This document shows, one piece after another, positions 1 to 64,000 of a stretch of DNA of 64,000 bases. How positions within the stretch are numbered: position 1 is the stretch's first letter; the number at the start of each line of letters is the position of its first letter. A program made the position numbers and the translations under genes. This stretch comes from Macrostomum lignano (taxonomy: Eukaryota): positions 62,001-126,000 of the forward strand of contig NIVC01001868.1 in NCBI GenBank assembly GCA_002269645.1, given 5' to 3'. The notes under the pieces were generated by a model, which did no database searches, had not been told where the DNA came from, and saw only the letters and a list, made by a program, of their open reading frames with translations.

Positions 1-659
1 ATTTGTTTCTTATTTATTATTGAAATTCCCGCCAAAAAATATTTATAATCGATATTTAGTACTTACTATGCTACTACTGTTACGATTTTGAACCTGCTTA
101 AGCGCGTATACTACAGACTACTACTCGTCTACAAAGATTACATTTAATTTTTCTTAATTCTGAAGTCACTTTATTTATACATTTTTTAGCCATTTTAAAT
201 ACAGCTTATATCTGCTGTAGCTGGCTGCATTCATTGTTAGCTTGCAGTTTTCATTGCGCTTTATGTGTCCTCAGATTTATAGAATGCGGACATTTTTGCT
301 TTCTACGTATTGCTGCGTCTTTCAGCAAATCCCCCCGCAAAGCGCAGTGCTTTATGACTGCGTGTATATTTAATTGTTCAAAAGAATCGATGTATCCTAC
401 TGTTAGTAGGAGTCCAATTTACTGTGGAAATTTTCAGTTAATCATATACACGCGACATGCGAATTATTCTACTTCATCACTGATTTTACAGACCGGCTTT
501 CAGTGTGCGCGCTTTTTGTATTTCCACAGCGCAGAGCAGATATTTTATAAACTTGATAGCAAATAAATTTGCAAAGATATATATATATATATTTTTCCTT
601 TGTTTTGGTATTTCTGTTATTTTTGTATCAAACTAGGTGTCAATGGATACATACATACA

Positions 660-950
<291 letters not shown>

Positions 951-1074
951 GACATGTTCGAGCTTCGCTAGATTTTCAATCACTTACATCAGCTGTTGCT
1001 TTTCATGGTCAAGCAGAAAGCATTAGCCTGCAAGCCGCCCTCTAACAGCTTCAGCTGCAGCCGTAGATAGCGCA

Positions 1075-1830
1075 ATGAATTCGCACGCCCAGCAGGCGGC
1101 GCCCTATCACGAGCGCCAGCGACTATTATTATGCGCGGTGCACGCGGCTAATAATCTTCTGCAACGGCCAGAGTTCACTCAGAGCCAGTTTGACCAGCTG
1201 TGCCAGTCTTTGTCGCCGCAACAGGTCAAGTTATTAGCTTGCTTATCGCCCTTACTGACTCAGGTTACCGTGTGCACTGCTTAGATACCTATCTATGCCT
1301 ACATGGGTCACTAACCTATGCTCATTCAATATCCTTTAATATAATATCATTATTAAAAGTACACCCGTCGCCGGGCCCGCTATCTCTCCCGACAGACCTG
1401 GCTGCTAAATCCTCATCGGAATCCCCTCGGCCTTGGCAACTACGACGCTAACGTGTTGGACGCCGCCTTGCAGAGCCGCGGCCTTCGCCTAGTCTGGTTC
1501 GACCGGCGCAAACCGGTCGCCTGCCTGCTGCCCGACAGAATCGAAGGCTTCCTAATCAATTACCAATCGGCTGCCTGCTCCGTGCTGCCGATAATCCGCT
1601 CCCGCCATTGGGTGGCGCTCCGGCGCTGCGGCCCGAACAATGAGTATCATAATCTGGATTCCAAAATGGCCGAGCCCAGCCTCATTGGTTCAGGACAGCC
1701 TGCCGATCTGCTGCACTATCTGCAGGCCAGGCTGGATGCCGACGCCAGTCTGCAGATTCTCCCGGTTGTACTGCCCGAGGTGGCCGACTCTGGCGACTGG
1801 CAGCTGGCGCAACCGGCGTCTGATGAATGA
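1075..1830 (+). CDS. JOSD: Josephin-domain deubiquitinase (JOSD1/2-like), 2 exons, 194 aa
   Basis: Exons 1075-1224 and 1396-1830 (CAG|gtcaag ... cgacag|ACC, phase 0). Motifs YHERQ..LCAVHA.NN (catalytic Cys), NPHR.PLGLGNYD.NV, RHWVALR (His) and YHNLDSK match the Josephin family. Confidence 0.95.
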
Positions 1831-1939
1831 TAGAGGTTGATTAATTAATTTATATGCGATGTTTACCTCTTGCTGCTCTCTACTACATAGCTAAGGATCA
1901 GTGGTATGGCCAGTATTTTCCTTAATATTTCCTTAAGTA

Positions 1940-2405
1940 GATTGTAAAAATATTGTTGAGTAGATTGTAGAGATTGTTGAATAGATTGTACGGAGATTGT
2001 TGAGTAGATTGTACGGAGATTGTTGAGTAGATTGTACGGAGATTGTTGAATAGATTGTACGGAGATTGTTGAGTAGATTGCAGGTAAGATTGTTGAGTAG
2101 ATTGTAGAGATTGTTGAATAGATTGTACGGAGATTGTTGAGTAGATTGTACGGAGATTGTTGAGTAGATTGTACGGAGATTGTTGAATAGATTGTACGGA
2201 GATTGTTGAGTAGATTGCAGGTAGATTGTTGAGTAGATTGCAGGTAGATTGTTGAATAGATTGTACGGAGATTGTTGAGTAGATTGTAGGGAGATTGTTG
2301 AGTAGATTGTAGGGATATTGTTGAGTAGATTGTAGGGATATTGTTGAGTAGATTGTAGCGAAGATTGTTGAGTAGATTGCAGGTAAGATTGTTGAGTAGA
2401 TTGTG
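1940..2405. repeat. 23-bp minisatellite (AGATTGTTGAGTAGATTGTACGG), ~20 copies
   Basis: Tandem array read directly from the sequence, starting ~110 bp after the JOSD stop. Confidence 0.95.
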
Positions 2406-2441
2406 AAGGGTTTAAATAAGCTGTCAATCATCTTTGTAATA

Positions 2442-2892
2442 CGCATTAGGCGCACGTTTGGGAATCTGGCAGCGGAGGCAGATTGAGGCGGGAGCGCGAT
2501 TAATGTACCTAATGAGCTAATGGGAGCTAGATGAAGGTACCTAATGAGCCAATGGGAGCTAGATTAGTGTACTTAACTAGCTAATGGAGGTCATTTCAGC
2601 TAGATTAGTGTACCTACATGTAACTAGCTAATGGGGGTCATTTCAGTTTGATTAGTGTACCTAACTAGCTAATGGGGGTCATTTCAGCTAGATTAGTTTA
2701 CCTAACTAGCTAATGGGGGTCATTTCAGCTAGATTAGTATACCTAACTAGCTAATGGGGGTCATTTCAGCTAGATTAGTGTACCTAACTAGCCAATGGGG
2801 TCATTTCAGCTAGATTAGTGTACCTAACTAGCCAATGGGGTCATTTCAGCTAGATTAGTGTACCTAACTAGCTAATGGGGGTCATTTCAGCT
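2442..2892 (-). repeat. Inverted copy of the 3' end of XYLT intron 1 (40-bp array, acceptor and 24 nt of exon 2)
   Basis: 2442-2560 is the reverse complement of ~6230-6346 (..ctgccag|attcccaaacgtgcgcctaatgcg), followed by ~8 reverse-complement 40/41-bp units. Confidence 0.93.
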
Positions 2893-3454
2893 GAATTCAA
2901 ACTCTTGGAAAAATGTGATGGCAGATGAGCTCAAGCTTTGTCTACCTCAGATGCATGAGATAGCCAATTAGTTCTGTTAACTAATAATTCAATAGTTTAT
3001 GCCTAATTTTCATTTATCAACTGCTCGCACGCATGCTTCTGTGCTTATGTCTTTCTTATAACATACCGTGTTCTCGTGCGCCGAATTAAATTCCTTTTTC
3101 GGATAGTGTAACTTTATTGCCGCATCATTGCATCTTCCAGTGCTTATCTTAATCCTAAATGTGTTAAATAAATTTTTTAACTGTAATTAAGTTTTGAGTC
3201 AGCAGATTGTGTAATTTGTACTTTTATCTCAACTACGCAGCTATAAAAATAGAACAAGATAGACTCAAATGTTTATTAATTACCCCTTTGCTAGTAATTC
3301 AGTTAGGACTTTTAGAATTCGAGTTATCTTTAGTCTAGAATCGCAAGATTAACCCCATTAAAAATCGCCCCTGATCCCTATGAAAATTGCCTCTGACCTC
3401 CGCTGGAATCGCCACTGATCGCTCAAAAATCGGTTAATCTATGTTAATAATCAC

Positions 3455-4290
3455 CTCTAAATGATAAAATCGCCCCTAAATCACCTAGAATCGCCTCTAA
3501 ATCATTGATAATCGCCCTTAAATCATCGAGAATCGCCCCTAGATCCTCAAGAATCGCTCCTAAGTAAAAAATCGCCCTTAGATCCTCAAGAATCGCCCTT
3601 AAATCATCAAGAATCGCTCCTAAATAAAAAATCGCCCTTAGATCCTCAAAAATCGCCCCTAAATCATCAAGAATCACCCCTAGGTCATCAAGAATCGCCC
3701 TTAAATAACCGAGAATCGCCCCTAGGTCGTCAGGAATCGCCCCTAAATCATCAAGAATCGCCCTTAAATCACCGAGAATCGCCCCTAGGTCGTCAGGAAT
3801 CGCCCCTAGATCATCAAGTATCGCCCCTAGGTCGTCAAGAATCGCCCCTAGATCATCAAGAATCGCCCCTAGGTCATCAAGAATCGCCCTTAAATCACCG
3901 AGAATCGCCCCTAGGTCGTCAGGAATCGCCCCTAGATCATCAAGTATCGCCCCTAGGTCGTCAAGAATCGCCCCTAGATCATCAAGAATCGCCCCTAGGT
4001 CATCAAGAATCGCCCTTAAATCACCGAGAATCGCCCCTAGGTCGTCAGGAATCGCCCCTAAATCATCAAGAATCGCCCTTAAATCACCGAGAATCGCCCC
4101 TAGGTCGTCAGGAATCGCCCCTAGATCATCAAGTATCGCCCCTAGGTCGTCAAGAATCGCCCCTAGATCATCAAGAATCGCCCCTAGGTCATCAAGAATC
4201 GCCCTTAAATCACCGAGAATCGCCCCTAGGTCGTCAGGGATCGCCCCTAGATCATCAAGAATCGCCCCTAGATCGTCAAGAATCGCTCCT
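3455..4290. repeat. 21-bp minisatellite (AATCGCCCCTAGATCATCAAG) with 126-bp higher-order structure
   Basis: Six 21-mer variants recur in the same order about 4 times between ~3760 and 4260. Confidence 0.92.
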
Positions 4291-4415
4291 AGCCTTCTAT
4301 GAACTCATCAAATTGTTATAATATCTCTAACAATCAATAAACAGTCTCAGATTCATTTGCTGCATCTCATGGCACGCTCAATGATCTAATTTAATGCCTG
4401 CTCGCTGCTTGAACT

Positions 4416-7400
4416 ATGAGCGGCTCAAAACGCAGGCATCTTGGCCTACTATTAGTAGCAGCACTAGCGTCTGTCGTCTGTCTCTGCTTACTCGGCCATT
4501 TAAACTGGTTATTTAATTCGGACAGAGCCGCCGGACAGCCGCTGGCCGAATGGGAGCGCCTGCCGGATGGACCGGAGTCGCCAGACGATGGCTGCAGGCT
4601 CCGCTCCGAGCGGGCGCGCTATGCCGTTGACAGGGCAGCTCAGCCCGAGTGCCGGCGTCGGCTGCTGCGCGTCGCTTGCGCCTTCGAGTCTGGCCGGCTG
4701 CCATACCGGCTGCGGCATGTCGGACAGGCCTGTCCGGCTAGACTACTGTCCGGCTCTGGCCCGGCCACTTCCTGTCACAGCCTGCTACAGTCGGACAGTT
4801 GTCCGTATCCGCGCGAAGTGATTCCGTCGGCCAGTTGGACGAACAATATGCCGGCAGAGAGCCGGCGAGGCGAATGCTTGGCCAGATGTCGCTCGGCCGG
4901 CTATCGGCTGGCTAGCATTAGCAACCGGGACTGCGTCTGTCTTCAGTTGCTAGGCAACGGTTGCAGCCGACCTGCTATTGGCTATAATTGCACAGGTGCT
5001 TCGATTAGAGATGGTTACTATCTGGTTAGCCAAACCGGGCTCAATGCTAGCTCTTTGTTTGTGTCTCATACCGCACCTGCCTACGGTCCCGAGTTCGAAT
5101 CCTATAGCTGGGAGAACGATCGAGTTCGATTAGTCTACCTGATGACGCTCAGCGGTAGAGGTGTGCGACAGGTAATGCGGCTGTTATCGGCTGTGTACTA
5201 TGTTAATCATTATTACTATATACATGTGGACTCTAGAGACGATTTCCTGTACGAGTCGCTGATGCCGCTGGTAGCCAGGTGAGCACTATTTGATTGATCT
5301 TAGGGTTCTAGGTAGGTAGGTAATAAGGTATCATCGGAACCTACCTACCCCAGTAGCTCATTAGGTACATTAATTTACGAGCTCCCATGACCCCATTGGC
5401 TAGTTAGGTACACTAATCTAGCTGAAATGACCCCCATTAGCTAGTTAGGTACACTAATCTAGCTGAAATGACCCCATTAGCTAGTTAGGTACACTAATCT
5501 AGCTGAAATGACCCCATTGGCTAGTTAGGTACACTAATCTAGCTGAAATGACCCCATTGGCTAGTTAGGTACACTAATCTAGCTGAAATGACCCCATTGG
5601 CTAGTTAGGTACACTAATCTAGCTGAAATGACCCCATTAGCTAGTTAGGTACACTAATCTAGCTGAAATGACCCCATTAGCTAGTTAAGTACACTAATCT
5701 AGCTGAAATGACCCCCATTAGCTAGTTAGGTACACTAATCTAGCTGAAATGACCCCATTAGCTAGTTAGGTACACTAATCTAGCTGAAATGACCCCATTA
5801 GCTAGTTAAGTACACTAATCTAGCTGAAATGACCCCCATTAGCTAGTTAGGTACACTAATCTAGCTGAAATGACCCCCATTAGCTAGTTAGGTACACTAA
5901 TCTAGCTGAAATGACCCCATTAGCTAGTTAAGTACACTAATCTAGCTGAAATGACCCCCATTAGCTAGTTAGGTACACTAATCTAGCTGAAATGACCCCA
6001 TTAGCTAGTTAAGTACACTAATCTAGCTGAAATGACCCCATTAGCTAGTTAAGTACACTAATCTAGCTGAAATGACCCCCATTAGCTAGTTAGGTACACT
6101 AATCTAGCTGAAATGACCCCATTAGCTAGTTAAGTACACTAATCTAGCTGAAATGACCCCCATTAGCTAGTTAAGTACACTAATCTAGCTGAAATGACCC
6201 CCATTAGCTAGTTAGGTACACTAATCTAGCTCTCATTGGCTCATTAGGTACCTTCATCTAGCTCCCATTAGCTCATTAGGTACATTAATCGCGCTCCCGC
6301 CTCAATCTGCCTCCGCTGCCAGATTCCCAAACGTGCGCCTAATGCGCCGCCGCTTCCCCACCATCTGGGGCGGCACAGGCCTCCTGGATCTGATGCTGGC
6401 AGCATTTCGCGACCTGCTCAACTGCACCGATTGGCACTGGGATTTCGTAATCAACCTGAGCGAGTCGGATTTCCCTATTAGGCCGGATCGGCAGTTGACC
6501 GCCTACCTGACCGAGATGAGGCATCTCAGCTTCTTGGCCTCGCACTCAGGAAACTACAGCGATTTCATGCGCAAGCAAGCTATTGAGCGCTACTTTGTAC
6601 AGTGCGACAATCATATGTACTTTCTGGGCAGCCGGCAGCCAATAGAAGGCCTGCTGTTCGACGGCGGCTCTGATTGGCTGACGTTAAATAGAGAATTTGT
6701 ACAGTTTGTTATCAGCGGACTGGATAATAACCACACTATTGTGACCAATATTGTGGAGTATTTTAAATACGGCCTGCTACCAGGTTTGTAAAACTGTTTC
6801 TGTTATCAATCTCTTTGTGCGATGTTTTGTATTTATAGTATTCTGAAGTTGCTGGGATAAATCCTCTGATCCTTTAAAGGCCCCAACTTATAGGGGTAAA
6901 TATCCCTAAGTACCTGTGTTTCAGGACAGAAAAATTCTAAAGTTAGGGATCGAAATCCCAAATCCTAGAATTTTTTAACTGAAAAATCCTCACTTAGTTT
7001 GAGATCCCAAATCCCGGGATTTTAGTGCCGAAATCCCCAATCAGTTTGAGATCCCAAATCCAGGGATTTTAGAGCCGAAATCCCCTCCCAGTTTGAGATC
7101 CCAAATCCAGGGATTTTAGAGCTAAAATCCTCACCCAGTTTGAGATCCCAATTCCAGGGATTTTAGAACCGAAACCCTCACATGTATATGAGTAGTCGAG
7201 ATCCCATGTCCCGGTATCTTCAAATCGAAATCCCATTCTGCGATCCCTAAGGGCCTGTATTTCATAACCAAAATCCTTGGATTTGGGATCAAGATCCTCA
7301 AGTTCCAGCAGTACAGCAGCACGGCCCAACCAATCCAAACCCGCAGTGGAGTCTGTGTTCCACACCATCGCCCAGAACACTGAGCTATGCGGCCGGGTTG

Positions 7401-9785
7401 CCAACGCCAACCTCCGCTTGGTTAATTGGGACCGGAAGCGCGGCTGCCGGTGCCAGCACCTGCCGGTGGCTGACTGGTGCGGCTGCAGTCCCATGGTCTA
7501 CCGGGGCGCCGAGGCTGCCGCCTACGCCAGCAGCAGCGGCAGCGGTGGTCACGGCGCTTTCTTTGCCAGAAAATTCGACCCAACAATCAGCGTGTCGGCT
7601 GTCGATGCCGCCTACGCCGAATTGATGAAGCAGCGGCACGGTGGAGCCGCTGGCCGGGAAATGCGCGCCAAGCTCGGCCGGCCGCGCTACTGGCTCAGCG
7701 CGTTCACAGCTGGGGCGCCAGGCCTGACGCCGGTGCAGAGCGCCTTTGGCCGACTGTTGACTCGGCTGCTTTGCGCCGAACTGCTGTCCGGCACGTGTCC
7801 GGCTGGCTTCGATCCCGACAGTGTGCGCGCTGTTGAAGTGACCGAGTTCTACCTGGAGGACGCGTTTCAGGGTCCCTTGCTGACCGCCTCGATTGGCGGC
7901 GGTGTCGGCGGCGGCGGCGGCACCAACGCGGCGATGCTGCTAGACGCGCACTTCAGCCTGCGGTCTGGCATCGGGTCCGGCCAAGCTGTCCGGATTGTCC
8001 ACCCCAAGCAGCAACCGCATGGCAACGCGTCATCTTCGACGTCGGCCTACCAGTCTGTGATTGCCGCCAGGTTTATGGAGTTCGAGGTGAATTGCAGCGA
8101 ATGCCCGATGAAAATGCTTCCTAGGTCAAGAAGCGTCCCAGAGTCACTTGCGTCACCGCAGAGTCGTTAGAAGAGACCCAAGATGACTCTAAAACGGAGA
8201 GTTCACTGTTACAAATTGCCAAAAACTTGTCAAAGTGTCGCCTAAAAGTCTCATTTTGAGGCGTTGTATTGTCTGAAACTATATAACAACTCTGGGGGGC
8301 CTCTATAATGACCCTGGGGCCGTAGAGGCGTATCTGAGGCGTGCCAGAGCCGCTGTAGAATCACTGAGTTGCGTCTAAAGCGCATCTGCATCACTTATGA
8401 ATTAGAGTCTCATTTCGCATTTATAACAACTCTATTTAGTCTACTTATGTTAGTAGAAAGTTAAGCGCCAACACAACGGCTCTTGAACGACTTCTTTCGC
8501 GACTCTTTAATTACGACTCTGCAACTCACGCGATGCGCTCGTGACTCAACAGTCGCCTCTCCGTCGCATTGCAGTCGTTTGAGTCGTTAAAAAGCCACAA
8601 GAGTCGCCCCAAGAGTCGCTAGAGTCACTGAGTGAGTTGTTTGCAATCACTCTTTAGCGATTCTTGTCTCGGTGACGTTTTAATAGACCGTATGAATATA
8701 GTGAGTGACCAGCTACTCGAAAGGCATTCTTTAGTTGGAGCAAGTTCTCAACCAGAGACCAAAATAGTTTTTGCTGTAAAGCTTGGGGGAATGCTCACAA
8801 TAAACTTCTCTGTTTATTGATGCAGACCATGCAGTGAATCTTTAAGACTTATTGTTCCTGGTGCAAAATGGTTGCTAACCATTCTAAATGCGCTTAATTG
8901 AACTGTTGAGCATCCTTGATCGGTTTTCGAAACACCTGTCTTCAGTTTGCATAGACCACAATATCTTGGCCTCTATTCACATTCGTAATCTATTGTAGTT
9001 TTAGTTCTTTTGAGGGAAAATTGGCCTTCAAAACTTGTCTTAAGTCTCGCATAATTCTTATTCGACAGGTTGGCCGCCAATATGATTGGAAAGAGGACCT
9101 CTTCCGGGACCGCTTGTCCCTGCTGGCCGCCGGCCGGGCCGCCGACTCCGGCCTGCAGCTGCGCTACGCCTGGGGCCCGGGGCCGGCCGTGACGGCCACC
9201 TTCCTGCTGCTGGACCCGGACGGCGCTATCCGATCGGCTTTCCAGCTCAGCGTCCCGGAACTGCTACTGGCTGAGGATTCAACAGCCAAGGAGGTCGGCT
9301 GCACCGATCTGCAGGCACCCGGCAGTCTGGAGCCCGGCGTCTGGCGCCTGCTGCTTCTTGATGAACAGCAGCCGCTTTCGGTCGGATCCGCCGTAGCTGA
9401 GTCCGAGTTCATCCTGTTGCCAACCGGTTCCGATGCCCATAGCAACCAGCTAGTGAAGCCGGATCCTAATTCGCCACAATACCTGGCCCTGTTCAAAGCC
9501 GTACCCGCCGCGTCCATTGCTCAGCTTCGATTAGCTAATAGAAATCCGGCCGAATCCGCCGCGGCCAATCCGGACATCCGGCTGGCTGTCCGGCTGCTGT
9601 CCAGGCGCTACAGATTGGAGACCGTCTGCCGCCACTCGGACAGTGCGGCCGCCTCTTCAGCCGCTTGTCCGGGCATTGTTGGCCTGACTGATTCGTGCTC
9701 TGGTTCGGACTGGAGCACCCGGTATGCGGATCAGCGGTACCGCCTGGGCGGCCTCGACCCGCTCACCGGCCACCTGCGGAATTAG
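4416..9785 (+). CDS. XYLT: Protein O-xylosyltransferase (XYLT1/2, oxt-like), 4 exons, 926 aa
   Basis: Exons 4416-5278, 6323-6783, 7347-8086 and 9069-9785 with consistent phases. N-terminal signal anchor, WSC-like Cys region, and motifs YYYIHVDSR, TIWGG..LL, WDFVINLSESDFP, DGGSDW, ESVFHT, WDRKRGCRCQ...DWCGCSP, FFARKFD, EVGRQYDWKE.LFR. Confidence 0.96.
5385..6235. repeat. 40/41-bp minisatellite filling XYLT intron 1 (AGTTAGGTACACTAATCTAGCTGAAATGACCCCATTAGCT)
   Basis: About 21 tandem copies read directly from the sequence. Confidence 0.96.
6945..7290. repeat. Degenerate repeat (AGTTTGAGATCCCAAATCC.GGGATTTT) in XYLT intron 2
   Basis: Several diverged copies of a GAGATCCCAAATCC core. Confidence 0.7.
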
Positions 9786-9799
9786 GGAGTGCTGCTGTA

Positions 9800-10108
9800 T
9801 GTCTGCTGTTTCCCTGGTGGTCCTTTGGTAGCCTGTCTGCCTGCTGTTTCCCTGGTGGTCCTTTGGTAGCCTGTCTGCCTGCTGTTTCCCTGGTGGTCCT
9901 TTGGTAGCCTGTCTGCCTGCTGTTTCCCTGGTGGTCCTTTGGTAGCCTGTCTGCCTGCTGTTTCCCTGGTGGTCCTTTGGTAGCCTGTCTGCCTGCTGTT
10001 TCCCTGGTGGTCCTTTGGTAGCCTGTCTGCCTGCTGTTTCCCTGGTGGTCCTTTGGTAGCCTGTCTGCCTGCTGTTTCCCTGGTGGTCCTTTGGTAGCCT
10101 GTCTGCCT
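9800..10108. repeat. 38-bp minisatellite just after the XYLT stop, ~8 copies
   Basis: Unit CTGCTGTTTCCCTGGTGGTCCTTTGGTAGCCTGTCTGC. Confidence 0.96.
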
Positions 10109-10607
10109 GATGATAATCGGATAAATGAAGTCATTACTTTGTATTTGCATTTCATACTACTTAAATACGAAAGAAATGATGCGCAGCAGTAGTAGCATAA
10201 GTTCATGCTATGATTTTTTATTTCAAGTTGACATCTGTTATGCTCTTTTTGTTAATAATAATATTCAATCTGCGAGCTATAGATTGTTTTCAAAGCATTC
10301 AAAGGTGTTTAGTATTACTAATTGATTGACATTTTTGTGCCTGCGTTGTTCCCATCGGATCTGTTCAACTTGTTTGCCTTATTCTGTTAGGGCTTTGTGT
10401 TTAGCTTTTTACGTATAATTTGAATTTTACGCTTTTAAACTACGACGTACATAATCCTTTTATGTTTGTTTGCCATTTTGGTAACCAACCCATCCCCAGT
10501 TTGTTGGTGTAAAACTTTTTATGAGTACTAAACAGGATTAAAGTGAAAATGGTTTGTATTCAGTTGTATTGACTTCTTTGCTTTCTCATTTGTTTTTAGA
10601 CCCTGTA

Positions 10608-10832
10608 TCGACACTGCATAGACACTGCATAGACACTGTATAGACAATGCATAGACACTGCATAGACACTGCATAGACACTGTATAGACACTGTATAGAC
10701 ACTGCATAGACACTGCATAGACACTGCATAGACACTGTATAGACACTGCATAGACACTGCATAGACACTGCATAGACACTGTATAGACACTGCATAGACA
10801 CTGCATAGACACTGTACAGCCACTGTATAGAC
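10608..10832. repeat. 11-bp minisatellite (GACACTGCATA), ~20 copies, upstream of TAF2
   Basis: Tandem array read directly from the sequence. Confidence 0.95.
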
Positions 10833-10899
10833 ACAGTTCCTGGCACTGTACAGCCATCTCAGCCGTCTGCCCACTCCAGCGGGTGCGCTGCTCTCCAAG

Positions 10900-13784
10900 A
10901 TGCAGAGCACCCGGCCCTACAACCTGTGCCAGCAGACTGTGTGCATCAAGTCCATCAGCTTCCGCACGAAGTCTATAGTGGGCTACACAGAGCTGCTGTT
11001 GCAGCCGCTTACTCCGCAGCTTCGTAAGGTGAAGCTCAACTGCAAGCAGTGCACAGTGTACTCCATCTGGCTAGAGACACTGCCTGATTCCAGGGGTCAT
11101 CAGCAGACCGCTATGGAGGCCTCGTTTGCTTTCAACGATCCGACAATGGAGATCTGTCGGGCAGAGATGAAGCAGAGGAATCTGGCTTTCTTTGAGCAGC
11201 GACACGAGCTGGCTGTTGGTTCTGTTGATCCTGATTCTAATAATGGCGAGATTCTCGTGCCCCTGCCTCAGGACCTGTGGCCTGCCGTTTCTCAGGTGAG
11301 ACCTGTCACTGACACTGCTATTCCTGGCACTGACACTGCTATTCCTGGCACTGACACTGCTACTCCTGGCACTGACACTGCTATTCCTGGCACTGACACT
11401 GCTATTCCTGACACTGACACTGCTATTCCTAACCCTGACACTGCCATTCCTATCCCTGACAGTGCCATTCCTATTCCTGACACTGCCATTCCTATCCCTG
11501 ACGGTGCCATTCCTATCCCTGACGGTGCCATTCCTATCCCTGATGGTGCCATTCCTATCCCTGATGGTGCCATTCCTATCCCTGACGGTGCCATTCCTAT
11601 CCCTGATGGTGCCATTCCTATCCCTGACGGTGCCATTCCTATCCCTGACGGTGCCATTCCTATCCCTGATGGTGCCATTCCTATCCCTGACGGTGCCATT
11701 CCTATCCCTGACAGTGCCATTCCTATCCCTGGCAGTGCCATTCCTATGCCTGACAGTGCCATTCCTATCCCTGGCAGTGCCATTCCTATCCCTGGCAGTG
11801 CCATTCCTATGCCTGACAGTGCCATTCCTATCCCTGACAGTGCCATTCCTATCCCTGGCAGTGCCATTCCTATGCCTGACAGTGCCATTCCTATCCCTGA
11901 CAGTGCCATTCCTATGCCTGACAGTGCCATTCCTATCCCTGGCAGTGCCATTCCTATCCCTGGCAGTGCCATTTCTATGCCTGACAGTGCCATTCCTATC
12001 CCTGACAGTGCCATTCCTATCCCTGGCAGTGCCATTCCTATGCCTGACAGTGCCATTCCTATCCCTGACAGTGCCATTCCTATGCCTGACAGTGCCATTC
12101 CTATCCCTGACAGTGCCATTCCTATCCCTGACAGTGCCATTCCTATCCCTGGCAGTGCCATTCCTATGCCTGACAGTGCCATTCCTATCCCTGGCAGTGC
12201 CATTCCTATGCCTGACAGTGCCATTCCTATCCCTGATGGTGCCATTCCTATCCCTGACGGTGCCATTCCTATCCCTGACAGTGCCATTCCTATCCCTGGC
12301 AGTGCCATTCCTATGCCTGACAGTGCCATTCCTATCCCTGGCAGTGCCATTCCTATCCCTGGCAGTGCCATTCCTATGCCTGACAGTGCCATTCCTATCC
12401 CTGACGGTGCCATTCCTATCCCTGGCAGTGCCATTCCTATGCCTGACAGTGCCATTCCTATCCCTGACAGTGCCATTCCTATGCCTGACAGTGCCATTCC
12501 TATCCCTGGCAGTGCCATTCCTATGCCTGACAGTGCCATTCCTATCCCTGGCAGTGCCATTCCTATGCCTGACAGTGCCATTCCTATCCCTGACAGTGCC
12601 ATTCCTATCCCTGGCAGTGCCATTCCTATCCCTGGCAGTGCCATTCCTATGCCTGACAGTGCCATTCCTATCCCTGACAGTGCCATTCCTATCCCTGGCA
12701 GTGCCATTCCTATCCCTGGCAGTGCCATTCCTATGCCTGACAGTGCCATTCCTATCCCTGACAGTGCCATTCCTATCCCTGGCAGTGCCATTCCTATCCC
12801 TGACAGTGCCATTCCTATGCCTGACAGTGCCATTCCTATCCCTGACAGTGCCATTCCTATCCCTGGCAGTGCCATTCCTATGCCTGACAGTGCCATTCCT
12901 ATCCCTGACAGTGCCATTCCTATGCCTGACAGTGCCATTCCTATCCCTGGCAGTGCCATTCCTATCCCTGACGGTGCCATTCCTATCCCTGATACTGCCA
13001 TTCCTAAGCCTGGCAGTGCAGTCTGGCATTGCAAGCGTTAACAAGCGTTAGCTGTATCCTCCCCATTCTGTCCGCAGGGCCGCCAGCTGCGCATCACAGT
13101 GGAATTCTCTCTGCAGCAGCCGCAAGCCGGCCTGTACTTCTGCTCGCCTCTGGGCGAAGATGGCGAAGTTGACATGCGCAGCGCCCACTGCTTCACCTCG
13201 GCTACGGGCAACTCAACCCGGCTCTGGCTGCCCTGCATTGACTCCTGCAGCGAGCTGTGCCAGTGGCGCCTCGAGATCACCGTGCCCGAGGACATGGTCG
13301 CCGTGGCGCCCGGCGACCTACTCGAGACCGTCTACACCCAGGACCTGCAATCCAAGACTTATCGTTACTTTCTGGCCCAGCCAACCTGCGCGCCAAATAT
13401 CGGCTTCGCTATTGGCGCCTTCGAATTGGAGACTGGGCCGCCTCTGTCCGGCGCTACCGCCTCTTATTTTTGTCCGCCTCCGCTTGTCTCTCTGATGAAG
13501 CATACAGTCTCCCGGCTGCCTGACTGTCTGGCATTCTACGAGTCTCTGCTGGGAGTCCGGCTGCCCTATGGCTCGCTTAAACTGGTGTTTGTTGACCAAG
13601 CCTACGAGACTGTGCAGTCCTATGCCTCCGTGATCCTCGCCTCTGTCAGCCTGCTGCACTTGGCCCGCATTGTCGACCAGGCCATCGAGTCCCGGCGGGC
13701 GCTGGCACTGGCGCTGGCGCAGCAGTTTTTTGGTGGGTTCGCTGAGACAGGAAGACAGACAGACAGACAGACAGACAGAGAGAC

Positions 13785-13825
<41 letters not shown>

Positions 13826-16800
13826 TTCAGACAGGCAGACAGACAGTCAGACACTCTGACAGACACGTAAAAAATGTTATGATAAAGATTATGTTCATCC
13901 TGGGAACTACTTAAGCACTCAAAATTGAAATCACTAATAGCATAAATCTGTTATATTGTTTATCTCTCCCCATGTTTGCCAGCAACAGTTTCTGCAATAA
14001 AAATAGATAAACTTTCCGGATAGAAAAAGAGGCCGATTTAAAGTTAAAAAACTAGCCGATTACAAACTCTGCGATAATTATAATTTATAGCTAAGAATTG
14101 TTGGCTATTCCGCTACCCGGAAGCGGAGAGCTGCAGAGCTGCACTGTGGGGAGTACAGATAAGCACGGCCGGGCCGCTAAGAGTTCAAAATTGATCTAAT
14201 AATTTACGATTGCAATTGTACGACTCTCTGTTGCCAGCTTGCATTTACATAGTTCCTTGTGTCCTTTTCAAGTCGAAAAGACTGTTTGTTTCAAGAGAGC
14301 CTCGGATACTCAGACAAGCTGGCGGCTGTTAGAGGCTCTTGTGATAGAGGTGACCACTCAAGGATATAGGAGCTAGTATTCACTGATAGGTCTGAAGGGT
14401 GAGAGACAGGAGAGTCACAAAAATCTCGCACTGAGCACATAAGAGGGGATGGAGCCTCCCACTGATTGGTCAGAGGGGATAGAGCCTCCCACTGACGGGT
14501 CAGAGGGGATGGAGCCTCCCACTGAGGGGTCAGAGGGGATAGAGCCTCCCACTGACGGGTCAGAGGGGATAGAGCCTCCCACTGATGGGTCAGAGGGGTT
14601 AGAGCCCCCACTGACGGGTCAGAGGGGATAGAGCCTCCCACTGACGGGTCAGAGGGGATAGAGCCTCCCACTGATGGGTCAGAGGGGATAAAGCCTCCCA
14701 CTGATGGGTCAGAGGGGATGGAGCCTCCCACTGATTTGTCAGAGGGGATAGAGCCCCCACTGATTGGTCAGAGTGGATAAAGCCCCCACTGATGGGTCAG
14801 AGGGGATAGAGCCTCCCACTGATGGGTCAGAGGGGATAGAGCCCCCACTGATGGGTCAGAGGGGATAGAGCCTCCCACTGATGGGTCAGAGGGGTTAGAG
14901 CCCCCACTGATTGGTCAGAGTGGATAAAGCCCCCACTGATGGGTCAGAGGGGATGGAGCCTCCCACTGATTTGTCAGAGGGGATAGAGCCCCCACTGATG
15001 GGTCAGAGGGGATAGAGCCTCCCACTGATGGGTCAGAGGGGTTAGAGCCCCCACTGATTGGTCAGAGTGGATAAAGCCCCCACTGATGGGTCAGAGGGGA
15101 TAGAGCCTCCCACTGATGGGTCAGAGGGGTTAGAACCGTCCACAGAAGGGATAGAGCCCCCCCACTGAGGGAAAAGTCTGAAAGTCAGAAAATTTCAAGT
15201 ACAATTACCGGCTTTATTAGCTACTAGAATTAACTATATAATGTATAATTCCCTCGCCGCTACAGGCTGCTACATCGGCATGCAGACATTCAGCGACGCC
15301 TGGCTACCGCAGGGCATCTCAGGTCACATAGCTGCACTCTATCAGCGCAAAGTATTCGGCCACAATGAGTACCGAAACTACATATCGGATCAGATGAGCC
15401 AGGTGTGCCACTACGAGTCTACTAGGCACGAGGTGCTGCTGGATCCTAGCGGCGCTGCCGGACCGGACAAGAAATCGGCCGCGACTCCGTTCTGTTTGCG
15501 CTTCCCTCAGACTGTGCCGCCGGATTATGCGGCTATCTATAGGAGCAAAGCTATGCTGGTTATCCGGCTTCTAGGCTGCAAGCTGGGCGAGGAGGTAAAA
15601 ACTAGAAAATTGTTTTTTTCTTAGCTGAGATCGTCGCTCAGATTGTCGCTGAGCTTTTCGATTAGATTTTCGCTCAGATTGTCAGTGAGATTGTCGCTCA
15701 GATTGTCGCTGAGCTTTTCGATTAGATTGTCGCTCAGATTATCAATGAGATTGTCGCTCAGATTGTCAATGAGATTGTCGCTCAGATTGTCAATGAGATT
15801 GTCGCTCAGATTGCCAATGAGATTGTCGTTCAGATTGTCGATGAGATTGTCGTTCAGATTATCGATGAGATTTTCGCTCAGATTATCGATAAGATTGTCG
15901 CTAGAATTGTCGATGAGATTGTCGCTCAGATTGTCGCTCATATAACTGAGATTGTCACTAGAATTGTCGCTCAGATTGTCGCTCAGATTGTCACTAGAAT
16001 TGTCGCTCAGATTGTCGCTCAGATTGTCACTAGAATTGTCGCTCAGATTGTCGCTCAGATTGTCACTAGAATTGTCGCTCAGATTGTCGCTCAGATTGTC
16101 ACTAGAATTGTCGCTCAGATTTTCACTAGAATTGTCGCTCAGATTGTCACTAGAATTGTCGCCCAGATTGTCTCTAGAATTGTCGCTCAGATTGTCGCTA
16201 GAATTGTCGCTCAGATTGTCGCTCAGATTGTCGCTAGAATTGTCGCTCAGATTGTCGCTCAGATTGTCGCTAGAATTGTCGCTAGAATTGTCGCTCCGAT
16301 TGTCGCTAGAATTGTCGCTCAGATTGTCGCTAGAATTGTCGCCCAGATTGTCGCTAGAATTGTCGCTCAGATTGTCGCTAGAATTGTCGCCCAGATTGTC
16401 GCTAGAATTGTCGCCCAGATTGTCGCTAGAATTGTCGCTCAGATTGTCGCTAGAATTGTCGCCCAGATTGTCGCTAGAATTGTCGCTAGAATTGTCACTC
16501 AGATTTTCGCTCAGATTGTCGCTAGAATTGTCGCTCAGATTGTCACTAGAATTGTCGCTCAGATTGTCACTAGAATTGTCGCCCAGATTGTCGCTCAGAT
16601 TGTCGCTAGAGTTGTCGCCCAGATTGTCGCTAGACTTGTCGTTCAGATTGTCGCTAGAATTGTCGCTCAGATTGTCGCTAGAATTTTCGCTCAGATGTCG
16701 CTCAGATTGTCACTAGAATTGTCGCTCAGATTGTCGCTCAGATTGTCGCTAGAATTGTCGCTCAGATTGTCGCTAGAATTGTCGCTCAGATTGTCACTAG

Positions 16801-19800
16801 AATTGTCGCTCAGATTGTCGCTAGAATTGTCGCTCAGATTGTCACTGGAATTGTCGCTCAGATTGTCGCTAGAATTGTCGCTCAGATTGTCGCTAGAATT
16901 GTCGCTCATATTGTCGCTAGAATTGTCACTCAGATTGTCGCTCAGATTGTCGCTAGAATTGTCACTCAGATTGTCGCTAGAATTATCGCCCAGATTGTCG
17001 CTAGAATTGTCGCTAGACTTGTCGTTCAGATTGTCGCTAGAATTGTCACTCAGATTGTCGCTAGAATTGTCGCTTAGATTGTTGCTGGAGTTATTACTGA
17101 GATTGCGGCTCAGATTGTCGCTGAGATGGTGGCTGAATTGTCGCTCAGAATATCCTTAACTGACACTACAAAACCTGCCCATCCCCCCAACCCTCAGGTA
17201 CTGCAGTACGTACTCAACAAGCTGATCACCCTGGCCAGCTCATACGATCCCAGTTTGCAGCAGCAGCCGCTGCAGCCCGGCACAGAGCAGAGCTGGCGGC
17301 CGGCCTTCCTGCTATCCAGCCAGGCGCTGCTAGACCTGATCCTGGCCCTCACCGGCAAGAACATGCAGTACCTGCTGGACCAGTGGGTCACCCAGCCCGG
17401 CCACGCTCGCCTCAGGGCCAGCTTCTCAATTAATAAGAAGCGCAACCTCATCGCACTGGAGATTCGCGACGACCCGCCAGTTGCGGCATCTGGTGGCGGC
17501 GGAGGCGGCGGCGGCCGTCGCAGGCGCTACACGGGCGCGGTGGCGGTGAGCCTGCAGGAGCTGGACGGGCCGTTCACGCACACGCTGAAGCTGGACGAAT
17601 CGGCAGCCGTCAGCGACCTGCCCTGTCACACTAAGAGTCGCAAAATTAAGCGTCGCAAAGTGTTGCTTAGCAACGGAGACGAACTGGAAGATCCGGATCT
17701 GGGCAAACTGGAGTCGGACTGTTCGCTGCTGTGGCTGCGAGTCGATCCCGAGATGCAGCTTATCCGACACGTGGAAATTGTGCAGCCCGAGCCAATGTGG
17801 CACCTACTGCTGCGCTACGAGAGATGCGTTGCCAGCCAGATGGCCGCCTGCAGGGCCCTCTGCCAGCCTTGTTTTCACAGCCGGGAGACCTGGCAGGCGC
17901 TGATGGAGGTGATAAGGGGATCGACAGTTGTAAGATCGCCCCTACCCTGAAGAATCCGCCCCTACCCTGAAGAATCCGCCCCTACCCTGAAGAATCCGCC
18001 CCTACCCTGAAGAATCCGCCCCTATCCTGAAGAATCCGCCCCTACCCGAAGAATCCGCCCCTACCCTGAAGAATCCACCCCTATCCTGAAAAATCCGCCC
18101 CTACCCTGAAGAATCCGCCCCTACCCCGAAGAATCCGCCCCTACCCTGAAGAATCCGCCCCTACCCTGAAGAATCCGCCCCTATCCTGAAGAATCCGCCC
18201 CTACCCCGAAGAATCCGCCCCTACCCTGAAGAATCCACCCCTATCCTGAAGAATCCACACCTACCCTGAAGAATCCGCCCCTACCCTGAAGAATCCACAC
18301 TATACCTGCCACCAACCATCGCGGCCAGGTGGTCAGAGACGAGCGCCAGTACTATCGAGTCCGCATGCAGGCCTGCTACGCTCTGTGCATGATCAGCGGC
18401 CCGCTAGACTTGCTGGAGCCCCTCATGGCCGTCTTTCTGTCCCTGTTCGGTGCCAAGGACACCAGGTCGGTGACGCCGGCGAACGATTTCTCAAATCTCC
18501 AACGCTATTTCCTATTGAAAGAGGTGCCTCTGTGCATGTCGCTGCTGCACACAGCCCAGGGCGTCTGCCCGCCTGAGGTGCCCGAATTCATTCTCAATCT
18601 GTTGCGGTTCAACGACAATTCTAAGAATATCTACGCTGACGACTACTATCGGGCCGCGCTCATCGAGTCACTGTTTCGAACCGTTAGTCCTGCGGCCACT
18701 GTTACTACCGAGAATTTCCTGGCCAAGCTGCCGAAGCCTATTGCTGCGCTGCTGGAGGAGGTGTGTGGCTTGATTGGGGCCGGATGGGGCGGATGTCAGT
18801 GAGGGGGCGGTTCGAGATTGTCAGTGAGAGGGGGCGGATCGGGAATGTCAGTGAGGGGACGAATCGGGAATGTCAGTGAGATGGGGTCGGATCGGGAATG
18901 TCAGTGCAAGGGGGCGGATCGGGAATGTCAGTGCGAGGGGGCGGATCGGGAATGTCAGTGAGGGGACGAATCGGGAATTTCAGTGAGAGGGGGCGGATCG
19001 GGAATGTCAGTGAGGGGACGAATCGGGAATGTCAGTGAGAGGGGGTCGGATCGGGAATGTCAGTGCGAGGGGGCGGATCGGGAATGTCAGTGAGAGGGGG
19101 CGGATCGGGAATGTCAGTGAGAGGGGGCGGATCGGGAATGTCAGTGAGAGGGGGGCGGATCGGGAATGTCAGTGAGAGGGGGGCGGATCGGGAATGTCAG
19201 TGAGAGGGGGGCGGATCGGGAATTTCAGTGAGGGGACGAATCGGGAATGTCAGTGAGAGGGGGGCGGATCGGGAATGTCAGTGAGGGGGCGGATCGGGCA
19301 TGTCAGTAGATGCACCGGAGCCGGCGCCCCGACCCGCAGGTGATGCGGCACATGAACCTGGAGAAGCTGATGCCCAGCTATCGCATGGTGGTGACTGTGA
19401 AATGCCTCCGCGTGTTCCGCAAGCTGCAGCGCACCGGCTACATCCCGCCGGATATCGGCATATTCAAAAGCTACGCGGCTCCCGGCAACTACATTGATGT
19501 CCGCCTGGCCGCCATGGAGGCCGTGGTGAATCATATCAAGTGCGCCAAGGACGCGGCTGCGCTGGCCTGGCTGCTGGACTCTACAGTGTGCAACCCGGCT
19601 GAGGAGGCCTCTGTTCGTCACCAGGCTGTTGCTATGCTCACTATACAGCCGCCGTTTCTGCGCAGGAAGCGAGGCCAGTTGGACACGCCTGAGCTGGTTG
19701 AGCGCCTCTGGCGTCTGCTGAATACTGAGCTCAGCGCCGACTGCCGGCTCCGCTGCTCCGTTGCCAGCCTCTACCACTTGCTGTACGGCAGGCACCGGCC

Positions 19801-21136
19801 CAAGTACGAGCTTGTGACTCTGCTGCCAGTACTGATCTGCGAATGAGCCCCGAACCCTAGCCCTAATCCAACCCCGAGAACTGCCTTATTCTCTTCCTGA
19901 GAATCTATAATCTCACCCTGAGGATCGCTTTGATCTCAAATTAATAATTAGCCCCAATCTCACCCTGAGAATCGCCCCAATCTCACCCTAAGAATTGCCT
20001 CAATCTCACCCTGAGAATCGCCCTTAATCTCACCCTAAGAATTGCCCCAATCTCACCCTGAGAATCGCCCCAATCTCACCCTAAGAATTGCCCCAATCTC
20101 ACCCCGAGAATCGTCCCAAATTCACCCTGAGAATCTTTCAAATCTTATCTTGAGAATCGAATCAATTTCACCCTACTTGACTTGACTTAGCTGCAGGGGG
20201 CTCCGCGCGTCCGGAAACAGCGAGGAGGCGTTGCCGCCCATTTCGCTAACCCCTGGCGACCACGGGCAGCTAGTGCTGCGGTGTCGCGCAGGGAGTTCCG
20301 GTGGTGCCGGCGTCCGCAGCGCGGTCCCCCTCCGGAGAGTCCAGGAGGTGGATGTTCGCTCGCCCAGTAGCCCTTTTCACCCTAAGAACCGCCCCAGTCT
20401 CACCCTGAGAATCGGCTCAATCTCACCCTAAAAATCGGCTCAATCTCACCCTAAAAATCGCTCAAATCTCACCCTGAGAATTGCCCCAATCTCACCCTGA
20501 GAATCGGCTTAATCTCACCCTAAGAATCGGCTAAATCTCACCCTGAGAATCCTTCCATCTATATTCTGAGAATCCTTCCATCTATATTCTGAGAATCGTT
20601 TCAATCTCAACCTGAGAATCGCTCCAATCTAACCCCAAGCACACAGCCGAGTCATAAGTCAATCTCCCACCTGCTGCCCGCCTGCCAGGTGCACCCCGCT
20701 GCCGGAGAACTTCCTGGTGCTCAACGTGCGCGAAGGCCGCACAAAAATCGCCCAACGAGCGCCAACGCCACCGCCGGCCCCGGCCGACACGGACGACGAC
20801 AACGCCAACTTTGGCCTCACTGGCGCCGGCGTCGGCCTTGGCAGCTCCGGAGACGAAGCTGACGTCGACGACGATTTGGACATCGGGCTGGAGGATGACT
20901 ACGAGTTCGCACCGGATGAGCCGCCAATTGATGAGGCCGACTTTGTCTGGCCACCCGACTCCAGCTTCCCGGCTGCCGATGCCGCTGCACCCGCCGCTCC
21001 CGCCGTCGCCGCCGCCGCCGCTGCCGCTACGCCGGCGCTTGACGAAGAGATGCTGGACGATGGGGATCGAGAAGCGGCTGAGGATGACGAAGATGAGATA
21101 TTCGGCTACAGCTGGGACAACCTGCCTGACTGCTGA
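10900..21136 (+). CDS. TAF2: TFIID subunit 2, 7 exons, 1144 aa
   Basis: Exons 10900-11295, 13078-13732, 15266-15594, 17198-17908, 18329-18760, 19340-19803 and 20689-21136, all GT-AG and in phase. Conserved segments include RPY.L..Q.VCI, VDPDSNNGE, NSTRLWLPCIDS.SELC.W, LAQQFFGC, QELDGPFTHTL, PCHTKSRK, LLWLRVDP, NDNSKN.YADDYYRA, NLEKLMPSYR and LPENFLVLN. Confidence 0.97.
11305..13015. repeat. 21-bp minisatellite filling TAF2 intron 1 (GACAGTGCCATTCCTATCCCT), ~80 copies
   Basis: The unit drifts along the array from GACACTGCTATTCCTGGCACT to GACGGT/GACAGT/GGCAGT variants; no stop in the exon-1 frame until 13041. Confidence 0.97.
13745..13865. repeat. (GACA)n microsatellite at the 5' end of TAF2 intron 2
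   Basis: Read directly from the sequence. Confidence 0.93.
14443..15170. repeat. 29/30-bp minisatellite in TAF2 intron 2 (AGAGGGGATAGAGCCTCCCACTGATGGGTC)
   Basis: About 24 copies read directly from the sequence. Confidence 0.95.
15625..17150. repeat. 12-bp minisatellite in TAF2 intron 3 (AGATTGTCGCTC / AGAATTGTCGCT)
   Basis: More than 100 copies; source of the SLRL/SLEL ORFs. Confidence 0.96.
17930..18305. repeat. 20-bp minisatellite in TAF2 intron 4 (GAAGAATCCGCCCCTACCCT)
   Basis: About 18 copies. Confidence 0.95.
18795..19310. repeat. 27-29-bp G-rich minisatellite in TAF2 intron 5 (GTCAGTGAGAGGGGGCGGATCGGGAAT)
   Basis: About 18 copies with a variable G run. Confidence 0.95.
19890..20635. 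repeat. Degenerate ~23-bp repeat (AATCTCACCCTGAGAATCGCCCC) in TAF2 intron 6, interrupted by a GC-rich island
   Basis: Two blocks, ~19900-20170 and ~20385-20635. Confidence 0.85.
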
Positions 21137-21195
21137 GCTGCTGACTCGTGGCATTTACTGGTGTGCTGTGGCAGTACTGCTGGTGTTTGGTTTGG

Positions 21196-21790
21196 ACATT
21201 GTCAGTAGCTGATTTGGGGATATTACAGTAGCTGATTTGGGGACATTGTCAGTAGCTGATTTGGGGATATTACAGTATCAGTAGCTGATTTGGAACATTG
21301 TCAGTAGCTGATTTGGGATATTGTCAGTAGCTGATTTGGGGACATTGTCAGTAGCTGATTTGGGGACATTGTCAGTAGCTGATTTGGGATATTGTCAGTA
21401 GCTGATTTGGGGACATTGTCAGTAGCTGATTTGGGGACATTGTCAGTAGCTGATTTGGGGACATTGTCAGTAGCTGTTTTGGGGACTTTGTCAGTAGCTG
21501 ATTTGGGGACATTGTCAGTAGCTGATTTGGGGATATTGTCAGTAGCTGATTTGGGGACATTGTCAGTAGCTGATTTGGGAACATTGTCAGTAGCTGATTT
21601 TGGGATATTACAGTATCAGTAGCTGATTTGGGGACATTGTCAGTAGCTGATTTGGGGACATTGTCAGTAGCTGATTTGGGGACATTGTCAGTAGTCAGAG
21701 TTGAGTGGCACTGTCAGTAGCTGATTTGGGGACATTGTCAGTAGCTGATTTGGGGACATTGTCAGTAGTCAGAGTTGAGTGGCACTGTCA
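21196..21790. repeat. 24-bp minisatellite after the TAF2 stop (GTCAGTAGCTGATTTGGGGACATT)
   Basis: More than 20 copies. Confidence 0.95.
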
Positions 21791-22431
21791 GTATCCAAAT
21801 CAGCTATTTTCAGAGCATTGTCTCAGCTCAGAACAAAGCTCAAAAAGACATCAATTTATCAATAATTAGATAGTTCTCCAACTCTGTTTTGCTTATTTTG
21901 TGCCTCCGTTAGTTTCAATGCCGGCATTTTGTATTACCAGCGCAAATCAGCTGTACATAATCAGCGTTTACTCAGTCTGTATAAAATAAACTTCCTTCAT
22001 CGTCAATTATGTGCTAATTAGTAAAATTTTATAATCATAAAATAACTTATCAGTGCATTTTTGTTGTTGCTAAAATTGGACTAGAGGATGTGAGTCGCTT
22101 GCGGGGGAACAGGGATACTTGGGATAGATTTCTTTATTATTCGAGCCAATCGCAGGTGAGGACAGGTAAGGATCCGCTCCGTTGCTAATGGCGCGATAAG
22201 CCTTGGCATTGGGAAGCCCACTTGTTGCTGGTATTTAAGCGGTTGCATATCCGCGATCGGCTGCAACCTCTGCGCTGACGTCTGTTGCTTTTTCAGAAAT
22301 TGTTGTCAGGTAAGCACTGTTTATATTATGTTCATTTTCACCGGGGTGCATTGCGCCAGACTTACTATTCATTTCGCACCCATCGATAGGCCTGGTAAAC
22401 TGGGCAGAGCCAAGTATGTTACATGTACATG

Positions 22432-23135
22432 CCTCATCTGTGAGTGCTCGCATCTGCTAATGAGCTCATCTGTGAGTGCTCGCATCTGCTAATGAGCTCA
22501 TCTGTGAGTGCTCGCATCTGCTAATGAGCTCATCTGTGAGTGCTCGCATCTGCTAATGAGCTCATCTGTGAGTGCTCGCATCTGCTAATGAGCTCATCTG
22601 TGAGTGCTCGCATCTGCTAATGAGCTCATCTGTGAGTGCTCGCATCTGCTAATGAGCTCATCTGTGAGTGCTCGCATCTGCTAATGAGCTCATCTGTGAG
22701 TGCTCGCATCTGCTAATGAGCTCATCTGTGAGTTCTCGCATCTGCTAATGAGCTCATCTGTGAGTGCTCGCATCTGCTAATGAGCTCATCTGTGAGTGCT
22801 CGCATCTGCTAATGAGCTCATCTGTGAGTGCTCGCATCTGCTAATGAGCTCATCTGTGAGTGCTCGCATCTGCTAATGAGCTCATCTGTGAGTGCTCGCA
22901 TCTGCTAATGAGCTCATCTGTGAGTGCTCGCATCTGCTAATGAGCTCATCTGTGAGTGCTCGCATCTGCTAATGAGCTCATCTGTGAGTTCTCGCATCTG
23001 CTAATGAGCTCATCTGTGAGTGCTCGCATCTGCTAATGAGCTCATCTGTGAGTGCTCGCATCTGCTAATGAGCTCATCTCATTTGATGTGCTCAGATCTG
23101 CTAATGAGCTCATCTCATTTGATGTGCTCGCATCT
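22432..23135. repeat. 32-bp minisatellite upstream of the GPCR (TGTGAGTGCTCGCATCTGCTAATGAGCTCATC)
   Basis: About 21 near-identical copies. Confidence 0.96.
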
Positions 23136-23200
23136 GCTATCGGCAGCGCTTAAGGAGCTTTCCTGCAATCAATTCCCTGTCCCCGAACGCAGGCCCGACC

Positions 23201-25125
23201 ATGAGCTCGGAGCTGCAGAGCTCGCACTGGTACCAGTTCTGGCACTCGATCGACTGCAACTCCACAGCCCGCTGGGAGCCGCTCCGCGAGCCGTCCTTTC
23301 TCGCATTCCTCTGCGCCGCCGACGCCGCCCAGTGCCTGCTGTGCCTGCTCAGCCTGCTGCTCAACTCTCTGTCCTACCTGGCCCTCGGCCGGGACGGCAG
23401 CGACAGCACCTTGGCGATGCAGCTGCGCTCCCTGGCCGTGACCGACGTCATCTACGTGCTGGCCAACACCATCGACAACTTCTGCCACACTCTGGAGACC
23501 CTGCCGGCCCCGGCTGGGGACTCCCGCCTGTTCCTGCTGCCGATTTTCGGCCACCCCATTGTCTGGGGCATCCGGGTGGCCTTCATCACCCTGCACAACT
23601 GGCTGATGCTCTTCATGGCCGCCGTCCGCTTCGCCAAGATCCGCTGGCCACTGCGCGCCAACCTCTGGTTCAGCCGGCGCCGCACCCGCAACTGGATGGG
23701 CGCCATCTGGATTGTTGCCATGGCAACTAGCCTAGTGCGCGGCCTCGAGGTGACCAGCGTGCTGGCCGACTGTCCGGACGGGTTCAACCGGATGGCCGTC
23801 GTCGCTTCGCGCATCTTCCCGGCGTACACCATGGCGGTGAACTTCGGCCTGCAGACGGTCACGCCAGTGGTGGCGGTCATGGTTGTCAACGTGCTGCTGC
23901 TGCGGACGGTGCGCCGGTCCAACAACTTCCAGCGCGACGCTGCTGGCGGCGGCAGCAGTCCGAATTCGACCATCGCCGTCAGCACCGTCAGCATGGCCAG
24001 CAGCGGTGGAGCCGGCCAGCTGGCTGCCAGCAGCAGCGACGTGAGCGGGAAGAAGCCGGCGGCGCAGAAGCAGGAGAAGCAGTTCCGCCAGCTGACCCGG
24101 ATGGTCACCCTGCTGATGTATATGTACCTCATCTGCCAGACTCCCATGGTGCTCTACGGATTGTGAGTGCTTTTGCTGTGTGAGCGACCTTAAGTATGTG
24201 TGATGTACCGATCACAGGTGTGTTTGATGTACCGATCCCAGGTGTGTTTGATGTACCGATCCCAGGTGTGTTTGATGTACCGATCCCAGGTGTATTTGAT
24301 GTACCGATCCCAGATGTGTTTGATAAACCGATCCCAGATGTTTTTGATGTACCGATCCCAGGTGTGTTTGATGTACCGATCCCAGGTGTGTTTGATGTAC
24401 CGATCCCAGGTGTGTTTGATGTACCGATCACAGGTGTGTTTGATGTACCGATCCCAGGTGTATTTGATGTACCGATCCCAGGTGTGTTTGATGTACCGAT
24501 CCCAGGTGTGTTTTGATGTACAGATCCCAGGTGTGTTTGATGTACCGATCCCAGGTGTGTTTGATAAACCGATCCCAGGTGTATTTGATGTACCGATCCC
24601 AGGTGTGTTTGATAAACCGATCCCAGGTGTATTTGATGTACCGATCCAGGTGTGCTTGATGTACCAATCCCAGGTGTTTTTGATGTACCGATCCCAGGTG
24701 TGTTTGATGTACCGATCCCAGGTGTGTTTGATGTACCGATCCCAGGTGTGTTTGATAAACCGATCCCAGGTGTGTTTGATGTACCGATCCCAGGTGTGAT
24801 TTCATGTGTACCGGTTCCACCTGTGTTTGATGTGCCAAAGATGTTTGAAATGTACAACCCCAGTCGCCCCCATTGCAGCGTGGTGTCCTTCAAGATCCCC
24901 ACCAACCTGTACATCATCATGACTCTGGTCGGCAACGTGATCTCATCCATGGACGGCACCTGCAATTTCTTTATCTACGTGGTGACAAATCCGAAGTTCA
25001 AGCGGGAGGTGCGCCAGATCCTGGGCCTGGCCACCATGAATGCCACCGGGAAGGTCGGCCAGTCCGGGATCTCCATGGAGGCTGTCGGGGTGGCCAAGCA
25101 GCAACAGCAGCAGAACCGGCTTTGA
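23201..25125 (+). CDS. Rhodopsin-like (class A) GPCR, probably a peptide-receptor-like orphan, 2 exons, 402 aa
   Basis: Exons 23201-24162 and 24879-25125 (TT|gtgagt ... ttgcag|C). Seven hydrophobic segments with LRSLAVTD (TM2), AVRFAKIRWPL (DRY-like), LICQTP (TM6) and CNFFIY..NPKFKREV (TM7/H8). Confidence 0.88.
24195..24800. repeat. 24-bp minisatellite filling the GPCR intron (CAGGTGTGTTTGATGTACCGATCC)
   Basis: About 25 copies. Confidence 0.96.
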
Positions 25126-25454
25126 GAAGGGCCCCAGGTTTCAGCTGAGAATATACGGCCTGACAGACTTAATAGTCTAGCAACTGTCTGTAGTGTCTCT
25201 TTGTTAGCACTCTGTTAGCACTTGTTGGTGATATCAGTTGTTTTACTCCACATTATTGCTTTTTATAACTTTTCCTGTACCCCACTCGGTTTACTGTTCC
25301 AAGTTTAGTTAGTCACTTTGTTGCCTGATATCTGCACTGCACATCTCTGAGCTGCCTCTGGTCATTTTTCTCTGCCTTTTCCCTCCTTGAACTGCTTCGA
25401 TTTTATTGTGCCCTCCGCCCTCTCCTAACCTCTCACCATCTAGCTGGCTCTTGT

Positions 25455-27140
25455 ACCCTCTGGCCCTTTCACCCTCTGGCCCTTTCACCCTCTGACCCTT
25501 TCACCCTCTGGCCCTTTCACCCTCTGACCCTTTCACCCTCTGGCCCTTTCACCCTCTGACCCTTTCACCCTCTGGCCCTTTCACCCTCTGGCGCTTTCAC
25601 CCTCTGGCCCTTTCACCCTCTGACCCTTTCACCCTCTAGCCCTTTCACCCTCTGGCGCTTTCACCCTCTGACCCTTTCACCCTCTGGCGCTTTCACCCTC
25701 TGGCGCTTTCACCCTCTGACCCTTTCACCCTCTGGCCCTTTCACCCTCTGGCCCTTTCACCCTCTGGCGCTTTCACCCTCTGGCCCTTTCACCCTCTGGC
25801 CCTTTTACCCTCTGGCCCTTTTACCCTCTGGCCCTTTCACCCTCTGGCCCTTTCACCCTCTGACCCTTTCACCCTCTGGCCCTTTCACCCTCTGACCCTT
25901 TCACCCTCTGGCCCTTTCACCCTCTGACCCTTTCACCCTCTGGCCCTTTCACCCTCTGGCGCTTTCACCCTCTGGCCCTTTCACCCTCTGACCCTTTCAC
26001 CCTCTAGCCCTTTCACCCTCTGGCGCTTTCACCCTCTGACCCTTTCACCCTCTGGCGCTTTCGCCCTCTGGCCCTTTCACCCTCTGGCGCTTTCACCCTC
26101 TGGCCCTTTCACCCTCTGGCCCTTTTACCCTCTGGCCCTTTTACCCTCTGGCCCTTTCACCCTCTGGCCCTTTCACCCTCTGGCCCTTTTACCCTCTGGC
26201 CCTTTCACCCTCTGGCGCTTTCACCCTCTGGCCCTTTCACCCTCTGGCCCTTTTACCCTCTGGCCCTTTTACCCTCTGGCCCTTTCACCCTCTGGCCCTT
26301 TCACCCTCTGGCCCTTTTACCCTCTGGCCCTTTCACCCTCTGGCGCTTTCACCCTCTGGCCCTTTCACCCTCTGGCCCTTTTACCCTCTGGCCCTTTCAC
26401 CCTCTGGCGCTTTCACCCTCTGGCCCTTTCACCCTCTGGCCATTTTACCCTCTGGCCCTTTTACCCTCTGACCCTTTCACCCTCTGGCGCTTTCACCCTC
26501 TGGCCCTTTCACCCTCTGGCCATTTTACCCTCTGGCCCTTTTACCCTCTGACCCTTTCACCCTCTGGCCCTTTCACCCTCTGGCCCTTTCACCCTCTGGC
26601 GCTTTCGCCCTCTGGCCCTTTCACCCTCTGGCCCTTTCATCCTCTGGCGCTTTCACCCTCTGGCCCTTTCACCCTCTGGCCCTTTCACCCTCTGGCCCTT
26701 TTACCCTCTGACCCTTTCACCCTCTGGCCCTTTCACCCTCTGGCCCTTTCACCCTCTGGCCCTTTCACCCTCTGGCCCTTTCACCCTCTGGCCCTTTCAC
26801 CCTCTGGCCCTTTCACCCTCTGGCGCTTTCACCCTCTGGCCCTTTTACCCTCTGGCCCTTTTACCCTCTGGCCCTTTTACCCTCTGGCCATTTCACCCTC
26901 TGGCCCTTTTACCCTCTGGTCTTTTCACCCTCTGGCGCTTTCACCCTCTGGCCCTTTTACCCTCTGGCCCTTTTACACTCTGGCCCTTTCACCCTCTGGC
27001 CCTTTCACCCTCTGGCGCTTTCACCCTCTGGCCCTTTCACCCTCTGGCCCTTTTACCCTCTGGCCCTTTTACCCTCTGGCCCTTTCACCCTCTGACGCTT
27101 TCACCCTCTGACCCTTTCACCCTCTGGCCCTTTCACCTTT
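25455..27140. repeat. 16-bp pyrimidine-rich minisatellite (CACCCTCTGGCCCTTT), ~105 copies
   Basis: Read directly from the sequence; strong strand asymmetry. Confidence 0.97.
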
Positions 27141-27877
27141 TCACAATTGATGTCAGGAGTTACAGAAAAATTTGCATACAAGCCGTGTAATCGCACAGTC
27201 ATTAAGCTTGTTGATTGGTTGCGTAAACTGAACCTTACACACCGCTCTCGTTATCCTTGTTACCTGTTAGCTAAGCATAATTACATACATTGAAAAAATA
27301 ATTCTTGTATTACTCCCTAGCCGATGACACTGCACTCGGCCATAGACAATAAAGTCAATCCAAGCTGCAGTCTCCCACAGACTTACTGCAGGCCAAGCCA
27401 GCTGTTGAAGGCTCTGCTCTCCGATTAAAAGACGAATAAAGTAGAGAATTTCAAATTGATTTATTTAATGGAATTTTTTATCAGCTTGGTTTGGTAACTT
27501 AACGCATACGAAACTTATAAATTGCAAGTTCATTTTACGTTTAAACCTAGAGTAATTAGCTGCACAACTGAAAATACCGTGATTAGGCTAATTAGAAGTT
27601 TTATTTTAATTAACTTTCCTGCCAAAGAAATTGTTCGACACGCGATGTGGGGCCTATTATAAATCAGGCCCCAGTCGCTGGGGGGATTATGGAAAATAAT
27701 TTGGTTTCCCAAGTGCATTCGAAGCAAGTCAAATGGCTTCTGAATGGCCATGTGGAATTTTAGGATTTGCCTGAGTACCGCAGGCGCAACACCATGTTCT
27801 GTATTCCACTCTAAAACTCCAAGACTTCAAACTCCACTTACGCCAAAAAGGCTCGTATAATGGTCCGCTCATTTTTC

Positions 27878-28040
27878 GGGAATGGGCTTGTCTATGGCCA
27901 CACTCAAGTATCACTGGACCATTATCTGGAAAATGGGCTTGCTGTCAGGACCATTATATAGATAATGGGCTTGTCTATGGCCACACTCAAGTATCACTGG
28001 ACCATTATCTGGAAAATGGGCTTGCTGTCAGGACCATTAT
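27878..28040. repeat. Two-copy tandem duplication of ~83 bp
   Basis: AATGGGCTTGTCTATGGCCACACTCAAG...CATTATATAGAT occurs twice. Confidence 0.85.
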
Positions 28041-28829
28041 ATAGATAATGGGCTTGTTGGCATATATGATGCAATGGTCCGTAAGAAGCGTAAAGCAAGT
28101 GCCTTCAGAAGGCAAACATGTATTCAATAGCTCGTACAAAATAGCAAATAACAGTTTTATCAATTAGCTTCAAGCAAGGTTCATCGAATTTTTTACTACA
28201 ATCACTTGAACAACACCACAACCCTCTCACCGACAATCTCCACCTTGTCGACAGTTGTTTGTTTTTCTTAGCATGTGGTACAGTTTCCTGACCTGTCGAT
28301 CCAAGAGGTTTAACGCGAACGTCAATCTGTTGAGAGCTGGAAACAACCAGAGACAAAACAGTTCACCCTCTGAAGGAAAGTGCCATCACTGAGGAGTCTC
28401 AGCCATAAGTCGAGCCTGGGAACGAGATGCCTTTGTCTTCAATGTCGTCCAGATGTCGTTGTAGATCTTCAGCCGTCAGTATTATTACCAAGCGGTCTCG
28501 TAGGTGTGTCATCGTTATTGACTCTTGTCGCATCTTGAGCTGGCTCCATATCCATAAATAATTGGTCGAACGACAAATCGACTCGACTTCGCACGAGTTG
28601 AAACGTGGTTAAAGCCTGCTCCAGCTAGTCAGCTTGTGTGCCTTAAGTAATTTTCCAATACTGTATACATTTGTTTATGGCATTTGAAATTTTGCTAATC
28701 GTCCTGCTCATTGAAATCCATGCAGTTTGGCGTAAGTGAAGTTTACATACATGTACTATAATAGCACCATCACTTCAGTCATGTTTAGCTGTTTATGTCA
28801 ATTAAATTGTAGGGATATCTATTTAATTA

Positions 28830-29500
28830 AGCTAATTGTCAGCAATGTCTGACTGTCAGTGGTAGATAATTGTCAGGCAATATCTGACCGTCAGTGGTAG
28901 ATAATTGTCAGCAATGTCTGACTGTCAGTGGTAGATAATTGTCAGCAATGTCTGACTGTCAGTGGTAGATAATTGTCAGCAATGTCTGACTGTCAGTGGT
29001 AGATAATTGTCAGGCAATATCTGACCGTCAGTGGTAGATAATTGTCAGCAATGTCTGACTGTCAGTGGTAGATAATTGTCAGCAATGTCTGACTGTCAGT
29101 GGTAGATAATTGTCAGCAATGTCTGACTGTCAGTGGTAGATAATTGTCAGCAATGTCTGACTGTCAGTGGTAGATAATTGTCAGCAATGTCTGACTGTCA
29201 GTGGTAGATAATTGTCAGGCAATATCTGACCGTCAGTGGTAGATAATTGTCAGCAATGTCTGACTGTCAGTGGTAGATAATTGTCAGCAATGTCTGACTG
29301 TCAGTGGTAGATAATTGTCAGCAATGTCTGACTGTCAGTGGTAGATAATTGTTAGCAATGTCTGACTGTCAGTGGTAGATAATTGTCAGCAATGTCTGAC
29401 TGTCAGTGATAGCTAATTGTCAGGCAATATCTGACCGTCAGATAATTGTCAGCAATATCTGACCGTCAGTGGTAGATAATTGTCAGGCAATATCTGACTC
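28830..29500. repeat. 34-bp minisatellite (AATTGTCAGCAATGTCTGACTGTCAGTGGTAGAT)
   Basis: About 19 copies. Confidence 0.95.
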
Positions 29501-30065
29501 AGTGGCATGCAATTTAGCAAGAACGATAGCACCAGATCTCTGGTTACTATTTAGTTAATCCCCAGTGGAGTCGTGACAAAACCGCCCAGTGCAGCACGAT
29601 TATTCCCTTTGTCTCCAGGCGGCCGAATTATCAAGTTTCTGATCTCTTTTATGTCACAAAGCAGTGCATGCGCAAGAAGCAAACACGACCCGATCTGTGC
29701 GCAAACTGCTCCTGTTTGTCGAAAATTTGAGTGAATAATTTTGGAAATTTTTGTACCCAAAAATAAGCTACGACAGTGACAGCTAGTTAACTATTCGCCT
29801 CTGGTAAGGTGAAGGCCGCATAGGATCCCGGATCAACTTGAGTGCTGCAGATGCGGATCAACTTAATGCCTATGGATTATTGCAAGCTGCAAGCTTCATC
29901 ATACGAGACTTAAAAGAACGGCTCGCTTCCCTTGCACGAATAGGAGTGAGAATACGAGTACCGGATTAATGAGCGTTAGCAACCAAGGATTACTACATCA
30001 GACTCTCAGATAATCGTTTTGGAATGTGCATTGATCTGCTTGGTTGCTACCCAGCTATATATTAG

Positions 30066-31048
30066 GAGCCTGTCGACGACTCATGAAGATCTTTGATCTC
30101 ATCTTATGAGCCTGCCTACTCATGAAGAGCTTTGATCTCATCTCATGAGCCTGCCTACTCATGAAGAGCTTTGATCTCATCTCATGAGCCTGCCTACTCA
30201 TGAAGAGCTTTGATCTCATCTCATGAGCCTTCCTACTCATGAAGATCTTTGATCCCATCTCATGAGCCTGCCTACTCATGAAGAGCTTTGATCTCATCTC
30301 ATGAGCCTGCCTACTCATGAAGATCTTTGATCTCATCTCATGAGCCTGCCTACTCATGAAGATCTTTGATCTCATCTCATGAGCCTGCCTACTCATGAAG
30401 ATCTTTGATCTCATCTCATGAGCCTGCCTACTCATGAAGATCTTTGATCTCATCTCATGAGCCTGCCTACTCATGAAGATCTTTGATCTCATCTCATGAG
30501 CCTGCCTACTCATGAAGAGCTTTGATCTCATCTCATGAGCCTGCCTACTCATGAAGATCTTTGATCTCATCTCATGAGCCTGCCTACTCATGAAGAGCTT
30601 TGATCTCATCTTATGAGCCTGCCTACTCATGAAGATCTTGGAGTCAGAACGCAGAGCTTGTGAACTTTGAACTTGTCATTAGGCTTTGAGCTTATTTGCA
30701 AGGTTAACCTTTCGAACCCCGCTTTAGGAATTTAAAGATTGCAGTCTCCATAAACCATTAAAAAGACACAAAGGCGCGTGCCTGAACATTATTTGTTAAC
30801 ACTTATCTAACACATGAAAGCATATATTTGAATGTAGGAATCTTAAAATTCATTCCAATTTGGTACGGGAATTGAAGGCGGCGCATGACAGGCTTGAAAT
30901 GGATAGATGAATTCTCTGAACAAAAAGATGTTGAGTAACAAAAATACTGTTTGACCTGGATGGGATCTGCGGGATAGACTCGAGATAGACCTCTACAATG
31001 AGATCAAATTTTCTACTTCAAATGCTGAAAAAAAATATCTGCGACCAA
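30066..31048. repeat. Direct-repeat copy 1: 33-bp array (~17 copies) plus ~410 bp unique segment
   Basis: 30640-31048 matches 33656-34059 with a few substitutions and indels; both are preceded by the CTCATGAAGAGCTTTGATCTCATCTCATGAGCCTGCCTA-type array. Confidence 0.93.
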
Positions 31049-32213
31049 CGGCACTCGAGCGGTGATCCCCGCATCCCTGAGGGAGAAGACGCTGCAGCTG
31101 GCACACTTCGGACACCTCGGCGTGAGCAGAATGAAGCAGCACTGTCGGGACGCCGTCTGGTGGCCGCAAATCGACCAGCACATTGAGGAGTTCGTGCGGC
31201 ACTGTGAGGCCTGTCTGCTAAGCGAGAAGAATTTCAAGCCATCCAAGACGGTTCTGACCCCGACAAAGTGGCCGACGCGTCCATGGGAGGAGCTTCAGCT
31301 AGACATCTTTGGGGAGCTGCACTCGGCTCCGAACTCCTGCCGCTTCATCCTGGTGCTGTACGACTTGCACTCAAAGTGGCCGGAGGCTGCCTGCATGTCA
31401 ACCATCACAAGCGCTGATGTCATCGACGCCTTGACAACGTGGTTTAGTCGTTGGGGGCTGCCGAAGAGTATCAACACAGATGGAGGGCCTCAGTTCGTGT
31501 CCGGTGATTTCGAGGATTTTCTCCGGCGCTGTGGCATCCAGCATCGGCAGTCGCCGCACTACCACCCTCAGGGCAACGCGGCGGTGGAGCGTTTCAACCG
31601 GTTTCTCAAGGACGGCCTCAAGACGCACTTGGAGGAGGGCTATGACTTTAAGGACGCGGTGAAGGCACTGCTGTGGTCGTACAGAGCCACCCCGCATGCA
31701 CTGACTGGAGTTTCGCCGGCGGAGCTGATGACAGGCCGGAAGATCAGCACTCCCCTGACAGCCCTACAGCCAAGGACGGCAGCGCGGCACAGACTGGCGG
31801 CCGGCATCAAGCGGAAACAGCAGCGAGTTTTCAACCAGCTCAACTCGACCAGGAGACCCCCGCCGACTTTCATGGTCGGCGACTGGGTGCGGGTGAAGCG
31901 GCCGTTCGCCCGGGGCAAGCTAAGCAGCCGCCTGTCCGAGCCTCGTGAGATCTCCCGGATCGCGAGCGCCACCACCGTCATCCTCAATGATGGCTCCCGC
32001 TGGCACGTCGACAATTGTGTTCGAGTGCCGCGGCCCGCCGGAGCGCTGCCACACTGGCCCGCGACGGCTTCCAGCGCGGCGGCGATTCCGGCGGAGACGG
32101 CGGCGGAGGCGGCAGAGCCAGCGCGGCCGCAGCAGACAGCCCAGACTGCGGTTCGAGGGAGCACGAGGACGCGAGCGCCTCCACAGTGGTACGGGGAAAT
32201 TGTGACGCATTAA
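31049..32213 (+). mobile_element. Gypsy/Ty3 LTR-retrotransposon fragment: integrase (K02A2.6-like), 5'-truncated
   Basis: HHCC zinc motif (AHFGHLG...CEAC) and DDE core (QLDIFG, INTDGGPQF, GNAAVERFNR), followed by YRATPH..TG.SPAELM.GR. No RT or RNase H upstream; the frame is intact. Confidence 0.93.
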
Positions 32214-32418
32214 CTGATTTATTAGTGACTGCTAACTGACTTTCTCACGAACGATGTGCATTTGAAGCCAAATTAGTTGTTTTCAGACTAATATTGCGAT
32301 TTAATGCTCAGTGAAATACTCAGTGTGATGATCTACTTTTATTCCTTCGATGCTCAGTCATGCGCTTTTATTCCTTGTTCAATATTTCGACGAATTCGGT
32401 TTTCGCGATTCCACTAAT

Positions 32419-32603
32419 CGGAAGGGAAGGTGAATGTTGTGTTGCTACTCAATGTGTGTGTGTAGTTGTGTGTACGTTCGTTGTACATCTGTTAGCTATC
32501 GATCGCATTACAATATATGATATATAAGTGAGAGCGCGTTGAGTTTGAGAGCTTGAGAGTTTCGCCTACAAACTTGCAGACTGGCTGGCTTATTCATTAT
32601 ACA
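32419..32603 (+). mobile_element. Putative polypurine tract and short 3' LTR of the Gypsy fragment
   Basis: CGGAAGGGAAGG (32419-32430) is followed by TGTTGTG at 32435, TATATAAG at 32521 and ...TATACA at 32603 abutting the 33-bp array. Boundaries are inferred. Confidence 0.55.
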
Positions 32604-32605
32604 AA

Positions 32606-34059
32606 ACTCATCTCATGAGCCTGCCTACTCATGAAGATCTTTGATCCCATCTCATGAGCCTGCCTACTCATGAAGATCTTTGATCCCATCTCATGAGCCT
32701 GCCTACTCATGAAGAGCTTTGATCCCATCTCATGAGCCTGCCTACTCATGAAGATCTTTGATCCCATCTCATGAGCCTGCCTACTCATGAAGAGCTTTGA
32801 TCCCATCTCATGAGCCTGCCTACTCATGAAGAGCTTTGATCTCATCTCATGAGCCTGCCTACTCATGAAGATCTTTGATCCCATCTCATGAGCCTGCCTA
32901 CTCATGAAGAGCTTTGATCTCATCTCATGAGCCTGCCTACTCATGAAGAGCTTTGATCTCATCTCATGAGCCTGCCTACTCATGAAGATCTTTGATCTCA
33001 TCTCATGAGCCTGCCTACTCATGAAGAGCTTTGATCCCATCTCATGAGCCTGCCTACTCATGAAGAGCTTTGATCCCATCTCATGAGCCTGCCTACTCAT
33101 GAAGAGCTTTGATCTCATCTCATGAGCCTGCCTACTCATGAAGATCTTTGATCCCATCTCATGAGCCTGCCTACTCATGAAGAGCTTTGATCTCATCTCA
33201 TGAGCCTGCCTACTCATGAAGAGCTTTGATCTCATCTCATGAGCCTGCCTACTCATGAAGATCTTTGATCTCATCTCATGAGCCTGCCTACTCATGAAGA
33301 GCTTTGATCCCATCTCATGAGCCTGCCTACTCATGAAGAGCTTTGATCCCATCTCATGAGCCTGCCTACTCATGAAGAGCTTTGATCTCATCTCATGAGC
33401 CTGCCTACTCATGAAGATCTTTGATCTCATCTCATGAGCCTGCCTACTCATGAAGATCTTTGATCTCATCTCATGAGCCTGCCTACTCATGAAGATCTTT
33501 GATCTCATCTCATGAGCCTGCCTACTCATGAAGATCTTTGATCTCATCTCATGAGCCTGCCTACTCATGAAGATCTTTGATCTCATCTCATGAGCCTGCC
33601 TACTCATGAAGAGCTTTGATCCCATCTCATGAGCCTGCCTACTCATGAAGATCTTGGAGTCAGAACGCAGAGCTTGTGAACTTTGAACTTGTCATTAGGC
33701 TTTGAGCTTATTTGCAAGGTTAACCTTTCGAACCCCGCTTTAGGAATTTAAAGATTGCAGTCTCCATAAACCATTAAAAATACACAAAGGCGCGTGCCTG
33801 AACATTATTTGTTAACACTTATCTAACACATGAAAGCATATATTTGAATGTAGGAATCTTAAAATTCATTCCAATTTTGAATTGAAGGCGAAAGCATGAC
33901 AGGCTTGAAATGGATAGATGAATTCTCTGAACAAAAAGATGTTGAGTAACAAAAATACTGTTTGACCTGGATGGGATCTGCGGGATAGACTCGAGATAGA
34001 CCTCTACAATGAGATCAAATTTTCTACTTCAAATGCTGAAAAAAAATATCTGCGACCAA
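32606..34059. repeat. Direct-repeat copy 2: 33-bp array (~32 copies) plus ~405 bp unique segment (ABHD11 3' flank)
   Basis: See copy 1; identity ends at ...ATATCTGCGACCAA. Confidence 0.93.
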
Positions 34060-34153
34060 GCCCTACTGAGCATTGTGCCAACTTAGCAAAAATTCAGATC
34101 TAAAAGACTACTGTAGGGAATCACTTGCTATCTGCCAAGACAAGGATCAAACA

Positions 34154-37100
34154 TCAAGAGCCACCGGGGGCTGCCGCAGTCTGAGCGCAGTTTCTCAGAA
34201 ATTGAGTCACCTTTGAGCAGAACTCAACAGGCCGGTCCGCGTGCACCCAGTGGCCGGCGCCCTCCACGAATACAATTTCAGAGCGGGGGAACAGGCGCGG
34301 AATGCTGGCGTCCTTGGGGCTGCAGAGTGGGGGATGTCAGCGATAGCTAATTGTCAGTAAAGCTAATTGTCAGTAATAGCTAATTGTCAGTAATAGCTAA
34401 TTGTCAGTGATAGCTATTCAATAAGTGTCAGCGATAGCTAATTGTCAGTAATAGCTAATTGTCAGTGATAGTTATTGATAGCTAATTGTCAGTGATAGCT
34501 AATTGTCAGCGATAGCTAATTGTCAGTGATAGCTAATTGTCAGCGATAGCTAATTGTCAGTAAAAGCTAATTGTCAGCGATAGCTAATTGTCAGCGATAG
34601 CTAATTGTCAGCTAATTGTCAGCGATAGCTAATTGTCAGCAATAGCTAATTGTCAGCAATAGCTAATTGTCAGCAATAGCTATTTGTCAGCGATAGCTAA
34701 TTGTCAGCGATAGCTAATTGTCAGCGATAGCTAATTGTCAGTGATAGCTAATTGTCAGTAATAGCTAATTGTCAGTAATAACTAATTGTCAGTAAAGCTA
34801 ATTGTCAGTGATAGCTATTCAATAAATGTCAGCGATAGCTAATTGTCAGTAATAGCTAATTGTCAGTAATAGCTAATTGTCAGTGATAGCTATTCAATAA
34901 GTGTCAGCGATAGCTAATTGTCAGTAATAGCTAATTGTCAGTGATAGTTATTGATAGCTAGTTGTCAGTGATAGCTAATTGTCAGCGATAGCTAATTGTC
35001 AGTAAAAGCTAATTGTCAGCGATAGCTAATTGTCAGCAATAGCTAATTGTCAGCAATAGCTAATTGTTAGCGATAGCTAATTGTCAGCGATAGCTAATTG
35101 TCAGCTAATTGTCAGCAATAGCTAATTGTCAGCGATAGCTAATTGTCAGCGATAGCTAATTGTCAGCTAATTGTCAGTAAAAGCTAATTGTCAGCGATAG
35201 CTAATTGTCAGCGATAGCTAATTGTCAGCTAATTGTCAGCAATAGCTAATTGTCAGCAATAGCTAATTGTCAGCGATAGCTAATTGTCAGCTAATTGTCA
35301 GCAATAGCTAATTGTCAGCAATAGCTAATTGTCAGCGATAGCTAATTGTCAGCGATAGCTAATTGTCAGCAATAGCTAATTGTCAGCGATAGCTAATTGT
35401 CAGCGATAGCTAATTGTCAGCGATAGCTAATTGTCAGCTAATTGTCAGCGATAGCTAATTGTCAGCAATAGCTAATTGTCAGCAATAGCTAATTGTTAGC
35501 GATAGCTAATTGTCAGCGATAGCTAATTGTCAGCTAATTGTCAGTAAAAGCTAATTGTCAGCAATAGCTAATTGTCAGCGATAGCTAATTGTCAGCGATA
35601 GCTAATTGTCAGGCTAATTGCCAGCGCTATCTATTAGCAGCACTCACTCAATGTAGGGTGACTTTGAGCCGCCAATAAAAACGGTTGGCCCGTCGTAAAC
35701 AGCCTGGCAGCTGTTCAGCTCGGAGCCCATCAGCTCCTCAATATGAGTCAGCAAAGCTGGCAGATTTATTCGCCACCTGAACTTGCCCGGACAATCTGGC
35801 TCCTCCATCAGGTTGGTGAGTAGGAATTCGCGGATCGCCTTTTCCTGAAATTGATCAGTTTTCAGCAACAGTGTACTTTTGTAATAGTAGAAAAACTAAT
35901 AAGATGACGAAGCATTTGTTATTTATAATACAGTCATAGTGACACTAGCTGTTTACCCAGCTAATACAATGCAAATATCTTACAGGCACTTCGGCGGCCA
36001 GAAACTCAGAATAGGCCTTCTTAGTGCCGGCCAAAGACGGGTCAGGCGGCCGGCTCAGGTCCAGGCTGAGCATCAACTCCATGATGCTGCGAAACCAGCC
36101 CGGCTTGGAGCCGCTGGGCTGCGGCGAGGCGTCCACAACAATTAGCGACCGCACCAGCTGCGGCTGCGGCAGGCAGGAATAGATCTCAGTCTGATATTAG
36201 ATTCCCATCTGATCTCACCCTGACTCTAATCTAATCTCACCCTGACTCTAATCTGATCTCACCCTGACTCCAATCTGATCTCACCCTGACTCCAATCCGA
36301 TCTCACCCTGACTCTAATCTGATCTCACCCTGACTCCAATCTGGTCTCACCCTGACTCCAATCTGATCTCACCCTGACCCTAATCTAATCTCACCCTGAA
36401 TCTAATCTGATCTCACCCTGACCCCAATCTGATCTCAGCTTGAATCCAATCTGATCTCAGCCTGACTCCAATCTAATCTCACCCTGACTCCAATCTGGTC
36501 TCACCCTCCCATTAGATTCTAACTCTTGGCTACTTTTATCTCTCTCCACCCCTGATCCCTGCCTGCCCCTCTCTAACACTCCCACAAGCTCACATGCAGC
36601 AGCGCAGTCCTCATGGCCACCTTGCCGCCCAAGCTGTGGCCGAGCAGGTGCACAGGCGTGGCATCCAGCTGCTGCTCAATAAACTGCCTGACATCGCCAA
36701 CCATAGCCGTCATGCTCATATCCTGATGATGCGGACTATCGCCATGGTTACGCAGATCGGCGCAAATTATTGGCGAATGATTTCTGGCCAGAGATTTGGC
36801 CACAGAGCGCCAGTTGCGGGCCATGCCGAACAGGCCGTGCAGGACGAGCAGCGGCGGCTGCGCGGCCAGGCGCGGGTTGGAGACTGCGGTGTGGGCCAGG
36901 CGCACACTGGGGGGGGGGGGGTGGCAGGCGGGTTGGAGACTGCGGTGTGGGCCAGGCGCACACTGGGGGGTGGCAGGCGGGTTGGAGACTGCGGTGTGGG
37001 CCGGGCGCACACTGGGGGGTGGCAGGCGGGTTGGAGACTGCGGTGTGGGCCAGGCGCACACTGGGGAGGGGGTGGCAGGCGGGTTGGAGACTGCGGTGTG

Positions 37101-39842
37101 GGCCGGGCGCACACTGGGGGTGGCAGGCGGGTTGGAGACTGCGGTGTGGGCCGGGCGCACACTGGGGGTGGCAGGCGGGTTGGAGACTGCGGTGTGGGCC
37201 GGGCGCACACTGGGGGGGGGTGGCAGGCGGGTTGGAGACTGCGGTGTGGGCCGGGAACACACTGGGGGGTGGCAGGCGGGTTGGAGACTGCGGTGTGGGC
37301 CAGGCGCACACTGGGGAGGGGGTGGCAGGCGGGTTGGAGACTGCGGTGTGGGCCGGGCGCACACTGGGGGGTGGCAGGCGGGTTGGAGACTGCGGTGTGG
37401 GCCAGGCGCACACTGGGGGGGGGGTGGCAGGCGGGTTGGAGACTGCGGTGTGGGCCGGGCGCACACTGGGGGTGGCAGGCGGGTTGGAGACTGCGGTGTG
37501 GGCCGGGCGCACACTGGGGGGGGTGGCAGGCGGGTTGGAGACTGCGGTGTGGGCCGGGAACACACTGGGGGTGGCAGGCGGGTTGGAGACTGCGGTGTGG
37601 GCCAGGCGCACACTGGGGAGGGGTGGCAGGCGGGTTGGAGACTGCGGTGTGGGCCGGGCGCACACTGGGGGGGGGTGGCAGGCGGGTTGGAGACTGCGGT
37701 GTGGGCCAGGCGCACACTGGGGGTGGCAGGCGGGTTGGAGACTGCGGTGTGGGCCGGGCGCACACTGGGGGGGGTGGCAGGCGGGTTGGAGACTGCGGTG
37801 TGGGCCAGGCGCACACTGGGGGTGGCAGGCGGGTTGGAGACTGCGGTGTGGGCCAGGCGCACACTGGGGGTGGCAGGCGGGTTGGAGACTGCGGTGTGGG
37901 CCGGGCGCACACTGGGGGGGGGGTGGCAGGCGGGTTGGAGACTGCGGTGTGGGCCGGGCGCACACTGGGGGGTGGCAGGCGGGTTGGAGACTGCGGTGTG
38001 GGCCAGGCGCACACTGGGGGTGGCAGGCGGGTTGGAGACTGCGGTGTGGGCCGGGCGCACACTGGGGGGGGTGCAGGCGGGTTGGAGACTGCGGTGTGGG
38101 CCGGGCGCACACTGGGGAGGGGGTGGCAGGCGGGTTGGAGACTGCGGTGTGGGCCAGGCGCACACTGGGGGGGGTGGCAGGCGGGTTGGAGACTGCGGTG
38201 TGGGCCAGGCGCACACTGGGAGGGGGTGGCAGGCGGGTTGGAGACTGCGGTGTGGGCCGGGCGCACACTGGGGGGTGGCAGGCGGGTTGGAGACTGCGGT
38301 ATGGGCCAGACGCACACTGGGGGGGGGGTGGCAGGCGGGTTGGAGACTGCGGTGTGGGCCAGGCGCACACTGGGGAGGGGGTGGCAGGCGGGTTGGAGAC
38401 TGCGGTGTGGGCCAGGCGCACACTGGGGGGGGGTGGCAGGCGGGTTGGAGACTGCGGTGTGGGCCAGGCGCACACTGGGGAGGGGTGGCAGGCGGGTTGG
38501 AGACTGCGGTGTGGGCCGGGCGCACACTGGGAGGAGGTGGCAGGCGGGTTGGAGACTGCGGTGTGGGCCAGGCGCACACTGGGGGGGGTGGCAGGCGGGT
38601 TGGAGACTGCGGTGTGGGCCGGGCGCACACTGGGGAGGGGGTGGCAGGCGGGTTGGAGACTGCGGTGTGGGCCAGGCGCACACTGGGGGGTGGCAGGCGG
38701 GTTGGAGACTGCGGTGTGGGCCGGGCGCACACTGGGGGGTGGCAGGCGGGTTGGAGACTGGGGGTGGGCCAGGCGCACACTGGGAGGGGGTGGCAGGTGG
38801 GTTGGAGACTGCGGTGTGGGCCGGGCGCACACTGGGGGGTGGCAGGCGGGTTGGAGACTGCGGTGTGGGCCAGGCGCACACTGGGGGGTGGCAGGCGGGT
38901 TGGAGACTGCGGTGTGGGCCGGGCGCACACTGGGGTGGCAGGCGGGTTGGAGACTGCGGTGTGGGCCGGGCGCACACTGGGGGGGGTGGCAGGCGGGTTG
39001 GAGACTGCGGTGTGGGCCAGGCGCACACTGGGGGTGGCAGGCGGGTTGGAGACTGCGGTGTGGGCCGGGCGCACACTGGGGGGGGGTGGCAGGCGGGTTG
39101 GAGACTGCGGTGTGGGCCAGGCGCACACTGGGGGTGGCAGGCGGGTTGGAGACTGCGGTGTGGGCCGGGCGCACACTGGGGGGGGGTGGCAGGCGGTTGG
39201 AGACTGCGGTGTGGGCCGGGCGCACACTGGGGAGGGGGTGGCAGGCGGGTTGGAGACTGCGGTGTGGGCCAGGCGCACACTGGGGGGGGGTGGCAGGCGG
39301 GTTGGAGACTGCGGTGTGGGCCAGGCGCACACTGGGGGGTGGCAGGCGGGTTGGAGACTGCGGTGTGGGCCGGGCGCACACTGGGGGTGGCAGGCGGGTT
39401 GGAGACTGCGGTGTGGGCCGGGCGCACACTGGGGGGTGGCAGGCGGGTTGGAGACTGCGGTGTGGGCCAGGCGCACACTGGGGAGACTGCGGTGTGGGCC
39501 GGGCGCACACTGGGGGTGGCAGGCGGGTTGGAGACTGCGGTGTGGGCCAGGCGCACACTGGGAGGGGGTGGCAGGCGGGTTGGAGACTGCTGTGTGGGCC
39601 GGGCGCACACTGGGGGGTGGCAGGCGGGTTGGAGACTGCTGTGTGGGCCAGGCGCACACTGGGGGGGGGGTGGCAGGCGGGTTGGAGACTGCGGTGTGGG
39701 CCGGGCGCACACTGGGGGTGGCAGGCGGGTTGGAGACTGCGGTGTGGGCCAGGCGCACACTGGGGGGGGGGTGGCAGGCGGGTTGGAGACTGCGGTGTGG
39801 GCCGGGCGCTGATTAACTCATAAAGAAACACACACACCTCAT
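34154..39842 (-). CDS. ABHD11: Alpha/beta hydrolase ABHD11-like, 5 exons, 286 aa
   Basis: Exons 39842-39838 (ATGAG|gt), 36906-36594, 36163-35984, 35844-35648 and 34319-34154, all in phase. Motifs PPLLVLHGLFG..RNW, ADLRNHGDSPH, LLGHSLGGK (nucleophile), LIVVDASP, FLLTNL, WRINL, PTVFIGGSKS and AGHWVHADRP. The 5-nt first coding exon is inferred. Confidence 0.92.
34337..35625. repeat. 17-bp minisatellite in ABHD11 intron 4 (GATAGCTAATTGTCAGC)
   Basis: About 75 copies with 12-bp deletion variants. Confidence 0.96.
36190..36510. repeat. 22-bp minisatellite in ABHD11 intron 2 (CTCACCCTGACTCCAATCTGAT)
   Basis: About 14 copies. Confidence 0.92.
36880..39808 (-). repeat. ~49-56-bp minisatellite in ABHD11 intron 1, made of the 3' splice site plus the first 35 nt of exon 2
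   Basis: Sense-strand unit ctgcca(c)n ag|TGTGCGCC(T/C)GGCCCACACCGCAGTCTCCAACCCGC; roughly 55-60 copies with a variable C run. Confidence 0.95.
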
Positions 39843-40024
39843 AGTCGGTAGCGGTCACAATGCAGAGTAGTTAAAAAATCACCTCAGCCAAGCAGGGTGA
39901 AGCGGCTGACAAACAAGTTCACTCGGAGAAAATTTCAGCACTGAAAATTTAGTGGTTGTAAAATGGATTTACTGACCATTTTAAGTGAATGCAGCGTTTT
40001 ATTGGAAACATGTGGGCTAGCGTG

Positions 40025-40160
40025 GGTGCTGTGTGTCTGGGGTGTGAGATGCTGGGTGCTGAGTGCTGTGTCTGGGGTGTGAGATGCTGGGTGCTGAGTG
40101 CTGTGTCTGAGGTGCGAGATGCCGGGTGCCTCAGTGTCTGAGGTGTGAGATGCTGTGTGC
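40025..40160. repeat. Short degenerate ~35-bp repeat, 3-4 copies
   Basis: Unit GTGTCTGGGGTGTGAGATGCTGGGTGCTGAGTGCT. Confidence 0.75.
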
Positions 40161-40892
40161 TTCGGTAGGGAGATAAAATAATGAGAACAAGGCAGTTAAG
40201 ACTCAGCAAGCTTAATGTAATACGTACAGAAATATTTATATAAAACAGCAATACAAATTGCAGCGCCAAAGCAACACTGAAGCGAAACCCGTTACAAATT
40301 CCAAGCTTTAATCAAGCTATTGAAGCCAGTGGAAATGCGGCGAAAAACTTATTGTTAGTGAATCGCATTATTGTTATTAAAATATTAATAAAATTCAAAA
40401 AGCTTATATAAAAAAGCTGTTATATTGCAAAAACTAATAAAAATATGTAAGCAGCCACTGATGACTATAAACTGCACAAATCAATTAAAGAGATTCAGCA
40501 GATGTGTTTGTGTCATTTGCAACTGTTAATACATAATGTGAATATTGAGTTCTATCCAAAAGATATGGCATAATATTTGATAGCAATTTTGTGCATAATA
40601 CTGAGCAGCCATATTTAAAATCTATATATAAAAAATTATCAAAACAAAAATATAACACACTGTAGAAAATTTAATTAGTAAATATTCTACATAATAATTT
40701 TATAGTAAGGCCTTAATAAAAGTATGGATATCATTGAAAGCTGACTCGCGAGTAAGCAAATTTTTAATGCAAAAATACACTGCAGAGGGCATTTTGACTT
40801 CAGCTATGGGTAAAGAGTTAAAAAGTGTGTAAATAGAACTCTTCTCATGCAGGTCAGTAAAGCACCTTGATTCGACTTTGGATATCATTGCA

Positions 40893-41715
40893 CAGTGATT
40901 GATAGGGTTGATATCAGCTCATTGATATGATTGATAGGGTTGATATCAGCTCATTGATATGATAGATAGGGTTGATATCAGCTCATTGATGTGATAGATA
41001 GGGTTGATATCAGCTCATTGATATGATTGATAGGGTTGATATCAGCTCATTGATATGATAGATAGGGTTGATATCAGCTCATTGATGTGATAGATAGGGT
41101 TGATATCAGCTCATTGATGTGATAGATAGGGTTGATATCAGCTCATTGATGTGATAGATAGGGTTGATATCAGCTCATTGATATGATAGATAGGGTTGAT
41201 ATCAGCTCATTGATGTGATAGATAGGGTTGATATCAGCTCATTGATATGATAGATAGGGTTGATATCAGCTCATTGATATGATAGATAGGGTTGATATCA
41301 GCTCATTGATGTGATAGATAGGGTTGATATCAGCTCATTGATGTGATAGATAGGGTTGATATCAGCTCATTGATATGATAGATAGGGTTGATATCAGCTC
41401 ATTGATATGATAGATAGGGTTGATATCAGCTCATTGATATGATAGATAGGGTTGACATCAGCTCATTGATGTGATAGATAGGGTTGATATCAGCTCATTG
41501 ATGTGATAGATAGGGTTGATATCAGCTCATTGATATGATAGATAGGGTTGATATCAGCTCATTGATATGATAGATAGGGTTGATATCAGCTCATTGATAT
41601 GATAGATAGGGTTGATATCAGCTCATTGATATGATTGATAGGGTTGATATCAGCTCATTGATATGATAGATAGGGTTGATATCAGCTCATTGATATGATT
41701 GATACAGTTGATATA
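40893..41715. repeat. 32-bp minisatellite (GATAGGGTTGATATCAGCTCATTGATATGATA)
   Basis: About 25 copies. Confidence 0.96.
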
Positions 41716-41989
41716 AAATAAAATCTGTAAAACTTTTCAGTAACAAAAATAAAAAGGGACAGGAGAATCACACTACTAATAGTAAAAATAATTTATTTAG
41801 CGATCTTTATACACTTCTAATCAAGGATTGTCAATCTGCTGATGCCTGCACATGCTGGGTGGTCATTAACTTAAGTGATTATTTTTGGTTTATAAAATAC
41901 TGCATCATTTATTTTATCGCCTTCACTCAGAAATGTAGTTGCTTTGATTATTTCCGTCCCAATTTGGTGTTGATTTCGCTGCGTCTGCC

Positions 41990-42570
41990 CTAATTTGTTG
42001 TTGATTTTGCTGTGTCTCTCCTAACTTGTTGTTGATTTTGCTGTGTCTCTCCTAACTTGTTGTTGATTTTGCTGTGTCTCTCCTAACTTGTTGTTGATTT
42101 TGCTGTGTCTCTCCTAACTTGTTGTTGATTTTGCTGTGTCTCTCCTAACTTGTTGCTTTGATGTGTCTCTCCTAATTTGTTGTTTTTTTATGTGGTCTCT
42201 CCTAATTTGTTGTTGTTTTTTATGTGTCTCTCCTAATTTGTTGTTGATTTTGCTGTGTCTCTCCTAATTTGTTGTTGTTTTTTATGTGTCCCTCCTAATT
42301 TGTTGTTGTTTTTATGTGTCTCTCCTAATTTGTTGTTGATTTTGCTGTGTCTCTCCTAATTTGTTGCTTTGATGTGTCTCTCCTAATTTGTTGTTGTTTT
42401 TTATGTGTCTCTCCTAATTTGTTGTTGTTTTTTATGTGTCTCTCCTAATTTGTTGTTGATTTTGCTGTCTCTCCTAATTTGTTGTTGTTTTTTATGTGTC
42501 TCTCCTAATTTGTTGTTGATTTTGCTGTGTCTCTCCTAATTTGTTGTTGTTTTTTGTGTCTGCCCTAATT
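41990..42570. repeat. ~31-bp minisatellite directly after the ADAP1 stop (TGTTGATTTTGCTGTGTCTCTCCTAATTTGT)
   Basis: About 18 copies. Confidence 0.93.
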
Positions 42571-42602
42571 TGTTGTTTGCTGTGCCTGTCCCTGTTGGGA
42601 TG

Positions 42603-45600
42603 TCAGACGTTGCTGCGGGTCATCGAGTACAGGCAGTCCTGCGGAGTAGGCGACGAATCCAGCAGGTTGTCGATGGCGGTGAGCCACTGCTGGCAGGCGG
42701 CGGCGGAGTCGGCGGAGAACACATAGTCCCTGTCTGGCGTGCTCAGAGTGAACACGTGCTGTCCGGCCGGTTTGACTTTCTTCCTGAAGCCGGGCGGGGG
42801 CCCAGCCGAGATGCTGTAAGCCGGCCGCTGTCCCAGCCAGATCTCGCCTCTCGGCCGGGGCTCCATGAAGCCGGCGCAGTAGAACAGCGACCGGCGCAGC
42901 AGGAAGCACCAGCGGCGCTGCCAGGCCTCCGTCTGGTTTGGCCCGGTCTTGGCCAGCCAGCCGCACACGGCGAAGTCGTAAGTTAGCGGCAGTCGGAGCA
43001 GCTCCTCGGGAGACAGCAGCGACACCCGATAGCGATAGTACTTGCAGCCGCGGATGGCGTTGTACCAGCTGATGATCTCCTGCTCCTGTTCATGGTACAC
43101 GTACAGGCTGCGAGTGCGGCCCTGGTCCGGGTACAGGATCTGCATCAGGTTGGGGTGGCTGCCCTCCACGGCGACGCCAACCATCGTCACGTTCAGCTGA
43201 CAGTGACGGGAGAAAATTTAGCAGCAAATTGAAATTGAAATCTGTGCCGCTGGTGTGCAAAACACAGAGGGGCCCACAAATACGCCATGAAATCACGGAC
43301 AGGTGATCAAGGACACGAAGGATTATTTGAAGACAGGCAGTCAAGACACACGAGGACAGGTCAGCAGACACTGAAGGACAGGTCAGCAAAGACACTCAAG
43401 GACAGGTCAGCAGACACTGAAGGACAGGTCAGCAAAGACACACAAGGACAGGTCAGCAGACACTGAAGGACAGGTTAGCAAAGACACACAAGGACAGGTC
43501 AGCAAAAACACATGGACAGGTCAGCAAAGACACACGAGGACAGGTCAGCAGACACTGAAGGACAGGTCAGCAAAGACACACAAGGACAGGTCAGCAGACA
43601 CTGAAGGACAGGTCAGCAAAGACACACAAGGACAGGTCAGCAAAAACACATGGACAGGTCAGCAAAGACACACAAGGACAGGTCAGCAATGACACACAAG
43701 GACAGGTCAGCAAAGACACACAAGGATAGGTCAGCAAAGACACACAAGGACAGGTCAGCAGACACTGAAGGACAGGTCGGCAATGACACACAAGGACAGG
43801 TCGGCAATGACACACAAGGACAGGTCGGCAATGACACACAAGGACAGGTCGGCAATGACACACAAGGACAGGTCAGCAATGACACACAAGGACAGGTCAG
43901 CAAAGACACACAAGGACAGGTCAGCAAAGACACACAAGGACAGGTCGGCAATGACACACAAGGACAGGTCGGCAATGACACACAAGGACAGGTCAGCAAT
44001 GACACACAAGGACAGGTCAGCAAAGACACACAAGGACAGGTCAGCAAAGACACACAAGGACAGGTCGGCAATGACACACAAGGACAGGTCAGCAAAAACA
44101 CATGGACAGGTCAGCAATGACACACAAGGACAGGTCAGCAAAGACACACAAGGACAGGTCAGCAGACACTGAAGGACAGGTCGGCAAAGACACACAAGGA
44201 CAGGTCGGCAATGACACACAAGGACAGGTCGGCAATGACACACAAGGACAGGTCGGCAATGACACACAAGGACAGGTCGGCAATGACACACAAGGACAGG
44301 TCAGCAATGACACACAAGGACAGGTCAGCAAAGACACACAAGGACAGGTCGGCAATGACACACAAGGACAGGTCGGCAATGACACACAAGGACAGGTCGG
44401 CAATGACACACAAGGACAGGTCAGCAAAAACACATGGACAGGTCAGCAATGACACACAAGGACAGGTCGGCAATGACACACAAGGACAGGTCGGCAATGA
44501 CACACAAGGACAGGTCGGCAAAGACACACAAGGACAGGTCAGCAATGACACACAAGGACAGGTCAGCAAAGACACACAAGGACAGGTCAGCAAAGACACA
44601 CAAGGACAGGTCGGCAATGACACACAAGGACAGGTCGGCAATGACACACAAGGACAGGTCAGCAAAAACACATGGACAGGTCAGCAATGACACACAAGGA
44701 CAGGTCGGCAATGACACACAAGGACAGGTCGGCAATGACACACAAGGACAGGTCGGCAAAGACACACAAGGACAGGTCAGCCATGACACACAAGGACAGG
44801 TCAGCAAAGACACACAAGGACAGGTCAGCAAAGACACACAAGGACAGGTCAGCAAAAACACATGGACAGGTCAGCAATGACACACAAGGACAGGTCAGCA
44901 AAGACACACAAGGACAGGTCAGCAGACACTGAAGGACAGGTCGGCAAAGACACACAAGGACAGGTCGGCAATGACACACAAGGACAGGTCGGCAATGACA
45001 CACAAAGACAGGTCAGCAAAAACACATGGACAGGTCAGCAATGACACACAAGGACAGGTCAGCAAAGACACACAAGGACAGGTCAGCAGACACTGAAGGA
45101 CAGGTCGGCAAAGACACACAAGGACAGGTCGGCAATGACACACAAGGACAGGTCAGCAGACACTGAAGGACAGGTCGGCAATGACACACAAGGACAGGTC
45201 AGCAGACACTGAAGGACAGGTCGGCAATGACACACAAGGACAGGTCAGCAAAGACACACAAGGACAGGTCGGCAAAGACACACAAGGACAGGTCAGCAAA
45301 GACACACAAGGACAGGTCAGCAAAGACACACAAGGACAGGTCGGCAAAGACACACAAGGACAGGTCGGCAATGACACACAAGGACAGGTCAGCAATGACA
45401 CACGGACCAACAAAGCCCATCCCACAGTGGCCCAACTCACCCTATCAATGGGAATGGTGGCCTTGACCTCCCTAGCGCTGCCGTCCTTCACAAAGTACCG
45501 CAGATAATTATCCCTCTCGGACAGTTCAAAAATTCTGGAAAAGTACTTGTCCGAATCTTTCGACCGTTTCCACAGTTGGCCCTCCTTGGTGAAGCCGCCG

Positions 45601-46415
45601 CCGCCGCCCATCCGATGGTAGGCGGCCTGCAGTGCGGGGTCACAGAACTCCCTGCGCCTGTACTTGGCCAGCACGAACTGGTGCCGGATGGCGTCAGCCT
45701 CACCGACTGCGTGCGGTTTCGGCCGGCGATAAAAGGCCGGCAGGTTGCGCTCGAGCTCCTGGGCCACCGCCAGATTGCCCAGAAGGCTAGCCAGCTCGGC
45801 CGGCTGCCAGGAGTCCCGGTCAACCGATCTGGTGCGGAATCCTAGCCGCCTGTGGAATTGTGCGGACATTGTTTAGGGATTTTAAATTGGGGAACCCAGT
45901 CTAATTCCCCTTTTAGACCGAGTATTGCTATTGGCTATTCTAGTGGACACCCAGATCTTGTCATTAGATACCAGTGGACACCCAGATCTTGTCATTAGAT
46001 ACCAGCGGACACCCAGATCTTGTCATTAGATACCAGTGGACACCCAGATCTTGTCATTAGATACCAGTGGACACCCAGATCTTGTCATTAGATACCAGTG
46101 GACACCCAGATCTTGTCATTAGATACCAGCGGACACCCAGATCTTGTCATTAGATACCAGTGGACACCCAGATCTTGTTATTAGATTCCAGTGGACACCC
46201 GCTCACGAAGGTCACCTGTAGACGGCGGCGCAGGCTACGCAAGCGAAGGTGCCGCCAGTCTCCAGGCCGACTACGCTAGTTGGCCTGGCGCCGCACTCTG
46301 CGCAGCTGGCATTCTCGCCTTTATTGGCTAGGGCGCGTATCGGCGAAACTGCCTCGCCGCTATTGGCTGGCTGGCTGTAGCCAGGCGACTTCTGATTGGC
46401 CGAGGCGAAAGCCAT
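42603..46415 (-). CDS. ADAP1: ArfGAP with dual PH domains (centaurin-alpha), 3 exons, 400 aa
   Basis: Exons 46415-46216, 45849-45441 and 43196-42603, in phase. CxxC-x16-CxxC ArfGAP finger, PAFYRRP, QFVLAKYRRREF, PH1 KEGQLWKR, PH2 GWLAKTGPNQTEAWQRRW and TPDRDYVF. Confidence 0.95.
43325..45410. repeat. 24-bp minisatellite filling ADAP1 intron 2 (GGACAGGTCAGCAAAGACACACAA)
   Basis: About 85 copies including 22-bp variants. Confidence 0.97.
45942..46200. repeat. 31-bp minisatellite in ADAP1 intron 1 (CAGTGGACACCCAGATCTTGTCATTAGATAC)
   Basis: About 8 copies. Confidence 0.95.
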
Positions 46416-46626
46416 CTGCTATTGGTTGACGCTTTTCTTGCTACTGCAATGCATCAATCATTTTAGGACAGAAAAATAAGCGGCCTAGATTTGGAATTCG
46501 ATATTCTACTTAAACTACTTAAAACGGTGTAAATCAAGTAGTATTTGAAATCAACTCGGTTCACAAAATCGAAATTTTACAACGTAAAAGCGTAAGGAAC
46601 ATGAAACATAGAATTAGCTGCCAACG

Positions 46627-46935
46627 ATTTAGGTTATGGTAGGGTTAAATGAGGGTTAGGGTTTAGGTTAGGATAGGGTAGGCTTTAAGTGAGGGTTAGG
46701 GTTTAGATCATGGTAGGGTTTAGGGTTTAAACTAGGGTTTACGTTACGTTAGGGCTTAAGTGGGGGTTAGAGTTTAGGTTAAAGAAGGGTTCATGTGATC
46801 GAGGGTTAGAGTTTAGATTAGGGTAGGGTTTATGAGTTTATGTTACGGTAGGGTTTAGGAGAGCGTTAGATTTTAGGTTACGGTAGGGCTTAGGAGAGGG
46901 TTAGAGTTTAGGTTACGGTAATTTGGGTCTAGGGC
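46627..46935 (+). repeat. Degenerate telomere-like (TTAGGG-rich) interstitial repeat
   Basis: Many GGGTTAGGGTTTAGG / TTAGGGTTTA variants. Confidence 0.7.
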
Positions 46936-47629
46936 CGGCAGTCAATTGTCGTAGACCCAGAAGCACAATAATTACTATAATTACTAGTTAATAGACTAAC
47001 CAATTAAGCATTCTGGACTATCAGCTAGAAAAATAAAATCTGAAAGTTCAGTTAACAACCTGAATAATAGAATCAACGGGTTATGTGTTGTATGTATTTT
47101 TCTACAAATTAGAAGCACATATTGATCTTGTAGAGTAGTAAACGTTGCCAGAGTCTATTATAGTAAGTATTGTATAACATATTGCTAATTAAGACTGTCA
47201 ACTGAGTATAGAAGCTAGTGGACCCGGCAGCGACAGAAAAGAAATCATAATAACAATAAAAGCTATTAGCAATAATAATTAAGCGAATATGAATGAAAGC
47301 CTATGAATTCCTGCACAGGACAGACATACGCGCGGATATGCCTAATGGCCTGAGCCAAATCACCTTCCTTTGCTTTTAATTGAAGATTTCAAATAATAAA
47401 AAATTATAAAAGGAAAGTATTGGGCCCAGCTACCAATACTACATTTCCAACAATATATATATAATTGATCTACAAGATAGATTACTAACTATTAGATTTA
47501 AGGATAATAAAATAGAATAATAAATTGACCGCAATGTACCCTTGGCTTTAGGAATATAGATAGCGAATAACGGGGATAAAACCCGTATAGAAAGTTCATA
47601 GAATTAGAATAGGTTCATAGAATAATAGA

Positions 47630-49358
47630 CCTGTCATAGTGTCTTTATGCCTTGGCTGACCTGTCTTTGTGTGTCTTTGCTGACCTGTCCATGTGTTTTT
47701 GCTGACCTGTCCTTGTGTGTCTTTTCTGACCTGTCCATGTGTTTTTGCTGACCTGTCCTTGTGTGTCTTTGCTGACCTGTCCTTGTGTTTTTGCTGACCT
47801 GTCTTTGTGTGTCTTTGCTGACCTGTCCTTGTGTTTTTGCTGACCTGTCCTTGTGTGTCTTTGCTGACCTGTCCTTGTGTTTTTGCTGACCTGTCTTTGT
47901 GTGTCTTTGCTGACCTGTCCTTGTGTTTTTGCTGACCTGTCCTTGGGTGTCTTTGCTGACCTGTCCTTGTGTGTCTTTGCTGACCTGTCCTTGTGTTTTT
48001 GCTGACCTGTCCTTGTGTGTCTTTGCTGACCTGTCCTTGGGTGTCTTTGCTGACCTGTCCTTGTGTGTCTTTTCTGACCTGTCCTTGTGTGTCTTTGCTG
48101 ACCTGTCCATGTGTTTTTGCTGACCTGTCCTTGGGTGTCTTTGCTGACCTGTCCTTGAGTGTCTGCTGACCTGTCCTTGTGTGACTTGCTGACCTGTCCT
48201 TGTGTGTCTTTGCTGACCTGTCCATGTGTTTTTGCTGACCTGTCCTTGTGTGTCTTTGCTGACCTGTCCTTGGGTGTCTTTGCTGACCTGTCCTTGAGTG
48301 TCTGCTGACCTGTCCTTGTGTGTCTTTGCTGACCTGTCCTTGTGTGTCTTTGCTGACCTGTCCTTGTGTGTCTTTGCTGACCTGTCCATGTGTTTTTGCT
48401 GACCTGTCCTTGTGTGTCTTTGCTGACCTGTCCTTGTGTTTTTGCTGACCTGTCCTTGTGTGTCATTTCTGACCTGTCCTTGTGTGTCATTGCTGACCTG
48501 TCCTTGTGTTTTTGCTGACTTGTCCTTGTGTGTCTTTGCTGACCTGTCCATGTGTTTTTGCTGACCTGTCCTTGTGTGTCTTTTCTGACCTGTCCATGTG
48601 TTTTTGCTGACCTGTCCTTGTGTGTCTTTGCTGACCTGTCCTTGTGTTTTTGCTGACCTGTCTTTGTGTGTCTTTGCTGACCTGTCCTTGTGTGTCATGG
48701 CTGACCTGTCCATGTGTTTTTGCTGACCTGTCCTTGTGTGTCTTTGCTGACCTGTCCTTGTGTTTTTGCTGACCTGTCTTTGTGTGTCTTTGCTGACCTG
48801 TCCATGTGTTTTTGCTGACCTGTCCTTGTGTGTCTTTGCTGACCTGTCCTTGTGTGTCTTTGCTGACCTGTCCTTGTGTTTTTGCTGACCTGTCCTTGTG
48901 TGTCATGGCTGACCTGTCCATGTGTTTTTGCTGACCTGTCCTTGTGTGTCTTTGCTGGCCTGTCCTTGTGTGTCATGGCTGACCTGTCCTTGTGTGTCTT
49001 TGCTGACCTGTCCTTGTGTGTCTTTGCTGACCTGTCCTTGTGTGTCTTTGCTGACCTGTCCTTGTGTTTTTGCTGACCTGTCTTTGTGTGTCTTTGCTGA
49101 CCTGTCCATGTGTTTTTGCTGACCTATCCTTGTGTGTCTTTGCTGACCTGTCCTTGTGTTTTTGCTGACCTGTCCTTGTGTGTCATGGCTGACCTGTCCA
49201 TGTGTTTTTGCTGACCTGTCCTTGTGTGTCTTTGCTGGCCTGTCCTTGTGTGTCATGGCTGACCTGTCCTTGTGTGTCTTTGCTGACCTGTCCTTGTGTG
49301 TCTTTGCTGACCTGTCCTTGTGTGTCTTTGCTGACCTGTCCTTGAGTGTCTTTGCTGA
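47630..49358. repeat. 22-24-bp minisatellite, inverted relative to the ADAP1 intron 2 array (GCTGACCTGTCCTTGTGTGTCTTT)
   Basis: Reverse complement of the 43325-45410 unit, including its AAAAACACATGG and CAGACACTCAAGG variants. Confidence 0.96.
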
Positions 49359-49497
49359 CAAATGCTTGAAAATATTTGGGTAAAGTTTAGGAAAAGATTA
49401 GGTTTGTGAAACTACTAAAGCACTGTTCCAGTCAGAAGAACGCTTGAATCAATGGAAGAAGACAGCCGGCCATTGAAACACCGCAGCTGTCAGAGCC

Positions 49498-50772
49498 TCA
49501 GATCTTCGTGAGCAGCCGGCAGGAGGACGAAGCGTCAACCTTGCTGCTGTCCTCCTCGGCGTTCACAGACTTGACAACGTTGTCCACAACGTGCATAGAG
49601 AACCGGCGACAGCGGACGCTGCCAAGAACGGCTGTCAGATCGATGTCCATGCCCAGGGCTTTGGCGAACTCTGCCCGACTGTCGGCCAGCATCAGCACCT
49701 GGCAGTTTGGAATTGATTTAGGAAATTTTAAAACTATCGTTTCTACTTGCAGTAGCGTACAAAGCCTTTCACCTAACGTTAATCACTCAATGCTGGATTT
49801 TTAATAACAAATTGGTGCAGAATAAGGAATAATACTCGTATTCTCGAAGAGAAAGTCTCGAGCCACGACCTCTGGTTCGATTCCTTCCTCAGGCACAGTG
49901 TACATGCCTGACGATTAGAAAGTTAGGGCCGCTGTACGAACTGTGTCTGCGTACAGCAGGAGTCGGCAGACTTTTTTTACCTGAAGCGACCAGATAAAGA
50001 ATCAGGATCATTGCTGCAGGCCGGATGAGACAGGAAAGCAGAGGAGAGCAGATAGAAAAGGAAAGAAGAGATGAAAGATGACAGAAGAGAGGAGAGATGA
50101 GTGTTATGATGAGAGAAGATGAGAGGAGAGAAAATACAGGAGAGCAAAACAGAGGAGATCAGAGCAGAGAGGAGAGGAAGGGAGAGGAGGAGAGGGTAGG
50201 AGAGAAGAGGAGAGAGGAGAGGAAAAGGAGGAGAAGAGAGGAGAGAAGAGGAGAGAGGAGATGAGAGGAGAGAGGAGAGGAAAGTAAAGGAGAAAAGCGT
50301 AGAGAACTGAGAAGGGAAGCTTACCCTGAGGGAGCCGGGTTGATATTCTAAAGTTTCAAAGGACCTGAGGGCTGGACAGAGGCTTCGCGGTCCAAAGTTT
50401 GCCGACTTCTAGCTTACAGTATTGGCGCGCTTGCATGTGCTGAGGAGTATTGTGCTGAGGAATATTATCATGAGTCAAGCAACTAACCTTGTCACCAGAT
50501 CCCAGGGCGCCAGCCCAGGCGGCCATCACGAACGGATCGTTAACAGCCACGCAGATCACCAGGTCGACACCTTTGGCTTTGAGCTTGTCAAAGTCGGCTA
50601 CAAAGCCGGGCAGGTGGCTGCTGTGGCAGGTCGGCGTGAAAGCTCCGGGGACGCCGACAATGACAACCGACTTGCCGGCGCAGAGCTCGTCAATGCGGAC
50701 CGGCTTGTTAGGAGCGCCGTCGAACAGAGTGACCTGCGGCAGTCGGTCGCCTGGCTTCACTTGGCTGGTCAT
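49498..50772 (-). CDS. PRDX5: Peroxiredoxin-5-like (atypical/type II Prx), 2 exons, 161 aa
   Basis: Exons 50772-50488 and 49698-49498 (AAG|gttagt ... ctgccag|GTG). Motifs VPGAFTPTC..SHLPGF, CVAVNDPFVM.AW, MLAD and RRFSM. Confidence 0.96.
49810..49980 (+). mobile_element. Possible tRNA-derived SINE or Pol III unit in the PRDX5 intron
   Basis: Exact B-box GGTTCGATTCC at 49874-49884, A-box-like TGGTGCAGAATAAGG ~60 nt upstream and a T7 run at ~49972-49978. No cloverleaf was evident. Confidence 0.35.
50035..50325. repeat. Polypurine (GA-rich) low-complexity tract in the PRDX5 intron
   Basis: Almost only A and G on the + strand (GAGGA/GAGAG). Confidence 0.9.
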
Positions 50773-50934
50773 GGCTGTTTAGCTTAGCTGAAGTGGCAGA
50801 AATTTGCACATCAATTAGGTAGTTAAGTTTGCATAGCAGCCTGTTAGCCCCGGAGACACGCAGTCATGCCCAAGCGCAAGCTATTTGTACAACAGGCAAC
50901 AAATCAATGACGCGAGAGTCAGCTGTTCGGTTTC

Positions 50935-51385
50935 CACTACAGATACTAAAACAACTAGATGGGCCACTCAGGCATATATATTTAGTAAAACAGCTTTCTA
51001 CTTTCAGTTCAGTAGCAAAGAAGAATACATAAGCTATTTTATAAAAATAAAGACAATTGAAACAACTTTGATAAGTTTAGAAGCCCAAGCTTGCAGGCAG
51101 GCGTAAACAACTTGCTAATTGGTTCAGCAATAATGTACATAAGCCTGTCCACTGAAATGTACATTGCAGCTTTAGGCTGGAATTCCCAGAAAGGCAGTAA
51201 AGATTGGGGCGTGGGTAGTGTGGAAAGGCGCTGTTGGAGGGTTAAGACTGAGGGATAAAAGCCAATAAATGAGCCTTGGCTTTAAAAATACATTAAAATG
51301 CATCTTTTTAACTTACTACTGAACTGAAAGTAGCTTACACGCAAATTTACTGAGTGGCGCATCTAGCTATTCTAGTATCTGTGGT
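50935..51385. mobile_element. Imperfect inverted repeat (MITE-like) upstream of PRDX5
   Basis: 50935-51016 pairs with 51316-51385 (CTACTGAACTGAAAGTAG and CTGAGTGGC.CATCTAG..TT.TAGTATCTGT.GT). No TSD seen. Confidence 0.55.
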
Positions 51386-51689
51386 CCCCACCGAAATTAT
51401 AATTTATTTAGTTCGAATTTCTTTATATCTTGTATATAAACAAGCATAACATTCGTAAGATAGCAAAATTTCTTAATGAGTAGTATATGACGTAAAATAT
51501 TCAACCTGGTTTGTGTTAGGAGCAAGTAAGGCATGAGACGATCTTTATTATAAAATCTGCAAAAAATCTGAAAAATTGAGCAAAAATACAGGATTAATCT
51601 CGTAGAAATCTGGAAGACAAAAATGTTGATTTGAAAAAAGTATAGGCAGTAAACACTCTAATTAAGCATATGGAATGGCCTTGAATATT

Positions 51690-52100
51690 CAACTGTCGAT
51701 GGTCTAAAGTATTCAGCTGTCTATGGCCTAGAGTATTCACCAGTCTATGACCTAGATTATTCACCAGTCTATGGCCTAGAGTATTCACCAGTCTATGACC
51801 TAGAGTATTCACCAGTCTATGGCCTAGAGTATTCACCAGTCTATGGCCTAGAGTATTCACCAGTCTATGGCCTAGAGTATTCACCAGTCTATGGCCTAGA
51901 GTATTCACCTGTCTATGGCGATGGCCTAGTTAGAGTATTCACCTGTCTATGGCATAGACTATTCAGCTGTCTATGGCCTAGAATATTCACCTGTCTATGG
52001 CATAGAGTATTCACCAGTCTATGGCCTAGAGTATTCAGCTGTCTATGGCCTAGAGTATTCAGCTGTCTATGGCCTAGAGTATTCAGCTGTCTATGGCCTA
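51690..52100. repeat. 24-bp minisatellite (CTATGGCCTAGAGTATTCACCAGT)
   Basis: About 16 copies. Confidence 0.94.
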
Positions 52101-52253
52101 GCGTTAAAACAACATTTCTAAGTAAAAAATAATACAAAATAGACGCTCGAAATGTTAATAATGAACTGGTAAAATGAAAAATAGACAAGATCCGATAATA
52201 CGAGATTCAGCAGTTTGGCTACAGACAGAAGCAAAAAAACACAATATGAATTG

Positions 52254-55200
52254 TCACAGGTAGCTCAGCCCATCCAGAGCATTGAGAAGATTGCGCCAAA
52301 CTGGCCAAGTACGACGACTACGCCAATTCCCAACGCAACCAACTAGAGGTTGAAATACGAAAACTCCGTTTTGCCCATCAACATCGGGGCCAAGCTGGCG
52401 AAGCTGCTCGACGCTCTCGGGCTGCTCTAAGCACCACAATATGAGCAGGTCAGGGCGATAGCGAGCGGCGTCGGTCACCAGGCGAATTGAACTGCTATAG
52501 AATTCGTCATCAGCATCAGCCTCGCTACTAAGCAGGCAGACTACAGCGCCGATGCTTTCCTGCAGATTGGGGAGAGAAGTGGTTGTGAGACTAGCGGTGA
52601 GATCGGGGGGAGGGCGGGTACTAACTTGATTAGAGGACGGGAACTGGCTTGATTAGAGACAGGGTACTGGCTTGATTAGAGACAGGGTGTTGGCTTGATT
52701 AGAGACAGGGTGCTGGCTTGATTAGAGACAGGGTACTGGCTTGATTAGATGGCGGGTACTAACTTGATTAGAGGACGGGTACTGGCTTGATTAGAGACAG
52801 GGTACTGGCTTGATTAGAGACAGGGTGCTGGCTTGATTAGAGACAGGGTACTGGCTTGATTAGAGACAGGGTACTGGCTTGATTAGAGAGAGGGTGCTGG
52901 CTTGATTAGAGACAGGGTGCTGGCTTGATTAGAGACAGGGTACTGGCTTGATTAGAGACAGGGTACTGGCTTGATTAGATGGCGGGTACTAACTTGATTA
53001 GAGGACGGGTACTGGCTTAATTAGAGACAGGGTACTGGCTTGATTAGAGACAGGGTGCTGGCTTGATTAGAGACAGGGTACTGGCTTGATTAGAGACAGG
53101 GTACTGGCTTGATTAGAGACAGGGTGCTGGCTTGATTAGAGACAGGGTGCTGGCTTGATTAGAGACAGGGTGTTGGCTTGATTAGAGACAGGGTGTTGGC
53201 TTGATTAGAGACAGGGTGTTGGCTTGATTAGAGACAGGGTGTTGGCTTGATTAGAGACAGGGTGTTGGCTTGATTAGAGACAGGGTGTTGGCTTGATTAG
53301 AGAGAGGGTGTTGGTTTGATTAGAGACAGGGTGTTGGCTTGATTAGAGAGAGGGTGTTGGTTTGATTAGAGACAGGGTGTTGGCTTGATTAGAGAGAGGG
53401 TGTTGGCTTGATTAGAGACAGGGTGCTGGCTTGATTAGAGACAGGGTGCTGGCTTGATTAGAGACAGGGTACTGGCTTGATTAGAGACAGGGTGCTGGCT
53501 TGATTAGAGACAGGGTACTGGCTTGATTAGAGACAGGGTACTGGCTTGATTAGAGACAGGGTACTGGCTTGATTAGAGACAGGGTGCTGGCTTGATTAGA
53601 GACAGGGTACTGGCTTGATTAGAGACAGGGTACTGGCTTGATTAGAGGGCGGTTTAAAAGCAGCATTTCAGTTTCCAAGTTTTAAAAGCCAAGGCTTTGA
53701 TGAGATGGCAATCAGCCAAAAACCAAACCCACGGATCGCAACAAAGACTGCTGCGCTTGCAAAACTTCCTCGTCGGAGAAGCCGTTAAAATTCCGACAGG
53801 GGGCGATGAAGAAGTTTCTGTAGCACAGTGTTTTTAGAGAAGTGGCGCCAGACATTGTGATGAGCTCCTGGCACCTGGCAGGTAGGAATAGCCAACAAAA
53901 TCTAGTGAGTTTTAGGAAACAAAAGTAAGGATATTTTCAGAGAGAGGGTAACCTCATAAACTTCTCATGGCTGGCTATACTCCTAGAAGTGGAATTCTCA
54001 TGGCGGGGGAATCTCATAGGACTGGAATTCTCATGGCGGGGGGAATCTCATAGGATTGGAATTCTCATGGCGGGGGGAATATCACAGGACTGGAATTTTT
54101 ATAGTGGGGGAATCTGATAGGATTGGAATTCTCATGGCGGGGGGAATCTCATAGGATTGGAATTCTCATGGCGGGGGGAATATCACAGGACTGGAATTTT
54201 TATAGTGGGGGGAATCTGATAGGATTGGAATTCTCATGGCGGGGGGAATATCACAGGACTGGAATTTTTATAGTGGGGGGAATCTGATAGGATTGGAATT
54301 CTCATGGCGGGGGAATATCACAGGACTGGAATTTTTATAGTGGGGGGAATCTGATAGGATTGGAATTCTCATGGCGGGGGGAATATCACAGGACTGGAAT
54401 TTTTATAGTGGGGGGAATCTGATAGGATTGGAATTCTCATGGCGGGGGAATATCACAGGACTGGAATTTTTATAGTGGGGGGAATCTGATAGGATTGGAA
54501 TTCTCATGGCGGGGGGAATATCACAGGACTGGAATTTTTATAGTGGGGGGAATCTGATAGGATTGGAATTCTCATGGCGGGGGGAATATCACAGGACTGG
54601 AATTTTTATAGTGGGGGAATCTGATAGGATTGGAATTCTCATGGCGGGGGGAATATCACAGGACTGGAATTTTCATGGCGGGGGGAATCTCATAGGACTG
54701 GAATTTTCATGGCGGGGGGAATATCACAGGACTGGAATTTTTATGGTGGGGGGAATCTCATAGGATTGGAATTCTCATGGAGGGGGGAATCTCATAGGAT
54801 TGGAATTCTCATGGTGGGGGGAATCTCACAGGACTGGAATTTTTATGATGGGGGGAATCTCATAGGATTGGAATTCTCATGGTGGAGGGAATCTCACAGG
54901 ACTGGAATTTTCATGGCGGGGGAAATCTCATAGGATTGGAATTCTCATGGTGGGGGGAATCTCATAGGATTGGAATTTTCACGGTGGGGGAAATCTCATA
55001 GGATTAGAATTCTCTAGTCTTAGAAATCTCAGGGCTAGAAGTCTCAGGGCAATATAACTTTAATCCGAGCAAATCTAATGTCAAAAGGTGCGTGAAAAAT
55101 TAACTGCCGAGCCACAAAGAAGCTGGCAAACCTCTGGCTGGGCCGACCGCCCGGCTGAGGGTCCACAATGAGAACCGGTAGCCGAGGCACAAGCAGAGGC

Positions 55201-56249
55201 AGGTTGAGCAGCCGATGCTGCCGTAAGGTCAGCCGGCAGCAGGGTGGCCGTGCAGGCAGCTCCAGTTTGGACAGGGCGCGCAGCAAGTAGAAGCCAAGAA
55301 TTTTGAATTGGCACCGGCAGGCGGCCAGAATAACAAATCCCATCTCCGCGTTCGCGAGCCTTTTCAAGGCGACCTTGACAACGTTGGGCTGGCAGAGGGG
55401 CGGGCGAGTATGTTTGAGCTCGCATACGCTATGCTATTGCATTCGCCTATCTTCGCCTACCACCTACCTACTTCGTACCAACAATGTTTAGATGTTTAGA
55501 GTTAAGAGTCAATGTTTAAAGTCACTGGTAGCCTCCAGGATACTGCACCCCACTAGAACCCTATTAGTTTCCCATAATTAGAAGCTGGCACTCACGTCTC
55601 TGCACTCGATAGGCGAGATGACCATAGCAGCTAACAGAAGCTGTTGAAATCCTTCAACGAACAGCGCCGGATTATTCCATTTACGGCAATCCCTAAGGAA
55701 GTCCTGAACAGTTTGAAAATAACGGCCGCGCTTTCCAAGACGCTTAGCATCGGCCAGTGTCAGCCGCAATAGGCGCTCTGTGTCTGGACTGCGAGTATTC
55801 AGCAGTGCAAATATTCCTTCTCTGAATTCAGCGGTAGTAGCAGCTGAATTGTAGCTGGCCAGCCTGTACCTGGACGCCATCTGAGCATACTGAGCATCTG
55901 GCAGCAGGATTCCTTCTCTATTAACTAAAACCTGATTGGGTATGTCAGGCAGGATCTCAGGAATAGTCAGCATTAGACTGGAAGCCAATTTCAGTACAAT
56001 AGAACTAGGCTGGAGATGTGGCTGCTCATCAGAATTTGAGATGGCTATTTCATATAATGGCTGCAATACTGGATGATCAATACTTCCTACTGTTATCATA
56101 TGTTGTGTTAGATGCTCCTGAATTGTATTTATTGTCGATTCTCTATAATTAGAACTTATAGAATCGTAAAGAAAATTTGCAAATATCTCTGTTGGTGCCT
56201 CATTTAGTTGTATAGGCTCATATTGTATTAAAGGAATTGCTTCTCCCAT
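52254..56249 (-). CDS. Uncharacterised ~452-aa protein, possibly a degenerate HDAC/arginase-fold protein, at least 4 exons
   Basis: Exons 56249-55596, 55388-55132, 53874-53733 and 52559-52254 join in frame with GT-AG ends. The start codon is uncertain and the family call is tentative. Confidence 0.7.
52610..53650. repeat. 23-bp minisatellite (GGCTTGATTAGAGACAGGGTACT) in an intron
   Basis: About 44 copies. Confidence 0.96.
53985..55010. repeat. ~31-33-bp alternating-unit minisatellite (GGAATTCTCATGGCGGGGGGAAT...) in an intron
   Basis: Two subunits alternate, giving a ~64-bp dimer. Confidence 0.94.
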
Positions 56250-57427
56250 TTTTAGTGCTCCAATCAATTGCTTTACAAAACCATAAGTAGAAATAGTATG
56301 TGCATTTTAGTTCAATTTTGATTTGATCAGTGACAAAAATTTACTTTATTTCAATTAAAGGATTATTTTATTTTATTTGAACCAAAAAATAATACATAAA
56401 TTTAATATCATAAAAAACAAACTTCATAATTATAATAATTTAAATTTAGAATAAAACCTAATAATCATCTAACTGAATTGTTATATAGCCATATATAGCC
56501 AGTGATTAAGCCAATAAGCCAAGGAATATAATTTAAAAATCATGTTCATTCAGAAGTGATAAAAAGAAGCAACTATAGAAATAAAGAAGTAAAAGTGACA
56601 CCACAAGGCTATAACCCCTTCAATATCATATAATATCTATAATATTATAATATAGGCCTAAGCAAATATTTTGGGGGTTATATTATAAATCTTGACTGTA
56701 TTAAAAAGAATGCTTATCTTATTTGTTATAATATATTAACAAGTTCCTTTTCTATGCTAATAAAATATATTATAAAAGAAATTCCCACTGCAAGGACATA
56801 GGCCCTTATGCCAACTTTAAATATACTAGTCTCAAGAAAAAAGCATATATAGCAGTATATATTGTATAAACTTGAACTGCAGTTAGTTTTTTTATTGTAT
56901 CTAATAATAAATCTAATACCATATTTACATAATGATCATATTCATTTAAGAAAAAATTAGTTGCTATTCATATATATATGCTGCTATCTATATCCTAAAG
57001 AAATTAACTGCAGTTCAAGTTTATATAAAGATATATATATATAAACTTTTGATTCTTAGAATGCTTTGGTTCTTAATTTTTTATTATATATCAAACTTTC
57101 ATGCAAGGTTATATATACATTAAGATACATATACATATCAGAGCTAATGAACAAATTTAGAAAACAGAAGATAGCTAAATAGCATATATGACTATATGCT
57201 ATTTCAAAGACAAGGCTAGGAACCATGGAATAGGAGGCAGCAAAGGTAGCTACCCCATTGATTTTGATTTGGGAGGGCATTGCAATCCTCAATATTATTC
57301 AATAGCATAATTATTCTTACATTTTAAATGGTTCCCTCAAATTCCTAAGTCCAAGAGTAGAGCCCCCTTTTCTTTATATAGAAAAAGTTTGATTCTAGTT
57401 TTTTTCTCAAATTCTATATCATTGTTT

Positions 57428-58946
57428 GAGATAGTTCCTAGACACTTCATCATCTTACCACTTCCTCATCTAGATGATAAAGTGACCATGGTTTTTGGAT
57501 GCTTTGTCATACCAAAAAATTGTTAAAAATCTAGATGATGAAGTGACCTAATTTTGAGGACACTTTGCAAAGCTGTAAATTGTTATTTGATTGTTCTTGT
57601 TATAAATATAAATTGTTACTCAATCAATAGTCTGTAAAATATAGGATTTGAGCTTAGAGATTCAGCTTGTTGCTATAATTGGAATCTAAATGCTTACTAT
57701 ATATATGCAAATGTTCATTGTAATTTTATTCTATGGGTGCAAACTTGCCATATATAGCATATGGGCCTCCAGCAAGCCTATCTTAAGGATCCTGGCATAT
57801 GAGAATTCTGCCACTTGCTGATGGCACTGCCTTATCTACCAGGTGAACACATGGCTGATGGGCTTACCAAGGTTATCACTGGTGTTTAGCCTCCAGAACT
57901 ATTCAACCTTTGCTGAGTACATCACTAGCACATGGCTAAATAGCCCAGTACATAGTGTCCAAGAAAAAGGCATGTTTGCCCAGTCAATTTGAACTAACAA
58001 TGAGTGCGAAGGCTAGCACCAGCAACTAAAGCAGCAGGTGGAGCATACCCAGCTGACTCTATAACCACTGATAGAGTTGCTATACAAGGAAGCTTAGCTT
58101 GTGCTAGTTTATACCTCCTTAGTACATGAGCAAGGAGCCCAAAAGTGTCAATGCAAGTTGCATTACCAGCAACTGCAGGAGTATATAAAGTGCAACTGGG
58201 CCAAATATTGAGCTGGCAAACTCATCATCTGCAGCTTTCTACTTAGCTGCTTGCACTTAGGTCATATCCCTTGGTTTGGCAATCAAGTGCAACAGGCTAC
58301 CAATGAGTATAAAAATGTAAGTTAGTTCTTGCTTGATTTTTAAAATAAGCCACTGATTATTCTATTTGGTAAATAATTTACAACTGCAATTGTGTAGCTT
58401 TTAAATTTTATGTAAGTATGCTTTTGCTTAATACTATAGCTAGTATTACTAATTTTAGAGTAATTTAAATGCATAGATCTTAATATAATTCTCTTTGTGC
58501 TTTGTGATCTTTGTGCTTATAAATATAGTAGTTGACAACTAGGCCTATCTTTGTGAGTCATAACCCTGCTATTGTTTGATTTCAAGCCTACTAGTTAGAA
58601 GCCCTACTAGTAGGGCAACTATGTAGATATATATATATCTATATAGTTGCCCTCTTTCTTTCATATTCTGGAATATACATTATGTATATATATATAATGT
58701 CTTTTATCTTAATAGCTGCATGTATTCAGATGCAATGTGGCCACTTATATTTATGACTATTGATATGACTTAGCTGACAGTTACATATAACTAAGTTTTT
58801 CAGACAAAGTGTCTAGGGAGTAGATGATAAAGTGTCCACAATGTCAATAGTAAATATTATAAATGACGATGGTAAGATGATGAAGTGTCTAGAAATATGA
58901 GTGGATGATGAAGAGGTAAGATGATAAAGTGTCCAAGAACTGTCTG
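57428..58946 (+). mobile_element. Decayed Mutator (MULE) DNA transposon with a transposase C-terminal remnant
   Basis: ~40-bp imperfect TIRs at 57428-57470 and 58900-58946. Hand translation of 57731-58270 (one +1 shift near 57891) gives GLQQAYLKDPGI*EFCHLLMALPYLP.EH, EYITSTWL, I*TNNECEG*HQQLK, LIELLYKEA and YQQLQ...WAKY*AG, which resembles invertebrate MULE transposases (RTNNxxEGWH). Confidence 0.8.
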
Positions 58947-58953
58947 ATACTGG

Positions 58954-59331
58954 GAGCCTCTTTATATCGCCGGTTCAAAAAATGGAACCGGTTCCGAACC
59001 GGTTCAACGCTCTTCATATCAATGGTTTGAAATACAGAATCAGTTCCGGAACATGGTTCTGGTTCTAGAATATGGTTCAAGAAATTTTCTCGAACCATTG
59101 TCATGTTTACACTTTAACAGTAAAATATATTTGAAATCGTCAATTTTTTATGATTGTTATATAATTATTCATTTTTTGTCATATCCAAGAGGAAACAAAG
59201 TCAAAAATGACAAAATTAAATTGTAAAGACTGTCAAACATAAATGGGTTCGAAGCTCCTCATTTCACACTGGTTCTGGTTCTAGAACTCCAATTTATTCT
59301 GGTTCTAGAACTGATTGCTGTGAAGAGGCTC
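58954..59331. mobile_element. Non-autonomous TIR element rich in GAACCGGTTC/GGTTCT motifs (PIF/Harbinger-like?)
   Basis: Ends GAGCCTCTTTATA and TGTGAAGAGGCTC are inverted and flanked by TGG on both sides; internal GAACCGGTTC palindromes. Confidence 0.5.
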
Positions 59332-61066
59332 TGGGTCTTAGCCTGAGTTTCAAGAACTCTGTTAAATATAACATTTTAATATAACATTAGGGCCTAGGTC
59401 CCCCCCTATCCCCACCAACCCCACCTACTGATGTATTCAAATTCAAATCTGCTGCTACTCTATTCGACTATTGAGGAGCAACTGCAGAGGCCTACACAGT
59501 TATAGCTGTAAGAGGCACAAACTTTTCAAATCCAAATCCAAAGCGAATCTTGCTAGAACAGCTAATCATTTCTGAGATCATGTTACTATAACTAAATTAG
59601 TAAATTACCAGATGAACTATGAAAAGGAAGGTACGAATTAGAATGCGATTAAAATATTTATTCATTCATTCATTCACAAAGATCTTGAATCGTGAATAAA
59701 TAATCTGATATTTTCGAAAAAAATTGTCTACCACTTTATAGCGCTAAGTGACTGTACTGTTCATGCCAAAAACTTTAGATTTAATAGCACCCAGTTGTCA
59801 AATCGGATCCGGGTAAACTCTATTTTTGGAACTCTTATTAGTAGTAATAGTAAGTTTGGCTCAGACAAAAAGCCTTTTGCCCAGTATAAGTCAATGTATT
59901 TATTAATAATTTAAGGAATCAAGAGCAGACATTTAGATGTAAGAGTATCTAATTCTTTTTTATTAAAAATTAAAAATTAACTTTTTAAATTTTCTTTTCT
60001 CGAAATTTTCTCTATTTTCTCGAAAATAAAAGTTTAAACTTGTACGAAAATATCTTATTTTAAGAAAAAAACACTAGAAAATAGTGCTGCTGCAGCTCAC
60101 GAAGTCTCTGTAAACTATATTTCTACCTTCAAGCTGTTTTACACATAAATATTCTAATAATGACAGTATTCTTTCTCTTTTTCAATTTAAATTTTTCAAT
60201 TTTTGAATAATGATGCATTCAGTTGATTGATCATATTCAATTTAAGTATATGGGAAAGATTTCATTTTGTCTAGTTTCCTGCCTTATTAAATTCCATCAG
60301 TTTTTCATTGCCAATGCCTTGCAATCTGAAGACTGAAGACAATAATCATTGCTTGCAGGGACTAGATAGCTAGATAGATGTTCACCTGCACCAACCTTCA
60401 TTGTGCCCTTAGGGCAATTACGTCAGGCCTAGGAGCATTATAATATAGATTTTGTAGTATACAGTAGCAACTCTTCAAGATGTACTTGGAAGAGTTCAAA
60501 TGGCACAAGCTTCATCCCACTAAGCAATTTGGTTAGATGCTCTATTGGATTAGCCACTTAGCCACTATTAGTATTACCCATTTATAACCTAGGCCTACTG
60601 AAATTGTATCTTTGTCTACCTAATAAGTTGTGCTGTTTTTTGAACAGTTGTGACACTAAATGTCCCCCATTACAATATATATACTTTGGCATTCATTAAA
60701 ATGAAAAAAACTGCTTTTTTTATAATTGCTATCCTTTGAATAGAATAGTTGATAAAGTAAGTATATCTGCAAGGTTTTCAACTATTGCCAGCTTAGCAAG
60801 TGCCCCTGTAAGCCTTGATATCTATATCTTAAGTGATTCTTTACAAGCCTTGCTATCTTAGCAATTCCCTTTTCCTAGAGTTAATATCTCAGTAATTCTC
60901 CTAATAAGTCTTGACAATTTAGAAATTTTCCCAAGCAAGCATCTCACAATAGCAAGCAACCTTCTGATAGCCCCTCTGATAGCAAGCACTTTCTAGCAAG
61001 CTAATGTAATAATTTTCTCAATTGGTACAATAGGCCTAATTCCTTTTTTATCAAGTAATTCTTTTC

Positions 61067-61178
61067 GGCTATCCTGTAGTTTCGCACGTTAAATTATTAC
61101 CCCCACCTCCCACCACCCTTGAAAAGAGGGCGAAATAATTCTGTAAAATAATTTAACGTGCGAAACTACAGGATAGCC
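61067..61178. mobile_element. 112-bp MITE with perfect 32-bp TIRs and an 8-bp TSD (Merlin-like)
   Basis: TIR GGCTATCCTGTAGTTTCGCACGTTAAATTATT at 61067-61098 and 61147-61178; TTCTTTTC on both sides. Confidence 0.85.
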
Positions 61179-61587
61179 TTCTTTTCTTTTCTAATGCAAT
61201 ATTCTATTTTAAATTTCAATACAATTTTTTTAATAAACTATATAAACCTTCTGACTTTAGATTTGACATTTTACAAATTTTTAGAGCCAATGAGCTTTGA
61301 CATCTAGTAGAATAGGTGACCTTTATCTTCCTGCTATGTCTATAGACCACCCTATAATCTAACAAGTCTTGACATCTTAGCAATTCCCCATAAGCCCTTT
61401 TGAGTTTTCAAAGTTTTAAAGCTTTAAAGTTTCTATGCCTAAATGGTATAATAGTCTTAATCTAACATGATGCTTCTGTTAGTCTGACACAATGGCTTAG
61501 TCAGCATTAGTCTTGCTCTCTAGATTACTGCATATTCCAAATGCCATATACAGCATGCGCAGTATCTAGCTACCTTTCCATGCTTGG

Positions 61588-61747
61588 GCGCAACCTAGGG
61601 ATTCACCCGGCCGTTTCTATTGGCAACACACACATGTAAGTCACTATTGGATGGAATATTAGTCACGTGACTACTCTCAGTCAGCCAATAGCGACTTACA
61701 TGTGTGTGTTGCCAATAGAAACGGCCGAGTGATTCCCAAGGTTGCGC
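61588..61747. mobile_element. 160-bp foldback element (63-bp arms, 34-bp spacer)
   Basis: 61588-61650 is the reverse complement of 61685-61747 with ~4 mismatches; the spacer contains the palindrome TAGTCACGTGACTA. No TSD found. Confidence 0.75.
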
Positions 61748-63444
61748 ATGTATGTACCTCTCTAAGGTATCTGTCAAGGTCAAGGCCTTGGCATTATATA
61801 ATTATTATAGAAAGTTCACTAGCTACAGAAGGATATAGATAAATTATGGATATAGATAAGCTACATAAAAATTTTCAAGATATGGCTATGATAACAATAT
61901 GAGAAATTTGGTTATGGCAAAACTCTACCTACAAAGCAAATAATGATATTTTATCTTTGCACTTTATTTGATTTTTATTACTATTTGACAGGATATAGAT
62001 TTCCTAAAATAAAAAATTGATTGCACCATTTTGTCTAATACTATACTAAGGATTATTATCTTGCCCTAATCTTTAATTGCTAACTATAAAGATGTTATAA
62101 GATATTAATTTCTAATCTTAGCTGCTACCAGAAAGCTTCTTTATTTTCTAATGTAATACTTTGATAAACTTAAAATTGCAATATGTATTAGTATTATATT
62201 ATATAAAGTTAGAATATATTATATATTATTAGCCCAAGTAGTCATAGTCTTATAGCACTATATATTTCATTTTATGTATTCTTTAGTTTAATCATTATAT
62301 TCATTTTTATCAAGGGTTTCTTTCTTAGTCTAGGCATCACTAGGATCAGAGGGTCATAGCTTATATCCTAATAGATATTTGCCTTGAGGCAAGTTTTTAT
62401 ATTTTTTAATCTTTATGTTTCTATATTCTGTTAGATAATTTTGCCTTCAAGCATTTCCTTATATTTCTAAATGTAAAAGAATTCTTTCTAAATAATTACC
62501 AAAACAGAATATTATAGTTATGCAGTAACTGTAATAATAAAAAGGTATAATAGTATACATAATAATTTACCAATGTTTATGTCAAATGAACCAAAAAAGA
62601 AGAGCTAAAGAATGCAATAGAAATTTGGGGGACAAAACAACATAGAATATGCATGAAATTAATAGATGCATGTAAATAAAACTAAATAACTATGACTAAA
62701 TATGAATTCAATATGTAGTTACTATCAAATGTTTTGATTAGATAAATCTCTTTTTATTAAGACTTATTAAATATTGGGAAAAAGGCAACTCAAGCAATAT
62801 CTGCTGCATGGCAAAATGTGCTGCAAAAAAAATCATTGTGGGAAAACCTTGGCTGGCACTTGCTAATAATTCACTCATGAACAAATTGCAATAGAGGAAA
62901 TTCTTGGTGGGCAAATCTCAATGGAAAATTTGCTCATAGGCAAAATGCATTGCAGGCAAATCTTGATAGGCAATTTGTCTACAGGCAATTCTTGTGCTCC
63001 TTTATTTTCCAATAGGCTAATCTTACTATTCTATAATAAAAATTATTAACTGCAAAAAATCTATTTCTGTCCTACTTTTATATTAATAAAAAGGCTTCAT
63101 AATTAATCTTATGCATATATATATATATGCATAATATATCAGCTTATATATATATAAGCTGATCTGGCCAATCTGGCTAGGTAATAAGTTAAAGTTTATT
63201 TCCAAGGTGGTGACATTTTTGTATTGTAAAACACAATAGTTTGTATCACTACAAAATGTTTACAAATGTAGTTATGTTTTGAGAAACTTGTAAAGCAAGC
63301 TAGATAGCTTAAGAGTTAACATTTAGGGAGTTTTGAGTGATTGAAGAAAGAATTAAGATGCCTTGAAGTTAAGATTATTAATTTTTATTGCAAAAAAGCA
63401 AATACAAAAGCTATATATCTGGAAAGTTATTAACAAGTTTAAAT

Positions 63445-63796
63445 GGCCTATCAACTTAAGCCTATAAAGTGGAGCCTGAGTGACCTATGTACACAAATAA
63501 TATGTCATTCTGCTTACAATGACACTAGGAAGCTGAGTTTGGCAAAAAGTGACAAAAATTGAATTTTGGATGGGGGAAAACAAGCAAGGGGATAATAAGG
63601 ACTCTACTTTATGAGCTTAAGTTGACATAATAGTCCTTAATTATCCTCTTGATTGTTCTCCAAGTCCAATTTTTGTTGCTTTTTTGCCAAACCCAACTTC
63701 CTAGTGTCATTGTGAGCAGAATTACATATTATTTGTGTACATAGGTTACTTGGCTATGTCTATATACTCCACTTTATGAGCTTAAGTTGACAGGCC
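63445..63796. mobile_element. ~350-bp MITE-like element with long (~150 bp) diverged inverted arms
   Basis: 63445-63600 pairs with ~63630-63796 (GGCCT.TCAACTTAAGC..ATAAAGTGGAG ... ACCTATGTACACAAATAATATGT.ATTCTGCT.ACAATGACACTAGGAAG). Confidence 0.78.
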
Positions 63797-64000
63797 CTTT
63801 GGAAGTGAAATTGGGCCTCAGTTATTTTTTGAGTATTTTTAATTACTCATATTTATTCATAACAAATATAATATTATTCCAGAAACTGTTCTGCGGTTGC
63901 AATACTAAATTATTAGCAAATCATCCAGCATGTGCATATGCTAAAAATAAGAAATTTATTGGTGCAATAAAACACTTTTGACTTTAACAAGAGACTAAAG

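Follow-up and report, generated by a model that had tools for sequence, protein, structure and literature searches.

Intron 1 of an ABHD11-type hydrolase gene in the flatworm Macrostomum lignano is filled by a minisatellite that carries 58 copies of the intron's own 3' splice site, each joined to the start of the following exon, and the deposited gene models splice into the last, exon-continuous copy. We consider it probable that this array is a young, hypervariable intronic VNTR that is spliced out with intron 1, the last copy being favored by its exon context. The window (the whole 64,000-nucleotide stretch that was analyzed) was 100% identical to contig NIVC01001868.1 of the M. lignano assembly Mlig_3_7, where the host gene already carries a GenBank annotation (PAA63138.1); two paralogous copies are also annotated (PAA55941.1 and PAA74225.1). 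The host protein contains the HG oxyanion motif (HGLFG), the GxSxG nucleophile motif (GHSLGG), and the C-terminal His motif (GAGHWVH), and is 38 to 46% identical to named metazoan ABHD11 proteins and bacterial esterases. It also matches the NCBIfam esterase profile PRK10673 (E = 3.5e-35, profile positions 9 to 253 of 255), at a score under the equivalog cutoff (121 versus 399 bits). By these motifs and this family-level match, the gene is classified from its sequence as an ABHD11/YbfF-type alpha/beta hydrolase. Some UniProt models of the gene begin at an internal Met or include translated repeat units. The locus is laid out as follows.

39998..40003, minus strand: AATAAA hexamer, ~90 nt upstream of the annotated ABHD11 CDS start
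39906..39943, minus strand: two candidate spliced-leader (SL) trans-splice acceptors (putative)
39883..39902, minus strand: first 20 nt of the 5'-partial CDS of PAA63138.1, CTTCACCCTGCTTGGCTGAG, encoding LHPAWL plus the start of an S codon and ending at the alternative donor CTGAG/GTGATT
39838..39842, minus strand: ATGAG mini-exon (start codon plus 2 nt), then donor GTGTGT; CDS start of the GenBank models at the paralogous loci L001 and L002
36907..39882, minus strand: intron 1 from the donor of the GenBank model at the window locus
36907..39837, minus strand: intron 1 from the ATGAG donor, 2931 nt
36872..39808, minus strand: minisatellite array, ~59 copies with 58 AG/TGTG acceptors (sequence parse and TRF)
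36594..36906, minus strand: exon 2, 313 nt, VRLAHTAVSNPRLAAQPPLLVLHGLFG...GHSLGG...ALLH, ending at donor CAT/GTGAGC
36203..36507, minus strand: 22-nt minisatellite within intron 2, 13.9 copies
35984..36163, minus strand: exon 3, 180 nt
35648..35844, minus strand: exon 4, 197 nt
34335..35612, minus strand: 17-nt minisatellite within the last intron, 77 copies
34154..34319, minus strand: last exon to the TGA stop (...GAGHWVHADRP...APGGS)

Parsed on the minus strand, each copy has the form (C-run)AG/TGTGCGCC(T or C)GGCCCACACCGCAGTCTCCAACCCGC, with 58 copies following a partial leading copy at 39808-39760, after ..ttaatcag. The unit joins 35 nt of the exon 2 start (TGTGCGCCYGGCCCACACCGCAGTCTCCAACCCGC) to 12 to 21 nt of the intron 3' end (CTGCCA, the C-run, and AG), bearing out the original prediction that the intron reiterates its own 3' splice site and exon start. 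The pattern AG/TGTG[CT][GT][CT]C fits 58 sites, at exon-start positions running from 39759 to 36906, and TRF reported a 49-nt period with 51.8 copies plus a further 6.5. The 26-nt core GGCCCACACCGCAGTCTCCAACCCGC occurred 57 times at ≤3 mismatches (52 exact), always on the minus strand and within the array; shuffled sequences contained 0 occurrences of this core, and outside the array the unit was found nowhere in the window or the loci. Unit lengths were 48 (14 units), 49 (12), 52 (11), 53 (10), and 51 nt (6), with one unit each of 32, 47, 50, and 56 nt, and the C-run, as the prediction had stated, accounts for nearly all of this variation. Units carrying the T/C variants partly alternate, which gives a 101-nt period with 96% matches; other variants include ACAG, TGTGTT, and a T-interrupted C-run. 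With its head-to-tail units of 47 to 56 nt, inside the 10- to 100-nt range that defines the class, and its interspersed variants, the array is a minisatellite.

Every one of the 58 units retains CAG/TGTG, and a ccaAc branch-like motif lies 17 to 26 nt upstream of 57 of the 58 AGs. The decoy modules (branch-point-like motif, C-tract, and CAG) match the real one exactly over ≥48 nt upstream and ≥35 nt downstream. As had been predicted, only the copy at 36906, the last unit, runs on into ...NPRLAAQPPLLVLHGLFG, the hydrolase exon. In an alignment of metazoan and bacterial homologues, the exon part of the unit encodes the conserved first hydrolase strand, S-V-x-L-[AS]-[HY], so the repeat derives from the exon and not the reverse. 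The array appears to have been recently expanded or homogenized, because its cores (52 of 59 identical) show fewer differences than there are between the paralogs.

At the three loci, whose unique flanks are about 97.5% and 93 to 96% identical, the array occupies the same position and differs widely in length, with 58 acceptor copies in NIVC01001868.1, 8 in NIVC01002686.1, and 6 in NIVC01000967.1. Every other shared minisatellite at the locus varied as much in copy number: the 22-nt array has 13.9, 46.6, and 37.9 copies and the 17-nt array 77, 5.4, and 96.5 copies at the window locus, L001, and L002, respectively, and an upstream 30- to 35-nt array has 3.8, about 26, and 10.9 copies in the three loci. 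Tandem repeats made up 44.5% of the window by TRF, in 32 arrays of at least 200 bp, the acceptor array being the longest. The published M. lignano genome contains 15% simple and tandem repeats, which lengthen introns and the spacers within operons (PMC5730564, PMC8629364).

PAA63138.1, PAA55941.1, and PAA74225.1 were reproduced residue for residue when splicing was directed to the final acceptor of each array, and by no other choice, with 57, 7, and 5 decoys skipped in the three models. The annotated product is unchanged across loci with 6, 8, and 58 acceptor copies. These deposited models, derived from genome-guided RNA-seq assembly, thus indicate indirectly that the main transcript uses the exon-contiguous acceptor; for this assembled transcript, the expectation that upstream decoys are skipped held. 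The original prediction had also placed the 5' exon at 39842-39838, a 5-nt coding mini-exon giving MS/VRLAH. This ATGAG start is present in PAA55941.1 and PAA74225.1 at the paralogous loci; it is not the start of the window-locus model PAA63138.1 (5'-partial, LHPAWL/SVRLAH), whose donor lies after 39883, 45 nt upstream of the ATGAG donor, leaving ATGAG in the intron; on this point the window-locus model departs from the predicted 5' exon.

The minus strand of the array contained no stop codon and no ATG, and the plus strand a single TGA and a single ATG. The stop-free minus-strand frames noted in the prediction were therefore confirmed, and they are a trivial consequence of a repeated unit that is itself stop-free. 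Since most units (37 of 57) have a length that is not divisible by three, the array does not appear to be coding: the long open reading frame hops among all three unit frames. A coding tandem repeat, such as a Pro-rich or mucin-like domain, was rejected for the same reason, no single frame being maintained. Both in-frame and frameshifted acceptors had been anticipated, and both were found when the frame of each was computed. From the ATGAG donor, 24 of the 58 acceptors are in frame (23 of the 57 decoys, 40%), and the longest in-frame extension from the array is 951 codons; the remaining 34 lead to stops at 36750-36748 or 36769-36767, which end the frameshifted decoy products 154 to 173 nt ahead of the exon 2 donor.

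We propose that a ~48-nt segment over the intron 1/exon 2 junction (~13 nt from the end of intron 1 plus 35 nt from the start of exon 2) was duplicated in tandem prior to the divergence of the three existing gene copies. Like all other minisatellites of this genome, the array would later have grown and shrunk via slippage or unequal exchange, and, lying wholly within intron 1, would be removed by splicing from the exon 1 donor (after 39838 or 39883) to the exon-continuous acceptor. Because every unit is a complete branch-point-like/C-tract/AG module, the last copy presumably wins through its downstream exon context, since no other copy is followed by the complete exon and, 313 nt on, by a consensus donor (GTGAG). 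Either exon definition or a reliance on neighboring exon sequence may underlie this choice, with the caveat that exon definition does not obviously distinguish the final copy from its two or three immediate predecessors. The array itself probably has little or no function, and, striking as it is, it seems an ordinary product of a region in which tandem repeats make up nearly half of the sequence.

The same anatomy could be read as an isoform ladder, in which the decoys are used appreciably and array length or C-run slippage sets productive ABHD11 output, ~40% of the products carrying in-frame Pro-rich N-terminal extensions and ~60% being frameshifted NMD targets. The identity of each decoy module to the real acceptor and the distribution of frames and stops given above would allow this, and filtering of the GenBank set discarded any transcript overlapping annotated repeats, as well as alternative transcripts whose CDS was the same. 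Because of this filtering, and because short decoy-junction reads would multi-map, such an annotation would not reveal decoy use, whether minor or even substantial. At the human ABCA7 donor VNTR, moreover, a one-unit-retention isoform reaches ~2% and VNTR length correlates with expression (PMC5954066). We nevertheless regard such a ladder as unlikely, since every RNA-guided model joins to the distal acceptor irrespective of array size (6, 8, or 58 acceptors), the acceptor array varies no differently from neutral-looking neighboring arrays, and the decoys' frames show no conserved pattern, with 23 of 57 in frame at the window locus, 1 of 7 in L001, and 5 of 5 in L002. In its broadest form, the proposal is that the 57 orphan acceptors are not silent and capture exon 1 or an AUG-ending SL in a sizeable share of transcripts, an outcome that would surprise us. 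If it were true, with 23 decoys in frame with ATGAG and 14 acceptors with the SL AUG, paralogs with 6, 8, and 58 acceptors would yield differing amounts of productive mRNA and a ladder of extended or NMD-targeted isoforms, and minisatellite length would be a fast-evolving dosage dial between duplicated genes.

It is less likely still that the array is an outron, or its decoys SL acceptors, with the SL supplying the start codon. The M. lignano SL is 35 nt long and ends in AUG, 30 to 39% of genes are trans-spliced, and the use of a flatworm SL AUG as initiator is documented. The ABHD11 gene and the upstream ArfGAP-PH gene share a transcriptional-unit name at all three loci (g1 versus g2/g3), which indicates a polycistronic precursor, and the AATAAA hexamer may be the poly(A) signal of that upstream gene. 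The next-to-last acceptor, at 36962, is among the 14 of 58 in frame with the SL AUG; the genuine one, at 36906, is out of frame with it. The array acceptors read CCCCAG, with no T at -5, unlike the published trans-acceptor motif YTNCAG, and whereas an SL acceptor has no upstream cis donor, two lie upstream here and are used in the deposited models; the array sites were therefore rejected as SL acceptors. The two putative SL acceptors lie upstream of the 5'-partial CDS: TTTCAG/ (AG at 39942-39941) matches the motif perfectly, and from TTGTCAG/ (AG at 39907-39906) the terminal AUG of the SL would be in frame (M-PLHPAWL-SVRLAH). Mis-assembly of a real array, affecting its 58-copy length or its C-runs, is also very doubtful. 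The C-run lengths, and possibly copy number too, rest on Mlig_3_7, a 2017 PacBio/Illumina/454 long-read assembly of a repeat-rich, partly duplicated genome, and homopolymer lengths are prone to error. Yet the array recurs at three loci, each with its own irregular succession of unit variants, its 2.9 kb fits inside long-read length, and other arrays are longer in other loci, which argues against one-directional collapse. Least credible is a translated array, in which exon 1 joins the first acceptor across a 78-nt intron and a 951-codon Pro-rich N-terminal domain is fused to the hydrolase. The first acceptor is in frame (39759-36906 = 2853 nt = 3 x 951), an unbroken 1061-codon open reading frame is present, and UniProt model P0057, from the older ML2 assembly, translates ~5 units fused to the upstream gene. 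However, an in-frame first acceptor is a 1-in-3 chance, the frame hopping described above applies here, paralogs with 6 to 8 acceptor copies give the same 286-aa protein without any array units, and P0057 is a gene-prediction fusion rather than transcript evidence.

An intronic VNTR removed with intron 1 makes this already annotated public gene a documented curiosity, with 57 perfect decoy acceptors that its assembled transcript ignores. It also offers a natural experiment, of modest interest, on 3' splice-site choice: three nearly identical paralogs, which have 6, 8, and 58 acceptor modules, occur together in a single genome, and the paralog-diagnostic single-nucleotide polymorphisms located in exon 2, together with existing public RNA-seq, add to its value. 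If the distal site is used exclusively, the gene would show cleanly, in vivo, that continuity with the exon and a donor downstream outweigh the advantages of being the "first AG" and of being transcribed first; if not, it would tie minisatellite instability to gene dosage. More generally, the tandem repeats that are unusually abundant in M. lignano can copy functional signals many times over and mislead gene prediction, as the UniProt models of this gene illustrate.

Identical acceptors competing in cis are shared by this array, NAGNAG acceptors, and minigenes with a duplicated 3' splice site. In the minigenes of Reed and Maniatis (1986), the amount of adjacent exon sequence and proximity reportedly decide which copy is used. 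NAGNAG sites are 3 nt apart and share one branch point, whereas the ABHD11 copies are 47 to 56 nt apart, each with its own branch-like motif, and number 58 in a natural gene. Recursive splice sites are likewise acceptors internal to a long intron, but such a ratchet point requires AG/GT to regenerate a donor; the ABHD11 junction is AG/TGTGCG, and exon 1 plus TGTGCG recreates no GT, so this class was rejected. In Schistosoma mansoni, another flatworm, the 5' region of the polymorphic mucin genes (SmPoMuc) is also a variable tandem repeat with splice sites, and its tandemly repeated small in-frame exons are said to be spliced into the mRNA for diversity; the ABHD11 units, unlike these, have lengths not divisible by three, and the annotated mRNA lacks them. 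Other M. lignano minisatellites match the array in unit size, head-to-tail structure, strand-asymmetric composition, and copy differences between paralogs, but unlike its neighbors, this one was seeded across an intron-exon junction and multiplies a functional signal.

The closest precedent is the intron 18 VNTR of human ABCA7, whose 25-nt unit, present in 12 to about 427 copies, adjoins exon 18 and reiterates its splice donor (PMC5954066). Both are hypervariable minisatellites at an intron edge with the splice site of the adjacent exon in each unit, and in both the exon-contiguous copy is normally used while the rest of the array leaves with the intron. They differ in that ABCA7 repeats a 5' splice site in a purely intronic unit, whereas ABHD11 repeats a 3' module plus 35 nt of coding exon, and in that effects on splicing and expression have been measured for ABCA7, the ABHD11 array being known here from sequence and deposited models. 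How the decoys are ignored is thus a legitimate puzzle with a mirror-image precedent, and the ABHD11 array, adjoining its exon and carrying a splice-site copy in each unit, is a splice-site-reiterating intronic VNTR of the ABCA7 type.

The repeat in intron 1 of ABHD11 was confirmed, in every particular of the original prediction, as an array of the gene's own 3' splice site and the start of the following exon. The features concerned are listed below; here and in the text a slash within a splice-site motif marks the junction.

34154-39902, minus strand: ABHD11
After ...CTATGAG/GTGTGTGTGTTTCTTTATGAGTTAATCAG, minus strand: head-to-tail array, from reading of the sequence
39808-39760, minus strand: partial leading copy of the array

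Read on the minus strand, each unit consists of TGTGCGCC(T/C)GGCCCACACCGCAGTCTCCAACCCGC followed by CTGCCA, a C-run and AG. Parsing yielded 58 AG/TGTG sites, with exon-start positions running from 39759 to 36906. The copied exon part ends CCAACCCGC; the real copy, the last one, then continues as GCCTGGCC, and a decoy continues as CTGCCAC. The period of the array is 49 nt, with a higher-order period of 101 nt at the upstream end (TRF). A 26-nt core occurred 57 times at ≤3 mismatches (52 exact), confined to the array and to the minus strand, and had no match in shuffled sequence. We rejected a dispersed repeat family because the unit was found nowhere outside the array, and no Rfam family matched in the 64-kb window. 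Units measured 47 to 56 nt, apart from one truncated unit of 32 nt, and 37 of the 57 had a length that is not a multiple of three. As predicted, length differences lay almost wholly in the C-run. The gene strand of the array contains neither a stop codon nor an ATG, and the array is essentially open in six frames. That the minus-strand frames are free of stops is thus true, and it follows simply from the repetition of a stop-free unit.

Downstream of the last copy, the exon codes for an alpha/beta hydrolase whose nearest database relatives are M. lignano "ABHD11" entries. Joining four downstream exons at GT/AG sites gave a complete 286-aa protein with the motifs HGLFG, GHSLGG, and GAGHWVH. A protein search returned PAA55941.1 (BOX15_Mlig010009g2; 286 aa, 99% identity, N-terminus MSVRLAH), whose 90% cluster also contains PAA74225.1 (Mlig007475g3; 286 aa) and PAA63138.1 (Mlig021496g2), a 5'-partial entry of 291 aa with the N-terminus LHPAWLSVRLAH. 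Because the NIVC01001868.1 locus (L003) is 100% identical to positions 49902-24154 of the window across 25,749 nt, PAA63138.1 is the deposited model of the ABHD11 gene in the window; the host gene is already annotated. The source of this Mlig_3_7 annotation was genome-guided RNA-seq assembly (StringTie/TACO, TBONE, TransDecoder), and we rebuilt all three proteins residue for residue from the three loci. At the paralogous copies on NIVC01002686.1 (L001) and NIVC01000967.1 (L002), the CDS consists of ATGAG joined to the last acceptor of the array. The window-locus CDS starts at 39902, exits exon 1 at CTGAG/GTGATT (after 39883), and enters at the last acceptor, 36906. Exon 1 has two donors 45 nt apart on the minus strand, CTGAG/GTGATT (39883/39882) lying upstream of ATGAG/GTGTGT (39838/39837), and both are in frame with acceptor 36906. 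GenBank uses the first at the window locus, leaving no start codon and a 5'-partial entry, and the second at the paralogs, giving the start MS. The predicted exon 1, ATGAG joined to SVRLAH, therefore matches the L001 and L002 CDS exactly, but the window-locus model leaves from the 39883 donor instead.

Since the deposited models enter at the last acceptor, the assembled transcript bypasses every decoy at the three loci: 7 in L001, 5 in L002, and 57 in the window. The expectation that decoys are skipped is borne out by these three RNA-guided models, all of which join the last acceptor. For the isoform ladder proposed from decoy use a caveat holds: filtering of the deposited set removed transcripts overlapping annotated repeats as well as alternative transcripts sharing an identical CDS, and short reads of decoy junctions map to many places, so the lack of ladder isoforms in the annotation is not evidence against their existence. 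The array has visibly damaged five older ML2-based UniProt predictions of this gene family from M. lignano (P0001, P0053, and P0055 to P0057). Two of them take the internal Met of MARNW as their start and so have no HGLFG motif, one combines the upstream PH-domain exon with ∼5 translated repeat units and the hydrolase, and the others are frameshifted. In the literature, we found no paper naming Macrostomum alongside ABHD11.

The 35 bases taken from the exon code for (S)VRLAHTAVSNP, which an alignment of ABHD11 with metazoan and bacterial homologues places at the fold's conserved first strand. Its counterparts are PVKLAYASY in Nasonia, PVELSHHTY in Ptychodera, SVPLSYKLL in a bat, and MSLTLSF or MTLELAY in bacteria, with a near-invariant Leu. 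Because the exon part encodes this conserved strand, the exon is ancestral and served as the source of the repeat. Bacterial YbfF-like esterases start exactly at the N-terminus of the M. lignano protein, which lacks the N-terminal extension, 40 to 55 residues long, that ABHD11 has in insects, hemichordates, and mammals. This extension is a mitochondrial presequence. Judging from the alignment, M. lignano ABHD11 may have another localization, or every model may lack a 5' exon.

All three loci carry the array at the same position, with 58 (window), 8 (L001), and 6 (L002) acceptor copies, and its neighbors also varied in copy number.

Copy numbers of the six minisatellites common to the three ABHD11 loci
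49-nt array, ABHD11 intron 1: window about 59, L001 8.6, L002 6.4
22-nt array, intron 2: window 13.9, L001 46.6, L002 37.9
17-nt array, last intron: window 77, L001 5.4, L002 96.5
30- to 35-nt array, upstream: window 3.8, L001 about 26, L002 10.9
32-nt array, upstream: window 25.6, L001 34.6, L002 23.6
31-nt array, upstream: window 20.5, L001 21.5, L002 14.5

Flank identity to the window was about 97.5% for L001 and about 93 to 96% for L002, the most diverged copy, in which the array is preceded by ∼135 nt of unique intron missing from L001 and the window. The paralogs can be told apart by SNPs in exon 2 (KSLA/KALA, SMTA/SMAA/SVAA). Given the shared position and the divergence of L002, the founding duplication is older than the divergence of the three gene copies. 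Growth to 58 copies, or shrinkage in the other loci, is recent, in keeping with how alike the units are (52 of 59 cores exact). Three of the four ABHD11 introns carry minisatellites. Tandem repeats make up 44.5% of the 64-kb window, where periods range from 3 to 46 nt and 32 arrays reach 200 bp or more (TRF); for the M. lignano genome, simple and tandem repeats amount to 15% (genome paper; PMC5730564, PMC8629364). Like its neighbors, the intron 1 array is a hypervariable minisatellite, and the position at which it was seeded is its sole special feature. Downstream of the gene, a further minisatellite is split in two:

30079-30639 and 32607-33655: two arrays of one 39-nt minisatellite, downstream of ABHD11, ∼2 kb apart
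31029-32210, plus strand: retroelement integrase-like ORF of 394 codons, between the 39-nt arrays

Window positions ∼31049 to 32606 had no match in the fetched L001 and L002 loci, and the stretch between the arrays looks like a copy-specific transposon insertion.

How the last acceptor is chosen is constrained by the units themselves. Each is a self-contained 3' module, with an exon-derived, branch-like ccaAc followed by the C-tract and CAG; the ccaAc lies 17 to 26 nt upstream of the AG in 57 of the 58 acceptors. Over at least 48 nt on the upstream side and 35 nt on the downstream side, decoys are identical to the real site; whatever tells them apart must therefore sit further downstream. The last copy alone leads into the exon body, with a consensus donor, CAT/GTGAGC, 313 nt away. 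We infer that the selector would be exon definition, or else that the choice depends on neighboring exon sequence; this reading does not set the last copy cleanly apart from the few preceding ones. A preference for the strongest pyrimidine tract would fit the window, where the real site has 13 C versus 4 to 10 at the decoys, but the real sites of L001 and L002 have 6 C and 8 C, and the longest C-run in L001 belongs to the first acceptor, not the real one; tract strength was thus rejected as the selector. Recursive splicing was rejected, as the junction AG/TG regenerates no donor. Masking of decoys by RNA structure, likewise rejected, would draw on the fold of the last 266 nt (window 36850-37115, minus-strand RNA; z = -2.96 against shuffles); this fold is modest, its ensemble and centroid are diffuse, and its pairing is equally open to the real copy. 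Within the same segment, the post-acceptor UGUGCGCC is predicted to pair with GGCCCACA of an adjoining unit.

Were decoys used, 24 of the 58 acceptors (23 of the 57 decoys) would be in frame with either annotated donor, the first acceptor adding 951 codons (2853 nt). The remaining 34 lead to stops at 36750-36748 or 36769-36767, and because these lie 154 to 173 nt before the exon-2 donor, the transcripts would be NMD candidates by the usual rule. The frame pattern of acceptors is unlike between paralogs, which argues against selection on frame, and unit lengths rule out a coding repeat. Weak counterevidence comes from L002, whose array (10157-10468) has T-type units only, all of 48 or 51 nt, with every decoy in frame. 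This array reflects a recent higher-order duplication of 147 nt at 100% identity, and its multiples of three may be coincidence. It seems improbable to us that array length serves as an isoform and dosage dial between paralogs; a length-dependent dial is directly testable on existing data.

Trans-splicing bears on the gene's 5' end. In M. lignano, a 35-nt SL ending in ATG is found on 30 to 39% of genes and operons are present; initiation at the SL AUG has been documented in flatworms. The relevant features are as follows:

42606-43217, minus strand: ArfGAP-PH gene
50359-50778, minus strand: peroxiredoxin (AhpC-TSA/Redoxin) gene
40003-39998, minus strand: AATAAA, from sequence
AG at 39942-39941, minus strand: candidate SL acceptor TTTCAG/ (perfect match to the published motif YTNCAG)
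AG at 39907-39906, minus strand: candidate SL acceptor TTGTCAG/, with the SL AUG in frame (M-PLHPAWL-SVRLAH)

Peroxiredoxin, ArfGAP-PH, and ABHD11 have a common order and strand in the window, L002, and L003, and farther along the opposite strand carries a TAF2-like gene. The upstream ArfGAP-PH proteins, rebuilt by hand and then identified by exact look-up, belong to Mlig021496g1, Mlig010009g1, and Mlig007475g1; the ABHD11 genes have the same unit prefixes, with suffixes g2, g2, and g3. This common transcriptional-unit prefix places ABHD11 in an assembled polycistronic unit, as the downstream member. The minus-strand interval 39905-40003 is laid out like an operon junction, AATAAA followed by two candidate SL acceptors. 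An SL-supplied start could explain the "5'-partial" CDS deposited at the window locus, although its annotated start is 3 nt further in than the TTGTCAG/ acceptor predicts. An SL AUG supplying the start at 36906 or at the second unit AG (gcAG/TCTCC) would be out of frame at both, and the array acceptors mismatch the trans-acceptor motif.

In our tests, then, the array behaves as a minisatellite and as a splice-site-reiterating VNTR, and not as a coding repeat, a recursive splice site, or an SL acceptor. The nearest known parallel is the human ABCA7 intron-18 VNTR, in which each unit likewise carries a splice-site copy, there a donor: the donor GT of exon 18 opens its 25-nt unit, which is present in 12 to about 427 copies (PMC5954066). 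The exon-contiguous donor copy is used, an isoform retaining one unit accounts for ∼2%, and VNTR length correlates both with reduced expression and with next-exon skipping (PMC5954066). The M. lignano array mirrors this arrangement on the acceptor, with 35 nt of coding exon in addition.
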